From an uncultured virus (IMG/VR IMGVR_UViG_3300023371_000103) (taxonomy: Duplodnaviria; Heunggongvirae; Uroviricota; Caudoviricetes): DNA of 64,000 nt. This document shows, one piece after another, positions 1 through 64,000 of this stretch (position 1 is the first letter of the stretch; each line of letters opens with the position of its first letter). Location of the stretch: IMG/VR virus record IMGVR_UViG_3300023371_000103; one strand, written 5' to 3'. Position numbers and translations under genes: made by a program. A model generated the notes under the pieces. That model was not told where the DNA came from and did not search any database. It saw only the letters and a list, made by a program, of their open reading frames with translations.

Positions 1-1
1 T

Positions 2-736
2 TATCCCGGCGGTAAAAGCCGGGCAGCGCAAAGTATCGTCCGGCGTTTCTTTCCAAAGTCAACTCAAGCGGTGATCTCCCCTTTTCTGGGCGGAGGCTCC
101 GTCGAGCTGGCTTTAGCGGAGCAGGGAACCGAGGTGTTCGCCTCGGACGCCTTCCAGCCGCTGATCACTTTCTGGAACACTTTACTTCATGACCGGGAGG
201 CTCTGGTCGAGGCAGTAAAAGCCATTCCAAAAATGACGCCGGAACTGTTCAAGTACTTCCAGAACGGGCTGCGAAACGGGCAAGTCAGCGGCGTTCTGGA
301 AGCAGCGTGGTTCTTTGCGATCAACCGGAGTTCCTTCTCCGGCGTAACGCTCTGCGGCGGAATGTCGCCGGGCACGCCGCGGTTTACCGACTCCAGTATT
401 CAGCGGCTTGCATCTTTTCGGGAACCAAGGCTGTCCGTGACGCCGGAAGCGGAGGATTTTGAAACCTTTCTCAGAAAGTACCCGGACATGCCGGCCTACT
501 GCGATCCGCCGTACATGACCGACGGAAAACTCTACGGCGATAATGGCTCGCTCCACAAGGACTTCGACCACGAACGCCTGCGCCGAGTATTAGGAGAGAG
601 AAGAAACTGGGTCCTCTCGTACAATGACTGCCCGGAAGTACGGGAACTGTACACGGGTTTCAAGATCCTGACTCCTGACTGGAACTACGGTATGACCGGC
701 GGCAAGATCTCCAGTGAACTGATCATCACAGGTTAA
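2..736 (+). CDS. dam: DNA adenine methyltransferase (Dam/D12 class), 5'-truncated by window edge
   Basis: Frame from base 2 reads YPGGKSR; motif I SPFLGGGSV; catalytic DPPY; WVLSYND. Confidence 0.9.
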   Translation, partial: YPGGKSRAAQSIVRRFFPKSTQAVISPFLGGGSVELALAEQGTEVFASDAFQPLITFWNTLLHDREALVEAVKAIPKMTPELFKYFQNGLRNGQVSGVLEAAWFFAINRSSFSGVTLCGGMSPGTPRFTDSSIQRLASFREPRLSVTPEAEDFETFLRKYPDMPAYCDPPYMTDGKLYGDNGSLHKDFDHERLRRVLGERRNWVLSYNDCPEVRELYTGFKILTPDWNYGMTGGKISSELIITG

Positions 737-739
737 AAT

Positions 740-2659
740 ATGACAGACGCAACAGTAGGAAGCGTGGTCCTTAACGCCATGCTTCCGGAAGACATGAGAG
801 ACCCGAACCGGGTCTGGGATAAGAAAACGACGGGCAAGGTATTGACGCAGCTCGCCAAACGGCATCCGGACAAGTACAAGGAAGTCTCCAGTCAGCTCTT
901 GAGATTCGGCTACAAATCGGCGTACCTGACTGGCGGGCAGTCGTTCACTCTGCGCGACATTTCCGAAGCGAAGAACGTGAAAGCGATCCGCGACCAGATC
1001 AATCGTGAGACGCAGGCGATCTTCGAGAAGTGGTACAAAAAAGGGGTGCGTAGTGATGATCCGCGCGTTCAGAAGGAGATCATCGAAGCGACGATGAAGC
1101 ACCATAAAACGCTGAATGAAGGGAGCCTGGCGGAACGCCGCGATCAGGACTCCCCGTTCTATCATCAGGCGGTGGGGACCGGGGCGCAGAAGCCGGGAAC
1201 GTTCAATTCCATTATCGGCGCGGACCTTCTGTACGTGGATCAGGAAGAGCGTCCGATCCCGTTCCCGGTCGTTCACGGGTATTCCCGCGGTCTGACCCCT
1301 GCCGAGTATTTCGCCGGTGCTTTCGGAGCGCGGAAAGGCTCCGTGGACCTTCAGCGGGCGACTGCCGACGCAGGCTTCCTTGCCAAGCAGCTCGTCCAGA
1401 TCGCGCATCGCGAAGTCGTTACCGGTGACGACTCTCCGGATCCCTACGACGAAACCAACCCGACCGGCTACCCGGTAGACATCAGTGATCCGGATAACGA
1501 AGGTTCCTATCTGGCACACCCGGTCGCGGGCTACAAGCGGAATACGCTCCTGACTCCGGCGATCCTCTCGGACATCAAGCGGCAGGGACATGACCGGATC
1601 CTGGTGCGGTCCGTCATGGTAGGCGGTCCGGCAAACGGAGGTATTTACTCGTACGACGCCGGCGTTCGTGAATTCGGCGACCGTCCGGCCATCGGGGACT
1701 TTGTAGGCATTTCGGCAGTCCAGTCCGTCTCGGAACCGATCACTCAGGCAGCCATTTCCTCAAAACACTCCGGCGGCGTTATCTCCGCGGACTCCGGCAA
1801 AGCGATCTCCGGTTTCACATACCTGAACCAGATGATCCAGGTCCCGAAGCACTTCCAGCAGGGAGCCGTGCACGCGACCGAAGACGGAAGAGTTTCCAGG
1901 ATCGAAGCCCTGCCGCAGGGCGGACACAACGTGTACATTAACGGCGTGAAACATTACGTCGGACGACAGCAGGGAAAAGAAGTCGCCATTACGGTCAAGC
2001 CAGGAGATACCGTGGAGGCCGGCGACGTCATTACGGAAGGGATCCCGAACCCCGCGCAGATCGTGAAATACAAAGGGATCGGGGAAGGCAGACGCGCGTT
2101 CGTGAATCAGTTCAGCAGCGCACTGAAGAACGCAGGACAATCCGTCCACCGCCGGAATCTGGAAGTCCTCGGACGCGGACTGATCACCTACGTTCGGCTG
2201 AATGACGAGATCGGCGACTTCGCTCCGGACGATGTGCTCCCTTACGCCATGATCCAGTCCGCGTGGGAACCTCGTCCCGGAAGTATGACGCGCCCGGCAA
2301 AAGACATGGAAGGCTTCTACCTTGAAAAGCCTGTCCTCCACTACACCATCGGCACGAAACTGCGCCCCTCGGTCCTGAAGGAGCTGGAATCCTTCGGTGT
2401 AAAAGAAGTCTGCGCCCATAAAGACCCGCCGCCGTTTGAACCGGAAATGATCCGCGGCATGGCTCACGTCGCCAACGATCCGGACTGGGCGACCCGGCTC
2501 CTGGGCGGCTACCAGCAAAACTCCCTCCTCGAAGGCGCCCGCCGCGGCAGCACATCCAACACGGAAGGCACCTCCTTCGTCCCGGCCCTCGCCCTTGGCG
2601 GTGTAGACTTCGGCAGACGCGGAGCCATCGCAAAGCCGCAGAACAGAAAGTATTTCTAG
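740..2659 (+). CDS. Phage multisubunit RNA polymerase beta'-like subunit, C-terminal half
   Basis: Bridge helix GLTPAEYFAGAFGARKGSVDLQRATADAGFLAKQL resembles RpoC [35 protein letters not shown]; trigger loop GISAVQSVSEPITQAAISSKHSGG resembles [24 protein letters not shown]; no NADFDGD motif. Confidence 0.88.
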   Translation: MTDATVGSVVLNAMLPEDMRDPNRVWDKKTTGKVLTQLAKRHPDKYKEVSSQLLRFGYKSAYLTGGQSFTLRDISEAKNVKAIRDQINRETQAIFEKWYKKGVRSDDPRVQKEIIEATMKHHKTLNEGSLAERRDQDSPFYHQAVGTGAQKPGTFNSIIGADLLYVDQEERPIPFPVVHGYSRGLTPAEYFAGAFGARKGSVDLQRATADAGFLAKQLVQIAHREVVTGDDSPDPYDETNPTGYPVDISDPDNEGSYLAHPVAGYKRNTLLTPAILSDIKRQGHDRILVRSVMVGGPANGGIYSYDAGVREFGDRPAIGDFVGISAVQSVSEPITQAAISSKHSGGVISADSGKAISGFTYLNQMIQVPKHFQQGAVHATEDGRVSRIEALPQGGHNVYINGVKHYVGRQQGKEVAITVKPGDTVEAGDVITEGIPNPAQIVKYKGIGEGRRAFVNQFSSALKNAGQSVHRRNLEVLGRGLITYVRLNDEIGDFAPDDVLPYAMIQSAWEPRPGSMTRPAKDMEGFYLEKPVLHYTIGTKLRPSVLKELESFGVKEVCAHKDPPPFEPEMIRGMAHVANDPDWATRLLGGYQQNSLLEGARRGSTSNTEGTSFVPALALGGVDFGRRGAIAKPQNRKYF

Positions 2660-2668
2660 GGTAAAAGT

Positions 2669-2744
2669 CTATTGCTCAAATTTTTACAATTTTTGGGCAA
2701 TAGGCTCTTCTTATGCACAAATTTTTACAATTTTTGGGCAATAG
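2669..2744. repeat. Two identical 27-bp direct repeats CAAATTTTTACAATTTTTGGGCAATAG; the first lies within a hairpin (2669-2703)
   Basis: Copies at 2677-2703 and 2718-2744; CTATTGCTCAAA/TTTGGGCAATAG inverted arms just after the RNAP stop. Confidence 0.85.
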
Positions 2745-2800
2745 CTTTAGCCTTGAGTTCCCTGACATTGTCCTGAGTCCGAAATATTTATAAAAGGCGT

Positions 2801-3079
2801 ATGAAGAAAAGTCCTCAAAACACAGAGAGAAATCAACCCTCGGACGAGAACCTGCCGCGCTTTGATTTTGGCAGGACTCTGGGTGCTGTCGTTTATCTGC
2901 TCCGCAGATTAGAAGGTCCTGTAACTCCGCAAAGGCTGATGTGCCTTCTCTACATTGCTGACCGGAAATCACTTCTGACCTTTGGCGACACGATCACCGG
3001 TCTCCTGTGGAAAGTCACTCCGGACGGTCCTTTCTCCGAAGAACTTCAGGCTTTGTTTGATGGACGTTACGGCAGTTAA
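2801..3079 (+). CDS. Panacea/DUF4065 (SocA-like) antitoxin-domain protein, probably truncated or decaying
   Basis: RLMCLLYIADRKSLLTFGDTITG...GP resembles the Panacea KLxKLLYxAD...GxPITG...GPV pattern; only 92 aa. Confidence 0.6.
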   Translation: MKKSPQNTERNQPSDENLPRFDFGRTLGAVVYLLRRLEGPVTPQRLMCLLYIADRKSLLTFGDTITGLLWKVTPDGPFSEELQALFDGRYGS

Positions 3080-3192
3080 AGCGCAACTGGCTGCGCAGGT
3101 TTCTGGAGGCGGCCCCTGATTCAACACTCCGGCTTTTAGTCCTCCGGGTACTTGAAAGTCCTTGGGGTGTCTGTAAGATACAGCTGTTTCTG

Positions 3193-3873
3193 TTAGACAT
3201 CTACCGCACGCGGGATAGCACACAGGTTTCCATCCGTATTTATTTGCAGGCAGTCTGACGTTCCCGGAAAGTTCTGAAATATGCGCCGGCACATATCCGG
3301 ATCGTCTCTAAAAACAGAAAGCCATATACTGAAATGCGATACTATCGTGTCTTGGATCTGGTCTCGCATCGCAAGAGAATCTGCCCGATGCAGATTATCT
3401 TTTGCCCTCTGCGCTTTACTCTGTGTTTCCATGCGTTTACTCCAGCGGGTATCTTGCCTGGACGCACCGCTGCCCGGCGTCCGATCTAGCCCAATGAGCC
3501 GGATCGTTCTGTCTACCCGTTCCTGAACATGTGTCGGCAGCTCGGTATTAGGGGTAGGTATTCCGCCTTCACCCCATATGATCGCGAGGAATGTATTGTC
3601 CCTATCTGGAAAAACATAATGAGCCGGATCTGGTACGTCAGTATCTCCTTTAATGGCATTGCACATACGGCATGCAAGAAGAATATTATCCCAATCGCAG
3701 GATATGGCAGGGTATTTGCTCTTGGGCTGAATATGTTCTACCTCGAGTTCATACTTCATACACGCAGCCTCGCAATAGGAGCAGAAGTTTCCCAGCCTGT
3801 CTATTAAGAAGTGTTTGGCATCCTGATACTTATAGAACACCTGAGGTGCAGCCCCTTTATTTACTGGACGCAT
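3193..3873 (-). CDS. ptuB: HNH endonuclease, Septu PtuB-like
   Basis: MRPVNKG start overlaps the ATPase 3' end; CSYCE...VEHIQPKS...WDNILLACRMCN. Confidence 0.8.
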   Translation of the reverse strand: MRPVNKGAAPQVFYKYQDAKHFLIDRLGNFCSYCEAACMKYELEVEHIQPKSKYPAISCDWDNILLACRMCNAIKGDTDVPDPAHYVFPDRDNTFLAIIWGEGGIPTPNTELPTHVQERVDRTIRLIGLDRTPGSGASRQDTRWSKRMETQSKAQRAKDNLHRADSLAMRDQIQDTIVSHFSIWLSVFRDDPDMCRRIFQNFPGTSDCLQINTDGNLCAIPRAVDV

Positions 3874-5182
3874 CGTTAGCCTCCATTGCAAGGCGTTCCA
3901 TCTCGAGAAAGGCGTGATATGCCACATCCTGACTGAAAGGGGCGATCAGTGCATCCAGTTTTTGTCTTTTCTGTCTTTTTTCCTCTTCTGAAACGGCTGT
4001 AGAATGAAGCAGGGTATAATACTCTTTTGCCGTTTCATACATCTCATGATACCGCCGGCTGCGCTGCGGTATTGTTACGCCCATCAAGTCTTCTGTGATG
4101 TCCTCGATACTGCGGCTTTCATACTCTGCAGTCGGCGCCGGCGAGGCTGTACCGGGCTTTTGTATATTTTCCATATTCTCAAGGTCTAAGACGCAGCCAT
4201 CCTGCACGGATTGTATGATAAACGGCGAGTGTGTCGTTGCGACAAACTGAACATTTGGGAACGTTTTTTGCAGGTCGCCAACGACTCGTCTCTGCCATCT
4301 GGGGTGTAAAAACAGGTCCAGTTCATCGATGAGCACAACACCATACACCTGTGAAAGATCCTCCGTGTGCGGGTTCAGGATCGTCCATCGGCGTATAAGG
4401 TCCATAAGCATAAGGGTCATACTGCGATAGCCGTCACTCGTGTTTTCCAGCAGTTCCAGCTCTCCGGTCTCAAACTGCAGATAGTTTCCCGCATGTCCTA
4501 CGTCATATTTAAGCCCGCAACAGCCGGGGATCAGTATCTGAAGCGCTTGTTTCAGGAGTCTCATTGGTCTTGTCTCCTGCCCGTTTTGTACTGTCGCCAA
4601 GGCCTGAAGACTTACCCACTCCTGAATAACTTTCAGATCCGCATTAGGATCTAAAGAACTGTGATACCCTTTGAATCGCGACGCTAATTTTCCCACCGAA
4701 AGGCGGTGTCTTTTCAGATGTTGCGCTCGCCCGGTACCGTAATAAGCCAGTAGAGGCAGAAAAACGCCCTCACCCGCCTGAACCTGGCTGCCTTGCTTTT
4801 CCAGAATCGTAAAAAGCGGATTCTTCCCGTTGTAGGTAGTACGTCCGTTGTCGGATCGTTTGGTACGCAGGATCCGGTAGGAAGTCTTCTGATAAATGAC
4901 TGCGGAACTTACAGTAACTGGATACTGCGTCTCTTCAGACGGAAGCATGGCATCCAGAAGCGAGATCTGGACACGTACTTCCTCCCGCCGAATATCTCTC
5001 GGCGCGTTAGAGCTGTGTGACAGTTTCGACTGGAAAGATCCCAGAATAACCGCGAGAGCATCTAGTATTTGTGTTTTTCCGGCGGCATTATCTCCGATGA
5101 TCGCCGTAAATTTCGGATGGAACCCGAATGTTTGATCCTCAAATTTGCGAAAGTTCTGTAATCTCAGGTTCTGAATGTACAT
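3857..5182 (-). CDS. ptuA: ABC-type ATPase, Septu PtuA-like
   Basis: MYIQNLRLQNFRKF; Walker A GDNAAGKT; SDGYRS signature; LIDELDLFLHPRWQ; TTHSP; adjacent HNH gene. Confidence 0.82.
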   Translation of the reverse strand: MYIQNLRLQNFRKFEDQTFGFHPKFTAIIGDNAAGKTQILDALAVILGSFQSKLSHSSNAPRDIRREEVRVQISLLDAMLPSEETQYPVTVSSAVIYQKTSYRILRTKRSDNGRTTYNGKNPLFTILEKQGSQVQAGEGVFLPLLAYYGTGRAQHLKRHRLSVGKLASRFKGYHSSLDPNADLKVIQEWVSLQALATVQNGQETRPMRLLKQALQILIPGCCGLKYDVGHAGNYLQFETGELELLENTSDGYRSMTLMLMDLIRRWTILNPHTEDLSQVYGVVLIDELDLFLHPRWQRRVVGDLQKTFPNVQFVATTHSPFIIQSVQDGCVLDLENMENIQKPGTASPAPTAEYESRSIEDITEDLMGVTIPQRSRRYHEMYETAKEYYTLLHSTAVSEEEKRQKRQKLDALIAPFSQDVAYHAFLEMERLAMEANDASSK

Positions 5183-5286
5183 ATACTCTTCCTTTTCCGT
5201 CAACGAATCTGCTTCCGGCAGAAAACCAATACACGCGGACCGGTTTTTTATTTCGTCACACTTGACAAACATTCAAAATCATTCTT

Positions 5287-5314
5287 ATTATAATTCGCCG
5301 ACCAAAAGTTTCAA
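5287..5314 (-). promoter_or_regulatory. Sigma70-like promoter for the ptuAB pair
   Basis: Minus strand TTGAAA-N16-TATAAT about 105 nt upstream of the ptuA start; overlaps a plus-strand TTGACA-N18-TATTAT (5262-5291). Confidence 0.55.
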
Positions 5315-5685
5315 GCAGTTTCGGTCCGAGAATAGGAATTTTTCTCCGAACATCGTCCAGATATTCCGATAGTAGAAATTCTGCACCCTATACGACAGGG
5401 GCCTCAAAAGGGACACGCTGCGCAACAGCTTGATATACAAATAAAAGCGGCGGCGGCACTTGACGCCATTCTAGGCCTGCCCCGTAAGATACCGTCGCTT
5501 TCAAAACTCTTCACATAACCCGGCGCAAGGCAGAAGGCTCTGTGCATCGCGCATAACCTGTCTGCCCTCTGTGCCTTTTTTTAGAAAAAGATACTAAAAC
5601 TTTATCTACCGTTGGATATTTACTATAATTGCTATTAACCGGTAAACCCATTCTTGCTATTGTATATCTGTTCAAGGAGGAAGAC

Positions 5686-6117
5686 ATGAGTACCCGCGCC
5701 CGACGCTACACTGCTATCGAGATAGCAGAATACGTTTTAGATAAATGTGTAAGAGACGGCTGTCCAATAAGTAACCTGCATCTACAGCCAATGCTGTACT
5801 TTCTGCAGAAAGCATTTCTCAAGGAAAAACAGTACCCTCTATTCGAAGACAAGATATACGCTGGAAAGTATGTTCCAATCATACTTCCTGTCCATGAGCG
5901 GTACTGTCTGGCGGGAGCCTACCCTTTGCTTGAGCGTTATGATGCTTATTTGCCGGAGGATGTTTGCGAGATCCTCGGTCCGGAGATTAAAAGGCTGTGC
6001 GCTATCCCCCTCCTGGACCTGATCCGCAGCGTAAAGGAGGAGCCTGCCTGGAAAAAAGCGGTACAAAGCAAGTCGCAAGAACTTCGATTACACCTAGACG
6101 AGGAGCGTGTTTGTTGA
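5686..6117 (+). CDS. Panacea/DUF4065 (SocA/GepA-like) antitoxin-domain protein
   Basis: AIEIAEYVL...ISNLHLQPMLYFLQ...PLFEDKIYAGKYVPI; AAGGAGG RBS. Confidence 0.78.
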   Translation: MSTRARRYTAIEIAEYVLDKCVRDGCPISNLHLQPMLYFLQKAFLKEKQYPLFEDKIYAGKYVPIILPVHERYCLAGAYPLLERYDAYLPEDVCEILGPEIKRLCAIPLLDLIRSVKEEPAWKKAVQSKSQELRLHLDEERVC

Positions 6118-6168
6118 ACATAAAATATCTCCTGTAAAAAGAGTACATGTTAATTTTGAAAGCGTATA

Positions 6169-6206
6169 GCACGGTTTCACGTTTATGCGAAACCGTGTTT
6201 CTTTTT
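6169..6206 (+). terminator. Intrinsic terminator
   Basis: GCACGGTTTC...GAAACCGTGT stem followed by T-rich tract. Confidence 0.7.
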
Positions 6207-6220
6207 AGGTGTCAAAAGTA

Positions 6221-6250
6221 CTTAAAAATACGGGTTTTTGAGGCATATAT
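6221..6250 (+). promoter_or_regulatory. Phage-type promoter motif copy 1 (TAAA-N15-GGCATATA)
   Basis: CTTAAAAAT-acgggtttt-TGAGGCATATAT upstream of the 6312 ORF; recurs at 8638, 22305(-) and 24876. Confidence 0.7.
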
Positions 6251-6311
6251 ATTGAATACAAAGAAGCTACGTGTTGTAGCCTCGAAAAATTTTTTATGAA
6301 AGGACTTAATT

Positions 6312-6722
6312 ATGTTCGACGCTACGAAAAATCACGGTTATGTTGAAATGTGGACCCCCGAAGGGGAGGTCCTCTTTGATCGGGAGGCCTTGCGGCAGAT
6401 GTTGCTGCGCCGCCTGAAGAAGGTCGGCGCAGAATTCATCCGTGCCTGGTCGCACACGCGCGGCCAGGCCGCCACCTCTCGCGGGCTTGTTGCCCGCCTG
6501 CGCGAAAGGATAGAATCTAAAGAGTTCATAACTGAATTGGCGGAATGGACCGAGGCCCGCGATAGTATTGGGGCTACCGCGTGGGGTAACCTTTCCGCGC
6601 TTGTAGCCCGATCTCCCGATGAGGAGGCGTGGATTATCGTAGACAGGTATTTGAAATTGGACTTCCTTGATCACCGAGAGGCAAATAGCCTGCAGCGGCA
6701 GGCCTGGCTGGATCAGAAGTAG
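6312..6722 (+). CDS. Hypothetical protein (single-gene cassette)
   Basis: ORF with AAGGA RBS, flanked by the promoter motif and a terminator. Confidence 0.75.
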   Translation: MFDATKNHGYVEMWTPEGEVLFDREALRQMLLRRLKKVGAEFIRAWSHTRGQAATSRGLVARLRERIESKEFITELAEWTEARDSIGATAWGNLSALVARSPDEEAWIIVDRYLKLDFLDHREANSLQRQAWLDQK

Positions 6723-6724
6723 AG

Positions 6725-6755
6725 AAAAAACGCGCCGTGTGAGGGCGCGTTTTTT
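6725..6755. terminator. Bidirectional intrinsic terminator, near-identical to that at 8945
   Basis: AAAAAACGCGCC-GTGTGAG-GGCGCGTTTTTT between convergent genes. Confidence 0.8.
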
Positions 6756-6825
6756 AGCTATTGCAGCGTTTTCCAGAAATTTTCTAAAATAAGTGTAACA
6801 GTTCGCCGTTATATAAATAGACAGG

Positions 6826-8625
6826 TCAGAATACCTGGATCAGTCCGTCAGGGTAAATGACTTGCTGATTAGTATAGTCGAAAATAGGCCGAGGCTCTTT
6901 CGAAGGACGGCGTCCTTGCTGTTCGATCGCTTCCCGAGGCGGAGGCAAGCGGTCTGGAACCGTTCGGGAGACCGCGTATGCTGTCGCCAGTGCCTGACGC
7001 TCCAATTTTTGGAGAAGGTTCCGTTTTTCCTGTTCGCGCGTCGGATCAATGAGCAGATCCGGGAGGTCCTGTATCTCCTTGCTGTTCAGCATTGCGAACA
7101 GACGTGCGTCAACGGCTTTCTCGGCCTCTGGTGTCATGGGGATCCTAGCGCGAAGTCCATCCATTACAGCCTGATGCACATCCTGGACCGCGCTCTCGGT
7201 AACTATTTCGTCCGCCCAAGGGAAAGCGTGCTGGCGGACATGCAGCGTGTTCGTGACGGGTCGGAGACCTTTCTCAAGTGTATTCACAGCGCGTTCCTCA
7301 ATGCCGGGACTGTGTACCGCCTTCGGGTAGGTTTGGGTCACGTCGTTGCCTTTGACGTAGTAGTTCCATGCGTCCTGAAAAGGTGTGACGGCGACGTTTC
7401 CTAATCCTCCAAGCAGTCCAGCAGTCGTGCCGGCTGCTGTCATAATAGGCTTTCCCCATGTTGCGGAATAACGGTAGTCCGGGTGACTGTAATTCGGCAT
7501 ATGGCTGGAAAATCCGTCATGAAACCGGTCCTTAAGGCGGGACCAGTACATTCCCCATCCGGTCGTGTTTTTATTATCCGGGTGGTCTGGAGAACGTTCC
7601 CAGGATGTCAGGGCTCTTGCTTCCAGTTTGCGCCCAAAGTCGTCCGAAACTTCCGGGATCTTGTTGTTCTGGATCGCGTTGCCAGCCTCTTCGGCGGTCT
7701 GGTATGCACGATGAGCCGCGCCGGCCTGCGCAAATACGGAGTCGGCCTTAAACGCTGGGTCCACAACAGCAATAGGCGGGAGTGACAGGAAAGCGTTGTT
7801 CAATTCCGGTTTGGGGAACAAGGTAAACGGTTTGAACTCCGGACGATAGTATATCATTTCTCTGTTAAACGGGTGAAAGTAACGGAACAGTTCGTTGTAG
7901 CCGCCCACACCCATTTGCTTAGCATAGGGACCTGCGTTGTCGTACAGATAGCGTGCGCCCGCATTCACGAACCGCGGTGCGTTTCCTATTGCGAAGGAAA
8001 GACCGGTTGCCGCATTGTTTCGGTCTTCTCGCGTGTCGAGCTGGTCCAGCGTCCACCCAATCGGCTTGTACATTTCCTGCTTCGCGTGTGCCCACGCTGG
8101 AAATTGCCGGGAATGATTGTCTCGAAGACGCTGTGCTTTCTGTGGATCGATCCAGCTTCCTGCGTAAATTCCCGGCGTTGCGAACACATCCGAGAATGCA
8201 CCGAGACCAATATCACGAAGTCCGTATCCTATCGATCGGACACCGTGGTCGAACATAATGTCATCCTGTACCGCCTGCCTTTGTGAGGCGGACTGCGAGG
8301 GGGTCATACGCTCTGCCATCATCCGTTCATTCTCCTGCCAGACAGGATGATCGGGATTGTTGATGTAGTGTTCGTTAATGCCTTGATTCATAGAGTAGCC
8401 CACGTGGTGTCCCGCGGCACTAGCAGCCATATTTCCGGGAAAAGCCGCGATCTGCGTCCCCATGCGGATCGGGGCGGGATTCCAGCGGCTACCTGCAACG
8501 AACGAGGCTGGAGCACCCAGCCCAGTACTCGCACCCATACGCTCAGATGTATACGCAGGGGATCGTGCCGGATCTTGCTGTGACTCAGTGGTCTTAGAAG
8601 CGGACTGTTTGTTGTACTTATTCAT
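6826..8625 (-). CDS. Hypothetical 599-aa protein, possibly internal virion protein
   Basis: Long ORF; Gly/Ala-rich segments; N-terminal KQSA. Confidence 0.65.
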   Translation of the reverse strand: MNKYNKQSASKTTESQQDPARSPAYTSERMGASTGLGAPASFVAGSRWNPAPIRMGTQIAAFPGNMAASAAGHHVGYSMNQGINEHYINNPDHPVWQENERMMAERMTPSQSASQRQAVQDDIMFDHGVRSIGYGLRDIGLGAFSDVFATPGIYAGSWIDPQKAQRLRDNHSRQFPAWAHAKQEMYKPIGWTLDQLDTREDRNNAATGLSFAIGNAPRFVNAGARYLYDNAGPYAKQMGVGGYNELFRYFHPFNREMIYYRPEFKPFTLFPKPELNNAFLSLPPIAVVDPAFKADSVFAQAGAAHRAYQTAEEAGNAIQNNKIPEVSDDFGRKLEARALTSWERSPDHPDNKNTTGWGMYWSRLKDRFHDGFSSHMPNYSHPDYRYSATWGKPIMTAAGTTAGLLGGLGNVAVTPFQDAWNYYVKGNDVTQTYPKAVHSPGIEERAVNTLEKGLRPVTNTLHVRQHAFPWADEIVTESAVQDVHQAVMDGLRARIPMTPEAEKAVDARLFAMLNSKEIQDLPDLLIDPTREQEKRNLLQKLERQALATAYAVSRTVPDRLPPPREAIEQQGRRPSKEPRPIFDYTNQQVIYPDGLIQVF

Positions 8626-8637
8626 GCGTTCCCTTTA

Positions 8638-8667
8638 GTTAAATACGTTAGATTATGTGGCATATAA
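8638..8667 (+). promoter_or_regulatory. Phage-type promoter motif copy 2
   Basis: GTTAAATAC-gttagatta-TGTGGCATATAA upstream of the 8710 ORF. Confidence 0.7.
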
Positions 8668-8709
8668 CAGGATAGAGGTTAGTATACACTATATTTAAGG
8701 AGTTTTGAA

Positions 8710-8946
8710 ATGGGTTGTATGTTTGAATTGCTGATCGGGCTCATTCTTGAGCCGCTCCGCCTGTTGTTTGTTTGGCTGCTTACCCGGTTTCCAGAACATG
8801 TGCGTAATATTATTCTAGCCATCTGCCTACTTCTGCCAGTCTTATTCTTGGGTCCTTTTTCGGTGATCTTTCTCATGGGGGTTGTCCTCTACTGGCTGCT
8901 CCGGGACAGTAAAACAGAGGAGAAACAGGAAGATAGGCAGAAGTAA
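8710..8946 (+). CDS. Small membrane protein
   Basis: 78 aa, mostly hydrophobic; AAGGAG RBS. Confidence 0.75.
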   Translation: MGCMFELLIGLILEPLRLLFVWLLTRFPEHVRNIILAICLLLPVLFLGPFSVIFLMGVVLYWLLRDSKTEEKQEDRQK

Positions 8947-8982
8947 AAAAAACGCGTCGTGTGAGGGCGCGTTTCTTTTTTT
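8945..8982. terminator. Bidirectional intrinsic terminator (copy of 6725)
   Basis: AAAAAAAACGCGTC-GTGTGAG-GGCGCGTTTCTTTTTTT. Confidence 0.8.
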
Positions 8983-9556
8983 AGCTGTCACAGCTTTCCG
9001 GCTCAGGGAGAGATGGTATACATTCCGGGAAGTCGCATTCTTTGGAGGCGGAAGGGGAAGTCAGGCGGATGGTCAAATGTCCGACAGAAGCATCCAGTTC
9101 TATACCGCTGCCGGGAATGACTGGGATCGTGCTGCTTTTGATCCCGTTGACGGACTCGGCGAGCTGATAGCACTTCGGTCCGCCGGATAAATACTCGCCG
9201 GAGTTCAAAGTGTTTTCCTCTTCCGCCGTCACCGCGATCTCCGCAGGCTGGTAAGTATAGACGGAATCTCCCGCGCCTGGGACCGCGCCGACCGTGATCG
9301 TGTTTCCGCGTACCGACATGGAACAGTTCCAGCCCGCTTCCAGTGTTAATTTGCCTTGAAGTTCCAAACCTTCCCGGGACGGGTCGTTAGAAGTATTTTT
9401 CATGGCGTAATTGGGAACACATTCTGCATTGTTATTAATATCAGCTGGGATCACTTTTCTGGGAAAGTTCGCCAGACTTACAGAACGAACACAGCGCAGC
9501 GTCTGAATGTTTGCCGGTTCGATACGATAATCTTCGGGTGAAAAAGTTGTGCTCAT
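8981..9556 (-). CDS. Hypothetical structural (baseplate/tail-associated) protein
   Basis: Translationally coupled to a gp25-like gene; beta-rich composition. Confidence 0.5.
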   Translation of the reverse strand: MSTTFSPEDYRIEPANIQTLRCVRSVSLANFPRKVIPADINNNAECVPNYAMKNTSNDPSREGLELQGKLTLEAGWNCSMSVRGNTITVGAVPGAGDSVYTYQPAEIAVTAEEENTLNSGEYLSGGPKCYQLAESVNGIKSSTIPVIPGSGIELDASVGHLTIRLTSPSASKECDFPECIPSLPEPESCDS

Positions 9557-10014
9557 AGGTAAACAGGAAGTATGATCTCTTCTGTGATCCCTGCCTGACT
9601 GGTCAATGCAATGGACAGGGACAGGGAATCTCCGAAAAACACCGCATCCAGAAGGACAGCATCCCGGAACCGTTCATCGTCCGGAACTTCTTCTGTCTCT
9701 TCCGCCTTCAGCTGAGCGCGGACATCCATCAGCGCAAACTGGAAGGCGATCTGCACGGCGGCCTCAGAGCGTGCTCTGGAGACACTCTTCAGAAAATCAG
9801 AACCCCTCCCGGGAGCAAAGGTCATGGATCCTGCCGGAGTCACCATTAATAGGAAAAACCGCTGAATGAGCTTCTGGATACCGGTGCAGACCGCGCCGCC
9901 CTTGTGCAGAAGCGAAATATCCAGCTCGCTTTCTCCCTGCTCGGCAGCTCCGTGAAGCACGGAAATATCAAATGTTCGCCCTGCGTATTTGGACAGTTTG
10001 CGGTTAAGCTGCAT
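9553..10014 (-). CDS. Putative baseplate wedge protein (gp25-like)
   Basis: TGIQKLIQRFFLLMVTPAGSM...GRGSDF pattern and 153-aa size. Confidence 0.5.
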   Translation of the reverse strand: MQLNRKLSKYAGRTFDISVLHGAAEQGESELDISLLHKGGAVCTGIQKLIQRFFLLMVTPAGSMTFAPGRGSDFLKSVSRARSEAAVQIAFQFALMDVRAQLKAEETEEVPDDERFRDAVLLDAVFFGDSLSLSIALTSQAGITEEIILPVYL

Positions 10015-10040
10015 AATACTGGAAATATAAAGGAGAAGAT

Positions 10041-10559
10041 ATGGCTTTTACGATCACAAATATCGCAACGAAGGTCACGGAAGCCGGCGGCGTTAAATTC
10101 GCTGTCGCACAGCCGTGCACCACTCAACGCGCTTCATTATACGGAGTAGAAGCGACCTGTCAAAACGGTTTCGCTTCTGACCCGGCTCTGGATATTTATG
10201 TCTTCACCAATCCTCTGGCCGCTGTTGCCAAAATCGAAAGCCTGACCGGGCAGACGCTGGATCAGGAGGCGTCCGAGATCAACCTCGGAAATTATCCGAA
10301 CTACAATGAAGCCACTCCCGGACATTATCTTGTCACCGCTCAGCGTGCGGAGTACAGTGCGAATCATCTTCCAGATGCTCCCCTCGGTATTTTAGGCTGC
10401 GAATACGGTCATGATCCCAATCCGTTCGTGACCGACACGGAAGTGAATCCCTATCCGCGGCTGAATTCCGGTTTTCTGACGATCGTGCTGATCTTCAATA
10501 ATCCGGATGTCGTGACAGATGAAAAAGTATTCGTCCGAACACGGGTGGTGAGTGAATGA
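10041..10559 (+). CDS. Hypothetical protein
   Basis: ORF with AAGGAG RBS; first of a coupled operon. Confidence 0.75.
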   Translation: MAFTITNIATKVTEAGGVKFAVAQPCTTQRASLYGVEATCQNGFASDPALDIYVFTNPLAAVAKIESLTGQTLDQEASEINLGNYPNYNEATPGHYLVTAQRAEYSANHLPDAPLGILGCEYGHDPNPFVTDTEVNPYPRLNSGFLTIVLIFNNPDVVTDEKVFVRTRVVSE

Positions 10560-10960
10560 AGACGCTGAAATTCCGCTACACTTCGGCTATTGCTCCCTGG
10601 AAGTTCCGGAAGTCCAAAGCACTGCGCACGGTCATCCGTGTCGCTGTCCAGTGTACCGGAGCGATCCTCGTGGATGACGGCGAAGAACGCGAAGTGGAAG
10701 GGCTGACCGCGATCTTCGCCTACCTGAAAAATGCCGGAGGGTATTCCTTCAACCACGTCTGCAACGCGGTGGACATGAAAGAGATCCCTGACAAGGAAGG
10801 CGACCTGTGGACACGAAAGGATTCCATAGATATTCTTGTCCCTGCGCTGGAGACCGCAGAGGAGACGCTGGCGAAGCTGGAAGAAGACATACGGTTTCTT
10901 GCACGCGAGATCACCAGCTATAATGAACTTGTAAGATTGGAAGAGAGAGAGGTATTTTAA
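10556..10960 (+). CDS. Hypothetical protein
   Basis: ATGA overlap with the upstream gene. Confidence 0.75.
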   Translation: MKTLKFRYTSAIAPWKFRKSKALRTVIRVAVQCTGAILVDDGEEREVEGLTAIFAYLKNAGGYSFNHVCNAVDMKEIPDKEGDLWTRKDSIDILVPALETAEETLAKLEEDIRFLAREITSYNELVRLEEREVF

Positions 10961-11262
10961 TGGCGGCGTTTGTGCGTATCGATGATGCAGTGATCCGGAA
11001 TCTTCTGGGGACAGCCTCGCTGTATGCCGACTTCCCAAAGTTCAAAACGCTGAACCAGAAACTTCTTTCTCTGCCTAAACGCTCCGGCTGCAAATGCCGC
11101 AGAGCATCCAATCCCGGAGCAAATATCCTTGCGGAAGCGAAGGCATACATCCAGACGCTTCCGACTGAAAAGAAAAGCATCCTGAAAAAGCATCTGAACG
11201 CGGACTATCTGAAGATGATGGTCACAGATGCACACGGAAGACACACGGAGTTTACATGGTAG
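10960..11262 (+). CDS. Hypothetical basic protein
   Basis: TAATG overlap; GAGG RBS. Confidence 0.7.
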   Translation: MAAFVRIDDAVIRNLLGTASLYADFPKFKTLNQKLLSLPKRSGCKCRRASNPGANILAEAKAYIQTLPTEKKSILKKHLNADYLKMMVTDAHGRHTEFTW

Positions 11263-11615
11263 GAACAATGACCGGAAAAGTCCACAGACTTGGAAATCTG
11301 GAAGCCTGGGCAGACGGAGGAAGCGTCGTTGTGCTGGATCACAAGACACACACCCGAAAACGGGTCTCTGTTCCGGACTGGCAGGAACGCATGACGGCTG
11401 TCGCTGTCGCTGGCATGAACAAACACGGGTCCGAACACGCTTTCGACCGGGACCTCCACTCAGAATCATGGCAGTATGTCCAGAAGATGCAGGAGATCCT
11501 CCGCGAAGCCAGGTTTCAGGGTGACGTCACTGACCCCCGTGTCTTGAAAGAACTCGCAGAAGAACGAAGAACCAATAAAAAATACACCATGAGACCAAAG
11601 GAAATCTATCGATGA
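11256..11615 (+). CDS. Hypothetical protein
   Basis: Coupled ORF in operon. Confidence 0.7.
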   Translation: MVGTMTGKVHRLGNLEAWADGGSVVVLDHKTHTRKRVSVPDWQERMTAVAVAGMNKHGSEHAFDRDLHSESWQYVQKMQEILREARFQGDVTDPRVLKELAEERRTNKKYTMRPKEIYR

Positions 11616-12022
11616 GATTTCGGGATACTTATTTATACGCACACCTGAAACAGGCGTCCTATACAGGCGGACTGATAGCCTCCGGCATCGATCGGGTGCC
11701 TTATGGACGGCAGACACGTGAGGTCGTTCGCGGCATTGGCGGAGACGTTGCAGATCTTACACGACGCGGTATCTTAACTCCGGTAGCCATAGATGCGGGA
11801 ACACGTTTCGGACGGAGTCTTGGCGACGTCTTTGGAAAACTCAACCCGGAAGCGGATAACTACGACGATCGGGACATTATTTCACTTCTGAATCAGCAGG
11901 AAGAAGTGGCGCTCCTCCAGCGTGAAACAGAACGTCTGGAACGTCTGGCCCGTATCCGTGCACGTAAGAAGAAAAGAATGCGGGAAGCTGCCGATCGAGC
12001 TGTCCGCTCACCATTCATCTGA
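11612..12022 (+). CDS. Hypothetical virion-associated protein (KxA motif)
   Basis: ATGA overlap; LKQASY near the N-terminus. Confidence 0.7.
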   Translation: MRFRDTYLYAHLKQASYTGGLIASGIDRVPYGRQTREVVRGIGGDVADLTRRGILTPVAIDAGTRFGRSLGDVFGKLNPEADNYDDRDIISLLNQQEEVALLQRETERLERLARIRARKKKRMREAADRAVRSPFI

Positions 12023-12029
12023 AACAGCC

Positions 12030-12365
12030 ATGAAATACCCAACAACAGACGAATACGCACTCTCTCCCGGGTATCTATGCTGGTTTCGCGACTGTCTGCC
12101 GAATCCAGTACGGATAACCAATCTGCATAACGGTATATCTGCGGAAGATATGGAAGGTGCGGAGCTTACCAGTGAGTTTCACTGCCAGACCTTCGAGTTA
12201 AATAAAGAAAAAGACCGCATCAAATACACCGTTGTCTGTCAGCGCATACTTGACGGCTGGTATTCCCTGATCGATAGTCAAAAACACTGGGATAAGGAGA
12301 CAGGCGTCATGAAAGTATGGATGGAGTGGACACAGGACTATCTGGAGGTAAAAGATGTTCTATAA
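12030..12365 (+). CDS. Hypothetical protein
   Basis: MKYPTT start following the upstream stop. Confidence 0.7.
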   Translation: MKYPTTDEYALSPGYLCWFRDCLPNPVRITNLHNGISAEDMEGAELTSEFHCQTFELNKEKDRIKYTVVCQRILDGWYSLIDSQKHWDKETGVMKVWMEWTQDYLEVKDVL

Positions 12366-13014
12366 ACAGGCAGACGCAGAAGCGGCAAGTACCGCAGAGC
12401 GGAACTACCGAACTACGGGGAAGGCGGTAGACTACGATACGTATAATAACTCCAACAAATACCTGAATCTTGTCGGAGACGCCGCGCTCGTTGGAATCGG
12501 TGCAGGAACCGGATGGTATGCCCTGAAAAAGCTCGTTGAACGAGCTTACCAAAAGAAACTGGAAAGAGCCGTTCGCCAAAATGCCGCAGTACCCACCGCT
12601 TATAAGCTGCAGGATATGCCGATCCAAAACGATGTCATCGGAGCAGACCTCACCAAGTATGCGGGTACAACGACTTTCACGGACAGCGATCTTAAGAAAG
12701 GATGGTCCACCAACGACGTGCGGAGAGATGGTGAGTCGGGTACCACGCTCTTTTTGGATCCGGATCAGGGACTTCGTAACACAGTCACTACGGAAATGGC
12801 CTCGAATCCTTATGTATGGAACGCGCTTGCATTCGCTTCTATTCCCGCAGTGTTTGGAGGGGCTATGTGGGCAGGGCATAACATCGCGAAAAAAATTAGC
12901 AAAGGACTCGATTCCGAAGAGGTCCTGAGTCTTGAAGAAGAACGACGAAAAGCCCGTAAGCGCTATGAAGAAACTGCCCGACTGCTGCACCATATCTCTA
13001 ACGACGAGATCTGA
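12355..13014 (+). CDS. Putative internal virion protein with glycine-rich hydrophobic helices
   Basis: YKQAD and TKYAG motifs; AALVGIGAGTGW and AVFGGAMWAG helices. Confidence 0.65.
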   Translation: MFYKQADAEAASTAERNYRTTGKAVDYDTYNNSNKYLNLVGDAALVGIGAGTGWYALKKLVERAYQKKLERAVRQNAAVPTAYKLQDMPIQNDVIGADLTKYAGTTTFTDSDLKKGWSTNDVRRDGESGTTLFLDPDQGLRNTVTTEMASNPYVWNALAFASIPAVFGGAMWAGHNIAKKISKGLDSEEVLSLEEERRKARKRYEETARLLHHISNDEI

Positions 13015-13034
13015 AACGAAAGGAGAATAAAAAC

Positions 13035-13622
13035 ATGGACCGTATGGATCGGATCATAGAGCGTAGTAAACAGCTGCGGAAAGAGGCAGATTTAAGGCTT
13101 GTAAAAGAAGGAGGTGGAGGACAGGCAGTTAAAAACTTCGGACTGGGACTTTGGCGCTTTTTTACCGGATGGGGCAAAAGTCCGAAAGTAGATGCCGCAA
13201 CGAAGACTGTGAAGACACGTACAGGTAGCATAGTACAGGTTCATACCTCAGCCGACGTGGACAAGTTCCTGAACCAAAAAGGCTGGGCTAGCTTTGGTCG
13301 CGGTGCCGCGTATACCGGTGCGGCCACCGTAAGTGTCCCCTGGCTCCTCTCCGGCGGTGAGTATCAGCCTCCGACACAGGATGGGCTGTCTGGCGGATCT
13401 GGTTCCGGCGGCGAAGGCAGTAAAGGGATCAACTGGCTCCCGTGGATGCTCGGTGTTCCGGCAGCCGGAGCGGCAGGCGTCGGCTTGTACAAGATTCTGA
13501 ACAGTAAAAAGCCTGAACCTCTTCCGCGAATCGAGGATGCCGTATTGAGTGATGACGAAATCGCAGCGGAGTTGAGAAAAAGACAAGAAGAACAGTTTCA
13601 GAACGAGGAGCTCTACGCATGA
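13035..13622 (+). CDS. Putative internal virion protein with glycine-zipper helix
   Basis: RKEAD; GVPAAGAAGVGLY. Confidence 0.65.
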   Translation: MDRMDRIIERSKQLRKEADLRLVKEGGGGQAVKNFGLGLWRFFTGWGKSPKVDAATKTVKTRTGSIVQVHTSADVDKFLNQKGWASFGRGAAYTGAATVSVPWLLSGGEYQPPTQDGLSGGSGSGGEGSKGINWLPWMLGVPAAGAAGVGLYKILNSKKPEPLPRIEDAVLSDDEIAAELRKRQEEQFQNEELYA

Positions 13623-14116
13623 TCCAACGGCTACGGACGGACAACTTGATACGGCAGGTCAACAGAAAAGGAATGGAGAAAGAAGCCTTGATCTGGGTGT
13701 GGCCTGCCTTGAAAGGGTTAGGTACCGCTGCGGTCATGACAGGTGTATGGGTAGCCGGCGAGGCAGCCTATGATCACTTCTCCGGGAAAGACGCGCGGGA
13801 TCAGGATACACTCACGGCATTGCAACAGAACAACCAGCTTCGTGAGGCGGACCTTCAGCTGAGAGTTCATGAAATGGAACAGCAGCGGAACAATAACGCA
13901 TCAGGAACACAGACTGGTTCCCTGACTCCTTACGCGATCGGCGCCGCCGGACTCGGTGCAGCTGGACTAGGTGCCTGGGGGCTGTCCAAAGCATTTGGAA
14001 AGAGACCTCAACCGCAGATACCTCGACAATACACTTCCGAATATAGTACTGCCGCCCTGGAATCGGAGCTTGCTCGAAGGAAGAAAAAAAGAAAAACAAC
14101 TGGTTTGGTACAATGA
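13619..14116 (+). CDS. Putative internal virion protein with glycine-zipper helices
   Basis: MEKEALIW; GAAGLGAAGLGAWGL. Confidence 0.65.
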   Translation: MIQRLRTDNLIRQVNRKGMEKEALIWVWPALKGLGTAAVMTGVWVAGEAAYDHFSGKDARDQDTLTALQQNNQLREADLQLRVHEMEQQRNNNASGTQTGSLTPYAIGAAGLGAAGLGAWGLSKAFGKRPQPQIPRQYTSEYSTAALESELARRKKKRKTTGLVQ

Positions 14117-14128
14117 GCCAGGAAGTAA

Positions 14129-14563
14129 ATGGAGGATGGACGAATGGCGCCTACGGTGGATGAACTGACCGTGATACAGAATCGGTTTCGAAAACAGGCC
14201 CGGGCCTTTTTGAAGGCAGCCCGACAGGAGAAACAGTCCGCATTAACCGTTTCCAATAATCAGCCGACAGACAGTGCTGTTATGAATACGCTGATTAGCG
14301 GTGCGGTGGGACTGGGTGCGCTGGGAATGCTCGTACCGTCTTATCGATTTGTTCAGTCTGCGAGAAAAGGGTATAAAGACAAAGTAGAAGACATTTCTGA
14401 CGTCACTCGTGCCTCTCAGGCATGGAATGCTTTAAGGCAGGGACGGGAAGACGACTATATGCCGCTGCGAGCGGTACTGGAAACGGAGCCGGACCTGTTG
14501 GATGAGTATCGTCAGAAACTCAGGAAAAAAGATCTCCAGAAAGCAATGGAATCCAACTTCTAA
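14129..14563 (+). CDS. Putative virion protein with hydrophobic helix
   Basis: RKQAR, EKQSA; ISGAVGLGALG. Confidence 0.6.
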   Translation: MEDGRMAPTVDELTVIQNRFRKQARAFLKAARQEKQSALTVSNNQPTDSAVMNTLISGAVGLGALGMLVPSYRFVQSARKGYKDKVEDISDVTRASQAWNALRQGREDDYMPLRAVLETEPDLLDEYRQKLRKKDLQKAMESNF

Positions 14564-14577
14564 CAAAGGATAGTTCA

Positions 14578-16017
14578 ATGAATCATAACTCAATATACGG
14601 CTCGCTGGAACGCTTGTACGCCCAGCGCAGCAACCTCTACAAAAAGGCTTCAGACGGACTTCATTCGGAAGCACCCGATGATCCGACTGGAGACGGAACA
14701 GTAGAACCGACCACGGGTGATCTGTTTGCGACGATGGATAAAGAGATCCAGGATTATCCGATCACCGACGTGACCGCTGCGGATGACGGAACCGCTTTCA
14801 ACAGCGACGTGACCGCCAATCTGGATAACATCGGCACGGAAGTTACGGAATTCGATGACAGTGTGGTAGATGAGTACAGCATGGATGTTGAGGATCCGGG
14901 AACAGAATCTCAGGTCAAATTCAGCCAGTACAAATTCGCCTCCATGAGTTTCTCTCAGAACCATCAGGTCTTCAAGAAACTCGCTTCCGCTTTAGCACGG
15001 GATCTTAAAGACCGTGCGGCTGGCGCACTTGCCCGTACCAAGCAGGCAGGCTACGCTCCGGCGATGACTTCTGATCAGATTGCAATGGACCGCTTCCGCA
15101 AAGCAAAAATGATCATCGAAGAGGGTGAAAAAGATGGTATCCTGATGGCCAAGAATGCCGCCTTCCTGCTTCGTAAAGCCGCGAATGGCGAAGCAGTCAC
15201 ACCGGAAGACATTCCGGTAGATGCTGTAGAGGACATTCCGGTCGAAACGGCTCCGGAAGAAGCTGTTCTGGATCCTGCTGCGGAAGAAGCGGCTGCTGTT
15301 CTCTCGGAACTTCCGCCGGAAACAGTAGAGGCTCTGGTCCAGCTCCCTGAAGAAGAACTGCAGGCCATCGAAGAGATGGCGGCTGCGGTAGATGCCGGAG
15401 CTGTGGAACCGGAAGAAGCGATCGCGATGCTCGCTGGCGAAGAGGGAGCCCCTTCGGAAGAAGCCGTTGTGTGTGACGAGACTGGCTGTACTGCTAAAGA
15501 AGCCGCTTACCGCCGCTGGATGTATAAACTTGCAGAAGAAGCTCCGTTGACAGAGGAGGATGTTATCGCGGCAGCCGACGTCCCGGCAGATGATCTTGCC
15601 GCAATCGAAGCACTCCCGCCGGAAGCTATTGAAGAATTGATCGCGCTCGAAGAAGCGGTAGATGCCGGAGATATTCCGGCCGAAACCGCGATCGCGCTTT
15701 TGGAGGGTGATCCAGGTCTGGAAGCTGCGCTTGAGGAAGCTCCAGTAGAAGAAGTTCCTGTGGACGCAGCCCCTGTCTCCGAAGACGAAGCTGTGGCTGA
15801 ACTTTCTTCGGCTATGGCCGAGCAGGGCGTAACTCCTGACGACCTGGAAGCCGCCGCGGCGGTATCCGATGAGATAAAATCCGCCAGCCTGCGCAAGATC
15901 GCCCGCAGTGTCAGGGTTTATCGCACGAAATATGCGGCTCATACCCGCAGCAAAACTGCACGCCGCGTCGCTCTTCGACGCCACTGCAAGAACGTTCTCA
16001 GTGAATTATTAGACTAA
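14578..16017 (+). CDS. Acidic low-complexity protein, putative prohead scaffold/core
   Basis: Extremely E/A/P/D-rich with a basic C-terminus; many KxA sites; upstream of capsid genes. Confidence 0.6.
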   Translation: MNHNSIYGSLERLYAQRSNLYKKASDGLHSEAPDDPTGDGTVEPTTGDLFATMDKEIQDYPITDVTAADDGTAFNSDVTANLDNIGTEVTEFDDSVVDEYSMDVEDPGTESQVKFSQYKFASMSFSQNHQVFKKLASALARDLKDRAAGALARTKQAGYAPAMTSDQIAMDRFRKAKMIIEEGEKDGILMAKNAAFLLRKAANGEAVTPEDIPVDAVEDIPVETAPEEAVLDPAAEEAAAVLSELPPETVEALVQLPEEELQAIEEMAAAVDAGAVEPEEAIAMLAGEEGAPSEEAVVCDETGCTAKEAAYRRWMYKLAEEAPLTEEDVIAAADVPADDLAAIEALPPEAIEELIALEEAVDAGDIPAETAIALLEGDPGLEAALEEAPVEEVPVDAAPVSEDEAVAELSSAMAEQGVTPDDLEAAAAVSDEIKSASLRKIARSVRVYRTKYAAHTRSKTARRVALRRHCKNVLSELLD

Positions 16018-16029
16018 GGAGATTTCAAT

Positions 16030-16407
16030 ATGTATACTGACCAGGAACGAGACCACATGGTTTTCGACCTTATCAGCTGCGCCCATGAGGGGATGGCGAA
16101 AGCCGCCGCGATCCATGCTGCCAAACAGCAGCAGGACCGCGAGGTCGAAGCCATGATCCCGAATGTGCTGGATGCTCTTGTTACCAATCGACGTATCGCG
16201 CCGGGTGAAACGGTAAAGGTCGCCGGTTGGCTTCGCAATCAGGCTACGACTCTTCAGTTCCTTGCCGAGCTTGCGGCGCACGACAACTCGGTACCGTCCG
16301 GAAAACTCGGCTCGACAGTCAAGAAAGCCAATCTCCAGTCCGGCACGACGCATAAGCAGCGTGAAGATGAGATTCTGGAAGAGTTCTTTCAAAGCTACGA
16401 CCTCTAA
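16030..16407 (+). CDS. Hypothetical head-associated protein
   Basis: AAGGAG RBS; position in head operon. Confidence 0.65.
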   Translation: MYTDQERDHMVFDLISCAHEGMAKAAAIHAAKQQQDREVEAMIPNVLDALVTNRRIAPGETVKVAGWLRNQATTLQFLAELAAHDNSVPSGKLGSTVKKANLQSGTTHKQREDEILEEFFQSYDL

Positions 16408-16423
16408 TATAAAGGATTAAAAT

Positions 16424-17248
16424 ATGCAGGCTTACAATATTGCCGCAACGCATCGTCTGGAACCGATCTCCGGTTTTGATGAAATCACGCACCTTCAGTT
16501 CACAGCCCCGCTGGACAGTACGACAGCGAAATTCGATAACGGCACGGGCGAAGAATTCGGTCTGCCGGCCGGTTCTGTCGTCTCGATCAACGAAAACGGC
16601 GACTTCATCGCCGGTGCCGCCGGAACGGCCATGCCGTGCTTCCTCCTCTGGAACACGAGCGGTGCCGACGGTATGGCGTGGACGTCCACAACAGCTAACG
16701 GTATGAACTATGCCGGTACGGCAGGTGTCTCCGCTGCCAAAGCCTACGACAGCCGCGACTGGCTGGAAAACTCTTTGGACGCGAACGGTACGTATGTTGC
16801 AGGAGGTGCCAGTCCTTTGCAGCGCAATCCGGGCGAGAGCTGGAGCGGTACGTCTGTCTCCTACTCCCTGAAACCGGGCGTTGGAAACTTCACGGCATGG
16901 CCCGCCACCTGCGGTCTGGAACTGACTTCCACCGAATTCGAACGCGTCAGCACGTCTGCGGACGATGAGATCGCGGTTCCGGCGGAATTCAAGCGCAATG
17001 ACCTCCTGACCTCCCCGGTCGCCGGTCAGATCGCTGCCGCGGATACGGACAACCCGTTTGTCGCCCGTCAGAAGGCCCGCGGCGGTTTCCTCAAGGTCGA
17101 TGACATCACGACCGCCGACCTGGCTACCAACGGCATCCATAATATCTGCGGTACCGTTTCGCGCGGCATCATGCAGAACGAAAACGCGATCCACGTCCTG
17201 TTCTTCTGGGCGGAACGCACTCTGGTCCCGACGATTGCCGGTAACTAA
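16424..17248 (+). CDS. Putative capsid decoration/cement protein
   Basis: Directly upstream of the MCP; C-ending codon bias typical of highly expressed genes; Gly/Ala/Thr-rich. Confidence 0.5.
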   Translation: MQAYNIAATHRLEPISGFDEITHLQFTAPLDSTTAKFDNGTGEEFGLPAGSVVSINENGDFIAGAAGTAMPCFLLWNTSGADGMAWTSTTANGMNYAGTAGVSAAKAYDSRDWLENSLDANGTYVAGGASPLQRNPGESWSGTSVSYSLKPGVGNFTAWPATCGLELTSTEFERVSTSADDEIAVPAEFKRNDLLTSPVAGQIAAADTDNPFVARQKARGGFLKVDDITTADLATNGIHNICGTVSRGIMQNENAIHVLFFWAERTLVPTIAGN

Positions 17249-17278
17249 GTTCTATAAAATCACATTTAAGGATAAATC

Positions 17279-18286
17279 ATGGATAACTATACGATCGCCG
17301 CGCGGAAAGAACGCGAAATGGCTCTTTCCCGCAACCTTATCGACGGCTTCTTAAGCAAGGAAGCTGCTTCCGTAAAAAAAGCGACTGAGACCACGAACGC
17401 CTTTACGCGCAAAACGCTGATGGAAAATTCGTGGATGCATAAGATCCTTCCGGCTGAACCGATCTCCCCGTCGGAATTCACCGAAGACATCAACGAACGC
17501 TTCCCGTACAAACTTGTTCCACTCGAACCGACTTCCCGCGGAGCGATGACGGTCCAGTTCGGTACCGTTCCGAATACGATGTACTTCGATGCGGAATACT
17601 ACCGTGTACCGTTCAACCGCATTCTGTCCCCGCGTCTCACGCTGGACGTTGCGGAACTCCTGCGCTATCGCTACGATATTCGTCAGGTCATCCTGGACAA
17701 ACACACGAAATACATCGAACTGGAAAAAGACCGCCGTTTTATCCAGGCTGTGACGGAAGCCCTTCGCATGACCGAAACGATGGGCGCTTTGGGCAACCGC
17801 CGTGCTACCCCGAGCCAGATCCGTGCCTTCGACTCCGGTCTGACGCGCGACAATCTGGTCGATGCCGTTCAGATCATGCAGTCCACGCAGGCGCACATCC
17901 CGCCGTCCTGCGCTCTGTGCAATACCAAGACCTATTCGGAATTCGCCAAATGGCAGCATGACGAAATGGGCGGTGGTTCCATCGCAGAAGACATCATCCT
18001 CAACGGTATCGGCGAACGCAACTGGATGGGTCTTAACTGGGTCGTCTCGATCAAGCACGAGATCCTCCCGGACGGCTTCGTTTACTTCTTCGCCAATCCG
18101 GACTACCTCGGCAAACACTACATCGTGGAAGATCTCACGATGTGGGTCGAGCAGCAGGCGTACATGCTCACGACCTTCCAGTGGACGATGAGCGGCGCGG
18201 CTATCGGTAATCTCAGTGGTATCGCTATGGCGGACTTCAATCCGACCGGTATCTCCGCGGGCGGTGTCACGGCCACCTTCAAATAA
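17279..18286 (+). CDS. Major capsid protein (HK97-fold, putative)
   Basis: 335 aa; FNRILSPRLTLDVAEL...DIRQVI...EKDRRFI spine-helix-like pattern; strong codon bias; context after scaffold-like gene. Confidence 0.72.
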   Translation: MDNYTIAARKEREMALSRNLIDGFLSKEAASVKKATETTNAFTRKTLMENSWMHKILPAEPISPSEFTEDINERFPYKLVPLEPTSRGAMTVQFGTVPNTMYFDAEYYRVPFNRILSPRLTLDVAELLRYRYDIRQVILDKHTKYIELEKDRRFIQAVTEALRMTETMGALGNRRATPSQIRAFDSGLTRDNLVDAVQIMQSTQAHIPPSCALCNTKTYSEFAKWQHDEMGGGSIAEDIILNGIGERNWMGLNWVVSIKHEILPDGFVYFFANPDYLGKHYIVEDLTMWVEQQAYMLTTFQWTMSGAAIGNLSGIAMADFNPTGISAGGVTATFK

Positions 18287-18291
18287 GGAGA

Positions 18292-18639
18292 ATGACTATG
18301 AATGATTTGGAAGCCCGCCGTTTCCTGCATGACCGGCTCTACGCTCCGATGTTTCGGAATAAGGTCGCGAGCCTAACCGGAATTCAGTTCGAAAGCCCTG
18401 AAGAGGAAGCTATGGCTCAGGCTGTGACTTTCCGCATGAAGAGTGCGAACGCGCACATTCGTCAGGCAAGTCAGCAGCCGACACCGAGTCAGCAGCAGGT
18501 CAAAATGGCGCTTTACTCCCAGATGGACCAGCTCGCCGGAAACGTTTTCGGCGATAACGTGTCGGAACGCGACCGTGAGATCTTCGCGATCGCCAATGAC
18601 CCGCAGATCGGTCCGGCACTGGATGCTCTTAACCTGTAA
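18292..18639 (+). CDS. Hypothetical head protein (KxA motifs)
   Basis: AAGGAG RBS; NKVAS, MKSAN, VKMAL. Confidence 0.7.
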   Translation: MTMNDLEARRFLHDRLYAPMFRNKVASLTGIQFESPEEEAMAQAVTFRMKSANAHIRQASQQPTPSQQQVKMALYSQMDQLAGNVFGDNVSERDREIFAIANDPQIGPALDALNL

Positions 18640-18650
18640 AGGAGGGCGCT

Positions 18651-18941
18651 ATGATCCCGAGTAATGTGTTTCCCAAGACGAAGTACACGCATTCAAACTT
18701 CAGCCGTACCTGGTCCTGGATCAAACGCAATTACCGCATCTATGGACTTCAGCTCGAGAATATCGGGGCAGAAGATGTCTTTTGCCCCTACCTCGGAGCT
18801 TACGGGGTTACGATCCCTGCCGGAGAAACTGTCTTCGCGCAGTTCCGGGTCAAGATCCCGTACACGAAAGCGGTCCGGTACTACAATCTGATGCGGGACC
18901 ATCTGTCAGGGGAATCCCCTAAACTGAAACTGGCTGAATAG
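18651..18941 (+). CDS. Hypothetical protein
   Basis: AAGGAGG RBS; followed by GGGGAGC/GCTCCCC terminator hairpin. Confidence 0.7.
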   Translation: MIPSNVFPKTKYTHSNFSRTWSWIKRNYRIYGLQLENIGAEDVFCPYLGAYGVTIPAGETVFAQFRVKIPYTKAVRYYNLMRDHLSGESPKLKLAE

Positions 18942-18993
18942 CCAAAAGAAATTGGGGAGCCGCCGCGCTCCCCTCTTTAGTAAAGGAATAAAA

Positions 18994-19284
18994 ATGAAAC
19001 GAATCCTTCTTACTGTTTTACTCTGCCTCATGGCGTCTGTCTGTTTCGCACAGAATGCCTGTGAGCCTGTCACCGCCTGCGACCCGATCACTGCCTGCGA
19101 CCCGGTTGTTACGGAAAGCCCGATGATCTACTCGATCCCGCCGGCGGTCCATACCGTACCGGTACGCGTCCTCGTCATTCCGGAACGCCCCGTCCGTACC
19201 CGCACACGCGAGATCATCCGTGAACGAGCCGTCCGCGTCCGTCAGCTTCCGCCGGTCTCCGCCTGCGGTCCCGTGCTCCAGTGA
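18994..19284 (+). CDS. Secreted Cys/Pro-repeat protein
   Basis: Signal peptide MKRILLTVLLCLMASVCFA, then ACEPVT-ACDPIT-ACDPVV repeats. Confidence 0.75.
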   Translation: MKRILLTVLLCLMASVCFAQNACEPVTACDPITACDPVVTESPMIYSIPPAVHTVPVRVLVIPERPVRTRTREIIRERAVRVRQLPPVSACGPVLQ

Positions 19285-19350
19285 TATTAATAATAAAAGC
19301 ACAGTCGAAATACACGTCTGTGCTTTTCTATCTTAAGACAGGATCCTACG

Positions 19351-20484
19351 ATGAAAGACCCGTATCGCCAACTAGGAGATTATTTGACAGGCGGCACCTG
19401 CGCCGGGTTGCGCCGTGTCAAAACAAATACATTTGCCAAGAAAGCCTCTATTAAAGACTACCTCACCCACGGGCTGATCGGTGCCGGAACGGGTGCAGGG
19501 TTAGGTGCTTTGGCAGGTACCGTGAAGGAGACTCCGGAAGCCGACCCAAAACTAATAGTAGGCGGCGCGGGCGTCGGAGGAGCACTGGGACTCCTCTCAG
19601 GTATGCTGCGATCCAGAGAGAGGGACCGGTTTGAGACGTCCTGGAATCACCGCCTGAATAGTATCCAGCGGGATGATCAGGGGCGTATGGTCGTCACGGA
19701 ACGAGGACAACGCCGCTTTAAGCCAGGTTTCTATCTTACTTTTCGACCAGTACAACTGGGATTTGACCGTAAGAACGGCGGAAGTATGCACCGACTTCCG
19801 TATGGTGCCGGTGCCATGCAGCACGCGGTACTTATTGGCTATTCAGATAAACCTGTGAGTGCCGCTTATGAAGTAGACGGAAAACCTTATGAGATCCAAT
19901 CGCAGCCATTAAGTAACGGGCAGTACGCGATCTCTTTTGAAATGCAGCAGCGCCCCGGTGAAGCTGGGTCGCCTTTCCATAGTCCTTCCGCCCTGCATAA
20001 CATGCACGCAGTAAGCTGGATCAACGACAGAGAAGTCACAAAAGACTCCAAGAAGACGCCGACCCTGCATAATCGGAATGAAAGTGCACAGGCCGGGGTA
20101 GACTTTCTAAATGAAGACTTAAACCTGGATCCGGCATTTCGTATGTATTCTCTGGGAACCTTTGACCCAAAGGACCCTGATTCCGAAAGCCGATTCAAAC
20201 TGGGTCTGGATCTATTGACACAGCGTGCTGTTCGAGATGACGGACGTCTTGGGGTATGGAACATCACACCCACCTTGCTTTCCGGACTTCACCGCAACAA
20301 CTGTATTTCGTGGGTCCATTATCTCACCCGCGGACTGATCGACGAAGGAGTTATTCCGGAGCCTGACTGGAAGACGTTCCCGAAATACATGACCGGTATC
20401 GCGAATGAAGATTTCTCCACGAACCCGGCACGTTACAAAAGTCTCTACGGCGCAATTAGAAACAAGGAGCAGAAAGATGTTTAA
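19351..20484 (+). CDS. Glycine-zipper protein with putative permuted papain-like (NlpC/P60-LRAT/PPPDE-like) domain
   Basis: AKKAS; GAGTGAGLGALAG; KPGFY...QHAVLIG...RNNCISWV; paralog of 22392-23729. Confidence 0.6.
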   Translation: MKDPYRQLGDYLTGGTCAGLRRVKTNTFAKKASIKDYLTHGLIGAGTGAGLGALAGTVKETPEADPKLIVGGAGVGGALGLLSGMLRSRERDRFETSWNHRLNSIQRDDQGRMVVTERGQRRFKPGFYLTFRPVQLGFDRKNGGSMHRLPYGAGAMQHAVLIGYSDKPVSAAYEVDGKPYEIQSQPLSNGQYAISFEMQQRPGEAGSPFHSPSALHNMHAVSWINDREVTKDSKKTPTLHNRNESAQAGVDFLNEDLNLDPAFRMYSLGTFDPKDPDSESRFKLGLDLLTQRAVRDDGRLGVWNITPTLLSGLHRNNCISWVHYLTRGLIDEGVIPEPDWKTFPKYMTGIANEDFSTNPARYKSLYGAIRNKEQKDV

Positions 20485-21775
20485 GAAGAGTCAATATCTA
20501 AAGAAAAGCGCGGCGCATCGCCAGCTCACGAAACTCGCGAATGCCGCACAAGTTATCCGCGTCAACCGCAGACTCGCCAAAAAAGCAGGAGCCGGAATGG
20601 GAGATGTGGTGGCAAATACTCACAGTAAACCTGCTGCCGCAGGACCTCAGAAACCTGCGCCGGCATACACACCGCTTGCTGGACGACATCCAAGGAAACC
20701 GAAACCTGTCGCAAAACAGCCTTCCGAGCCGATCGATCTGGTGATCCCGCATACGAATCCACTACAATGGAAAGATCTTTCACTTCAGAATATTCTCGCG
20801 TCAGGGTATGCTCCGGGTACCCCCTGGAACGAAGATATTAAACGGCATGCACCCTACTATGGGTGGGATGCAAAACCGGGTTTTTATATGATGCAGGCAC
20901 CATTTCTCAGGCGAGGAGATATAAACGGAACGGGATCTTACAAGTATACAGACATACTAAACAAGAATAAAGACCATAAATACTGGGGATTTGGCCAATG
21001 GTGTGCCAACCAACTTCCAGTACCTGGTGTCAATCACTCATTTCTTACCGCAGTTCTCGATGAGGCCCAATGGAAAACATTGCCGGAAGCAGAACGGCAT
21101 CGTTACACTTACTTCCCACGGGAGGGAAAGTCTCCTCTTTATGCTCGTCAAGTTTCGTCTGCGAATGCAGAGAGAATATCAGAGGAGTCAACAAATAGAC
21201 CGGAATCCAGCCGCCTTTTATACTGGTTGTTCCAGAATCATCCAGGTGGTACCCCCCTACATAAAATGCCCGGAGAGCAGTATGAGCTACATTTACCCGG
21301 CGCAGGGCATATCAACTATATCGCAAGAGCACCGCTAGTCGGGGAGGAATATGCAAATAATGCTTGGAACTTTACACGGCTGCCTAATGAATCAGACGCG
21401 GAGTGGAATGCACGCTATGCTCTGGCAATTAATAACGCAGCTAATGCGGCAGCAGCACAGATACGAGAGTCACCAGACTATAACATGCTGGACGCAAACT
21501 GCCATTTAGGAACTATGAACGGGCTCTTGAATAACCCGTATATAATCCCTGTCCGCGGCTCAACGGGTGGAATCGAAGGTGCCAGCGGTACAACAGGGTC
21601 CTTGGCAGATACTAAATGGTTCACTCCGTTTACATTGTATACGGCAGCAGATGATGAGGTTACAGAAGCGGCAAAAGGTATGCCTAAAGCACAACGAAAT
21701 CGTGCCCGAAAAAAACAGCTTCGAAGAGATTGGGGCATACCCGGTGTCATATACTCCTTGTTTATGGACAACTGA
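20477..21775 (+). CDS. Putative virion protein with permuted papain-like domain
   Basis: KKSAA, TKLAN, AKKAG; KPGFY...NHSFL...YNMLDANCH resembles LRAT/PPPDE YNLLxNNCxH. Confidence 0.55.
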   Translation: MFKKSQYLKKSAAHRQLTKLANAAQVIRVNRRLAKKAGAGMGDVVANTHSKPAAAGPQKPAPAYTPLAGRHPRKPKPVAKQPSEPIDLVIPHTNPLQWKDLSLQNILASGYAPGTPWNEDIKRHAPYYGWDAKPGFYMMQAPFLRRGDINGTGSYKYTDILNKNKDHKYWGFGQWCANQLPVPGVNHSFLTAVLDEAQWKTLPEAERHRYTYFPREGKSPLYARQVSSANAERISEESTNRPESSRLLYWLFQNHPGGTPLHKMPGEQYELHLPGAGHINYIARAPLVGEEYANNAWNFTRLPNESDAEWNARYALAINNAANAAAAQIRESPDYNMLDANCHLGTMNGLLNNPYIIPVRGSTGGIEGASGTTGSLADTKWFTPFTLYTAADDEVTEAAKGMPKAQRNRARKKQLRRDWGIPGVIYSLFMDN

Positions 21776-21791
21776 AATAGTTCTGAATGCT

Positions 21792-21820
21792 AAAAGAAAG
21801 GCGCCTGTCGCCTTTCTTTT
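21792..21820. terminator. Bidirectional terminator
   Basis: AAAAGAAAGGCG-CCTGT-CGCCTTTCTTTT between convergent genes. Confidence 0.75.
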
Positions 21821-21822
21821 AG

Positions 21823-22227
21823 CTAACACTGTTTATATAACGCGAGACTTCCATAGATCCAGCCTAAGAACAAGACCCCGACCCCTGAAAGCATGGATGT
21901 TGTAAACCAAACATCACCATAGCCTGGGTACGGTGCCTGTCCCAGCGGTATCGGTTCCGGAAATAAGGAATACAAATATATGATAGCAGGAACGCACAGA
22001 TTCAAAAGAATGAACCCGAATGGCAAGCCCTTCTTACGAGGCATTTGGATACCATACCATATCCAAAGAGCCCAAAATAACGGACATGTAATAAAAGCTA
22101 CAATCCCGCATAGAGTTACAACAGGAACAAAGAGTAAACCTACTAAAAAACCAACAGATAAAAAGCATAACAAAAATTTGAGCGTCTTCTTCACACCACC
22201 CCAGACCGTTTCTTTTGAAATTTTCAT
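21823..22227 (-). CDS. Small polytopic membrane protein
   Basis: About 4 hydrophobic segments; AAGGAG RBS; AT-rich; own promoter motif. Confidence 0.75.
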   Translation of the reverse strand: MKISKETVWGGVKKTLKFLLCFLSVGFLVGLLFVPVVTLCGIVAFITCPLFWALWIWYGIQMPRKKGLPFGFILLNLCVPAIIYLYSLFPEPIPLGQAPYPGYGDVWFTTSMLSGVGVLFLGWIYGSLALYKQC

Positions 22228-22275
22228 ATCGCTTCTCCTTTTCTAAAAACATTGAAAACTAACCACACGGTCTTA

Positions 22276-22305
22276 TTATATGCCGCAATTTCGCCTTCTA
22301 TTTAA
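22276..22305 (-). promoter_or_regulatory. Phage-type promoter motif copy 3
   Basis: Minus strand TTAAA-tagaaggcgaaat-TGCGGCATATAA (TAAA-N16-GGCATATA) upstream of the 22227 start. Confidence 0.65.
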
Positions 22306-22391
22306 TAGAACGCACGCGCGTTACAGAATGCTCGATATTTTTTTACTTTTTTTGAAAAAAATGTAAAATAACGGAATAAAGGAGAACCACT

Positions 22392-23729
22392 ATGCCTGAA
22401 AATAAAAATCAACAGCCTGTTCTTACCGAAGAAGAACGGAAAATTCTGGATCAGAGTTACGCCCTTGCTGCCCTTCGAGGCGCCGCTGCCGGCGGTGTGC
22501 TGGGCGGTGCCGCGTTTGGAGGCGCACCGCTGCTCTACGGAATGGACAGCAACAATCCGAGAGCTGACTTCGAAAAAGACTTTCCAAACACCCTGCGTAC
22601 CTCCGCGATCACCGGCGGTGTGGAAACGATCCTGGGTGCCGGTACAGGTGCCCTGCTGAACTCCGCCGCCCTCGCCCGCCGGAAAAAGAAAATACGTCGG
22701 AAAGTAACGGACGACTATTTAGCTATGCTCCCTAAAACTGCTGCTGCCAGAGATTACATCACCCGCGGACTTGGAGGAGCGGCTATCGGTACGGGTGCAG
22801 GGATAGCGGCAAATGCCCTTCTTGGAAAGAAATGGTATGACTGGAAAATGCTGCTTGGCGGGCTTGGTATGGGAACCGCAGTCGGACTTGGAATAGGCCA
22901 TCGCAGAGCACAGGAACGTGAAATGTTTGAAAAATCACTAAAACATATGGAAGGGAATATCCAGTGAGGTCCTGACGGGAAGCCTGTTTTAGTGAATGGC
23001 CAGAAAAGATTTAAGCCGGGCTGGTATATCTACGCAAGTCCTATACAAGTAACGCAGGGGGTGGATCCGTTTCTTGAAAATAATCTACAGCACTTCTCGC
23101 TGATAGGCTACGCAGATGCACCTATCGATAGAACATATGTCTATGACGGTAAAACAATTAAAACCAAATCCACCCCACTGAGTAACGGGCAATATGCCAT
23201 TTCATTTGACACAAGCAACTGGCAGAAGGGTAGATCTGTTAATCCATTCGGAGATACTCGCATGAAAGGTTATGTAGGGGATGGTATTTATGACCTGCTA
23301 GATGACACAATAAAAAATCACACACTCATTTCGGACCAAACTGCACAGCGAGGTGTAGATACACTTAACGCAACGTCTGAAGCACATCCGGCTTCTCGAA
23401 TATACGCGCTCGCAACTTTTAATCCTGCGGACGAAAAGGAGATGGCACGCTTCAACAAAGGCGTTGACTCTGTTGTTAAACGGTCACTTCGTCATCACGG
23501 GTACCTCGGCAACTGGAATATTCTGCCGAGTACAAATGATGCGCGATCCAGGAATACCTGCGTCTCATGGGTACATTATCTCACTCGTGGGCTGATCGAC
23601 AGCGGGGCTATTCCTGAGCCCGATTGGAGAAAATTCCCGGCGCGTATGAGCGGATTTGCGAATGAGGATTTTACAAAGACCCACGACAGATACGAAGATC
23701 TATACGGACCATTTCAGCCGGGTTCTTAG
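22392..23729 (+). pseudogene. Paralog of the 19351 gene split by a single in-frame TGA (22965-22967); nonsense allele or readthrough
   Basis: NIQ*GPDGKPVLVNGQKRFKPGWY aligns with SIQRDDQGRMVVTERGQRRFKPGFY; both halves in the same frame. Confidence 0.7.
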
Positions 23730-24871
23730 AAGAAACCCCCTAAATAGTCCGTCTGTTCCTCTTTCTGTTCCCTGATATAGTCCGGGTTCTGAAGAGCTTC
23801 TTCTTCGGAGACCACAACAGGGACAGAGACAGGTTCCCGTCCGGTTTCAAGGAACTGGATCGAATAGTTTCCCGGATCCGCGGTGAAGGCTTTGCGCCAG
23901 ATGCCGCCAGGTCCGGTTTTTGTTATCAATAACACTTCGCCGGATTCGTCAAGAAGCCGAACTTCTGCACCAATGATCGGCTCTCCATGCTCGTCAATAA
24001 ACAGAAGGTTTCCTGCTCCACCGTAGTCCTGATCGATCCGGACAGCACCACAGCCGACCACAAGCTGTCTGGCATTCGGGATCCTGTAGGCAATGTCAGA
24101 ATACGGCAGCAGAAGCATATCGACCTGCCGGACCAGCGGAACACGATGTATCTGCGCGATCACAGGTGAGGTCCGGACTACGAATCTCTGATCAGTAGAG
24201 TGGTCAATAAGAATGTCCCCTTCATTAAGTTCCGGAACACCTGCCGCGCGGGCCTGGTAACGGTCCTCCGCAGTATTAAAAGTCGCGGCATTGCCGGAAT
24301 AATGGATCTCTTTCAGCTGAGAAGGACTGATGTCCATGACCTGCATGGTAAACGGAGTGCAGTATCCTCCAAGATAGCCTGTTCCGAAACAATACTCGCA
24401 GTGTGAGTTGGAAGAGCCTTCCGAAGCATCCGGAGAGCATACCGGACAGCGCTCTCCGTAACTTTTCTTTTTTAATATCGTTACGGGTACTGCCGTGTAG
24501 CCGTAGCGCAGACGTTCTTTGCGGCGGATCTCCCGCGCGATCTGCCACTCCCGGTCCCGAAGCTGTCCGAAAGTCCCAAAGGCTTTGGAGACATACGTAT
24601 CCTCTCCGGTCTTCAGGAGGATCCGGTAATACTTATCCAGCCGGTAGCCGTAAGAAGGCGTTTCTGAGTCGGTAAGAAACGCGGGATCTGTCTCTTCATC
24701 CCCGACGTTGGTCCAATCCTCATCGGATGGGTTTGGAGTACGGGCTGTCTGAAGCTGAAAACGGTAAGGTCCTGGATCTTGCAGCCGAGAGTCCAGCTCC
24801 CAATAAACATAAGTAGTCTCTTGAACACTGTTGTAAACGACGAGACGGATAAACGGAAATTCCTGCAGCAT
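23726..24871 (-). CDS. Putative neck/head-completion protein with Zn-ribbon
   Basis: GERCPVC...CEYCFGTGYLGGY; C-terminal beta-sandwich-like segment. Confidence 0.5.
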   Translation of the reverse strand: MLQEFPFIRLVVYNSVQETTYVYWELDSRLQDPGPYRFQLQTARTPNPSDEDWTNVGDEETDPAFLTDSETPSYGYRLDKYYRILLKTGEDTYVSKAFGTFGQLRDREWQIAREIRRKERLRYGYTAVPVTILKKKSYGERCPVCSPDASEGSSNSHCEYCFGTGYLGGYCTPFTMQVMDISPSQLKEIHYSGNAATFNTAEDRYQARAAGVPELNEGDILIDHSTDQRFVVRTSPVIAQIHRVPLVRQVDMLLLPYSDIAYRIPNARQLVVGCGAVRIDQDYGGAGNLLFIDEHGEPIIGAEVRLLDESGEVLLITKTGPGGIWRKAFTADPGNYSIQFLETGREPVSVPVVVSEEEALQNPDYIREQKEEQTDYLGGFF

Positions 24872-24875
24872 AGGG

Positions 24876-24905
24876 CTTAAAAATCGCCAAAAATGAGGCA
24901 TATAA
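24876..24905 (+). promoter_or_regulatory. Phage-type promoter motif copy 4
   Basis: CTTAAAAAT-cgccaaaaa-TGAGGCATATAA, nearly identical to 6221. Confidence 0.72.
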
Positions 24906-24908
24906 GGT

Positions 24909-25119
24909 GATCTCACCTATGTGAGCTGTTACCAGTCAAGCGACCTCTCGTATGGAGTGGTGGTTTCTGGTCTGTTTTGAGCTATAGTTCATCTCTGACT
25001 GTCTTGAGTAAAGGCAGATCCAAAGATGGAAACATTATAGCACAAAGGCAGACTTTAGAAAACCACTGTTTCGTACGGGAGATCGCTTAATCGGTAACGG
25101 CTTACGCAGGTTTGAGATC
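24909..25119 (+). ncRNA. Rod-shaped ~210-nt structured non-coding RNA, unknown family
   Basis: End-to-end self-complementarity with more than ten G-U pairs; starts right after the promoter motif and ends before a terminator. Confidence 0.72.
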
Positions 25120-25127
25120 CAGGTTTT

Positions 25128-25154
25128 AAGAGGGGCAGACCCGGATCCCCTTTT
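25128..25154 (+). terminator. Intrinsic terminator after the rod RNA
   Basis: AAGAGGGG...CCCCTTTT. Confidence 0.6.
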
Positions 25155-25188
25155 ACATATTGGAACTTTTTTTTAGAAAGGAGAGTCT

Positions 25189-25785
25189 ATGGCTGTGGAG
25201 AAGTTTGGATGTTTTGAGAAGGTCATATGGTGCCCGCCCAGTAATGTGGTGTTCCCAGGATTCCACGATCCGGTGTTGAGCGGAGAGAATGCCATCACGT
25301 GGTATTCCGAAGCGGAAGGAAAGCAGCTGGGCTTCAAACCCGGCGCATTTGCAGCTTACGCGGATCAGGTCGCGAAAGCCTACATACGGCAGCTGGACCG
25401 GGATGTGATCCAGGGACATCTGTATGAGATGATCCGGAAGCCGGAGCTAAGAGAGATCTGGTGGGACTACGACGCCCGAGACCAGATTATTGTAGAGCTT
25501 GAGCTCAATAAAACAAAGATGATGACGCTTCTGCAAGAACACCGTGAAGAGTTTGATCGCTTCCTTACCGCAATGAATCCTGAATGGCGCGGTTATCACA
25601 ATGAGATCTGGGCGGATATAAGGGGCGGGTATCGCGCTGATGAACTGTTCTATGATCTCGCGGTCGAATGGGTACTGGAACGCACCGGTTATTTCGATGC
25701 TGAAAATGAACGTTCCGAAGCGATGGAAACTTTGGAACAAAGCATCATGGACATTATACCTGATTATTTGAAACCGTTCGTTTGA
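25189..25785 (+). CDS. Hypothetical acidic protein
   Basis: AAAGGAG RBS; 198-aa ORF. Confidence 0.75.
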   Translation: MAVEKFGCFEKVIWCPPSNVVFPGFHDPVLSGENAITWYSEAEGKQLGFKPGAFAAYADQVAKAYIRQLDRDVIQGHLYEMIRKPELREIWWDYDARDQIIVELELNKTKMMTLLQEHREEFDRFLTAMNPEWRGYHNEIWADIRGGYRADELFYDLAVEWVLERTGYFDAENERSEAMETLEQSIMDIIPDYLKPFV

Positions 25786-25810
25786 CACGTTTTGAAGAGT
25801 CCGGTATACT
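25782..25810 (+). promoter_or_regulatory. Consensus sigma70 promoter
   Basis: TTGACA-N17-TATACT. Confidence 0.75.
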
Positions 25811-25840
25811 ACGGTTTTCTTAACCCAAAAGGAGGAATTT

Positions 25841-26134
25841 ATGGAAAAAACCGTAGAAACACAGGACAAACCGAAAATCAGAGTCGCCATCATTAAAGAG
25901 CCGGAAATGTCTCCGCTCGGCATGGGTGTCACCCAGGTCCTGACTTTGTATGGAGATCAGAAAACGCTTGAAAACGAACATGACGTTCTCCGCACCGTGC
26001 AGGAATGGCTGCTGGTCAACGGCAGACAGCGCTGGTCGGTACAGAAGATCGGCAGAGTGATACCGCTGGCAGAAGGCGTGGACGATAAGGAACAGTGCCA
26101 GACAGAAGTAACGATCCTTGATACCGGATTGTAA
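25841..26134 (+). CDS. Hypothetical protein
   Basis: AAGGAGG RBS. Confidence 0.75.
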   Translation: MEKTVETQDKPKIRVAIIKEPEMSPLGMGVTQVLTLYGDQKTLENEHDVLRTVQEWLLVNGRQRWSVQKIGRVIPLAEGVDDKEQCQTEVTILDTGL

Positions 26135-26136
26135 AA

Positions 26137-26793
26137 ATGAATAAAAGTAAACAGCTCGCATTACAAAACAAAGACCTTTCCATGTCCGCACTCGCGGTTA
26201 TATTAATAGACGAGTACGGGACAGAGGCTCTGAACTGGGATCCGGAAACTATAAAAATGGAATTGGAGACCGACACACGGATGGAAATACCGGAAGAGGT
26301 AATTACCCGTATCGGATGCCTTCAGCAGATCATGACTACCGATTCCTTTTATCGAAGCCTCCCGGATTTTATCACTTTGTGCAGTATCGCGAGCGGTTCA
26401 CTGGACAGCACCTCCTTCTGGAAGCCGGCGGACGCTTATGACATCACCGCGGTGATGGCGGAAGCGAGACTGCTGAATCCTCCGGAAGGAGATATGCGGG
26501 AAATTCTGGATCCTGAAATCATGGCGTATATCGAGATCGCCTTAAGAGATTTCGGGATCCTTATCCCGCCGGATTGCCTGAAGTTCATTCATACTGACTC
26601 ACTTGCTGTGAATGATCTGGCAACGATCCAAGAGGATCCCATTTTATTTTCCGCAGGTTATCAGGAAGCGCAGTCCGCTTCGGATGATCTGTCTATTTTT
26701 GAGGACAAGATCCTGCAGAAGATCCGTGCCGAGATCATGGCGCTGGATCTGGAAACAGGAGACAGTACAGGAGTTTTAAGAAATGAAAAATGA
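26137..26793 (+). CDS. Hypothetical protein
   Basis: 218-aa ORF in operon. Confidence 0.75.
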   Translation: MNKSKQLALQNKDLSMSALAVILIDEYGTEALNWDPETIKMELETDTRMEIPEEVITRIGCLQQIMTTDSFYRSLPDFITLCSIASGSLDSTSFWKPADAYDITAVMAEARLLNPPEGDMREILDPEIMAYIEIALRDFGILIPPDCLKFIHTDSLAVNDLATIQEDPILFSAGYQEAQSASDDLSIFEDKILQKIRAEIMALDLETGDSTGVLRNEK

Positions 26794-27013
26794 AGATCCA
26801 GGCACAATGCAGGAAGAAAAGGAATATGAAGTGCTGGTGGTTATGGAAGTCTACCGGACTTATCTGGTTCCGGCTCTATCCCACTCAGGCGCCGAGGTGA
26901 AGGTCCTGGAAAGGCATCTGGAAGGTGCCGATATTCCAGAGATCCGACTCCGGGACGAATGGGAAGGGGAGTCAGGATTCAAACTTCTGGCAATAAGAGA
27001 AGCACACAGCTGA
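26783..27013 (+). CDS. Hypothetical protein
   Basis: Overlapping ORF with AGGAG RBS; terminator-like hairpin at about 27001-27028. Confidence 0.6.
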   Translation: MKNEDPGTMQEEKEYEVLVVMEVYRTYLVPALSHSGAEVKVLERHLEGADIPEIRLRDEWEGESGFKLLAIREAHS

Positions 27014-27051
27014 CGGCTGTGTTTTTTTATGGAATGTTTTAGGAGAGAAAG

Positions 27052-28653
27052 ATGAAACTGGAAGATATTCAAGGAGCCTTCCGCGAGGGAAGACGCCTTC
27101 TTTACGGGTCGTATGACTCATTGTCGCACTTCCAGATCAAAGTGGAAGACAGTCTCCCGCAAGGCTGCTCCATTTTTTACTGGGAGCCGCATCGTTTTAA
27201 GGCTCTGCGGTATTGCCGCAGCGGCAGGGCGATCGAGTCCCTGAAAGCGGAATTCAACAAAGAGCAGGGAGAACACAAAGCCCTGACGGATGTGCTTCAT
27301 CTGCTCCGAAATTCCGTGACCAGCTTCTACGCGCAGGAAGCGTCTTCGACAGGGAAAGAGATCCCGCCCAACAGCGTGATCATCCTGCTGGAACCATGCC
27401 AGGACGCGGACGATCCGGAATTCCGCGTATTGATGGAAGAGATCCTGTCCTGCACCGCGTACGCGAATTATGGCGTGCAGATCATCGTCTATTCCAATGA
27501 CCCGGTAACGGATCCGTTCATTACGCGGCACGGCTACGAGATCCAGATCCCGCCGCCTAGCGAGAAAGAGATCCAGGCAATGCTGGATGACGCGAGAAAA
27601 AGCAAAAAGGTCGCCGGTCGGAAGACATTTCTGCATAACGCGGATATGCGGAAAAAGATAGTAAATGCGTTTCGAGGCGCGACGCCGGAAGCGATCGAGG
27701 CGGACATCGCGTGGATGACCTATCATCATCTGGAAACGGATGATGTCCAGCCGCTTCTGGACCGGATCGATGAGACGCACTCCCGAGCCGTCCAGCAATC
27801 CGAGATGCTGTCCTTTCTCGGAAAAACGACGCAAGTCGATCCGGAGCATATCGGCGGATTTGAGAACTTCCTGAAATATGTCCGGGAAGCGTCGATCAGC
27901 TTCACGCCGGAAGCACGGGCTGCCGGATTGCGTCCGGCAAAAGGCGTGATCATCGGGGGACCTCCCGGAACAGGGAAGTCCTTTACTGCCAAAGCGATGG
28001 GACGCATCATGGGAATGAAGGTCATCGTGCTGGACATCTCCGCCGCGTTCACATCGCTTGTGGGCGAGTCCGAAAAAGCGATCCGGCGGGCGCTGCGGCA
28101 GGTGGAGCGTTTCGGATCCTGTATCCTGATGGTTGACGAGGCGGACAAAGCCTTCGCCGGACTTCAGGGAAACGTGGGTGACTCCGGCACGACCCGGCGT
28201 GTGCTGGGAACGTTCCTGAACTGGATGCAGGAAAAGAAAAGCGAGACCTATGTAGTCTTCACGCTCAACGATCTCAGCGTCCTTCCGCCGGAATTCATTC
28301 GGGCAGGAAGATTTGATAAGATCTTCTATACCAGTCTGCCGGTAAGGCAGGAACGGCTGGCGATCATCCGAAAGCAGTTTGCCATGGCGGGCGTTCCGGA
28401 TTTTGAACTGTTTGAGCGGGAATGGGATGAGATCATTGAACTCACGGATCTGTATTCCGGCTCCGAGCTGGCTACTCTGGTAGAGGAGAGCCAAAGAAAG
28501 GCGTTTCTGAAACGGCAGGTCATCCGTCCAACGTTCCAGGAGCTGGCGGAAACCGCCAAAACAAGAAAACCGCAGGCTCTGACCGACCCGCGCATTTTGA
28601 AGATGTGCGAAGCCTGGCAGGATTTTGCGGTTCCGGTCAGTAAGTACAAATAA
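27052..28653 (+). CDS. AAA+ ATPase (Ycf46-like, degenerate N-terminal domain)
   Basis: GPPGTGKS; ILMVDEADK; RAGRFD; YSGSEL. Confidence 0.85.
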   Translation: MKLEDIQGAFREGRRLLYGSYDSLSHFQIKVEDSLPQGCSIFYWEPHRFKALRYCRSGRAIESLKAEFNKEQGEHKALTDVLHLLRNSVTSFYAQEASSTGKEIPPNSVIILLEPCQDADDPEFRVLMEEILSCTAYANYGVQIIVYSNDPVTDPFITRHGYEIQIPPPSEKEIQAMLDDARKSKKVAGRKTFLHNADMRKKIVNAFRGATPEAIEADIAWMTYHHLETDDVQPLLDRIDETHSRAVQQSEMLSFLGKTTQVDPEHIGGFENFLKYVREASISFTPEARAAGLRPAKGVIIGGPPGTGKSFTAKAMGRIMGMKVIVLDISAAFTSLVGESEKAIRRALRQVERFGSCILMVDEADKAFAGLQGNVGDSGTTRRVLGTFLNWMQEKKSETYVVFTLNDLSVLPPEFIRAGRFDKIFYTSLPVRQERLAIIRKQFAMAGVPDFELFEREWDEIIELTDLYSGSELATLVEESQRKAFLKRQVIRPTFQELAETAKTRKPQALTDPRILKMCEAWQDFAVPVSKYK

Positions 28654-28667
28654 GAAAGGAAAATAGC

Positions 28668-29033
28668 ATGTCGCATATCGTATCGACAAAACTGGATTTT
28701 AACCGGGAGCATGTTCCGCATCTGCAGAAAGCCGTTCAGGAAGTTGGCGGAACATGGCAGGACTGGGGCGAAGTCCAGACCTACAGCACCCGTGAGACCG
28801 GCTACCGGATCCAGCTCCCCGGTTGGAAATACCCGGTCGTCTTCGAGGAAGACGGAACCGTTAAATATGATAATTACAACGGAAACTGGGGCGAGCAGGG
28901 GAAACTGGACACGCTCCTGCAGCTGTTCACGAATAATGTAATCCAGCATTCGGCAAAGAAGCTGGGGTACAAAGAAATCAGCCGTAAGGTGAATGAAAAA
29001 GGGCAGCTCGTCGTTGAGCTGATCGGACGCTGA
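28668..29033 (+). CDS. DUF1257-like protein
   Basis: MSHIVSTK...PGWKYPVV...YDNYNGNWG; follows a Ycf46-like AAA. Confidence 0.7.
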   Translation: MSHIVSTKLDFNREHVPHLQKAVQEVGGTWQDWGEVQTYSTRETGYRIQLPGWKYPVVFEEDGTVKYDNYNGNWGEQGKLDTLLQLFTNNVIQHSAKKLGYKEISRKVNEKGQLVVELIGR

Positions 29034-29055
29034 TATTAATAGCAGGAGAAAATCA

Positions 29056-29247
29056 ATGAAAAAACTGGTCATCACCATTGATAAAGATGGTTCTGCCGTG
29101 ATGGAGACATCCGGCGAAGTCGGAAAAGTTTGTCTTAAAAAACTGGAGACGATCGCGAAAGACAGCGGTCAGTCGATCAAGTCAAGACGGGCTAAAAAAG
29201 AATTTTATCAGAAAGAAAGCCATGATAATAAAAGCGGTTTACGATGA
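29056..29247 (+). CDS. DUF2997-like protein
   Basis: ITIDKDGSAVMETSGEVGKVC...KEFY. Confidence 0.7.
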   Translation: MKKLVITIDKDGSAVMETSGEVGKVCLKKLETIAKDSGQSIKSRRAKKEFYQKESHDNKSGLR

Positions 29248-29488
29248 GGACCTGAATCAGCTCCTCAAGGAGATCGGATCGGTCTCTACCGAGCGGGCAA
29301 GCTATGTGGAGACGATCCGAAATCTGCCGAAAGACATCGCGGATCAGATCGAAAACAGAGACCCATCCCTTTGGTGGGTCTCTTTTCGTCCGATCCACGA
29401 CGAAACGCTTCTGGGTCCCTTTGAGACCCGTTCCGAAGCACTGAAAGCGGAATCTGACTATCTCCGGCAGTGGATGAAAGTCAGCTGA
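29222..29488 (+). CDS. Hypothetical protein of the AAA/DUF1257/DUF2997 cluster
   Basis: LGPFETRSEALKAESDYL motif. Confidence 0.65.
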   Translation: MIIKAVYDEDLNQLLKEIGSVSTERASYVETIRNLPKDIADQIENRDPSLWWVSFRPIHDETLLGPFETRSEALKAESDYLRQWMKVS

Positions 29489-30629
29489 AGAATTCCGGAG
29501 GAATGACCACCGCCGCAGCTTTTTCCTGATGATCCGGTCTGACACCGATACGGTGAAGCTCCTGTGTAAGCTGATCCGCCATAGGTCTCGGCAGGGTCGG
29601 AAGGATGGCAGCCGCGGCTTCTTTGTTGAATTCGCGCCCAACGTAGCATTCGTTAGCCAGGTCGCTTCCGAAGCGCCCCTCGAAGGAATCCCGATCCAGT
29701 TTGGAAATGGAGTCCAGCGAGTAGATGCTGCCGTTCTGGAGCTTCAGATTGCTGGCAGCATACTTTTCCATACTTCGGAGCGTGTGCCGATAGATAACTT
29801 CTTCCGGGAGCGGAAGCTCACCGCGGGAACGCATGGCGGAAAGCCCGGTCCTGTGGTCGAACTCGTCGATAAAGCATGCGGTCTTGTACATGACCGCGCT
29901 TCCGATCTCCGGAGGATCCTGCTGAAAGATCTGAGCCATCTGGACCAGCGTATTGCTGAGTTCCGGATCCACGGAACGTCCCAGTTCGGCCCGCTTGACC
30001 AGCGCCTGCGAAATGCGGTCATTATCGTTGAACCCGAAACCAATGATCTGTTCCAGCTTTTCGCGTTCCGGAGCTTCCTCCATTCCAAGCGAAGCCGCCC
30101 GTTTGTAAATACGCTGTGCAATACCGCTGCACTGATGGAGCGGCATGGCGTTACGGTTCTGCAAGAGCCATTGCGCCGCCTTTCTGACGCCATTCTGGTC
30201 GATCATGGCTCCAGCATACTGCTTCTGTCCGTCGGATTCCAGTTCCACGGCATACCAGTCACTCGGTATCGCTGCGGAAGCAGAAGCCTGCTTGACCGTC
30301 TGCGTGCGTTCCGCAACCAGATCCTGAATTTCGTTCTCGATCCCAAAAAATTTGGCGAACTTCTCGATTCGGTTCCCAACGTAGGTTCGGTAATGCTGCG
30401 GAAGTTTTTCGTAGTCTTCAGCAAGGAAGGCTGCAGAAAGCCATGTCGCTGCCTTGGTATGGCAGGGATACGTTAAATTGACCGGATCGGCACAGACCCG
30501 GTAAAGTTCCTCTGGAGTGCCCTCCGGACGTAAGTCCCGCTGGTTGGCACTTTTCACAAAAGGAGGTACATTATATGTCTGCTTAATTTTATGAAATTCA
30601 GTCCCGAGAGGGTCTCGAAAGGTGGTCAT
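29481..30629 (-). CDS. Putative head/virion protein rich in KxA motifs
   Basis: VKSAN, VKQAS, YKRAA, YKTAC, EKYAA, NKEAA, EKAAA. Confidence 0.65.
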   Translation of the reverse strand: MTTFRDPLGTEFHKIKQTYNVPPFVKSANQRDLRPEGTPEELYRVCADPVNLTYPCHTKAATWLSAAFLAEDYEKLPQHYRTYVGNRIEKFAKFFGIENEIQDLVAERTQTVKQASASAAIPSDWYAVELESDGQKQYAGAMIDQNGVRKAAQWLLQNRNAMPLHQCSGIAQRIYKRAASLGMEEAPEREKLEQIIGFGFNDNDRISQALVKRAELGRSVDPELSNTLVQMAQIFQQDPPEIGSAVMYKTACFIDEFDHRTGLSAMRSRGELPLPEEVIYRHTLRSMEKYAASNLKLQNGSIYSLDSISKLDRDSFEGRFGSDLANECYVGREFNKEAAAAILPTLPRPMADQLTQELHRIGVRPDHQEKAAAVVIPPEFFS

Positions 30630-30632
30630 GAT

Positions 30633-31679
30633 ATGAACCTCAAATTAATTTGTCCGAAATGCGGCTGTGATCTGAAAATTAACGATTTTTCGCTGACCGC
30701 GACCAGCTGGGGGATCTGCCCGCAATGTCAGTACGCTGATTTTATTATAGCGGCGGAGCTGGAAACCTACAACCTCTCCGTGAATTCTGCGGTTCGTCAG
30801 ATGGAACGCGGAAATGAAACGCTTCCGGTGGAAGTCAGTCTGCGGACCCTGTACTCGATTCAGGCGGCGATGACTGCACGGCGCCGTATCGGTAAGCTGG
30901 GCGGCTGGACGAATCAGCAGTTTGAAGAGATAAGCTGTCGGCTGTGCGGACCGGGGCTCGTATCCGTAAAGACTCCGCCCTTCCTGTGTATCGACACGCG
31001 ATTCCGGGAAGCCATGAAGCCGTACATGTTCCCGGCATCCCGAAGGGACCCGGAACCGAAGATCATCGCGGGACTGAATATTCCGCTGTTTCAGGAACAA
31101 AATCAGTATGTCGGGCATTGTACCCTGATCAAGCCGTATCCGGATGCCTGTTCGGGATTCTCATGGAAAACGTATATGCACGAATTCTATGAGGACCGCG
31201 AGCGGGCATTCCTGAGTTACCGGCCTGCACCGGTCACTGAAGATGCGGAATTACTGATCGTGGACAATTTCACAGCCTACATTCAGATCGTGAAATGGTT
31301 CGACACAACGTTGAGAGAGCCGTCCGAGGCTTTCCCAGGTAACGTTGTCCCAGTCCTGCTGCTGGGTAAGAAGCAGGAAGCCCTAACTTTTTTGAAAGAC
31401 CATGTCTGGCGTCCGTTCAGGATCACGGTGGTCAGTCCGTTTCGAGATATTTCCAGCCACATCTGGGAAGAGATGCAGGCAGATTCGTTCCTGGACTGCC
31501 CGAAGCTCCGGGTCGCTGCGGACATTCCCGCCGCAACCGCCTGTATGCACCGGTGTAGAAGCCGGGAACGATTTGAAGATTTGATTTTAGAAAAGTTTTT
31601 TGAATTGAATGGAGAAAAGTATGATCACTCCAGGAGAAAAAGAAGCTCTGAGCCGTATTACGACCGTGCTGAATCATGA
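30633..31679 (+). CDS. Hypothetical protein with N-terminal Zn-ribbon
   Basis: CPKCG...CPQC. Confidence 0.65.
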   Translation: MNLKLICPKCGCDLKINDFSLTATSWGICPQCQYADFIIAAELETYNLSVNSAVRQMERGNETLPVEVSLRTLYSIQAAMTARRRIGKLGGWTNQQFEEISCRLCGPGLVSVKTPPFLCIDTRFREAMKPYMFPASRRDPEPKIIAGLNIPLFQEQNQYVGHCTLIKPYPDACSGFSWKTYMHEFYEDRERAFLSYRPAPVTEDAELLIVDNFTAYIQIVKWFDTTLREPSEAFPGNVVPVLLLGKKQEALTFLKDHVWRPFRITVVSPFRDISSHIWEEMQADSFLDCPKLRVAADIPAATACMHRCRSRERFEDLILEKFFELNGEKYDHSRRKRSSEPYYDRAES

Positions 31680-32277
31680 AACAGGATCCCCGCTGGAAAG
31701 CTATCTGGTAGGGGAACAGGTAAACCTCTTTCTGGAAATGAACAGCTGGTCCGTGAGCCGGCTGTTTTCATTTTTGCAGAAAAACAGCGGCGTGTCACGC
31801 TACTTCTATGACTACATCCGAAAGCTGTCGCGCCGGTTCAATATGACCCGCATTGAAGAACACATCCAGCTGGGCGAGTTTAATGATTCCCCGCTGACGG
31901 ATGCAAAGCTGCGTGCGGTCATGCGCTGCCGACCCGAAGCTGCTAAAAAAGCCTTGTGCTACGTAGTTTCACATCATGTCAGCGCGGCTGCTGCGGAACG
32001 GTGGTTCGAGAAGCAGGGATTCATCGCCAAGCGGGATGAGTCTGTCTTTCAGACGCAGCTGCGGCTCCTTCAGGCGGCGCATCAGGAATACGAGGAGCAG
32101 GTGGATCGGTTCGCGAGGACGTACCGCCGTCTTCCCGGAACGGAAACCGCGGATGAAGCTGCCGCCCGCCGCAAGCTCAAGACGAAGCTCCGTCCGAAAG
32201 CGCATAAGAAGCTCTTGGTGGTTCTGACGGATTCCGGACCGATCACCGGCAGCGGCTCGGCTTTCGGGTCAGACTGA
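31609..32277 (+). CDS. Hypothetical protein
   Basis: 222-aa ORF. Confidence 0.65.
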   Translation: MEKSMITPGEKEALSRITTVLNHETGSPLESYLVGEQVNLFLEMNSWSVSRLFSFLQKNSGVSRYFYDYIRKLSRRFNMTRIEEHIQLGEFNDSPLTDAKLRAVMRCRPEAAKKALCYVVSHHVSAAAAERWFEKQGFIAKRDESVFQTQLRLLQAAHQEYEEQVDRFARTYRRLPGTETADEAAARRKLKTKLRPKAHKKLLVVLTDSGPITGSGSAFGSD

Positions 32278-34119
32278 GACGTCCCAGTCCATGTCTTCAT
32301 CGTAGCTGTACTGGATCGACGCGGCATCCGGACGGTAAGGGCTGAAGTTCGGCCACATATTCGTCGTATGCCAGAGCGCCAGACAGCCGATGTTGACGGC
32401 ATGAGCAAAATCATCCGGAACGGACGGATTCCGGGTGATCAGGTAGGCAGGAGATCCAATGCGTCCTCCGGACTTCTCTTCGATCAGGGCGAGAAAATCA
32501 TCCATCAGCGAGCCGGTGGACTGCACACCGCCGTCGTACTGGAAAAAACGAAGTTTTCCAGTTCGAAGACAGGTGATGGTGTAGAGCAGGCTGCGTGTCT
32601 TGTCGGCGCGGAAATAGCGGCGGGAATGATTCGCGGTAGGCGGCACCTCGGTCATCAGATTGTACTTCGCGCTGCCGACATACTGGACGGGTATGGTCGA
32701 TGCCTGAGGTACTCCGGACTGGATGAGGAACGTTTCACGGAGCGTTCCGGCACCGGTATAGTCGTGGGCGATCGTATCGACCTGAAACTTCTTCATGTAG
32801 TAGAGACACTGTTCTGCCTCCGCTACGTGGTCCAAAGAGGCGGTAAGACGCTTTCCCCACAGGCAGTCCACGGTACCGTCCGGGAGGATCCCGAGCAGAG
32901 CGAGAACGGTGTAGCTGATCGCAGATTCACCGCCGCCTGCCCAGTCTACCGCCAGCGTCATCCACGCGTAGCGGCTTCGTCTGGCAAGGATCTCCGGAGA
33001 CGGATCTTCCGGATTGTTCTTCCAGGGGAGACAGCCGGCAGCCTGAAGGTCCGTCGTGGAGACCAGCTTCTGCCCCGCGTCTACGGATTCTCCAAGGATC
33101 TCATTGTAAAATCGGGCTGTGCTGGTATGCGCCGCGCCTTCCTGTTTCTCAATGAGCGTCCTCCATTTCGCGGCTTCTGCAAAGTGGCAGGGAAGAATGA
33201 TCTGCGGAACATGATAGCCCGCGAAACGTTCTTTCTTCTCCGGGATGCGGTGCTCCCAGTGGCCGGTTCGCGGATTGATCGGTTTCTTGCATTTATGGCA
33301 GACCGTTGCCGGACAGGCTTCGGAAATGTCCTCGTGCCAGGGACCGATCATGTCCAGCAGATGATACTCCGCTGCCGGGATGTTCCACTCATTGCAATGC
33401 GTGCATTTGATGACCCACTCCGCCTGACTGGAGTCCATCCAAAGCCCCTGGATCGTGTTGTCCATAGACTTAGGCGTTCCGGTGTACTGGATGAGACTGA
33501 ATCGGGAGGCGTCCGTAGTGGACTCAATAACCGGAAGCAGGTCCGGATCAAAGTCCTGGATCTCGTCGAAGCTGACCATGTCCGCGGCGATACCTCGGAT
33601 GCGGTCCGCAGAAAGCGAAGCAAAGGAGAAGATCAGGTTCGACCGGTTTGGAAACTCGTGATGGTAGATCGTATCCTTGGTGTTAGAATCGTTCCAGAGA
33701 AACGGAAGCGGGGAGTCTGCCATCAGCGGCTTCACGTAGTTGATCGAGAAACGCCGTACCTGCTCGCCCAAAGGCGTCGCTACCAAAGACGTGAAGTTTG
33801 GATTCTGTCCGGGAATGATCAGGTTCGCGGAGGCGGTCGAGATCGACTTCCCGACCTGACGTCCTGTCTTAAACAGAAGACGCTTCGGGCGGTCGCAGTA
33901 AAACAGCGGTGAGAACGGACGGTAGTCCTGCAGGGTAAGCGGGCGTCCTTTGAACGAGAAGAACAGAGGAAGCAGAAGCTCATAGGTCCGGATGGAGGTC
34001 AGCTCCTGGATCTTGCGCAGGATGGCGACCCGGTCCACCGGAAGGATGGATCGGCCGTAAAGTTTTTCTGCCGTAAGCTGGCGGATGAGGGTCTCTAACT
34101 CAGGATTAAAGGAGGACAT
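32269..34119 (-). CDS. terL: Terminase large subunit
   Basis: FKTGRQVGKS Walker A; SFDEIQD Walker B; YTGTPK motif III; AVDWAGG and PDDFAHA nuclease motifs; CxxC ribbons. Confidence 0.9.
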   Translation of the reverse strand: MSSFNPELETLIRQLTAEKLYGRSILPVDRVAILRKIQELTSIRTYELLLPLFFSFKGRPLTLQDYRPFSPLFYCDRPKRLLFKTGRQVGKSISTASANLIIPGQNPNFTSLVATPLGEQVRRFSINYVKPLMADSPLPFLWNDSNTKDTIYHHEFPNRSNLIFSFASLSADRIRGIAADMVSFDEIQDFDPDLLPVIESTTDASRFSLIQYTGTPKSMDNTIQGLWMDSSQAEWVIKCTHCNEWNIPAAEYHLLDMIGPWHEDISEACPATVCHKCKKPINPRTGHWEHRIPEKKERFAGYHVPQIILPCHFAEAAKWRTLIEKQEGAAHTSTARFYNEILGESVDAGQKLVSTTDLQAAGCLPWKNNPEDPSPEILARRSRYAWMTLAVDWAGGGESAISYTVLALLGILPDGTVDCLWGKRLTASLDHVAEAEQCLYYMKKFQVDTIAHDYTGAGTLRETFLIQSGVPQASTIPVQYVGSAKYNLMTEVPPTANHSRRYFRADKTRSLLYTITCLRTGKLRFFQYDGGVQSTGSLMDDFLALIEEKSGGRIGSPAYLITRNPSVPDDFAHAVNIGCLALWHTTNMWPNFSPYRPDAASIQYSYDEDMDWDVSV

Positions 34120-34120
34120 A

Positions 34121-34345
34121 ATGCCTGGCTCTTCAAAAAATTATATTGAAAACAATCATATCAACGACCAGATGGTCCGGGAACAGCCGCTGTCAAAGCT
34201 GGACACGGTGTCTGCCCGCCGGTATGACTATTATGACGGATTGCCGTCGAAATGTGAAATTTTGAAAGAAGATCGGGAGGTTATTAATAACGATGAATCC
34301 AATGGAAGATGCCGTGAAAGCGGCTTTGAAGGCGACTCGGGATGA
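34121..34345 (+). CDS. Small hypothetical protein
   Basis: AAGGAGG RBS before MPGSSK. Confidence 0.45.
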   Translation: MPGSSKNYIENNHINDQMVREQPLSKLDTVSARRYDYYDGLPSKCEILKEDREVINNDESNGRCRESGFEGDSG

Positions 34346-35168
34346 ACGGCTGCGGAAAAAGTTAGAAAGTGTGCTGTATTGCAGACCAAAGCATTTCTGC
34401 CGTAACGTGCAGCTGTGTCAGTTCTGCATACGGCTCCGCCAGAAAAATATCTCCGCAAAGATAGAGGCATACAGGCGCAGGAAGGGCATTCTTTACGGTT
34501 TCCTGCGCACGGAGGAGTTTCTTCTGGACAGTCTGGATGACATGAAGCCGCAGTATCAGGTCTTGAAAGACAGGATCCGAAAGATACGGCGCACGATGCC
34601 TAAGGGTTCTTCCCGTCTTAGAGGCTGGGTGAGCAGGTACGAGCTGGTCTGGAATAAAAAGGAGAACTGCTGGTCCTTGCGGGTAGTAACCCTTCTGCTG
34701 TTCAGACGGCGGAACATTACTACCCGCTCTCCTTACTGGACAGAGAAAACCGTTTGGGAGGAAGACGGATCTTTGAAATCAGGAACTCCAAGACACAGCT
34801 CCAGAATGAAGTACCTGGGACCCTTAAGACACCCGAAGCAGTCCGTGTCGGTGATACTTCATTCGTTTCAGCTACCGGAATTCTATAAACAGTCAGCGGA
34901 AGCATTGCTGAAGTTTTTGACTTTGACAGGAAGTTCACAGACCTGGGTGACAGGAGGTGAACTCTTTCAGAAGCCAGGAAAGAGAAAAACGGTTTCTCGA
35001 CTTAAGCCTGTACGAAAATATAAAATAATCAAATGTAAGAAACCTGTACAGATTGCGAAGCAGGTAGAGGAACTTCTTCGCAGGAAAGGCAGAGAGGACG
35101 TTTTGCAGGAGTCGAGAGGATCTGCTGTAGAAGCAGGTCCTGAAGTCTGTTTTCAAGAAAGGATCTAA
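34293..35168 (+). CDS. Basic hypothetical protein, weak resemblance to rolling-circle Rep fold
   Basis: C...C...CQFC, then GWVSRYELVW...WSLRVVTLLL (HUH position degenerate); adjacent to origin-like region. Confidence 0.5.
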   Translation: MNPMEDAVKAALKATRDERLRKKLESVLYCRPKHFCRNVQLCQFCIRLRQKNISAKIEAYRRRKGILYGFLRTEEFLLDSLDDMKPQYQVLKDRIRKIRRTMPKGSSRLRGWVSRYELVWNKKENCWSLRVVTLLLFRRRNITTRSPYWTEKTVWEEDGSLKSGTPRHSSRMKYLGPLRHPKQSVSVILHSFQLPEFYKQSAEALLKFLTLTGSSQTWVTGGELFQKPGKRKTVSRLKPVRKYKIIKCKKPVQIAKQVEELLRRKGREDVLQESRGSAVEAGPEVCFQERI

Positions 35169-35169
35169 A

Positions 35170-35830
35170 ATCGTCGCTAGGAGGCGTTTTGGGGTCTTGA
35201 TGACTCTTGATACTATCTACCCTCAAAAAATTCAGTCAAAAATCAAATAAGAGCCAAGAACTTGAAATGCAGGGTACACAGAGAAGGCAGAAATGACTTT
35301 TCGCAGGAGAAGACCTTGCAGGACAGGTGACGCGGGAAGGCTTGCAGAGCTTCAGAGACAGGCTTCTGTGGAAGGCAGGAGTCAGAGACAGCAGAGGCAG
35401 AAAGGGTGAAGGAAGAGAGAAAATTCGCGTGCAGCGGAAGGAGCGCAGCGGATGGAGCGCACGCGAATTTTTTTTCTTTTACCGGCGAATAACTGACTAG
35501 TTAGGCTTTAGCGAGCTATGTTATAGCGAGCCAGCTTTTGAGCGATAGCGAAAAAGTAAGCCTAACGCAGTTTCGAGTGCTAACGAGAAACTAGTTAGTT
35601 ATTTGCTTAAGGTAGAAAAATAGTCCACCCAAAATAACCACGCCAAAAATCTATTGCAAACTGTACGGACTTGTGCTTTTGTTTGCTTTTAAGCAAAATT
35701 CAAGAAATCTAATTAACCAAAATTTTTACTTTTTCCTCTTGACAAGCTCAAAAAAATATTCAGATTTTTTGGAATTTGCTTTCCTGCTGGGTGTTATTGA
35801 TAACACTTTTGAGACTTAAATTTTTTAGAA
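35170..35830. other. Candidate replication origin: purine-skewed tract, nested hairpins with GAGC..GCGA loops, AT-rich tract
   Basis: Largest intergenic region; 13-bp perfect IR 35420-35471; IR 35485-35606; AT-rich 35610-35830; directly upstream of the replication block. Confidence 0.55.
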
Positions 35831-35842
35831 AGGAGACGCAAA

Positions 35843-36961
35843 ATGATCATTTTTGCAGCGGACCTGCATATCAGAAATCACACGTTTTCGGCACAGGGAT
35901 TGAAAATAAATGACTCCCTGACCGGTTTTCAGCGTGTGCTGGAGACAGCAAAGGACGCCAGAAAGTATGGAGAGCCTGTTTCCATCGTTCTCGGCGGTGA
36001 TATATGGGACACAAAAAGGATAACTCCGGACCTGCTGGAAGAGGCGATACGCCTTAGAAACAAGTATCTGGACATTCCCATCTACTATATCAACGGGAAT
36101 CACGACGACATTTTGCCGTCATGGACCAGCTTTCTCGGAAACACCATTCATCTGGGACCGGAACCGGTGACTCTGCCGGGGGGTGAAACCGTCTCCGGAA
36201 TGGACTATACTACCCCCAGAAAAATCAAAGAAAATTTAGAGTCTGTACAGGTTTCAGACTTTCTGGTCGTCCACCAGTTCGTGGAGGATAGGGAGGACAG
36301 TTTCATCAGTGCATCCGTACCTCTGGAAACTTACGCGAGATTCCCTGTCGTACTGGCGGGGGATATTCATGAACAGCGGCATCTGTACGGGAAGCATACC
36401 GACCTGCTTTACTCAGGACCTGCTTATCGATGCAGCATTCCTGAACCGGAAGGCGGCTGCCTGCTCCTGTCAAAGAAACGTTTTCTGCTCATGTGCCGAA
36501 CGCTGAATAATGGCTATAAAGCCATGTATCAGTCGTTTGAGATCCGTCCCATGACCCATCTGACCTTTGACGGTCCGTTCACGATGGCACGGATCGAGGA
36601 GTTCAGACAGAAGTGGGAACCAGAGAGGTATCGAAGGACTCTTTCAGTCTCACCCCTGACTGTGCTGCATGCAGAGGCGTTTGAAGAAGAGGCAGTAAAG
36701 TATCTGCTGGATCATTACGGGTCGAAAGACGGTCTGGATCCGGAGAAAGGACTGTTTCTGTTTCGAAGGACGGTGCCGGTACAGGAGCGGATCGTACCGT
36801 CGGAGAATACAGATGCAGTATTGGCTTCCAACGCGCTGTCCTACGCAATAGAGTCGCTTCAGACATATCAGACGGAAGACAGAGTGAAGGAGCTGGCCAG
36901 AGATGCGCTGACAAATGAGGATCGATTCTTTGAAGACCTCAAAGAGCATTTTTCACTATAA
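35843..36961 (+). CDS. sbcD: SbcD/Mre11-like metallophosphoesterase nuclease
   Basis: ADLH, GGDIWD, GNHD, GDIH motifs. Confidence 0.85.
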   Translation: MIIFAADLHIRNHTFSAQGLKINDSLTGFQRVLETAKDARKYGEPVSIVLGGDIWDTKRITPDLLEEAIRLRNKYLDIPIYYINGNHDDILPSWTSFLGNTIHLGPEPVTLPGGETVSGMDYTTPRKIKENLESVQVSDFLVVHQFVEDREDSFISASVPLETYARFPVVLAGDIHEQRHLYGKHTDLLYSGPAYRCSIPEPEGGCLLLSKKRFLLMCRTLNNGYKAMYQSFEIRPMTHLTFDGPFTMARIEEFRQKWEPERYRRTLSVSPLTVLHAEAFEEEAVKYLLDHYGSKDGLDPEKGLFLFRRTVPVQERIVPSENTDAVLASNALSYAIESLQTYQTEDRVKELARDALTNEDRFFEDLKEHFSL

Positions 36962-37056
36962 AAGAAAAGCCCGGGTGTCGGAAGCTGTAAAGGACACCCG
37001 GGCATCGTTTTGTACACTTTATGATAAAGTCTTGAATCAGGTTGTAAAGGAACATT

Positions 37057-39159
37057 ATGAAAATAAAAGGATTACAGTTGGTCAATTGGTGCCAGCACCG
37101 GGAACTCACCGTGCATTTTGACGCGGGACTGGTCGGGATCCTGGGTCCTAACGGATCCGGAAAGAGTAATATCATCCGGGCACTGGTGTATGCTCTGACA
37201 GGGTATACTCCCACAAACAAGCTGGAGTATATCAGCACCGGGGAAAAGACCGGATCTGTCGCGCTGGAGATCTGCACGGATAACGGCGCGGAAAATTATA
37301 AGATCACCCGCGCCATTCAGAACGGGACTGTTTCCGTGAGTCGTCTGAACGACGGTATCTGGGAGGTCATCACGAAAACTTCTGCGGATGCCCGGGCCTT
37401 GATCGCGGAGATGATCCACATCTCGGCGGACGTGGCGTGTCAGGTCTTCTGTACCCCGCAGGAAGATCTGGTGTCGCTCTTCCGCGAGACTTCCGCAAAA
37501 CGGAATCAGATACTGCAGCGGGTCTTTTCGCTTCAGTTTTTTGAACGGGAGCGAAAGAAGATCATGGAGATCCTGCAGACCGTAGATCAGAAGGCGGCGG
37601 AACTGGAAGCGCAGCTGGTTCTTTTGTCGGATCAGCGGGCGCAGAAAGAAGCATTCCTTCAAAGTTTCGCTTCCCTGCCGCCAAAACAGACGCTGGAGGA
37701 TATGCTGAAGTCTCTGACGGAATCCGGACAGGAGACGGCCAGAAGACTTGGTTCTGTGCAGCTGCGGGCGTATCTGTCTGCACAGCAGGAAAAAGGGGAG
37801 GCAGAGCTGCAGATGATACAGGAACGGCTGCGGGAGCCGGCTCCTGTCTGCGAGGAGACCCGCTCCCGGGCGGATCTGGAGACTCAATTAACGCTTTCCC
37901 TTCAGCGGCAGGCGGAGCGCAGCGCAGTGTATAAACAGGCTTCTGCCTTTCTGAGACTCGCTCCTCCGGAAGAGATTGATCCGGACGAGCTGGATCGGCT
38001 TCAGGCACAGTATACCGATCTGGTTGCGGAGACGAAGGAGGCACAAAAGCTCTTTGATCTGATCACCGGCTGCGGCACAGAGGGACGCTGTCCCACGTGC
38101 GGGGCGAAAACATCATGGACTGAGGATGACCTGCGAAAGGCGCAGGCACACTTTACGGAGGCGCGGCAGAAGCTCTCGGAGCTGAAATCGTATATGACAC
38201 TCCGGAAACAGGAGATCGAGAAACAGGCCCGCCGGAACTCGCAGTATGCTTCGCATCTTGAGGCATTGGAGCAGCCGCTTGCCAGTCTCGGCTACATGGG
38301 AGTACCGGCAGAGGTATTCCCTGCGCTGGAGAAGGACTTGACAGATCTGGATCTTGAAGTCCATAACCTTAGAGAGTCCCTGAAGAAAGTGTCCGGTCAC
38401 GAAGCCGCGTCTCAGGCGTGGCGGCAGGAGCAGGAACGTCTTCAGACACGGCTCGAAGAGCTGAACCGTAATCTTCAGGCGATTCAGGAGAATCCAGTGT
38501 GGTCTGAGATGGAGGTTCAGGATACGGCTGCACTGGAACAGGAGCAGGCTGTTATTAATAAACAGATCCAGCAGGTGAAGGACCAGCTTCTGGAGCGTGT
38601 TCAGTATGACGGGATCGCACTGGAGCTGGAAGGGATCTCGCAGGATGTTCTCAGGATCCGGAATCAGCTGAAGGAGACGGATCCGGAGCTTCGTCGGGAC
38701 CTGCACGCATTGGCGGATATGTTCCACATCAAGGCGTTTCCGGCGAAAGTTGCCTGCGACATCTACAGGAAGCTGACAGAGAAGATCCGGATATACCTGA
38801 CCGAATTTAACGCACCGTTTACGGTAGAGTTCGTGGAGGGCGGAGACTTTTTCTGTCACTTCGATAACGGAACGGTGCAGCTGGCAGCCAGACTCTCCGG
38901 AGGGGAGAAGATGCTGTTGTCGATCGCGTTCCGGCTTGCGCTTCATTCCGTATTTGCGCAGGATGACACCGGCGGTTTCGTGATGCTGGACGAGCCTACG
39001 ACTTTTCTGGATTCCAGAAACCGAGGCGCGTTGACGGATGTGCTGAAGCGTCTGAAGGAATCCCCGGTGTTTTCGGATCTGCAGATCTTCATCGTGACGC
39101 ATGATGAGATGCTGCGCCCATTATTCAATTCGTTAGTTGACTTAGGAGAAAAGAAATGA
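37057..39159 (+). CDS. sbcC: SbcC/Rad50-like SMC ATPase
   Basis: GPNGSGKS; coiled coil; CPTCG hook; LSGGE; MLDEPT; VTHD. Confidence 0.9.
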   Translation: MKIKGLQLVNWCQHRELTVHFDAGLVGILGPNGSGKSNIIRALVYALTGYTPTNKLEYISTGEKTGSVALEICTDNGAENYKITRAIQNGTVSVSRLNDGIWEVITKTSADARALIAEMIHISADVACQVFCTPQEDLVSLFRETSAKRNQILQRVFSLQFFERERKKIMEILQTVDQKAAELEAQLVLLSDQRAQKEAFLQSFASLPPKQTLEDMLKSLTESGQETARRLGSVQLRAYLSAQQEKGEAELQMIQERLREPAPVCEETRSRADLETQLTLSLQRQAERSAVYKQASAFLRLAPPEEIDPDELDRLQAQYTDLVAETKEAQKLFDLITGCGTEGRCPTCGAKTSWTEDDLRKAQAHFTEARQKLSELKSYMTLRKQEIEKQARRNSQYASHLEALEQPLASLGYMGVPAEVFPALEKDLTDLDLEVHNLRESLKKVSGHEAASQAWRQEQERLQTRLEELNRNLQAIQENPVWSEMEVQDTAALEQEQAVINKQIQQVKDQLLERVQYDGIALELEGISQDVLRIRNQLKETDPELRRDLHALADMFHIKAFPAKVACDIYRKLTEKIRIYLTEFNAPFTVEFVEGGDFFCHFDNGTVQLAARLSGGEKMLLSIAFRLALHSVFAQDDTGGFVMLDEPTTFLDSRNRGALTDVLKRLKESPVFSDLQIFIVTHDEMLRPLFNSLVDLGEKK

Positions 39160-39458
39160 CAAGAGAAGAACTGTATAAGCTGGTAAGCGACGGAGAGATC
39201 CACATCGTGGAGTTCGGCGCCGACAACTGTGCTGCCTGCCGTGCCGCTGGGATGGTACAGGCGCAGCTTAAGAAAAAGTATCCGGAAGTGAGCTTTACGC
39301 AGGTACGTCTGGAAGATTCGCCGGAGTTGTCTTCAGAGTTCACGATCGACCGCCTGCCGTACACGCAGATATGGAAAGACAAGGAAATTCAAGCGGAATT
39401 TCAGGGGCTTTGTTCGGCAAAGAAGCTGGAAGAAATTATCGAGGACCTGAAATCATGA
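39156..39458 (+). CDS. Thioredoxin-like protein
   Basis: VEFGADNCAAC; cis-Pro RLPY; 100 aa. Confidence 0.8.
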   Translation: MTREELYKLVSDGEIHIVEFGADNCAACRAAGMVQAQLKKKYPEVSFTQVRLEDSPELSSEFTIDRLPYTQIWKDKEIQAEFQGLCSAKKLEEIIEDLKS

Positions 39459-40927
39459 ATGTGCAGATCCTGAGGAATGGAAATTCCATTGAGATCCGAG
39501 GCGAGCGGGGCACGGCATTGGAGCCGGGGCTCCGTTCTTCTTTACACAATACATTCCAGTACACAAAGACGGAGAGGATCCGGAGCGGGCGCAAGTGGCA
39601 GTATGTCGCGACACCGGTCTACATGATGGTGGATACGACAAAGGACACTCTGATCACGACCTACGGCATGTGTCCGGCGGTCGTGCGTTTTCTTCAGAAG
39701 GAAGGGCACACCCTCCAGTGTCAGGACCTGACGCCGCCGGACCAGAATTATATTCATCTGGAACCGGATCGGTCCGTGCTGGATCGGTACGCTTTCCGAA
39801 CGGGGCAGCTGGAAGCCCTCGAAGCGTTCATTCAGGGACGCCATGGAGTATTGTGCGCTCCGGTCGGCTTTGGAAAGACGTTTCTGTTAAGTGTACTGAT
39901 CCAGATGTACCCGACGGCGAAGTTTCATATCTGCACCCGGTCCCGGGATGTTCTGAATGAGATTTACCGGCGTCTGGTATCGGTCACGCCCGATGTCGGA
40001 ATGTTCTGCGGTGAGCGTAAGGATCGGGATTGCCGGGTCACAGTAATTACCGCGGACAGTCTTGGACGGCTGGATACGCAGGATGTGGCGTTTCTGATTT
40101 TCGATGAGTGTCATCAGGCTGCGGCTCCAACGTACATGGATGTCCTGCTGACCAAGTACACCGTCTCAAGGATGTACGGGTTTACAGCGACGCCAAAGGG
40201 ACGCTCGGACGGAGCGGACACCGCGCTGAACTGGATCTTCGGGGATGTTATTTATAACATGAACTATGAGGCAGGAGTTCAGGGCGGGCTGGTGGTCCCG
40301 ATCACAGTCGAGTGGCTTCATTGTTTCGACGCGGACGGGACCTCCGGAATGTGGAGCGAGACGGTTTCCCGAAACCGGCATCTTATCTGGCGAAACGGGT
40401 ATCGGAATGCACTGATCTCCAGTTACGTGAATGAGAAGTGTGCGGAAGACGAGAAGGTCCTGATCCTGGTCTCTACGATTGAGCATGCGCTCTATCTGAA
40501 ACAGTACCTGCCGGAATTTACGCTGGTACACGGCAATCTGAAACCGGATGATCTGTACCGGTATCAAAGGCAGGGGCTGCTTCCGGAGGACTATGTTCCG
40601 CTGAAGGCAAAGGATCGGAACCGCATGAAGGAAGAGTTCAAAAACGGGACTCTTCGGCGTGTGATCGCGACGGATGTCTGGTCTACGGGTGTAGATTTTC
40701 CGGATCTGTCCGTTGTCATTAACGCATCGGCGCGGGCTTCTTCCATTTCAGCGATGCAGGGCGGCGGGCGTGCCTCCCGTGTCGCGGATGGAAAGTCTTC
40801 GGCAAGAGTTGTGGATATTGTGGACCGGTTTGACGGAACGAATTCTCCGTTTTATCGGAACGCATGCAGCAGAAAACAGACATACGAAGAAGCAGGATGG
40901 ACCCAAAGTGGCTGGAAGCGCTTGTGA
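39455..40927 (+). CDS. Superfamily 2 DNA helicase (UvsW-like)
   Basis: APVGFGKT; FDECH; GFTATP; STGVDFP; QGGGRASR. Confidence 0.88.
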   Translation: MNVQILRNGNSIEIRGERGTALEPGLRSSLHNTFQYTKTERIRSGRKWQYVATPVYMMVDTTKDTLITTYGMCPAVVRFLQKEGHTLQCQDLTPPDQNYIHLEPDRSVLDRYAFRTGQLEALEAFIQGRHGVLCAPVGFGKTFLLSVLIQMYPTAKFHICTRSRDVLNEIYRRLVSVTPDVGMFCGERKDRDCRVTVITADSLGRLDTQDVAFLIFDECHQAAAPTYMDVLLTKYTVSRMYGFTATPKGRSDGADTALNWIFGDVIYNMNYEAGVQGGLVVPITVEWLHCFDADGTSGMWSETVSRNRHLIWRNGYRNALISSYVNEKCAEDEKVLILVSTIEHALYLKQYLPEFTLVHGNLKPDDLYRYQRQGLLPEDYVPLKAKDRNRMKEEFKNGTLRRVIATDVWSTGVDFPDLSVVINASARASSISAMQGGGRASRVADGKSSARVVDIVDRFDGTNSPFYRNACSRKQTYEEAGWTQSGWKRL

Positions 40928-41492
40928 AGTTTTTAGAGAAGTTTATTTCAGGCTCTACAATGAGCAGAACAATACCAGATACGGAAAGACCAGAATGCCG
41001 AGGTATGACGGCGGCACGGCAGTAGACGGGCGAAAGTACAAGCCGGTATGGCCGTCCGTCGCGCAGAAACTGCTGGACCATGGTTTGGACGTGGAGTCCT
41101 ATTTGCAGGACACGCTGTCCCGGTACACGATCCGGTCTCCTCAGGAGGCCGTGAAGTCGGAGTATATCGAAAGGTACAAGCGGGAGCTGCAAAACGATGC
41201 GTCTGTAAAGGATGCGTGGGATGCTGAGGAAAAGACCCTTCTTTCTGAGGTGGAGATCCGCAGGCATCTGGGAGAGGACCCGGTCATGTCCCTGGTGAAT
41301 GCTGTCTGTGATCCTGGGATCTCTGTTTCGCCGCTGGTTCGGTATTGTTTTGCTGCCTTGAATGGCAAAGCGCACTTTGTGAAAGATTTACGGCAGGATG
41401 CGTATGAGCAGTATTGCCAGAAGCGTCATGCCTACGATCGTTTTTGCGGAGGTAGGATACCGCCTGAATGGAGGAGCCATGGAAATTATTGA
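40908..41492 (+). CDS. Hypothetical protein
   Basis: GTG start overlapping the helicase end; start uncertain. Confidence 0.65.
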   Translation: MAGSACEVFREVYFRLYNEQNNTRYGKTRMPRYDGGTAVDGRKYKPVWPSVAQKLLDHGLDVESYLQDTLSRYTIRSPQEAVKSEYIERYKRELQNDASVKDAWDAEEKTLLSEVEIRRHLGEDPVMSLVNAVCDPGISVSPLVRYCFAALNGKAHFVKDLRQDAYEQYCQKRHAYDRFCGGRIPPEWRSHGNY

Positions 41493-43098
41493 AGTTTTGA
41501 TCGCGGTGAAGCATCTGATCCGCCTGCCGGTTCTGTATCAGACGTATGCTTCCCTTTTGAAGGATACCTGTTTTAAGGTGCCCCGCGATGGAATCTATCA
41601 GGGAGACAACTATGAGGAGCTGCCGCTTCTGTACCTGTGGCAGGCACTGAAAAGGTACTATCAGGAGCAGGAGACTTCGGAAGCTCCGACTCGAGGGCTG
41701 ATGGAGTACTATCTGCGGGAGGTCCTGCGGGATGTATTCGTAGACGAGGATCTCGAGTTCAAGCTGGTACAGGACAGGGATCCGGAAAGCGGTTTTCTGG
41801 CGTATGTCTTTGACGACGAGGACGAGCTGAACACGGTGATCGGAACATCGCTCATGCGCCGGTTCCTTGAGGACCGTGTCGTGACGAGCGGTCTGTATGC
41901 GCTTCGATCTTTTCAGGAGGAAGAGGCGCTTACGGATAAGCTGGAGTCGTTGGCGGAGCAGGCGCGGATGATCCAGACTGCCGGTACGACGGACAGTGCG
42001 GAACTGCCGTTTACGGACGAGTTCTTTGACTCGCTTCCTGAGGAGACGCCGCGGCAGCCTACCGGGGTTCCGTATCTTGACCGGGCGCTTGGCGGAGGTG
42101 AAGCTCCGGGAGAGTGCTATTGTGTCATGGGGGCTACCGGCGCGGGAAAAACGACTTTCGCGGTCAGCACCGCCGTCAGCTGTGCCCGGCAGTCTTTCGC
42201 GGAGTCCTGCCGAACGGGTGCGGCGCCTCAGCTGGTCCTGTACTACACCTATGAGGAGAATCGGGATGCACAGCTGCGGAGGTTTCTCTCCTCGGGAGCC
42301 AGTATCCGGCGGGACCGGATCTCGATCTCCCGGGACGCGGATCATGGGATTATTCGTCCGGTCTCCACCGGGATGAACAACGCCTATGAGTATGAGCTGC
42401 GCCGCTGGCCGAACGGCATCACACAGTTTGAGCGGGAGCGGTACAATCAGTTCAGTCAGATCGCCAACAAGACGATCCGGATCAGAAACTTTTCCGGTGT
42501 TCCGGACCTGACGGATACTCCGGAGAGTGCCGCGGTCAAGCGAAAGATGGGCTGCGGCGGTGTCATGGAGATCCTGATGGACGCCCGGCGTATTCAGGAA
42601 CAGTGCGGAACAACGATCCGGTCGATCTTCATTGACTATATCGGTCTGCTGTGCATGCGGCAGGCGAATTACAACAATGACGAGTACTATGGACGGCTGA
42701 AGTCCATCGGCGACGAGCTTCGCATGAAGCTGGCCGGGGAACTGAACTGTGCGGTCTGGGTCATGCACCAGCTTTCCGGTGTGGCGAACAGCTACTCACC
42801 TCTTCGCAAGCCTTCGCTTGCAGATGGTGAAGGCTGCAAGAGCCTGCCGGTAAACATGCAGCTGTGTCTTGTTCTGGGGGTTCCGGACGGGGCGCAGCGC
42901 AGAGGCTGCGGAGGACCCCGGCTTTATTGTGTTGCGGCAAAGCAGCGCAACGCCGGGTGCACAGACATGCGGGACGGGATCATTCTTCAGCATGATGAGG
43001 ATTTCGTTCGGCTGAATGAAGTTACGTCGCAGTTCCGTCCGAATCCGCGTCTTCGCGGGTTTGAGCGGAGAGGCAATGATCGGGCTGAAATGCTTTAG
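41479..43098 (+). CDS. Replicative DNA helicase (DnaB/RecA-like SF4)
   Basis: TGVPYLDRALGGG; GATGAGKT; IFIDYIG; WVMHQL; KQRN. Confidence 0.85.
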   Translation: MEIIEVLIAVKHLIRLPVLYQTYASLLKDTCFKVPRDGIYQGDNYEELPLLYLWQALKRYYQEQETSEAPTRGLMEYYLREVLRDVFVDEDLEFKLVQDRDPESGFLAYVFDDEDELNTVIGTSLMRRFLEDRVVTSGLYALRSFQEEEALTDKLESLAEQARMIQTAGTTDSAELPFTDEFFDSLPEETPRQPTGVPYLDRALGGGEAPGECYCVMGATGAGKTTFAVSTAVSCARQSFAESCRTGAAPQLVLYYTYEENRDAQLRRFLSSGASIRRDRISISRDADHGIIRPVSTGMNNAYEYELRRWPNGITQFERERYNQFSQIANKTIRIRNFSGVPDLTDTPESAAVKRKMGCGGVMEILMDARRIQEQCGTTIRSIFIDYIGLLCMRQANYNNDEYYGRLKSIGDELRMKLAGELNCAVWVMHQLSGVANSYSPLRKPSLADGEGCKSLPVNMQLCLVLGVPDGAQRRGCGGPRLYCVAAKQRNAGCTDMRDGIILQHDEDFVRLNEVTSQFRPNPRLRGFERRGNDRAEML

Positions 43099-43106
43099 GA
43101 GGACCT

Positions 43107-44162
43107 ATGCAAAATCCCAGACTGTATCTGAAGCTGCAGGAACTTTTTGGTGAGGTTCGTGTAGCCCGGGCGGGAGAGACGGGTGATCCTCCTGAGGTTT
43201 ATAAAGATCCGGTAACAGGCAAATGGTTTACCCGCTATGTTACGGGAATGAATCATGGGGAGGAGTATCATGTCTGCTGCCCGTTCTGTCAGGATACCGG
43301 CTTTCACCTGTATATTAATCACCAGTACGGGCTGAGTGATCCGTATGGCAACGCGATCCGGCTTGCGAACTGCTATCACAAATGTCTTGAGAAACCGGAA
43401 AACCGAAACCGGCTTTTTCAGGATGTCGCGGTAGCTTATCGGACACAGCCTGTCAACATGGCGCTTGCGAAGAAACTTCAGAAGACGCCGCCTCCGGCGG
43501 TGGTGCGTCCGGTGCCGGTGCTGGAAAATGTTCGGCTTCTGTCGGATCTTCCTCCCGAACATTCGGCAAATCAGTATTTATTGTCCAGGGGTTTTGATCT
43601 TTCTATTGCGAAAACGTTTCAGCTTGGTTATTACGAGAATGAGAGGGCGTCGTCTGTCATCGAGAAGATGGCGAACGGACGGCTGATCATTCCGATCTGT
43701 CAGGGTCACGTTCAGGTGGGCTGGCAGGCCAGAAAAATTTCAGACAGTGCGAGAGGGCCGAAGTATTTCACTTCACCCGGATTGTCTGTCGGAAGCGTTT
43801 TGTACAATTTTGACGCGGCCCGGAAGGGAGCATACGTGGTGCTCACAGAAGGGGTCGCGGATGTATGGCGGATAGGAGATCCTGCCGTATGTCTTTTTGG
43901 GAAGGCATTATCCCTTGGTCAGAAAAGTCTGATCCTGAAAGAGTTGAGCGGCAAAAAGATAGTGGTTATGTTAGACCGTGACGCGGAAGCGGACGGGAAT
44001 CGTATCGTGCAGCAGCTGCGGAATGCAGGTGCGGCAGATGTTCAATTTCTGGGGATACCTGAAGGATATAACGATCCTGGTGAAACTCCGCCATACATGC
44101 TGGAAACCTTTATTAAGGAGAAGCTGTATGGAAAATCGAGTGACTCTGGAACAGGTCTATGA
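43107..44162 (+). CDS. DNA primase (Zn finger + TOPRIM)
   Basis: CCPFC; GRLIIPI; GWQAR; PKY; TEGVAD; MLDRD. Confidence 0.88.
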   Translation: MQNPRLYLKLQELFGEVRVARAGETGDPPEVYKDPVTGKWFTRYVTGMNHGEEYHVCCPFCQDTGFHLYINHQYGLSDPYGNAIRLANCYHKCLEKPENRNRLFQDVAVAYRTQPVNMALAKKLQKTPPPAVVRPVPVLENVRLLSDLPPEHSANQYLLSRGFDLSIAKTFQLGYYENERASSVIEKMANGRLIIPICQGHVQVGWQARKISDSARGPKYFTSPGLSVGSVLYNFDAARKGAYVVLTEGVADVWRIGDPAVCLFGKALSLGQKSLILKELSGKKIVVMLDRDAEADGNRIVQQLRNAGAADVQFLGIPEGYNDPGETPPYMLETFIKEKLYGKSSDSGTGL

Positions 44163-44664
44163 AGCGTATCACAAAATGAAGTGGTGCATTTTCAGGCAGG
44201 GGATCCCGTATCTTCCGCCGTGGATGGATGCGGAGGACCTCTGGCAGGACATTCTGCTTGACGGCCTGAAACGGGTGCCGGAGCTTTACCGCCCGGAACT
44301 CGCGGAATTGACCACCTACGTGACGTATCGGGGCATCTACTTCCTGAGGAACTTCCGAACAAAGCGGAGCCGGAGGAAGATCAGTTTCCTGCCGTTGAAT
44401 ATAGACTATGAACCGGAAGGTGAAGAACCGCTCAACGTGCCGGATTATAAAAAGATGCTCTTTCAGATGTCTGCCGTGCTCAGACCGAACATGCGCATCA
44501 TTCTTCGCTGTAAATGCAGCGGGATGACAGATGATGCGATCGGTGTGAGGCTGGGCGTCAGCCGTCAGAGGGTCGATCAGTTGTTCCACAGAGCGATCGC
44601 GGAGATCCAGAGTCAGTTTGACCAGAAGAAAGTTGACAAATTGGAAGAAGAAGCAACGTTCTGA
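44128..44664 (+). CDS. Phage sigma70-family factor (regions 2 and 4)
   Basis: DAEDLWQD...YRPELAELTTYVTY; HTH MTDDAIGVRLGVSRQRVDQLFHRA. Confidence 0.78.
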   Translation: MENRVTLEQVYEAYHKMKWCIFRQGIPYLPPWMDAEDLWQDILLDGLKRVPELYRPELAELTTYVTYRGIYFLRNFRTKRSRRKISFLPLNIDYEPEGEEPLNVPDYKKMLFQMSAVLRPNMRIILRCKCSGMTDDAIGVRLGVSRQRVDQLFHRAIAEIQSQFDQKKVDKLEEEATF

Positions 44665-44721
44665 TTCCGTTGACAGGCACCTGTTTCGGCGGGTGCCTTT
44701 ATTTATGGAGCTATTAATAAC

Positions 44722-44985
44722 ATGATATATTGTCTTTCCTTATGGGAAAAAGAGAGAACGCCGGAAGATCTGGCGCGGGAATGGCAGCAGGCAGGAGATT
44801 CCGGGTACATTCCGGAAATGGCTGCCGCGGTGCTGGAGCACGGTTACTGCTACCGGCTTCGGGATCCGCCGGTCGTTCATCTATTTCCGACGAAACGTCT
44901 TCTGAAAAGGTGGCTGAAAGATAACGGATGCCCGGAAGACACGTTGTTTGAGAAAGTTTATTTTCAGGAAGAAAATGTACCATAG
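44722..44985 (+). CDS. Hypothetical protein
   Basis: GGAG RBS; overlaps the polymerase start. Confidence 0.6.
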   Translation: MIYCLSLWEKERTPEDLAREWQQAGDSGYIPEMAAAVLEHGYCYRLRDPPVVHLFPTKRLLKRWLKDNGCPEDTLFEKVYFQEENVP

Positions 44986-47900
44986 ATTCCACATTGATGA
45001 GGCTCTGGCGGCGGTTTCCGAGATCACGCCGGAGCTTGAAATGTCTTTGGAGCAGTCGGGTGAGACGCTGCCGGACTTTATTCGCAGGCAGCTGTACACG
45101 GAGGAGTCTCCAGACGTAATTGTCAGCAGAAAAGGGAAGTCTCAGCGCCGCGGCTGGAAGCAGGGGCACCATTTGGATCCTGCTTTCGGAAAGCGGATCG
45201 TGGAAGCACAGGTCATGGTCCTGCCGTATGCCCCGCTTGAGGCGGATTTCTTCTGTATGCCGCAGACGGAGATCTGGCAGGAGCAGCAGGCAGCCTATTC
45301 TCTCTGGGACCGGCTGTCTCCCATGCTGGAGCAGGAAGGATTTACAGATTGGGAAAGCTGGTACCTTACGTTCCTGGTCAAGTACACCGAGTTCGAAGGG
45401 GTAGACCGGATGACGGCGAAAGATGAGCGGGCATGCCGGTTTATTTTGGAACAGGAGCTGAAGAGAGTACGTCCGGAGTACATTCTGGCACTGGGGACGC
45501 GTTCCCTTTTGTATTTTCTTGGGAAGACTTCTGCCAAAGCGGAGTCGGTCGTGGCGAATCAGTATCGTGTCCAGTACGAATGTGCGGACGGCACACAGCT
45601 GTCGTTTACGATCATTTGTGCTCCTTCTCCGAAGCAGATCCTGGATCCGCGTGACGGACGTCTTTACGGGCTGCTTCTTCAGAGACAGCTGAAAGTACTG
45701 CACGCCTGTCTGGATCCGTCGGTTGCCGGGGAGGTCCGTAAAACAGACTACCATTTCGTGCGGACGGCGGAGGAGCTTCGACCGCTTGTGAAGGCGATCA
45801 AGGACGCGGCTAAGAAAGATCCGAAACGGCGTGTGATCGCGGTTGACCTTGAATGGGAGGGAGAGTATCCGGAGGAAGACGGAGCGTATCTTCTGACGGT
45901 CCAGTTCTCTTCCCGGCCGGGTGAAGCAGTCGTTGCGGTCTTTAATGAAGGACCGCCTCTGGGAACTTCCGAAGATGACAAGCGGAAAACGGCGTTGAAG
46001 GGGGAGCTGAAGAAGCTGCTCCTTCCCTCGAAGAGCTGGAGACCGCGGGTAGGGGGGCACTTCCTTCGTGCGGACATGCCCTGGCTTCTTCATCTGGGGT
46101 TGGTCGAGCGGGATTCCGCGACGAAAAAGATCAAGCGTTCCATTCTGGATTCGTATGCTGCGCCGGATGAGGAGCTGACGCCGGAGGGGGAACCCTTGTG
46201 TAAGTATGAAGGCGGCTGGGATACGTCCCTGATGTATCATGCCTTTGATGAAAAGGACTCCTACGGTCTGAAGTATCTCGTCGGGAAAGAGCTTGGATTT
46301 CCGCAGTGGGATATTCCTTTGACTGATTACATTGCGGAACTGAAGGCGCGGGATCGAAGTTTCAAACTGAGGGGCTACGGCTGTATCCCTCCGGAGATCC
46401 TGCATCCTTATGCGGCGCAGGATGCGGACTACACGAGAACGCTGGCAGAGCTTTGCATGTTCGGACTGGACGGCAGGCCTGCGCTTCTGGATGAAGATGC
46501 TTTTGGGAATCCGTCATGGAGACCTTATTGGCTGGCACACAGGGCGAGTCTCGGTTTCTTTGAGATCGAGTACTACGGACTTCTTCTGGACCGCGGACGG
46601 TATCGGCAGCTCTCTGAGGACTTCCGGTACGTTGCTGATATTCTTCTGGAAGAGCTTCGCCGCAGGATCAACTGGCCGGAATTTAACCCGGCGAGTACGC
46701 TGCACAGGCAGGCGATCCTGTTCAGTGCGCAGGATGTTCCGGCGCTGGCTGGTGTGCTCCCGGAAGGTGCGGTTTGTCAGAATCTGGCTCCGGTCTACGA
46801 TTCCAAATACAAACAGCTGTGGGAACAGCTTGAGGATCTGGGGGAAGCGAATCCGTCTACGGATAAGAACGTGCTGGATATGCTGGCGCGTATCAATCCG
46901 GTCGCGCAGCTTTTGAAAGACATCTGCAAGCTGACGCATACACTTGGGAGTGTCTTGAGTGAGTTCAAACTGGAAGAGGACCTGATCGGCGACCACACGC
47001 TCTATAAGAAAGGGCATTTTCAGTTTCTGAGGACAGACGGGCGCATTCATTCGCATATGCGCCAGCTGCTGGCTACTGGGCGTTCTGCTTCCAGTCGTCC
47101 GAACCTGCAGAATCTGGGAAAGTCCGCGGAGGTAGAGTACGCCCGGATCCTGGGTACCCAGGAGAAGGACGGCACCTTGTCAGGGGCTTATCTGGATGTA
47201 CTTGGGGACGCCTGCTACAGGTACCCTGTCCGTACGATCTACAAGGCGGCGGAGGACTATATCCTGATGGAAGCGGACTTGACAGGTGCCGAGCTGGCGA
47301 CGATGGCGTGGATCTCGCAGGATCCCAACATGATGGAGCACGTGCGAAGAAATATCCTGCCGGAGTCGGATCCGGACTTCTACGATATTCACTCGCACAT
47401 TGCCGTACAGGCGTTCCGGCTGGACTGTGAACCTACCAAGAAAGGTCTGGCGGCGGTAGGCAAGAAGCATCTGCGGATCGCGGCGAAGGCCGTGGCTTTT
47501 GGTATTCCTTATGGGCGCGGTGCGAAAGCGATCGCGTTCCAATGCCGGACACAGGGGATCGACTTGTCCAAAAGTGAGGCGGAGGGGATCATTCAGACCT
47601 ATTTTGATATGTATCCCAGGACACGCACTTTTCTGGACACCTGCAAGGCTTCGGTACGGAAGCCCGGCTATGTCGAGACGCTGTACGGCAGAAAGCGAAG
47701 GTTTCATTATACGTCGGTGACGGATGATGAGACGGAGCACAAGATGGGACGTGAGTTCTGCAATGCTCCCATTCAGGGGACGGTCGCGGACAGTATCAAC
47801 GTCGCCATCTTCAATCTTCTGAAGGCGCGGAGGGAAGATCCGGCATTGGATTTCCGCATCGTGATGCAGATCCACGACGCGCTTCTTCTGGAGGTGCATA

Positions 47901-48082
47901 AAGACTCTGTTCTGAAAGTCTACCGGGAGGTTTTTCCCAACGCGATGGTTCGGGATAATCCGGTATTGGTCGGCGGAACGGAGTATCGATTCGGTATCGA
48001 GCAGGATCTTTACAAGCACTGGGGCGTTGCGCTTTCGGAAGAGGAAGCGAATGCACTTGGATTTTCACTGGAGGATCTTTGA
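44975..48082 (+). CDS. polA: Family A DNA polymerase with N-terminal uracil-DNA-glycosylase-like domain and 3'-5' exonuclease
   Basis: ACRFILEQELKRVRPEYILALG (UDG-like); AVDLEW exo I; YAAQDA exo III; TGRSASSRPNLQN; EADLTGAE; RIAAKAVAFGIPYG; QIHDAL. Confidence 0.92.
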   Translation: MYHRFHIDEALAAVSEITPELEMSLEQSGETLPDFIRRQLYTEESPDVIVSRKGKSQRRGWKQGHHLDPAFGKRIVEAQVMVLPYAPLEADFFCMPQTEIWQEQQAAYSLWDRLSPMLEQEGFTDWESWYLTFLVKYTEFEGVDRMTAKDERACRFILEQELKRVRPEYILALGTRSLLYFLGKTSAKAESVVANQYRVQYECADGTQLSFTIICAPSPKQILDPRDGRLYGLLLQRQLKVLHACLDPSVAGEVRKTDYHFVRTAEELRPLVKAIKDAAKKDPKRRVIAVDLEWEGEYPEEDGAYLLTVQFSSRPGEAVVAVFNEGPPLGTSEDDKRKTALKGELKKLLLPSKSWRPRVGGHFLRADMPWLLHLGLVERDSATKKIKRSILDSYAAPDEELTPEGEPLCKYEGGWDTSLMYHAFDEKDSYGLKYLVGKELGFPQWDIPLTDYIAELKARDRSFKLRGYGCIPPEILHPYAAQDADYTRTLAELCMFGLDGRPALLDEDAFGNPSWRPYWLAHRASLGFFEIEYYGLLLDRGRYRQLSEDFRYVADILLEELRRRINWPEFNPASTLHRQAILFSAQDVPALAGVLPEGAVCQNLAPVYDSKYKQLWEQLEDLGEANPSTDKNVLDMLARINPVAQLLKDICKLTHTLGSVLSEFKLEEDLIGDHTLYKKGHFQFLRTDGRIHSHMRQLLATGRSASSRPNLQNLGKSAEVEYARILGTQEKDGTLSGAYLDVLGDACYRYPVRTIYKAAEDYILMEADLTGAELATMAWISQDPNMMEHVRRNILPESDPDFYDIHSHIAVQAFRLDCEPTKKGLAAVGKKHLRIAAKAVAFGIPYGRGAKAIAFQCRTQGIDLSKSEAEGIIQTYFDMYPRTRTFLDTCKASVRKPGYVETLYGRKRRFHYTSVTDDETEHKMGREFCNAPIQGTVADSINVAIFNLLKARREDPALDFRIVMQIHDALLLEVHKDSVLKVYREVFPNAMVRDNPVLVGGTEYRFGIEQDLYKHWGVALSEEEANALGFSLEDL

Positions 48083-48489
48083 TGAATCTGAGGAAACTTT
48101 TGGAGCTGATCGCGTTTCTGCCGGCGATACCGGAGGATCTCGTGCTCATCTCGGAAGAAGGAGACCAGATCTCCATAAAGGACTTTCTGGAGTCTGACTG
48201 GAAAGCGGGATTCCGCCGCAAAGATCAGTCTGTAGAGGTTCCCGGCAGCATAGCGGATCTTCAGGCACAGCTGGTCGAAGAGTCCCGGGAGGCGGAAGAG
48301 GAGGGGACGAGCGTATCGTCTTTCTCCGCGGATGACCTTCTGGGACTGGACGGCAGGATCTCTGCAATGGGCGTTTTGGTAATAAACCGCACCTTGACAG
48401 AAATGGTCCTGGCGTTACAAAACTATAGTGTATCCGCCGAAGCGGAGAATTTTATTAATCAACTTAACAAGGAGAATGAAAATGAGTAG
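48079..48489 (+). CDS. Hypothetical acidic protein
   Basis: Coupled to the polymerase stop. Confidence 0.65.
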   Translation: MMNLRKLLELIAFLPAIPEDLVLISEEGDQISIKDFLESDWKAGFRRKDQSVEVPGSIADLQAQLVEESREAEEEGTSVSSFSADDLLGLDGRISAMGVLVINRTLTEMVLALQNYSVSAEAENFINQLNKENENE

Positions 48490-49717
48490 ACAATTCGTTT
48501 ACAGTACGAAAAGATCAACGGTCACTAGCATGGATTCAAACGATCAGAGCAATTCCTTCCTGCTGAAAAGCGGAAGGCTCGTGCGTCCCGGCTGGAACAG
48601 TAATAATCCGTCCGTGTTCCGTCTTCTGGACGGTCTGAATGAATCTGACGGCTGTCGTTCGTTCAGTACCTGCACGGTGCAGACGGAAGACGGTTACGAT
48701 TTTGGAACATGGGTCCAGCAGGCACGGGCGGCGCTGTTCGCTTTTGAGGAAAAAGTATCATTCATTCTCAATACATCTCCGGAAGAGGAGACGCTGACTT
48801 ATCGGAATGGTCCGTATGTTCGTCTGTATAACGCCATGAAGAAGTACGCCGAGGGCGACAGAGCCATTGGCTACTACATGAAAATGACAGACAAGAACAA
48901 CAAAGATCGTCTGCTCCCCGATCCTGCGATGGTGACATTTTCACCGGTGATTACATACTATCGCAATGACAAGGAAGTCAGTCTGGACAACCTCTATGGT
49001 TTGGACATTCTGATGATCAAACGCTCTCTGTTTGAGCTGATCAGTAACAAGATGAACCAGAGCTGGCGCGGTCCTGTCGAAGAGATCATGGACCTGACGG
49101 ATCCGGCGGACGGGCATTTCCTCGTGATCTGGAATAAGAGCAAGCGGACGCCGGACGGGATCTCCCCGGAAGAGATCATGTCCCAGCAAGGCAGTTTCGG
49201 CTACAATCTGGCCTTGCCGAAACGTCATCCGATCCTTCATTGCTATTACGACGGCATGTCCGCGGCAGTGTCACAGGAACTGCAGGACTGGTACGCGACG
49301 CAGATCCGTCCGTGGAAGGACACGATCCACTATATGTCCCACGAGGAACAGATGGGGATCCTGAACCGCTTTGCTCCGGGTCAGCCCATGCTGTATGCCT
49401 TCCGGGGCACGGAGTATGAGTCCATGCTGACGGATGATGTGAAGCGCCGCGCGGAATCGGAACCGAAACTGGTTCAGGAGCAGGTCTACCCGACGGCTTC
49501 CTATCAGCAGGCTCCGGTCCAGCGTACTCCGATGCCGATCCAGCAGCCTGTTATTAATAACGGGTTTGAGGACCTCGCGGATGATTTCGAGCCGATCCAG
49601 GAAGAGGCTCCGGCACCGCGTCTGCGCCGTTCTCCGGTCGGGCCGGCTCCGAGTACGGTGTCCTCGGTGATGGATTCCGCGATGGAAAGGGTTGACAATA
49701 ATGCCATTCCGTTTTAA
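48482..49717 (+). CDS. Putative single-stranded DNA-binding protein
   Basis: Between PolA and RecA-like genes; disordered acidic tail ending in IPF. Confidence 0.5.
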   Translation: MSRQFVYSTKRSTVTSMDSNDQSNSFLLKSGRLVRPGWNSNNPSVFRLLDGLNESDGCRSFSTCTVQTEDGYDFGTWVQQARAALFAFEEKVSFILNTSPEEETLTYRNGPYVRLYNAMKKYAEGDRAIGYYMKMTDKNNKDRLLPDPAMVTFSPVITYYRNDKEVSLDNLYGLDILMIKRSLFELISNKMNQSWRGPVEEIMDLTDPADGHFLVIWNKSKRTPDGISPEEIMSQQGSFGYNLALPKRHPILHCYYDGMSAAVSQELQDWYATQIRPWKDTIHYMSHEEQMGILNRFAPGQPMLYAFRGTEYESMLTDDVKRRAESEPKLVQEQVYPTASYQQAPVQRTPMPIQQPVINNGFEDLADDFEPIQEEAPAPRLRRSPVGPAPSTVSSVMDSAMERVDNNAIPF

Positions 49718-49785
49718 TACCTAAGCAGCTTTGGGTTCGGCACTGGGCTTCATCAGGCTCAGTGCCTTTTTATTGGAGAGATTTT

Positions 49786-51114
49786 ATGGCAAAAAAGAAG
49801 ACATTTTCACTGGAATCGGCCAGTGCGATGGATTGCGTAAGTGCACTCCGATCCGCACTTTCGGTGAAGGATTCCGGCAGGTCCGTGATGGATCTGAGCA
49901 GTCACCGATCGTTTGTTGGGGTCCCGATCCCGTCGATCGCGGTGCAGTGGGTGCTGAATTCCAATGTGCTGCCGTTAGGGCGCATGGTGGAATTCGCCGG
50001 TGCTCCGGAGTGCTGCAAGAGCACCTTTCTGTATGAGGTCATGGGCTGGTTTCTCCGGCAGGGCGGACACGTTGTGCTGGTGGAAACGGAACAAAAAGAC
50101 AATTCACAGATCCGGCATGCGGTACTTAAGTATGATGCAGACGGTATTTCCCGTGTTGTGGTCAAACAGAGTCTGTCCTATGAGGAATGGGTCGAGGCGT
50201 TGAAAGATGCGTCTCTGTTTTATGCGGAATGGCAGAAAACACACGGTGAGCAGTTTCCGGTCCTGTTCTGCATCGACAGTCTGGCGGCTGCTCCGCAGGA
50301 CAAGCGAATTGCGGAGATGAAGGAAAACGGGCATACCAACGTAGGCTACGGGGGCATCGCCCGTGCTTTGAGTCAGGACCTTCAGACGTTTTCGTCGATC
50401 CAGGCGGGTCATCCATTCACCTTCGCCTTCACGAACCACTTGAAACAGTCCATGAATTCGATGGGGCTTCCGACGGAGTATCGCTCTGGTGGAAAAGCTC
50501 CGGAATTTTACGAGTCGGTGTCTTTTCGGTTCGCTCCGGCACCGCAGACGAGGTTCACTAAAATGGACTGCGCCGGGAGAAAGCTGCGCCTGAGCACTTC
50601 GAAGAACTCGATCGGACCGACGAAGCGCGAGGTAGAGATCCTCGTCTACTTCCGCAACCTTCCGAATCCGAACTATGATCCGACGGACGCGTATTCCGAT
50701 CGGTATCTGCTGGATGTCTCGTTCGATTGGGGGGAAGTGGACATTAAATTCCTGACGGCTATCTGTAATGGAGGCCGTGACGAATTCAGCGCTCCCAGAA
50801 GGAGGTTGTTTTCGGAGCTTCTGGATCTCCATGTGGTTTCCAAAAAGAACTCCCCGACCTGGGTCTGGTCTTCCGTATTGGGGGTTCCGGAGTCGGATCC
50901 CGTCTCGTTTAGTGAGGCTGGGAAACTTCTGATGGCGAATGAGGATCTTCTTCGCCGTCTTCAGGAAGAGCTGTATATCCAGCGCCGGCCTGTGTTTGGT
51001 GCGGGTGACAATTATGATGAAATGATGGACGCGTTTACTCGTTCCAGTGAGGAACGCGCGATCGCCTTGAATAACAGAAACTATATTGAAAACAGGGAAA
51101 ATGACAATGAGTAG
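49786..51114 (+). CDS. RecA/UvsX-like recombinase
   Basis: LPLGRMVEFAGAPECCKST; CIDSLAA; FTNHLK; SGGKAPEFY; KNSIGP. Confidence 0.85.
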   Translation: MAKKKTFSLESASAMDCVSALRSALSVKDSGRSVMDLSSHRSFVGVPIPSIAVQWVLNSNVLPLGRMVEFAGAPECCKSTFLYEVMGWFLRQGGHVVLVETEQKDNSQIRHAVLKYDADGISRVVVKQSLSYEEWVEALKDASLFYAEWQKTHGEQFPVLFCIDSLAAAPQDKRIAEMKENGHTNVGYGGIARALSQDLQTFSSIQAGHPFTFAFTNHLKQSMNSMGLPTEYRSGGKAPEFYESVSFRFAPAPQTRFTKMDCAGRKLRLSTSKNSIGPTKREVEILVYFRNLPNPNYDPTDAYSDRYLLDVSFDWGEVDIKFLTAICNGGRDEFSAPRRRLFSELLDLHVVSKKNSPTWVWSSVLGVPESDPVSFSEAGKLLMANEDLLRRLQEELYIQRRPVFGAGDNYDEMMDAFTRSSEERAIALNNRNYIENRENDNE

Positions 51115-51982
51115 AATAGACGAAGAAGTACTGAAACTGACCTCTCAGAACAGGGATGAAAACGAAAGCCACCGGCAGGCGTTGGATGACATCCGCGATT
51201 ATGGCTGGATGCCCGAGTATCAGTCGCTGTTGGCGGACCTTGCGAGTGATGACCTTGCCGCGGTGGCAAAGTTCTATCATGCCGGCGAGACCGTCCGCAG
51301 CATTAAGACGAACAATGCGGAACGGGACGCCCGACGCATTCTTAACACATTCAGCGCCACAAAGAAGCTGAATGCCCGGCTTATGACGGCAGCGTACAAG
51401 TTTTCTCAGGAGATGGCGGATTACGTGGACCGGATCCAGGACCTCTATAATGAGGAACTGGATTACCGCGTCAATCAGACCCATCTACAGTATGTGATGG
51501 TGGATTATCTGGATCCGGATGAACGCTTGTCTTATCTGACCCGTGCGGTCAACGAGGGTTTGTCGCCGATCAAGCTCCAGAAGCTGATCAAGGCGGAGAC
51601 CGGCAGAGCCGGAGGTTCAGGACGAGCCCATCAGCGCCCGGAGTCGAGGGAGCAGCTGCTTATCCAGATCCAGGAAGTGGCGCAGAAGTTCATCGACAAA
51701 GACAGTAAGGTCTGGAGTGCTCCGGAAAATCCTGCACTTCTTCTCCTTCAGAATACAGAGGGTGTTGACGAAGTGCTTCGTTCCGAAGTGACAAATACAC
51801 TGCATGTACTTACGGAACTGAAGAGTATTTGTACACGAATGATACCGGTGTTTCAGGCGTTGGACAGCAAGTATCTGGACGCCTATCTGAGTCAGGAGCA
51901 GACACAGGAGTCTTCTGCCGTCAGCGATCTGCGGAGGGTTTCGCGCCAGACAGTTCTTAATCAGGTAGTCACAGAGGACTGA
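51101..51982 (+). CDS. Hypothetical helical protein
   Basis: ~293-aa ORF in operon. Confidence 0.75.
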   Translation: MTMSRIDEEVLKLTSQNRDENESHRQALDDIRDYGWMPEYQSLLADLASDDLAAVAKFYHAGETVRSIKTNNAERDARRILNTFSATKKLNARLMTAAYKFSQEMADYVDRIQDLYNEELDYRVNQTHLQYVMVDYLDPDERLSYLTRAVNEGLSPIKLQKLIKAETGRAGGSGRAHQRPESREQLLIQIQEVAQKFIDKDSKVWSAPENPALLLLQNTEGVDEVLRSEVTNTLHVLTELKSICTRMIPVFQALDSKYLDAYLSQEQTQESSAVSDLRRVSRQTVLNQVVTED

Positions 51983-52857
51983 TGAAAAGTATCACATTAC
52001 AGAAACGCGCCGCGGACCTGACGGATAAGGTTCGCGGCTTTTTTAACGGCGTGCCGGAGGAACGTGTACTGACCGAGGCTGCTTATTCCCGTCTGGCGGA
52101 AACGCTGGCGCGGCATATCGGGGCGGAGGCGTACACGGTCTTTCGCACGGGAACCTGCTTTATTGGGAAACCGCAGTCGCGGGAGACAGTGTACAGCTTC
52201 GTGTACTATCTTCTGGCGAATCAGGATGCCATGCGGCGCGGAAAGGTTTTGTCGGCGGACGGGTCCATGACGGTTCGGGAGCGGATAGAGGTCCGCTGCG
52301 TGAACGTCAGGTACGATGATCCGGATCATGTGATCGTTGTCTGTCAGGCGATGACGGGTGTAGCCGCGAATCGGAGGATCCGCGTTCGTTTGACTCTGAG
52401 CGCAGCGTATTTCTGGCTGACGAAGCTGGGGTATTCCAGTAATCCGGAGGATCCGTTTTCCTATCCGTACCCGAGTACTGCATTTCCGGGACTGTATGGG
52501 GCGTTATCCATTGAGCAGGATGAGGAAAGCAGATCGCGAATTCCCGTCTGGCTCATTAAAACAGAGGAAGATCTTTCGATAAAGACATTTAATCGAAAGC
52601 ATATTCTTTCTCTTCGGAATGGCACAGCTGCCTGTCCGTTTGGCAGGGATGATCAGGTGGCGGATAATAATTTCGGGTATTGCGTCCGGGAATGCCCGAA
52701 CGGCTGGCGTACCTGTTCCGGGTCGGGGCATGAAAGCGCGTACATGGAAGGTGAATGCGTTTTCTGCCGTCGAACGGGACTTTTAGAGGTTGAAGCTCCG
52801 GAGCATCGGTGCGTGCAGTGCCAGCTTCAGGAGGACGGGATACTGGAAAACGAATGA
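51982..52857 (+). CDS. Hypothetical protein with Cys-rich C-terminus
   Basis: TGATG coupling; multiple CxxC. Confidence 0.75.
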   Translation: MKSITLQKRAADLTDKVRGFFNGVPEERVLTEAAYSRLAETLARHIGAEAYTVFRTGTCFIGKPQSRETVYSFVYYLLANQDAMRRGKVLSADGSMTVRERIEVRCVNVRYDDPDHVIVVCQAMTGVAANRRIRVRLTLSAAYFWLTKLGYSSNPEDPFSYPYPSTAFPGLYGALSIEQDEESRSRIPVWLIKTEEDLSIKTFNRKHILSLRNGTAACPFGRDDQVADNNFGYCVRECPNGWRTCSGSGHESAYMEGECVFCRRTGLLEVEAPEHRCVQCQLQEDGILENE

Positions 52858-53228
52858 TAGAAGTAATCTGGTTTTTGCTGGTATGCACTGTCGTTCAGAT
52901 CGGAGTCCTCCGGCTATGGTTTGACTCCTATCTGTTTCATCCTGTTCAGGAAAGGCTTCCGAAGCTGGAAGCGATGGATTTTCCATGGAACTGGATAGGA
53001 TACATGCTTCAGTGCTGGCAATGTTTTGGAGTATGGGTCGGCTGCGGTGTCGTCTTCCTGATGACGTATCTGCCTCGTTCGCCGGTAACGTCAAGGAACC
53101 CGCTGATCCTGCTCTGTCTTGGTATTGCGGTCGGACTTCTGTCCGAACTGTTCGAGTACTTTGTCCTGAGCAGGATGCCGCTTCGTGATTTTAACAGAAA
53201 GGAAAAGGAAGAAGATGATTCTTTATAG
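52854..53228 (+). CDS. Membrane protein, DUF1360-like
   Basis: Three hydrophobic helices; LQCWQCFGVWVG. Confidence 0.6.
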   Translation: MIEVIWFLLVCTVVQIGVLRLWFDSYLFHPVQERLPKLEAMDFPWNWIGYMLQCWQCFGVWVGCGVVFLMTYLPRSPVTSRNPLILLCLGIAVGLLSELFEYFVLSRMPLRDFNRKEKEEDDSL

Positions 53229-53784
53229 CTATACCACACCCGGCGGAATGTGGCTGGGGGTTCCTGAAAAGAATGTAGCGGACAGGATCCGGGACTATCA
53301 GGAGCGTAACGGCGTGACAGGCGTTTTCGGGATGCTTGACGAGAATGTTTACGTGCCTCTTCGGCGTGAGAGGGATCTGGACGCGCTGAGATTTGCCGTT
53401 ATTAATAACGGAGAAGGGGAAACGTTCAGTCTGGTGGGACTGTCGATCCTGACGGAGAAGGAGCTGATCGCGAACTACATCCTTTCTGCGCCGGAAGAGG
53501 AAGCGCTGACGGTGCAGGACCTGGGTGCGCCGGCTTCTGTGACGGAGGCGGAGGATGATCATGTCTCGTCGGATGAGGAGGCGGAGGAAGATCTTGAGGA
53601 ACAGGAGAAAGATTTCGATGAGGAGCTTCCGGAAGGGACGTACCGCTGTGCGTGGTGTCACGCCACGTTTACGGATTGGGATCTGGAGGACCCGAACTGT
53701 CCTGCTGTTGTTGATTACGATGGGAAGGATTTCTGCTGTTTTGACCACGTGTCTGAGTTTATGTTTAACGGTTATGCTCCATAG
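53215..53784 (+). CDS. Hypothetical acidic Zn-finger protein
   Basis: Acidic linker; CAWC...FCCFDH. Confidence 0.7.
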   Translation: MILYSYTTPGGMWLGVPEKNVADRIRDYQERNGVTGVFGMLDENVYVPLRRERDLDALRFAVINNGEGETFSLVGLSILTEKELIANYILSAPEEEALTVQDLGAPASVTEAEDDHVSSDEEAEEDLEEQEKDFDEELPEGTYRCAWCHATFTDWDLEDPNCPAVVDYDGKDFCCFDHVSEFMFNGYAP

Positions 53785-54091
53785 AACTTGCGATTGGCGA
53801 AAAGATACTCCGTCCCGGAAAAGACCGCTTCGTGACAGCGGAAAGATCAAGGCGTATCGAGGCGCGAGGTTTCAATTTATTCGTCTTGGAGAGGGATGGG
53901 TCGTTACTGACCTGTATCCTTACGACGAGGATTACATTTTCCGAAGAGGCGGGAAGTATATTTATGTGCGGAAGATACTTCTGGAGACGACAGATCGGTC
54001 TGTCGCGGAAGGTTATTTGAAACTCGCGCAGCGCTGGGATGCGGACTGGGCTTCCGGGAAGAAGAAAGTTCCGAAAACAGTTGACATCTGA
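53774..54091 (+). CDS. Hypothetical protein
   Basis: Overlapping ORF; start uncertain. Confidence 0.55.
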   Translation: MLHRTCDWRKDTPSRKRPLRDSGKIKAYRGARFQFIRLGEGWVVTDLYPYDEDYIFRRGGKYIYVRKILLETTDRSVAEGYLKLAQRWDADWASGKKKVPKTVDI

Positions 54092-54118
54092 AAGGAAAGG
54101 AATATAAAAATAATAAAG

Positions 54119-54202
54119 GTCCGGGTGGCGGAATTGGCAGACGCAAGGGACTTAAAATCCCTTATCCGACAGGATGTGCGGGTTCAAGTCCCGCTCCGGA
54201 CA
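54119..54202 (+). tRNA. tRNA-Leu(UAA)
   Basis: GTCCGGG/TCCGGAC acceptor; AGGGA-CTTAAAA-TCCCT; long variable arm; TTCAAG T-loop; preceded by TTGACA-N16-TATAAA. Confidence 0.92.
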
Positions 54203-54207
54203 GAACA

Positions 54208-54280
54208 GCTGGAGTAGCTCAACGGGCAGAGCACCGCTCTTGTAAAGCGGATGTTGCAGGTTCGATTCCTGTCTTCAGCT
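54208..54280 (+). tRNA. tRNA-Thr(UGU)
   Basis: GCTGGAG/CTTCAGC; CCGCT-CTTGTAA-AGCGG; GGTTCGATTCC. Confidence 0.92.
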
Positions 54281-54296
54281 CTATACTTCGCTGGTC

Positions 54297-54370
54297 GTGC
54301 GCGTAGTTCAGGCTGGATCAGAACAGGTGCTTTACTGCACCAGACGAGGGTTCAAATCCCTCCGTGCATG
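54297..54370 (+). tRNA. tRNA-like gene with 6-nt anticodon loop (TTTACT), undetermined or Val-derived
   Basis: GTGCGCG/CGTGCAT acceptor; GTTC/GAAC D stem; GGTGC-TTTACT-GCACC; GAGGG-TTCAAAT-CCCTC. Confidence 0.75.
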
Positions 54371-54491
54371 ATTTCTGTCAGGGCAGAAAATCCCGGGACA
54401 GAATGATATGTGTAATCTCTCCACCGATAGACAGACGTCGAACGGGTTGGATACCGCGTGGCATGAGCTGGATGTCTGTCAGCCAAAGTTT

Positions 54492-54564
54492 CCTTCTGTA
54501 GCTCAGCGGATAGAGTACCGCGTTTACACCGCGGGTGTCACTGGTTCAAATCCAGTCGGAAGGA
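54492..54564 (+). tRNA. tRNA-Val(UAC)
   Basis: CCTTCTG/CGGAAGG; CCGCG-TTTACAC-CGCGG; ACTGG-TTCAAAT-CCAGT. Confidence 0.9.
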
Positions 54565-54576
54565 TTATTAATAACC

Positions 54577-54650
54577 GGTTCGCAGTCCCGCCGGTTGCGG
54601 GAGGGGATCTTATAAGTCCTTTTAAGGAAGGTTCGACTCCTTCGCGAACT
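54577..54650 (+). tRNA. tRNA-Ile(UAU), atypical D arm
   Basis: GGTTCGC/GCGAACT; GGGAT-CTTATAA-GTCCT; GAAGG-TTCGACT-CCTTC; D stem TCCCGC/GCGGGA. Confidence 0.78.
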
Positions 54651-54677
54651 ACTGGTTTTTCAAGGAAAGGAACGATT

Positions 54678-54962
54678 ATGGATGTGATCCAGAGGTACGA
54701 CCGGATCGCTGCGGAAATGCGCGAGACGTTCGTAAGAAAAAATCATGACTATGGTAATTCGGTTTTTCAGAGTCCCGAGATGGCTCCGGATATTCAGCCG
54801 GAGGAAGCGGTCCGGGTACGGATCTCGGACAAACTCGGGCGGCTGAAAACGCTTCTGTCCGGGGAACAGGCACAGGTGAGTGAATCGATCCGGGATACCT
54901 ATGCGGATCTGGTCAATTATCTGATCATTCTGCTTATGATACTGGACTCTCCGGAGAGTTGA
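54678..54962 (+). CDS. DUF1599 / nucleotide-modification-associated domain protein
   Basis: RKNHDYGNS...VRISDKLGRL...ESIRDTYADLVNY. Confidence 0.8.
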   Translation: MDVIQRYDRIAAEMRETFVRKNHDYGNSVFQSPEMAPDIQPEEAVRVRISDKLGRLKTLLSGEQAQVSESIRDTYADLVNYLIILLMILDSPES

Positions 54963-55129
54963 TCCAACTACGCTTGCCCGCGGAACGGTTCCGCGGGTTT
55001 TTTATTGGTTTTATTTGAAAGGACAGGAGATATGGAGTTCAAGGAATATCACAAGATCCCGTCTGCCTATAAGCTGGACGCGGCAGCGAAAAAGTACACA
55101 CGGGAGTTCAGCTCGAAGGAGTATCTGTA

Positions 55130-55618
55130 ATGGGCGCGGTATGGGATCCAGACGCGCCGAATGTCTCGAAGCAGGTGATCTTTGAGCAGTCTTCGGTGCG
55201 GCAGATGCACAAGAACTGGTTCAAGACGGTTCATTGGCATGCGGTAAAGAAGCTGTGTCCGGAACCCACGGTAACATGGGACTGGTATTCGCAGCAGATC
55301 ACGTTCTCTGGGGAAGAGCCGTACCTGACTTTTATCCGGTCGGAGAAGATGTGGTCGTATGACCTGCACCGGCTGCTTTCAACGCACATCGAAAAGCTGC
55401 CTTTCCTGAAAGAGTGGGAGGAGCAGCCGTCCGACGCGTTGTTCTTTCCGCTCATTGGGCGGTTTGGTGTTGTGTATAAGCCGCCGATGATCCCGGAGGG
55501 GGATTGCTTGGTGAAGTACACAAAAGGAGGAGAGCCTATCGTTGTTTCGACGGTTGAAGTATGGGCTGCCCGGTTTTCGGTAACTGGTTTTGAGGAGCTG
55601 GACTATGGCAAACAATAA
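55130..55618 (+). CDS. Hypothetical protein
   Basis: 162-aa ORF. Confidence 0.65.
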   Translation: MGAVWDPDAPNVSKQVIFEQSSVRQMHKNWFKTVHWHAVKKLCPEPTVTWDWYSQQITFSGEEPYLTFIRSEKMWSYDLHRLLSTHIEKLPFLKEWEEQPSDALFFPLIGRFGVVYKPPMIPEGDCLVKYTKGGEPIVVSTVEVWAARFSVTGFEELDYGKQ

Positions 55619-56138
55619 GGAATTGCTGGATTTTCTTCAGAAGTATCATGCGTCGATCGGTTTTGGAAAAATGCCGAATTACGCCCCGCAGCATGATCTG
55701 AAAAATCTCGGGGTCATTTGTATCGAAGAGATGTACGAGGATCTGTCCGCGGAAGAGTATGACGAGTTTGTTCGTCAGTGGGTCAAGACGTTTGGTCTTG
55801 AACGGGAGGATATGCTGGACGGGTACAGGAGGTTCATTCAGATGAACAAGTGCATCATCGGAGAGAGCAAAACGGATACGGTGGCACAGGCCGCGGAAGT
55901 ATCCGGATACGCGGAAGTCCCTATGGAGATCAAGGCGCTTATCGACGCGCTTTTTGGACGCGCTTGTCTTGCCGCATATTGGTATGCAGTCCGCGATGTG
56001 ACAGTTGAAGGTAAAACGCCGGCATTCATCAACTACCATAAGCTGGAGAATCTTTTCAAAGAGACGCTGAACGCGATCGAGGGTATCGAGAGCAAAAAGG
56101 GGAACAAGCTGCGAAAGGAGATGGAGGATGATGAGTGA
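55605..56138 (+). CDS. Hypothetical protein
   Basis: GAGGAG RBS; coupled to thyX. Confidence 0.7.
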   Translation: MANNKELLDFLQKYHASIGFGKMPNYAPQHDLKNLGVICIEEMYEDLSAEEYDEFVRQWVKTFGLEREDMLDGYRRFIQMNKCIIGESKTDTVAQAAEVSGYAEVPMEIKALIDALFGRACLAAYWYAVRDVTVEGKTPAFINYHKLENLFKETLNAIEGIESKKGNKLRKEMEDDE

Positions 56139-57048
56139 CGAGAAGATCTGTATCGACGGAGGAGGTTTTGTTCAGCTCCTTGACGTGATGGGGTCCGACC
56201 ATACGATTGCTTCGTCGGCGAGAGTATGCACCGGGAAAGATGAGGTGGATGACGTGCGGGATGAAAAGCTGATCCGCTATCTGTTTCGTCATCGGCACAC
56301 GTCGCCGTTTGAGATGGCGGAGATGAGGTTCCTCATTCGTTGCCCGATCTATGTCATGCGGCAGTGGGTACGGCATAGGACCGCTTCGATCAACGAGGTA
56401 TCCCTGCGGTACACGGAGTCGGACTGCGAGTTTGAGTCGATTGCGGAGGATCTGTGGTACCGGCAGTCCCTTGAGAATCGGCAGGGCGGAGGCGCTTTTT
56501 TCCCTGCGGAAGACGGGTGCCGTTTTCAGCAGATGGAAGCAGCTGCCTATGAAGAGTCTATACAGGCGTACCGTGCGCTGCTTGACGAGGGAGTGAGCCG
56601 CGAGCTGGCGCGCAGAGTATTGCCTGTATCGGTATTTACGACCTTCGTATGGAAGATCGACCTGCATAACCTGCTTCATTTCCTTGACTTGCGTTTGGAT
56701 CCCTCGGCGCAGCTCGCGATCCGGGAGTACGCGAAGGCAATAAAGGCGCACGTCATGTATTATTTTCCGCAAACCTATTGTGCTTTTGAGGATTACCAGC
56801 TGGAGGCGGTTACGCTGAGCAGCCTGGAACAGCAGTGTCTGTTCGAGCTTCTTAAGTATCACGGCAGGATCGACATGGCAGGTGTCATGAAGTACTGGCG
56901 GAACGACGTTGGTATACTGGTTGGCGACGCACGCTGTCGGGAACGGGATGAGTTTGCGGCGAAACTTAGAAAAATGAAGTTGTTGGAGGAGCCGGATGGC
57001 GGAGAAGGATCCCAGGAAGGTGAAGATCGGACGAAAGTCGAGGAATAA
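56128..57048 (+). CDS. thyX: Flavin-dependent thymidylate synthase
   Basis: RHRHTSPFE; RQWVRHRTASINEVSLRY; ELARRVLP; NLLHFLDLR; AQLAIR. Confidence 0.93.
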   Translation: MMSDEKICIDGGGFVQLLDVMGSDHTIASSARVCTGKDEVDDVRDEKLIRYLFRHRHTSPFEMAEMRFLIRCPIYVMRQWVRHRTASINEVSLRYTESDCEFESIAEDLWYRQSLENRQGGGAFFPAEDGCRFQQMEAAAYEESIQAYRALLDEGVSRELARRVLPVSVFTTFVWKIDLHNLLHFLDLRLDPSAQLAIREYAKAIKAHVMYYFPQTYCAFEDYQLEAVTLSSLEQQCLFELLKYHGRIDMAGVMKYWRNDVGILVGDARCRERDEFAAKLRKMKLLEEPDGGEGSQEGEDRTKVEE

Positions 57049-57373
57049 AGGAGCGCGGGGTGAACGCGAAGCGGCAGCGGAGCTGGAAAAGCTCTTTGAA
57101 GGCGAAGGGTTCCATCGCGGAAGACAATACCACGGCGGACCCGGTACGCCAGACATATGCACTCCTCTTGAGGGGGTTCATTTTGAAATAAAACGGACGG
57201 AATCCCTGAGCCTGTATCCGGCAATGGATCAGGCGAGATCGGATTCCAAGGACACAGAGGTCCCGGTTGTCATGCACCGGCGCAGTCATAAACCGTGGCT
57301 CGTTGTTGTGGAGCTGGACCGGCTTCCGGAACTGATCCGGAATCTGTATCCGAAGCTGAAGAATGAGACGTAA
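56996..57373 (+). CDS. Holliday junction resolvase-like PD-(D/E)xK nuclease
   Basis: SRNKGARGERE...TPDI...FEIKR...VVMHRR. Confidence 0.8.
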   Translation: MAEKDPRKVKIGRKSRNKGARGEREAAAELEKLFEGEGFHRGRQYHGGPGTPDICTPLEGVHFEIKRTESLSLYPAMDQARSDSKDTEVPVVMHRRSHKPWLVVVELDRLPELIRNLYPKLKNET

Positions 57374-57425
57374 TGAACAGTTGCCGCCTGGAGTACTTCC
57401 GGCGGCTCTTTTTATGGAGGACAAT

Positions 57426-57902
57426 ATGAAAATCAATGGTTTTCTGTCGGAATTGGAGAAGACGGTGCTGCGTCACATGATGCGGTACGAGGGCATTCCG
57501 GAAGACAGCGTGTGCCTGGACGGGGTGCAGACGGAAATTCCGGAGGATCTGGTGTATGATCTTGAGTGCGCTAAATGGCGTCCTGTACAGGATGGTTCTG
57601 TTCGTGCTTTTATGTACTACAAGGATACGCTGAGATTCTTTCAGGAGAATGAGCTGGTGCTGCTGCGCTGGCTCACACGAGAATGCAGGTATGACTCCTG
57701 GTATGACCGGCTGCGGTCGTTAGCTCCATGCCTGCATGGTCTCAGCGACGACGAACTGGATCTTGGCTGGGATGGAGAGGATCCTGAGCTGGAGATCGTG
57801 GTCCAGAATGCGATCGCGATGGCTGCCGCGCAGGACGCGGTAAATACCTTGCAGGCTAAGTGTTTGGAAAACGATAACGAGGAGGAAAAAGACAATGACT
57901 AA
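57426..57902 (+). CDS. Hypothetical acidic protein
   Basis: GGAGG RBS. Confidence 0.7.
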   Translation: MKINGFLSELEKTVLRHMMRYEGIPEDSVCLDGVQTEIPEDLVYDLECAKWRPVQDGSVRAFMYYKDTLRFFQENELVLLRWLTRECRYDSWYDRLRSLAPCLHGLSDDELDLGWDGEDPELEIVVQNAIAMAAAQDAVNTLQAKCLENDNEEEKDND

Positions 57903-58548
57903 GACTCACGCTCACGCATTGATGAATCATATTCTGACCACGCAGACAGGATTTTACCCGGTCATTCTGACCGGTGTGTGGTCTCTGGTTCAGGGCTGGG
58001 AGCAGCGGGTGAAAGCACCGGAGGCTCCGGCTAACTATAAAGATCCGGCAAAGATCGAGGAGTACTGCGCGAAAAAGCGCAAAACGCTTTATCAGGATGT
58101 TCTGGCGAACTGTCCCAGCCTGTGGCATATTCACGCGCTGCATTTGCACGTTCCGTTTGAGCTTTCTGTAGAGTTGCCTGAAGGACTGGATCTGACAGGC
58201 GTGCTGGATTGCCTCTTCGGTCCGGAAGCGCTCTTTGGATTTGACAGGATCGTCGTTTTGGGCGACAATGCAGATAAGCTGCTTCGGGCGGCTTATCTTC
58301 GGGAGTCCGAGGACTACGATCATCAGCGTGTCGCAACGCTGGTAGCTGCCAGGAAGATCCCTACGATGACGCCGGAGTCGCTGCTGTTTACGGCAGACGA
58401 ACGAAAAATGCTGTTGGATACGACACCCGTTCATACTTCGGAGGAAGCGGAATTCCAATACATTCACTCCCTTCTCTGCCGTTATTTTGGAAAACGGTTT
58501 GAGACTATGGAGTGTTACGAAAATGCGGGAAGAGAAAACATTTGCTGA
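57895..58548 (+). CDS. Hypothetical protein
   Basis: 217-aa ORF; APANYKDPAKIEEY segment. Confidence 0.7.
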   Translation: MTKTHAHALMNHILTTQTGFYPVILTGVWSLVQGWEQRVKAPEAPANYKDPAKIEEYCAKKRKTLYQDVLANCPSLWHIHALHLHVPFELSVELPEGLDLTGVLDCLFGPEALFGFDRIVVLGDNADKLLRAAYLRESEDYDHQRVATLVAARKIPTMTPESLLFTADERKMLLDTTPVHTSEEAEFQYIHSLLCRYFGKRFETMECYENAGRENIC

Positions 58549-59131
58549 TCTTGGGAATACGAAATATACCTGGACAGGTCTGACGGCGAAGGAGTATCAG
58601 GCGTTTACACCGGCGCTTCTTTACTGGAACACGACGCATGACCGGGACATGGTTCGGGATTTCGCGGCTCGATTGGATAAATCGACCCGCATTAAGGTCA
58701 GTATCTCGCCTTTTCCTATTTTTGACATTACGCCTCCGCTTCGGGAATTGACAGTTTCCTGCGGAGGCGCGGCAGGAGACAAGAAGGAGATACTGGACTT
58801 GTCTCGAACACTTTACTTCTGTCCAAAGTCAGTATGGCCGGAGCTTCGGAACTATCTGATCAGTTACGGGTCCGTAGATGTGAAGAAACAGCGGGTAATG
58901 TTCGCGGCGGAATGTCCTGTTATGCAGATCCCGGATTATGTTCGGATGGCGCAGGGACACATGCCTCCGGGTGTTATTAATATCGCGTCGATCGGGATCT
59001 ACGCTTCGGACTTTTGCAGTCTGTGGCGCAATGACCCGTCCAATCCGTTCGTCAGACCGAAGGCGATGCAGAAGGATCGCTGCGAAACGGCGTACTACGA
59101 TGGAATGATGTTTCTGAAAGGGAGAGTATGA
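58523..59131 (+). CDS. Hypothetical protein
   Basis: Overlapping ORF in operon. Confidence 0.7.
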   Translation: MREEKTFADLGNTKYTWTGLTAKEYQAFTPALLYWNTTHDRDMVRDFAARLDKSTRIKVSISPFPIFDITPPLRELTVSCGGAAGDKKEILDLSRTLYFCPKSVWPELRNYLISYGSVDVKKQRVMFAAECPVMQIPDYVRMAQGHMPPGVINIASIGIYASDFCSLWRNDPSNPFVRPKAMQKDRCETAYYDGMMFLKGRV

Positions 59132-59451
59132 AACACTACATCATCCACTATAGATCATCACTGGATGATCCAGAGATCAAGGTCTGCGAATCGCTCGAGG
59201 AATTAACGGGATCCGTAACGGCGTTTCTCGCGGAGAAGCGAACTATTGCCGTGATCTCTGGAGAGATGTGGCAGTTCACGACCAACGGGCAGAGAATGAC
59301 TTGCTCTGGGCAGGACATTTGGCTTTTTGATCGGGATCTGTATACCACAGGTTTTATTAAAGGAAATGAGGAACATGCAAAACTTAAACAGCTACAGGAG
59401 ACTGATCCTCAAGGAGGACGCTCCGGCGATGGCGGGTCATCTGGCGAATGA
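59128..59451 (+). CDS. Hypothetical protein
   Basis: ATGA coupling. Confidence 0.65.
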   Translation: MKHYIIHYRSSLDDPEIKVCESLEELTGSVTAFLAEKRTIAVISGEMWQFTTNGQRMTCSGQDIWLFDRDLYTTGFIKGNEEHAKLKQLQETDPQGGRSGDGGSSGE

Positions 59452-59803
59452 CGAGACGATCTGGGAAGATCCTCCGGCATCCATGATCCAGTTTATGGAC
59501 TCCAAAAACCGGGAGCGGGCAGTGTCGGCAGACTGGTTTTCCGGAGAAAAGCTGGAGCGTTTGAAGAAGGAAGCCGTGGTACGGCATGGACGGGAGCTTT
59601 CATGGGTAGGCATGGCGGAACTGGCATTGCGGCTGGAGTATGAAGATCAGCAAAAGGAACTGATGTCAGAGGAACCTGCTGCTGAGCCGGAGCCGATCCT
59701 GGAGGTTCAGGAAGAGGACTATCAGTCGCTTCTGTCTATTCTTACCCGGCAGGCGGTAAAAGAACAGAAGAAAGCAGAGGAGAGTATTCAGGACTGGTTC
59801 TGA
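59375..59803 (+). CDS. Hypothetical protein
   Basis: GAGGA RBS. Confidence 0.65.
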   Translation: MQNLNSYRRLILKEDAPAMAGHLANDETIWEDPPASMIQFMDSKNRERAVSADWFSGEKLERLKKEAVVRHGRELSWVGMAELALRLEYEDQQKELMSEEPAAEPEPILEVQEEDYQSLLSILTRQAVKEQKKAEESIQDWF

Positions 59804-60291
59804 TGAGACTCTCGGAAGCGATACGGTTTCTATTCCAGCGGAAGGAGTCTGTCCGCAGGCGTTCCTGGGATGCGAGCCGCCGGTTGGAATCGGAACCCAT
59901 ACAGGGTCTGATGTATGATCAGACAGGGAATACACGAAAGATCTTCATTCCCGAACTGGATGACTATCTGGCGCAGGACTGGGTGTCCTGTTCCGGCGAA
60001 GAACTTGCGGAAAGCGAGGAAAAAGATACTATAGAGAAGAGTATCTGCTGGATGCTTCTGACGCATGGTTTCGTGCGGAGAAGAGCATGGCACCCGCAGG
60101 CGTATGTGCATCTGCCGGAAGGCGGGCGGCTGCCGATGCTCCATAGTCTGACAGCGGGAATGGAAATGGATACGCTCCTGATACCTTCCAGGGAAGATTG
60201 CCTTGCGGAGGACTGGGGTTATTGTGACTTTAAGATAAGGAGAAAACATGGAAAAGACGACATTGATTTGCATTGCGGACGTTCTGCGTGA
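59803..60291 (+). CDS. Tandem DUF2829-like (Tad2-like) protein
   Basis: Two repeats: VRRRSW...FIPELDDYLAQDW and VRRRAW...LIPSREDCLAEDW. Confidence 0.65.
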   Translation: MRLSEAIRFLFQRKESVRRRSWDASRRLESEPIQGLMYDQTGNTRKIFIPELDDYLAQDWVSCSGEELAESEEKDTIEKSICWMLLTHGFVRRRAWHPQAYVHLPEGGRLPMLHSLTAGMEMDTLLIPSREDCLAEDWGYCDFKIRRKHGKDDIDLHCGRSA

Positions 60292-60667
60292 GCAGGTGAA
60301 GGCAACGCAGGCAGTTCTGAAGGATAAATCTGCAGACGCCCGGGTATTGCTTTGTCAGATAATGCAGTTCAACTCGGGAATGCTTGCAGCCCTTCAGGCA
60401 ACCGGACTTCTGGATGAGGATGAGATCATTGAGATGACGGACGAGGAGCTGAAAGCATTTATCGAATCCTGCGGCGAGGAATCTGTGGAGGATCTTGGTG
60501 ATCCGGCAGAGGAACGGGAGGAAGCCGGTTCGGAAAAGACGGAGCCGGAAGCGGACGCGAAACAGGAAGACATGGAAAGATGTGCCATCGTATTCGAGTT
60601 TTCTCCTGATGTTACTGTCGTCATGACGGATGAGCCGCACAAGTCCTGCGGCAAGTGTTGCAAATAA
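60248..60667 (+). CDS. Hypothetical acidic protein
   Basis: AAGGAG RBS; followed by terminator at about 60684-60714. Confidence 0.7.
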   Translation: MEKTTLICIADVLREQVKATQAVLKDKSADARVLLCQIMQFNSGMLAALQATGLLDEDEIIEMTDEELKAFIESCGEESVEDLGDPAEEREEAGSEKTEPEADAKQEDMERCAIVFEFSPDVTVVMTDEPHKSCGKCCK

Positions 60668-60725
60668 TCAAACTTAAGTTTCAGCCCGGTGAGCGATCAT
60701 CGGGCTTTTTTTTATGGAGGTTTTT

Positions 60726-61043
60726 ATGTTTGTTCAAACATTTACGCTGACGCCTGGGAATACGCGGGTCAGAGGTGTTGCGGCGGTTCCGATGGCAGGC
60801 GGGTATGAGGCTTCGGATGGAAACTACGTGCTTATTCTGGATGAGGAGCTGGACTGCACCGGGACCATTCGCGTCATTGGCGAAGATGGTACCGTGTATG
60901 AATGCGTGGACTCGTTCTTCGTCGGAAATGGAAGAACGGTCCTGCTCGGAGATCATTGGCGTCTGTTCGAGGCGGACGAGCTGGCGAAAGTCTCTGATAA
61001 ATTGGAAGATGCGACTCGTATCGTAAATGAAGTGCTTTGGTAA
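60726..61043 (+). CDS. Hypothetical protein
   Basis: GGAGG RBS. Confidence 0.7.
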   Translation: MFVQTFTLTPGNTRVRGVAAVPMAGGYEASDGNYVLILDEELDCTGTIRVIGEDGTVYECVDSFFVGNGRTVLLGDHWRLFEADELAKVSDKLEDATRIVNEVLW

Positions 61044-61055
61044 AAGGAGCTCAGG

Positions 61056-61775
61056 ATGAAAACGTTCAAATATAGACATTGGGGCACGCTGGAATCAGTG
61101 CTCATGGAGCTGATGGGACTGGAGTTTATAGAAGAGATGTCCGAGGGTCCTGTGTGTCATATCGCTATCCAAGACGAAGCCGCGGGCAAGATCGAGGAGC
61201 TGGCGAAGGAGTATGCGGTTCTGTGTTTCTGTAAAGCGGAGACCGCAAAGGTCCGTGAGTTTTTCGAGGAACATCGTCAGCTTCTTCTCGAGTTCATCGA
61301 CCAGCAGATCGAAGAGGATTACTCTATGACACGGTGGTCCTATATCGGAAGTTTAAGCGAGATAGACCGCTGTCGTATGGACGCGGTATTTTCTATTTTT
61401 ACAGACGGTCCGGATCATACCCTCGAAGACGTAGAAGCTGTAGCGGTCGCGATCGTAAGGGACGCGGCCGAGAAGTTCTTTAAGGAAGCCGTTGTTTGTT
61501 TGGAGCAGGCGTTTGAAAGCTCTTCTGCCTGCGCGGTTATTGAGGAAGCGGTGAAGAGGTTCTGCGGGGAGATCAATGATAAGTCGACGGACATACGGCT
61601 GATCGAAGACGTATTGCACTCGGTCCTGTATCCGCTGCTCGGAGAAACATCACGCCGTTATTTTCAGGAACACCGCGATAAGTATTCCGCCGGGTACGCG
61701 GATGCAGATGACATGAGCTTCGCGATCGAGGAGCTGAAAACAAAACTCTGGGAACAGTATCAAAAGTTCGTTTGA
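61056..61775 (+). CDS. Acidic hypothetical protein, paralog A1
   Basis: Aligns with 62487-63194 (YRHWGTLE/YQRWGALE; YSAGYAD/YSKGYAD). Confidence 0.8.
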   Translation: MKTFKYRHWGTLESVLMELMGLEFIEEMSEGPVCHIAIQDEAAGKIEELAKEYAVLCFCKAETAKVREFFEEHRQLLLEFIDQQIEEDYSMTRWSYIGSLSEIDRCRMDAVFSIFTDGPDHTLEDVEAVAVAIVRDAAEKFFKEAVVCLEQAFESSSACAVIEEAVKRFCGEINDKSTDIRLIEDVLHSVLYPLLGETSRRYFQEHRDKYSAGYADADDMSFAIEELKTKLWEQYQKFV

Positions 61776-61789
61776 CAGGAGCAGGAGCG

Positions 61790-61954
61790 ATGATCGTTCA
61801 TGAATTTGATTGGAACGGGTGGCACGTTGAAGTGCATTATGATGATCTGGCAGAGAATCCGCGGAAGTGGGATGGGAACCTTGGTTACATGCGGACGCGG
61901 GATCGGCGTGATGCCGGACAGGTCTGGGAGGATATTCCGGAAAAGGAGGCATGA
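61790..61954 (+). pseudogene. Truncated paralog of 63202-63771
   Basis: WHVEVHYDDLAENPRKWDGNLGYM vs WRFEVDYDQWSESPRSWDNIGYL; only 54 aa. Confidence 0.55.
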
Positions 61955-61955
61955 T

Positions 61956-62387
61956 ATGAAAAAGGACACCTACCTCGTGGCCAGCTTTGACAGTGCTGAA
62001 GGACTTCACCTCTATATCGCGACACCCGAAGACTTCCGTGCAAGCGGTCTGGCGCACCTCGCCGAACTCATCGGCGGCAGGCAGCATCTTGTGAGGCGGC
62101 GCGGGCACTATTACGACGCTGTTGCGTGGTCAGACTCGGAAGATCGCGATGAGCTTGGCTACTACACGACGACCCGCCACACCTGGCGCTATGTGGCGGA
62201 CCACGCCAGAGATTGTGCGTTCGGTGGTTGCATGACGGCCAGCGATGTCCTCTGGGAGATGTCGCGCCATGACGTAACAGACCTGCGCATGTACGCAGAT
62301 GGTGAGTATGGCGTCTACGGCGACGATGACGCAATCGAGATCCTGCGAGCAGCCGCAGCCGAGTTGCTGCATACCCGGGACGCATGA
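61956..62387 (+). CDS. Hypothetical protein
   Basis: AAGGAGG RBS. Confidence 0.7.
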   Translation: MKKDTYLVASFDSAEGLHLYIATPEDFRASGLAHLAELIGGRQHLVRRRGHYYDAVAWSDSEDRDELGYYTTTRHTWRYVADHARDCAFGGCMTASDVLWEMSRHDVTDLRMYADGEYGVYGDDDAIEILRAAAAELLHTRDA

Positions 62388-62486
62388 TGCGGAAGTGAAC
62401 CGCGGTCGGAACCGCGGCCGCTTCAGCCGGATCCCCGGTTCCGCTTAAAAAGACTTTACAAAAAAGACAAAGAAAAGGAATAAGTT

Positions 62487-63194
62487 ATGAGATCATTTTT
62501 GTATCAGCGCTGGGGCGCTCTGGAAGACGCCTATATGCGGACATTCGGTATCAGCTTCCTGAACGAGGAAGTGGGTACCAGGGAGCCGATTACATTTTGT
62601 ATCACCTTCACGGACAAAGCCGTGGAGGAGCTCGAAGACATTGATGAACCGCTGCTCAAGCGATTGACGGACGAGCTGTGCGAGGAGTTCTTTGACAGGC
62701 ACCGCGAAGAGATCTTCGAGTACATCGACTGGACGAACGAGGATGATAAATACGCCACGCGGCTGTCGTATATCCTTAACCTGACGGACGCGGATAGTGA
62801 CACTGTGTTCGATTTTATTACGAACGGTCCTCATTGCTGCAGGGAGGAACGGCGGGAGATCGCGTCGGCCGTCGTTAAGCACAGCGCCGGAGAGATCCTT
62901 AGAGAGATCCGGGAATGCCTCGAACAATTCCGGACGGCATCTCTGGAATGCCAGGCGATGGACTATGCAGCAAGAAAGCTGTGTACCGCCGTCAAGGAGA
63001 AGTCCGACCGGATCGAAGAGCTGGTTGACACCCTGACGGCGGTTCTTTACCCCTGGCTCGGCATTACGCCTGAACGAATCTTCAAGGAACATCTGCAGAA
63101 GTACTCTAAGGGGTATGCGGATGACGGCGACGCGGAACTGGCGTGCCTGGAGTTGCAGGAAAAACTGCGTGATCAGTATAAGAAACTTTCGTAA
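62487..63194 (+). CDS. Acidic hypothetical protein, paralog A2
   Basis: Paralog of 61056-61775. Confidence 0.8.
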   Translation: MRSFLYQRWGALEDAYMRTFGISFLNEEVGTREPITFCITFTDKAVEELEDIDEPLLKRLTDELCEEFFDRHREEIFEYIDWTNEDDKYATRLSYILNLTDADSDTVFDFITNGPHCCREERREIASAVVKHSAGEILREIRECLEQFRTASLECQAMDYAARKLCTAVKEKSDRIEELVDTLTAVLYPWLGITPERIFKEHLQKYSKGYADDGDAELACLELQEKLRDQYKKLS

Positions 63195-63201
63195 GGAGAG
63201 A

Positions 63202-63771
63202 ATGATGAAACACGAACACGAACATGAAATCGAATTCCGAAACTGGCGGTTTGAAGTGGATTACGATCAGTGGTCTGAGAGCCCCCGAAGCTGGGATAAC
63301 ATCGGGTACCTGATCACCCACGAAAGCCGCTATGTCGGCGGATATAATGAACGGGTGCCGGAAGGCGAAAAGGTCGTCCTGACTCTGCCGGTCTATCTCT
63401 ACGTTCACAGCGGAGCGACGATCAGTACGGCTCCGTTTGGCTGCCCGTGGGACTCCGGGCAGTGGGGCGTCATCCGTGCGACGAAGGAGCGGTGCCGGGA
63501 AATCCTCGGCTGGGATGAGATCACGCCGGAACGTAAAGAGAAACTTAAGACGTATCTCGAAGGGGAGATCGACATCCTGGACACATACATACGCGGTGAG
63601 GTGTATCGTGTCATCGCCTATAAAGACGGCGACGTTTACGACTCCTGCTGTGGATTTCTGGGTGAAGAATGGAAGGACTACGTGCTGGACCTGTATCACG
63701 ACCCGCAGCTTACGTTTGACTGGTACGGGAACCCAAGAGAGCAGCTGAAAGAGCTGCTCGCTGCGTGTTAA
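63202..63771 (+). CDS. Hypothetical phage early protein
   Basis: LPVYLYVHSG...PWDSGQWG...YIRGEVY...DSCCGFLG. Confidence 0.75.
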   Translation: MMKHEHEHEIEFRNWRFEVDYDQWSESPRSWDNIGYLITHESRYVGGYNERVPEGEKVVLTLPVYLYVHSGATISTAPFGCPWDSGQWGVIRATKERCREILGWDEITPERKEKLKTYLEGEIDILDTYIRGEVYRVIAYKDGDVYDSCCGFLGEEWKDYVLDLYHDPQLTFDWYGNPREQLKELLAAC

Positions 63772-63824
63772 GAACTTGACGCGGCGTACAGACTGCATAG
63801 TATACTTTCATAGGAGGTATGCTT

Positions 63825-64000
63825 ATGCAGATCAAAATTCAGTTGATCGGGGACGGCAAGGTTCCCGAGAAAGCTCCAGGCGGAGCGTGGTACGATGTCA
63901 GTGCCGGTAAAGACATTGAGTATAAAGCGGGAGAACGGGTCATGATCCCGCTGGGGTTTGCGTGCAGGCTGCCGGATGGGTATGAAGCCTGTCTGGTAGC
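63825..64000 (+). CDS. dut: Trimeric dUTPase, 3'-truncated by window edge
   Basis: Reads MQIKIQLIGDGKVPEKAPGGAWYDVSAGKDIEYKAGERVMIPLGFACRLPDGYEACLV; GGAGG RBS; sigma70-like promoter at about 63776-63806. Confidence 0.75.
   Translation, partial: MQIKIQLIGDGKVPEKAPGGAWYDVSAGKDIEYKAGERVMIPLGFACRLPDGYEACLV

Follow-up and report, generated by a model that had tools for sequence, protein, structure and literature searches.

A 211-nt rod-shaped hairpin behind a phage promoter, a possible oversized 5′ leader of a replication-gene operon in a gut phage

Leaders processed by RNase III are known from phage lambda N, from T7 R0.3 and R1.1, from the rnc and pnp genes of Escherichia coli and from the early mRNA of Bacillus phage SP82, and their hairpins are roughly 20–40 bp long with characteristic internal loops. 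Other leaders, such as those of E. coli ompA, B. subtilis aprE and ermC, carry 5′-terminal stem-loops that act as stabilizers. The cis-acting antiterminator RNAs are represented by put of phage HK022, in which two short stem-loops (~70 nt) bear specific bulges. The literature excerpts retrieved on long hairpin leaders and RNase III in bacteriophages consisted of general RNase III papers only. The present analysis concerns a 211-nt hairpin (hereafter the rod) located between a phage promoter and the first gene of a long operon.

The DNA analyzed (the window, 64,000 nt) is a circular permutation of G001, an IMG/VR virus record of 187,654 nt (CheckV 94%). This phage encodes a fused beta/beta′-like RNA polymerase subunit, a second Rpb1-like piece and a sigma-70-like protein. 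It also encodes replication proteins (family A DNA polymerase, DnaB-like helicase, primase, RecA-like and SbcCD-like proteins), NrdD, a Dam-type methyltransferase and an integrase, and it carries no RNase III gene. Among cultured phages, the one with the closest RNA polymerase (30% identity) is the orphan Salmonella phage Arash, the subject of paper PMC10585845. The sequencing runs that contain the locus come from animal gut and faecal metagenomes belonging to 16 studies. The rod is flanked by two genes:

23726–24871, minus strand: divergent gene encoding a conserved phage protein of 381 aa, with CxxC..CxxC motifs, a CarboxypepD_reg-like domain and a weak PF13620 match.
25189–25785, plus strand: first gene of the operon, encoding a 198-aa orphan protein devoid of any Pfam or PHROG match.

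To the right of the rod, the gene of the 198-aa protein opens a long plus-strand block that continues with an AAA ATPase and then with SbcCD-like proteins, helicases, primase and polymerase. Among 5.8 billion clusters, the 198-aa protein is found in its own cluster only, and its Atlas model is poor (pLDDT 0.47). To the left, the 381-aa protein, probably a tail or receptor-binding protein, is encoded by a lone minus-strand gene and has 18 homologues (27–98% identity). The alignment of 17 sequences, i.e. that of the window and 16 of the 18 matches (the closest ones), places its start at the ATG in 24871; the gene is not preceded by an AAGGAG site. Three homologues have been called with N-terminal extensions whose initial Met-Pro is equally far from the true start in each; on the opposite strand, this Met-Pro corresponds to GGCAT.

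The original prediction described the interval 24876–25154 as folding back on itself over its whole length, through a series of listed helices and the apex CUGUCUU-GAGUA-AAGGCAG, with more than ten G-U pairs, few true mismatches and no long ORF. All these observations were recovered. Its fold comprises:

24909–25119, plus strand: rod hairpin (MFE fold), ranked first among long hairpins genome-wide when G-U pairs are allowed.
24945–24966, plus strand: 5′ strand of the longest continuous helix (22 bp, paired with 25060–25081), including seven G-U pairs.
25006–25010, plus strand: apical pentaloop GAGUA (MFE fold).

Folded as RNA, the plus strand of 24876–25154 reaches −123.7 kcal/mol compared to −73.1 ± 4.8 kcal/mol for dinucleotide shuffles (z = −10.45), and the minus strand reaches −105.1 kcal/mol (z = −8.64); for each strand, none of the 200 shuffles equalled the native sequence. 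The rod is a single hairpin of 89 pairs (73 Watson-Crick and 16 G-U), and all the previously listed helices are present in the MFE fold, as is the apex. It is interrupted by five 1×1 internal loops, all of them A·C or C·A, and by six other small bulges or loops (0×2, 0×1, 0×2, 2×3, 0×4 and 1×3), the largest internal loop being 2×3 and the largest bulge 4 nt. Besides the helix of 22 bp, another one reaches 14 bp, and the longest run made of Watson-Crick pairs only is 7 bp. All the single-base discrepancies between the two arms (21/21) are transitions. When the fold is begun at 24907, an extra 2×1 step appears at the base of the rod. In a G-U-aware pair scan of the whole 187-kb genome, the rod ranked first with a score of 57 compared to 42 or less for all others; none of the four runners-up is rod-shaped and one of them is a coding tandem repeat. 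The rod does not contain any ORF of at least 40 aa. Two smaller candidates (a start-stop, AUG-UGA, at 24919; an ORF of 11 codons at 24952) were dropped, both being devoid of a ribosome site.

The fold had been proposed to be favoured in a plus-strand single strand rather than in a DNA cruciform, and this holds, modestly. The rod contains 16 G-U pairs compared to five A·C (binomial two-sided p = 0.027) and, taken alone, folds at −108.9 kcal/mol on the plus strand compared to −88.7 kcal/mol on the minus strand. The minus-strand fold includes only six G-U pairs, and the positions of the 16 plus-strand G-U pairs have no standard pairs there. The rod is also rich in keto bases (G+T:A+C = 114:97), compared to 998:1002 in 2 kb of flanks. 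The same strand preference is found with DNA parameters (−48.2, z = −7.9 for the plus strand; −39.7, z = −6.6 for the minus strand). Because the longest Watson-Crick-only run is only 7 bp, the rod was absent from the 13 pairs reported by an inverted-repeat finder in the window and obtained a score of 0 in a Watson-Crick-only pair scan. The G-U count, the energies of the two strands, the keto richness and this 7-bp limit argue against a duplex-DNA cruciform. The plus-strand bias is real but modest, and the rod is shaped for one single strand while being a poor palindrome of duplex DNA. It should also be emphasized that, since the GC skew of the genome turns positive near the rod, a strand-biased C-to-T mutation could account for a part of the G-U excess.

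The good folding of the minus strand (z = −8.64) raises another explanation: the leader of the 381-aa gene would correspond to the rod read on the complementary strand, or sense/antisense pairing would time late expression. As this gene starts at 24871, its promoter must fall in 24872–25188. However, the minus-strand structure is 20 kcal/mol weaker with six G-U pairs only, the known promoter motif does not occur on the minus strand here, and no recurrent motif was found. We consider this explanation very unlikely.

The plus strand carries, immediately ahead of the rod, the following features:

24877–24904, plus strand: phage promoter TTAAAAA-N13-GGCATATA, overlapping the 5′ side of the divergent gene, one of eight genomic matches.
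24909–24910, plus strand: conserved GA, putative transcription start, present in 8/8 promoter copies at +5/+6 after the motif.

The phage promoter motif announced in front of the rod is a recurrent one: TTAAA-N13-17-GGCATATA was found eight times in the genome (seven forward and one reverse) compared to zero for a reversed-pattern control. Furthermore, no other 8-mer is as enriched as GGCATATA in front of ORFs led by a ribosome-binding site (9 of 100 upstream regions compared to 0.47 expected). In full, this promoter family reads TTAAA-N13-17-GGCATATA-N4-GA and lies upstream of a same-strand gene; both traits are found in the copy that precedes the rod. Several copies are located immediately 3′ of canonical terminators. 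The GA is taken as the start region because of the usual spacing between the −10 element and the start. G24909 pairs with C25119 and A24910 with U25118, and these are the first two pairs of the rod; a transcript initiated there would thus begin inside the helix.

This position also bears on a possible role as single-stranded DNA, in which the strand-specific hairpin would be a priming or replication signal, as are Frpo-type promoters and the single-strand origins of rolling-circle plasmids, or a transcription-primed origin. The plus-strand bias persists with DNA parameters, and the rod lies just upstream of the replication module, near the positive turn of the GC skew. However, the exact abutment of the rod on the promoter start region is better explained by RNA, and a primase and a helicase are encoded by the phage. 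The locus does not look like a replication origin: the minimum of the cumulative GC skew is 2.2 kb to the left (window position 22764) without any V shape, the skew merely turning positive across the next 100 kb. No iterons were seen and no cluster of GATC exceeds the genome density. GATC occurs 8.4 times per kb genome-wide compared to 3.9 expected, and the five copies in 260 nt at the rod, which belong to the upper 7–8% of the genome, are unexceptional. Overall, a role as single-stranded DNA appears highly improbable.

Two other features lie downstream of the rod and ahead of the 198-aa gene:

25128–25154, plus strand: weak GC hairpin with a GGGG/CCCC core, an 11-nt loop and an A-tract/U4 extension (−10.6 kcal/mol).
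25167–25188, plus strand: U8 run and AAAGGAG ribosome-binding site, a module common to the leaders of other promoter copies.

The other seven promoter copies head ordinary mRNAs. Their leaders (~40–65 nt) all end with a U-run, an AAGGAG-type ribosome site and a start codon, and several of them open with a small stem-loop. The sequence 3′ of the rod, TTGGAAC-U8-AGAAAGGAG-N5-ATG, is the same module as in these leaders, as supported by its local alignments with the G001 leaders at 146997 (score of 31 compared to a shuffle maximum of 24) and 71666 (30 compared to 26). The length of the U-run in 25167–25188 differs by one in run X10. Compared to these two leaders, the rod leader contains two extra blocks, the rod itself and the GC hairpin, the latter being absent from all seven other leaders.

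The rod had been predicted to end with its own terminator, a GC hairpin with a U tract. The hairpin does exist, at −10.6 kcal/mol, a value that relies on pairing of the U-tract with an upstream A-rich run; its function as a terminator was not supported. Intrinsic terminators were defined by a GC-rich stem, a loop of 3–8 nt and at least five U within 8 nt after the stem, and the GC hairpin, with its 11-nt loop and only four U, falls outside this definition and was not called in a terminator scan of 24000–26000. The canonical terminators of this phage have a stem of 7–8 bp, a 4-nt loop and 7–8 U. Only 34 nt separate the hairpin from the ATG at 25189, and there is therefore no room for a separate promoter of the operon. 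An attenuator switch was also considered and rejected, as inspection showed no convincing way for the rod and the GC hairpin to pair alternatively.

The GC hairpin could still be a true terminator, making the rod a separate RNA. In this case, a stand-alone RNA of ~215–245 nt, ending at the GC hairpin/U4, would act in trans, and the operon would be transcribed by read-through; for example, it could titrate host RNase III, or some other RNA-binding factor, as a double-stranded decoy or sponge. Promoter, rod and hairpin-U4 do make up a compact unit, neither rod nor GC hairpin occurs in the other seven leaders, the rod belongs to no Rfam family and the gene behind it encodes an orphan. On the other hand, the hairpin was missed by the terminator scan and is of weaker design than the phage terminators with their 7–8 U, the downstream gene depends on the promoter of the rod, and no partner protein was found (Pfam, PHROG, Atlas model). 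The dedicated non-coding RNA of the original prediction is thus not supported, the other seven promoter copies heading mRNAs and the leader module following the rod; we regard such an RNA, along with these possible roles, as unlikely. It is quite improbable, more precisely, that the rod is freed early as a double-stranded RNA of ~215–245 nt with a paired 5′-triphosphate end, serving as a trans decoy for a host double-strand-RNA-binding enzyme or a defence sensor. It would then be a counter-defence RNA of the phage belonging to an uncatalogued kind, and its G-U/A·C design would keep an RNA helix while preventing an unstable perfect DNA palindrome.

Taken together, the shared leader module, the weakness of the GC hairpin and the lack of room for another promoter lead us to read the rod as the leader of the operon. 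Our tentative preference, held with slightly less than even confidence, is that the rod is an oversized cis-acting RNA 5′ leader of the operon beginning at 25189, transcribed from a phage-specific promoter.

The search for known RNA classes did not provide any other identity for the rod. With the 4227 covariance models of Rfam 15, only four tRNAs, all outside the rod, reached the gathering score in the 64-kb window. At E ≤ 10, the region 24700–25300 gave one chance match with a snoRNA (E = 9.9), located outside the rod, and no 6S. The rod thus matches no Rfam family, and catalogued RNAs (phi29 pRNA, SRP, tmRNA, riboswitches) were ruled out on this basis. The suggestion of a 6S-like promoter mimic did not survive, there being neither a 6S match at E ≤ 10 nor a central bubble; the lack of the canonical 6S bubble had itself been noticed and agrees with the small size of the largest loop (2×3) and bulge (4 nt). 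A retron RNA was rejected since no RVT_1 match was found in the 187-kb record and the neighbouring proteins are devoid of such a domain. Nor does the rod look like a MITE-like palindromic mobile element, as it is present as a single copy in G001 and no other copy was found in the genomes searched. A pattern derived from the basal arm consensus had no match in the 185,579 species genomes of GTDB, and a mid-arm pattern had three matches in these genomes, restricted to ~23–35 nt with nothing beyond the neighbourhood of the pattern, and none in JGI metagenomes, both being exact patterns that may miss diverged copies. A 17-mer of the rod had one chance match in IMG/VR.

Homologues of the rod were also sought at related loci. 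None was found by blastn in GenBank phages or by scans of viral contigs anchored on the 198-aa or the 381-aa protein, and the 198-aa protein had no match in metagenome contigs. Two relatives were retrieved from IMG/VR, G003 through its AAA ATPase (40%) and G002 through its RNA polymerase (45%). Whole-genome G-U-aware scans of both revealed no comparable rod, and the promoter motif was not above control in them; the scan of Salmonella phage Arash revealed no equivalent rod. The search of IMG/VR with the tail-protein alignment yielded four loci only, with at most 35% identity and all devoid of the rod, and tblastn of the tail protein gave no match in GenBank phages. Closer relatives occur in other assemblies, with tail proteins 46–71% identical and contigs of up to 187 kb. 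The Met-Pro extensions called in three homologues of the 381-aa protein hint that the divergent promoter is conserved in relatives that are ~54–60% identical in this protein, and are silent on the rod.

Much closer sequences were found in sequencing runs. Run X10 differs from the window by 17 letters in 1661 (24607–26267), and run X17 by two letters at most in 24879–25199. In X10, the C-terminal part of the tail gene is far more divergent (118 of 649 letters, 18%) compared to 1% further right. Contigs of an RNA run, X19, cover 25199–25558, 25675–25942 and 26080–26392 but not the rod. This coverage of the downstream genes is weak evidence of transcription, as the library may contain DNA, and the gap at the rod is uninformative on transcription because the contig of the DNA run X17 breaks there too (25199/25215).

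A single copy devoid of relatives in the databases searched is what would be expected if the rod were a functionless by-product, i.e. an inverted duplication of the leader or a palindrome inserted once, tolerated in the untranslated leader and accumulating transitions. The exclusive occurrence of transitions among the 21 arm differences, giving G-U and A·C, is in line with this idea. In its first 25 nt, the rod leader resembles the G001 leader at 84384, with 15 of 16 bases matching at an identical offset, which suggests a local duplication; the score of the unpositioned alignment (20) is not above the shuffle maximum (23). AGGT is present at both ends of the rod (24905–24908 and 25121–25124, offset by one base), a candidate target-site duplication, although a 4-nt repeat is within chance. 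However, the 16:5 excess of G-U over A·C and the near-identity of the region in other strains, close as these strains are, fit constraint. A mobile origin is moreover unsupported, no other copies having been detected with the arm-consensus patterns in G001, GTDB, JGI metagenomes and IMG/VR. We judge a functionless by-product to be unlikely.

If the rod is the leader of the operon, it would constitute the first 211 nt of a transcript that continues from 25189 into replication and recombination genes. Since pairing in the rod begins with the putative start GA, this mRNA would have a fully paired, nearly blunt 5′ end and might be shielded from 5′-end-dependent decay. The helices of 22 and 14 bp could make it a substrate for the double-strand-specific RNase III of the host, and cleavage by this enzyme may then affect the stability or the timing of the downstream replication-operon message. 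We infer that the rod is transcribed and that its probable role is protection of the 5′ end, provision of a substrate for RNase III, or a combination of the two. A fraction of the transcripts may end at the weak GC hairpin/U4, which would generate an RNA hairpin of ~245 nt as a by-product. Long perfect DNA palindromes are generally unstable, and one here would be open to attack by cells and likewise by the phage's own SbcCD-like nuclease. The transition-only pattern of G-U and A·C would keep the RNA helix while avoiding such a palindrome. Against the leader reading, it should be emphasized that 89 pairs far exceed the needs of 5′ protection or of RNase III recognition, and that the phage itself does not encode an RNase III.

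Overall, this work confirms the observation and partly supports its earlier interpretation, the rod being best described as an orphan, very large structured hairpin of a 5′ leader. If the leader reading is true, the rod would be among the longest single hairpins in mRNA leaders of bacterial viruses, and it would head an operon of replication genes. It would also provide a natural example of a long double-stranded RNA encoded without an unstable DNA inverted repeat, and a candidate handle on RNase III or on 5′-end-dependent decay in phages of gut Clostridia. If it is a free RNA instead, it would define a new class of phage non-coding RNA. For now, the rod remains an orphan structure with a putative function, more valuable as a clearly delimited target for end mapping than as a discovery.

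Among described systems, 6S RNA (RF00013) resembles the rod by its rod-like shape and its size of ~200 nt. However, the rod has bulges of 1–4 nt instead of a large central bubble and is located inside an mRNA leader. Frpo/ssi single-strand DNA promoters and the sso single-strand origins of plasmids are also long, imperfect and strand-specific hairpins in which wobbles favour one strand, but they act on DNA that enters or replicates in single-stranded form, whereas the rod abuts a duplex promoter and belongs to a 187-kb double-stranded DNA phage that has a primase. Similarly to put of HK022, the rod would be a structured RNA placed after a phage promoter and before a hairpin resembling a terminator, where a long block of genes begins; it is nevertheless a single long hairpin. 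The stabilizer stem-loops are placed 5′-terminally or a few bases inside, a position also predicted for the rod and for small stem-loops in several of the other phage leaders, but the rod is about ten times longer than any stabilizer needs. In comparison with RNase III-processed leaders, the rod is distinguished by its 89 pairs in 211 nt, by beginning at the putative +1 and by having no sequence relative. It nevertheless shares with them a double-stranded RNA of at least 20 bp in the leader of a phage early/middle operon, and its 22-bp helix, behind a promoter that is repeated in the genome, reaches the ~20 bp of continuous double-stranded RNA expected of such a leader.

The promoter that precedes the 211-nt rod lies back to back with a divergent gene (window 23726-24871, minus strand) encoding a 381-aa protein. 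In three homologues of this protein (P0005, P0008 and P0014), the called N-termini start with Met-Pro, 9-10 codons ahead of the true start, which reads GGCAT on the opposite strand, at the same spacing as in the promoter of the window. Therefore, the divergent promoter seems to be conserved in relatives that are ~54-60% identical in the 381-aa protein. Comparison with a related strain present in sequencing run X10 revealed 118 differing letters out of 649 in the C-terminal part of the divergent gene (window 23778-24426) and 17 out of 1661 in window 24607-26267; the 180-nt stretch between these two segments is marked as "same length, diverged". Receptor-binding tail proteins typically pair a conserved N-terminus with a swapped C-terminus.

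The promoter motif also heads a family of promoter-leader cassettes, in which it is followed by GA at +5/+6, often by a small 5′ stem-loop, and then by a U-run and an AAGGAG site. Several of them head genes encoding small membrane proteins, and two (G001 71666 and 72737) are near-identical and only 1.07 kb apart.

Promoter-leader cassettes in the 187,654-nt virus record (G001), with window positions
G001 71666, plus strand, cassette
G001 72737, plus strand, cassette
G001 84384, plus strand, cassette
G001 146997, plus strand, cassette
G001 180686 (window 6215-6249), plus strand, cassette
G001 183103 (window 8632-8666), plus strand, cassette
G001 9261 (window 22277-22305), minus strand, cassette

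The ends of G001 repeat ~146 nt, and window 13045-13190 spans both its end and its start, with at least one letter differing from G001 at this repeat. These sequence features indicate that the genome in this record is either closed into a circle or terminally redundant and that the window originates from a near-identical assembly. A stretch of ~100 kb that begins near the rod (G001 ~12000-120000) has a strongly positive GC skew (0.05-0.24 per 4 kb), and the skew is about zero across the remainder of the record, despite the presence of plus-strand genes also to the left of the skewed stretch.

In the whole G001 record, the plus strand carries 20 copies and the minus strand 15 copies of the 9-mer GTTATTAAT, most of them embedded in the 12-nt palindrome GTTATTAATAAC. 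By impression and not by calculation, this looks far above expectation for so AT-rich a word at a genomic GC content of 52%. Its sites are dispersed, the majority apparently inside genes, and the word might serve for binding or modification. GATC is over-represented in G001 (8.4 per kb versus 3.9 expected from base composition), and the phage genes include a D12 (Dam-type) methyltransferase and an EcoRII-C-like protein. An 860-aa ORF probably encodes an intein-containing protein, since it carries Hint and LAGLIDADG domains.

Sites of GTTATTAAT (examples) and other features
window 34280 region (= G001 21236), GTTATTAAT
G001 36506, GTTATTAAT
G001 40354, GTTATTAAT
G001 65645, GTTATTAAT
G001 88448, GTTATTAAT
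G001 151856, GTTATTAAT
G001 160339, GTTATTAAT
G001 97239-99821 (L016:17239-19821), 860-aa ORF, Hint and LAGLIDADG domains
window 54119-54564, cluster of four tRNA genes

Salmonella phage Arash (L042), a relative by its RNA polymerase, carries a G-U-rich inverted repeat on the minus strand at the gp115c/gp116c junction (L042 ~16340-16550, i.e., record 66340-66550). This repeat, with arms of ~45 nt around an AT-rich stretch of ~85 nt, is the top long hairpin of the Arash genome (score 56; -77.7 kcal/mol). It is unlike the rod of the window in both sequence and shape.
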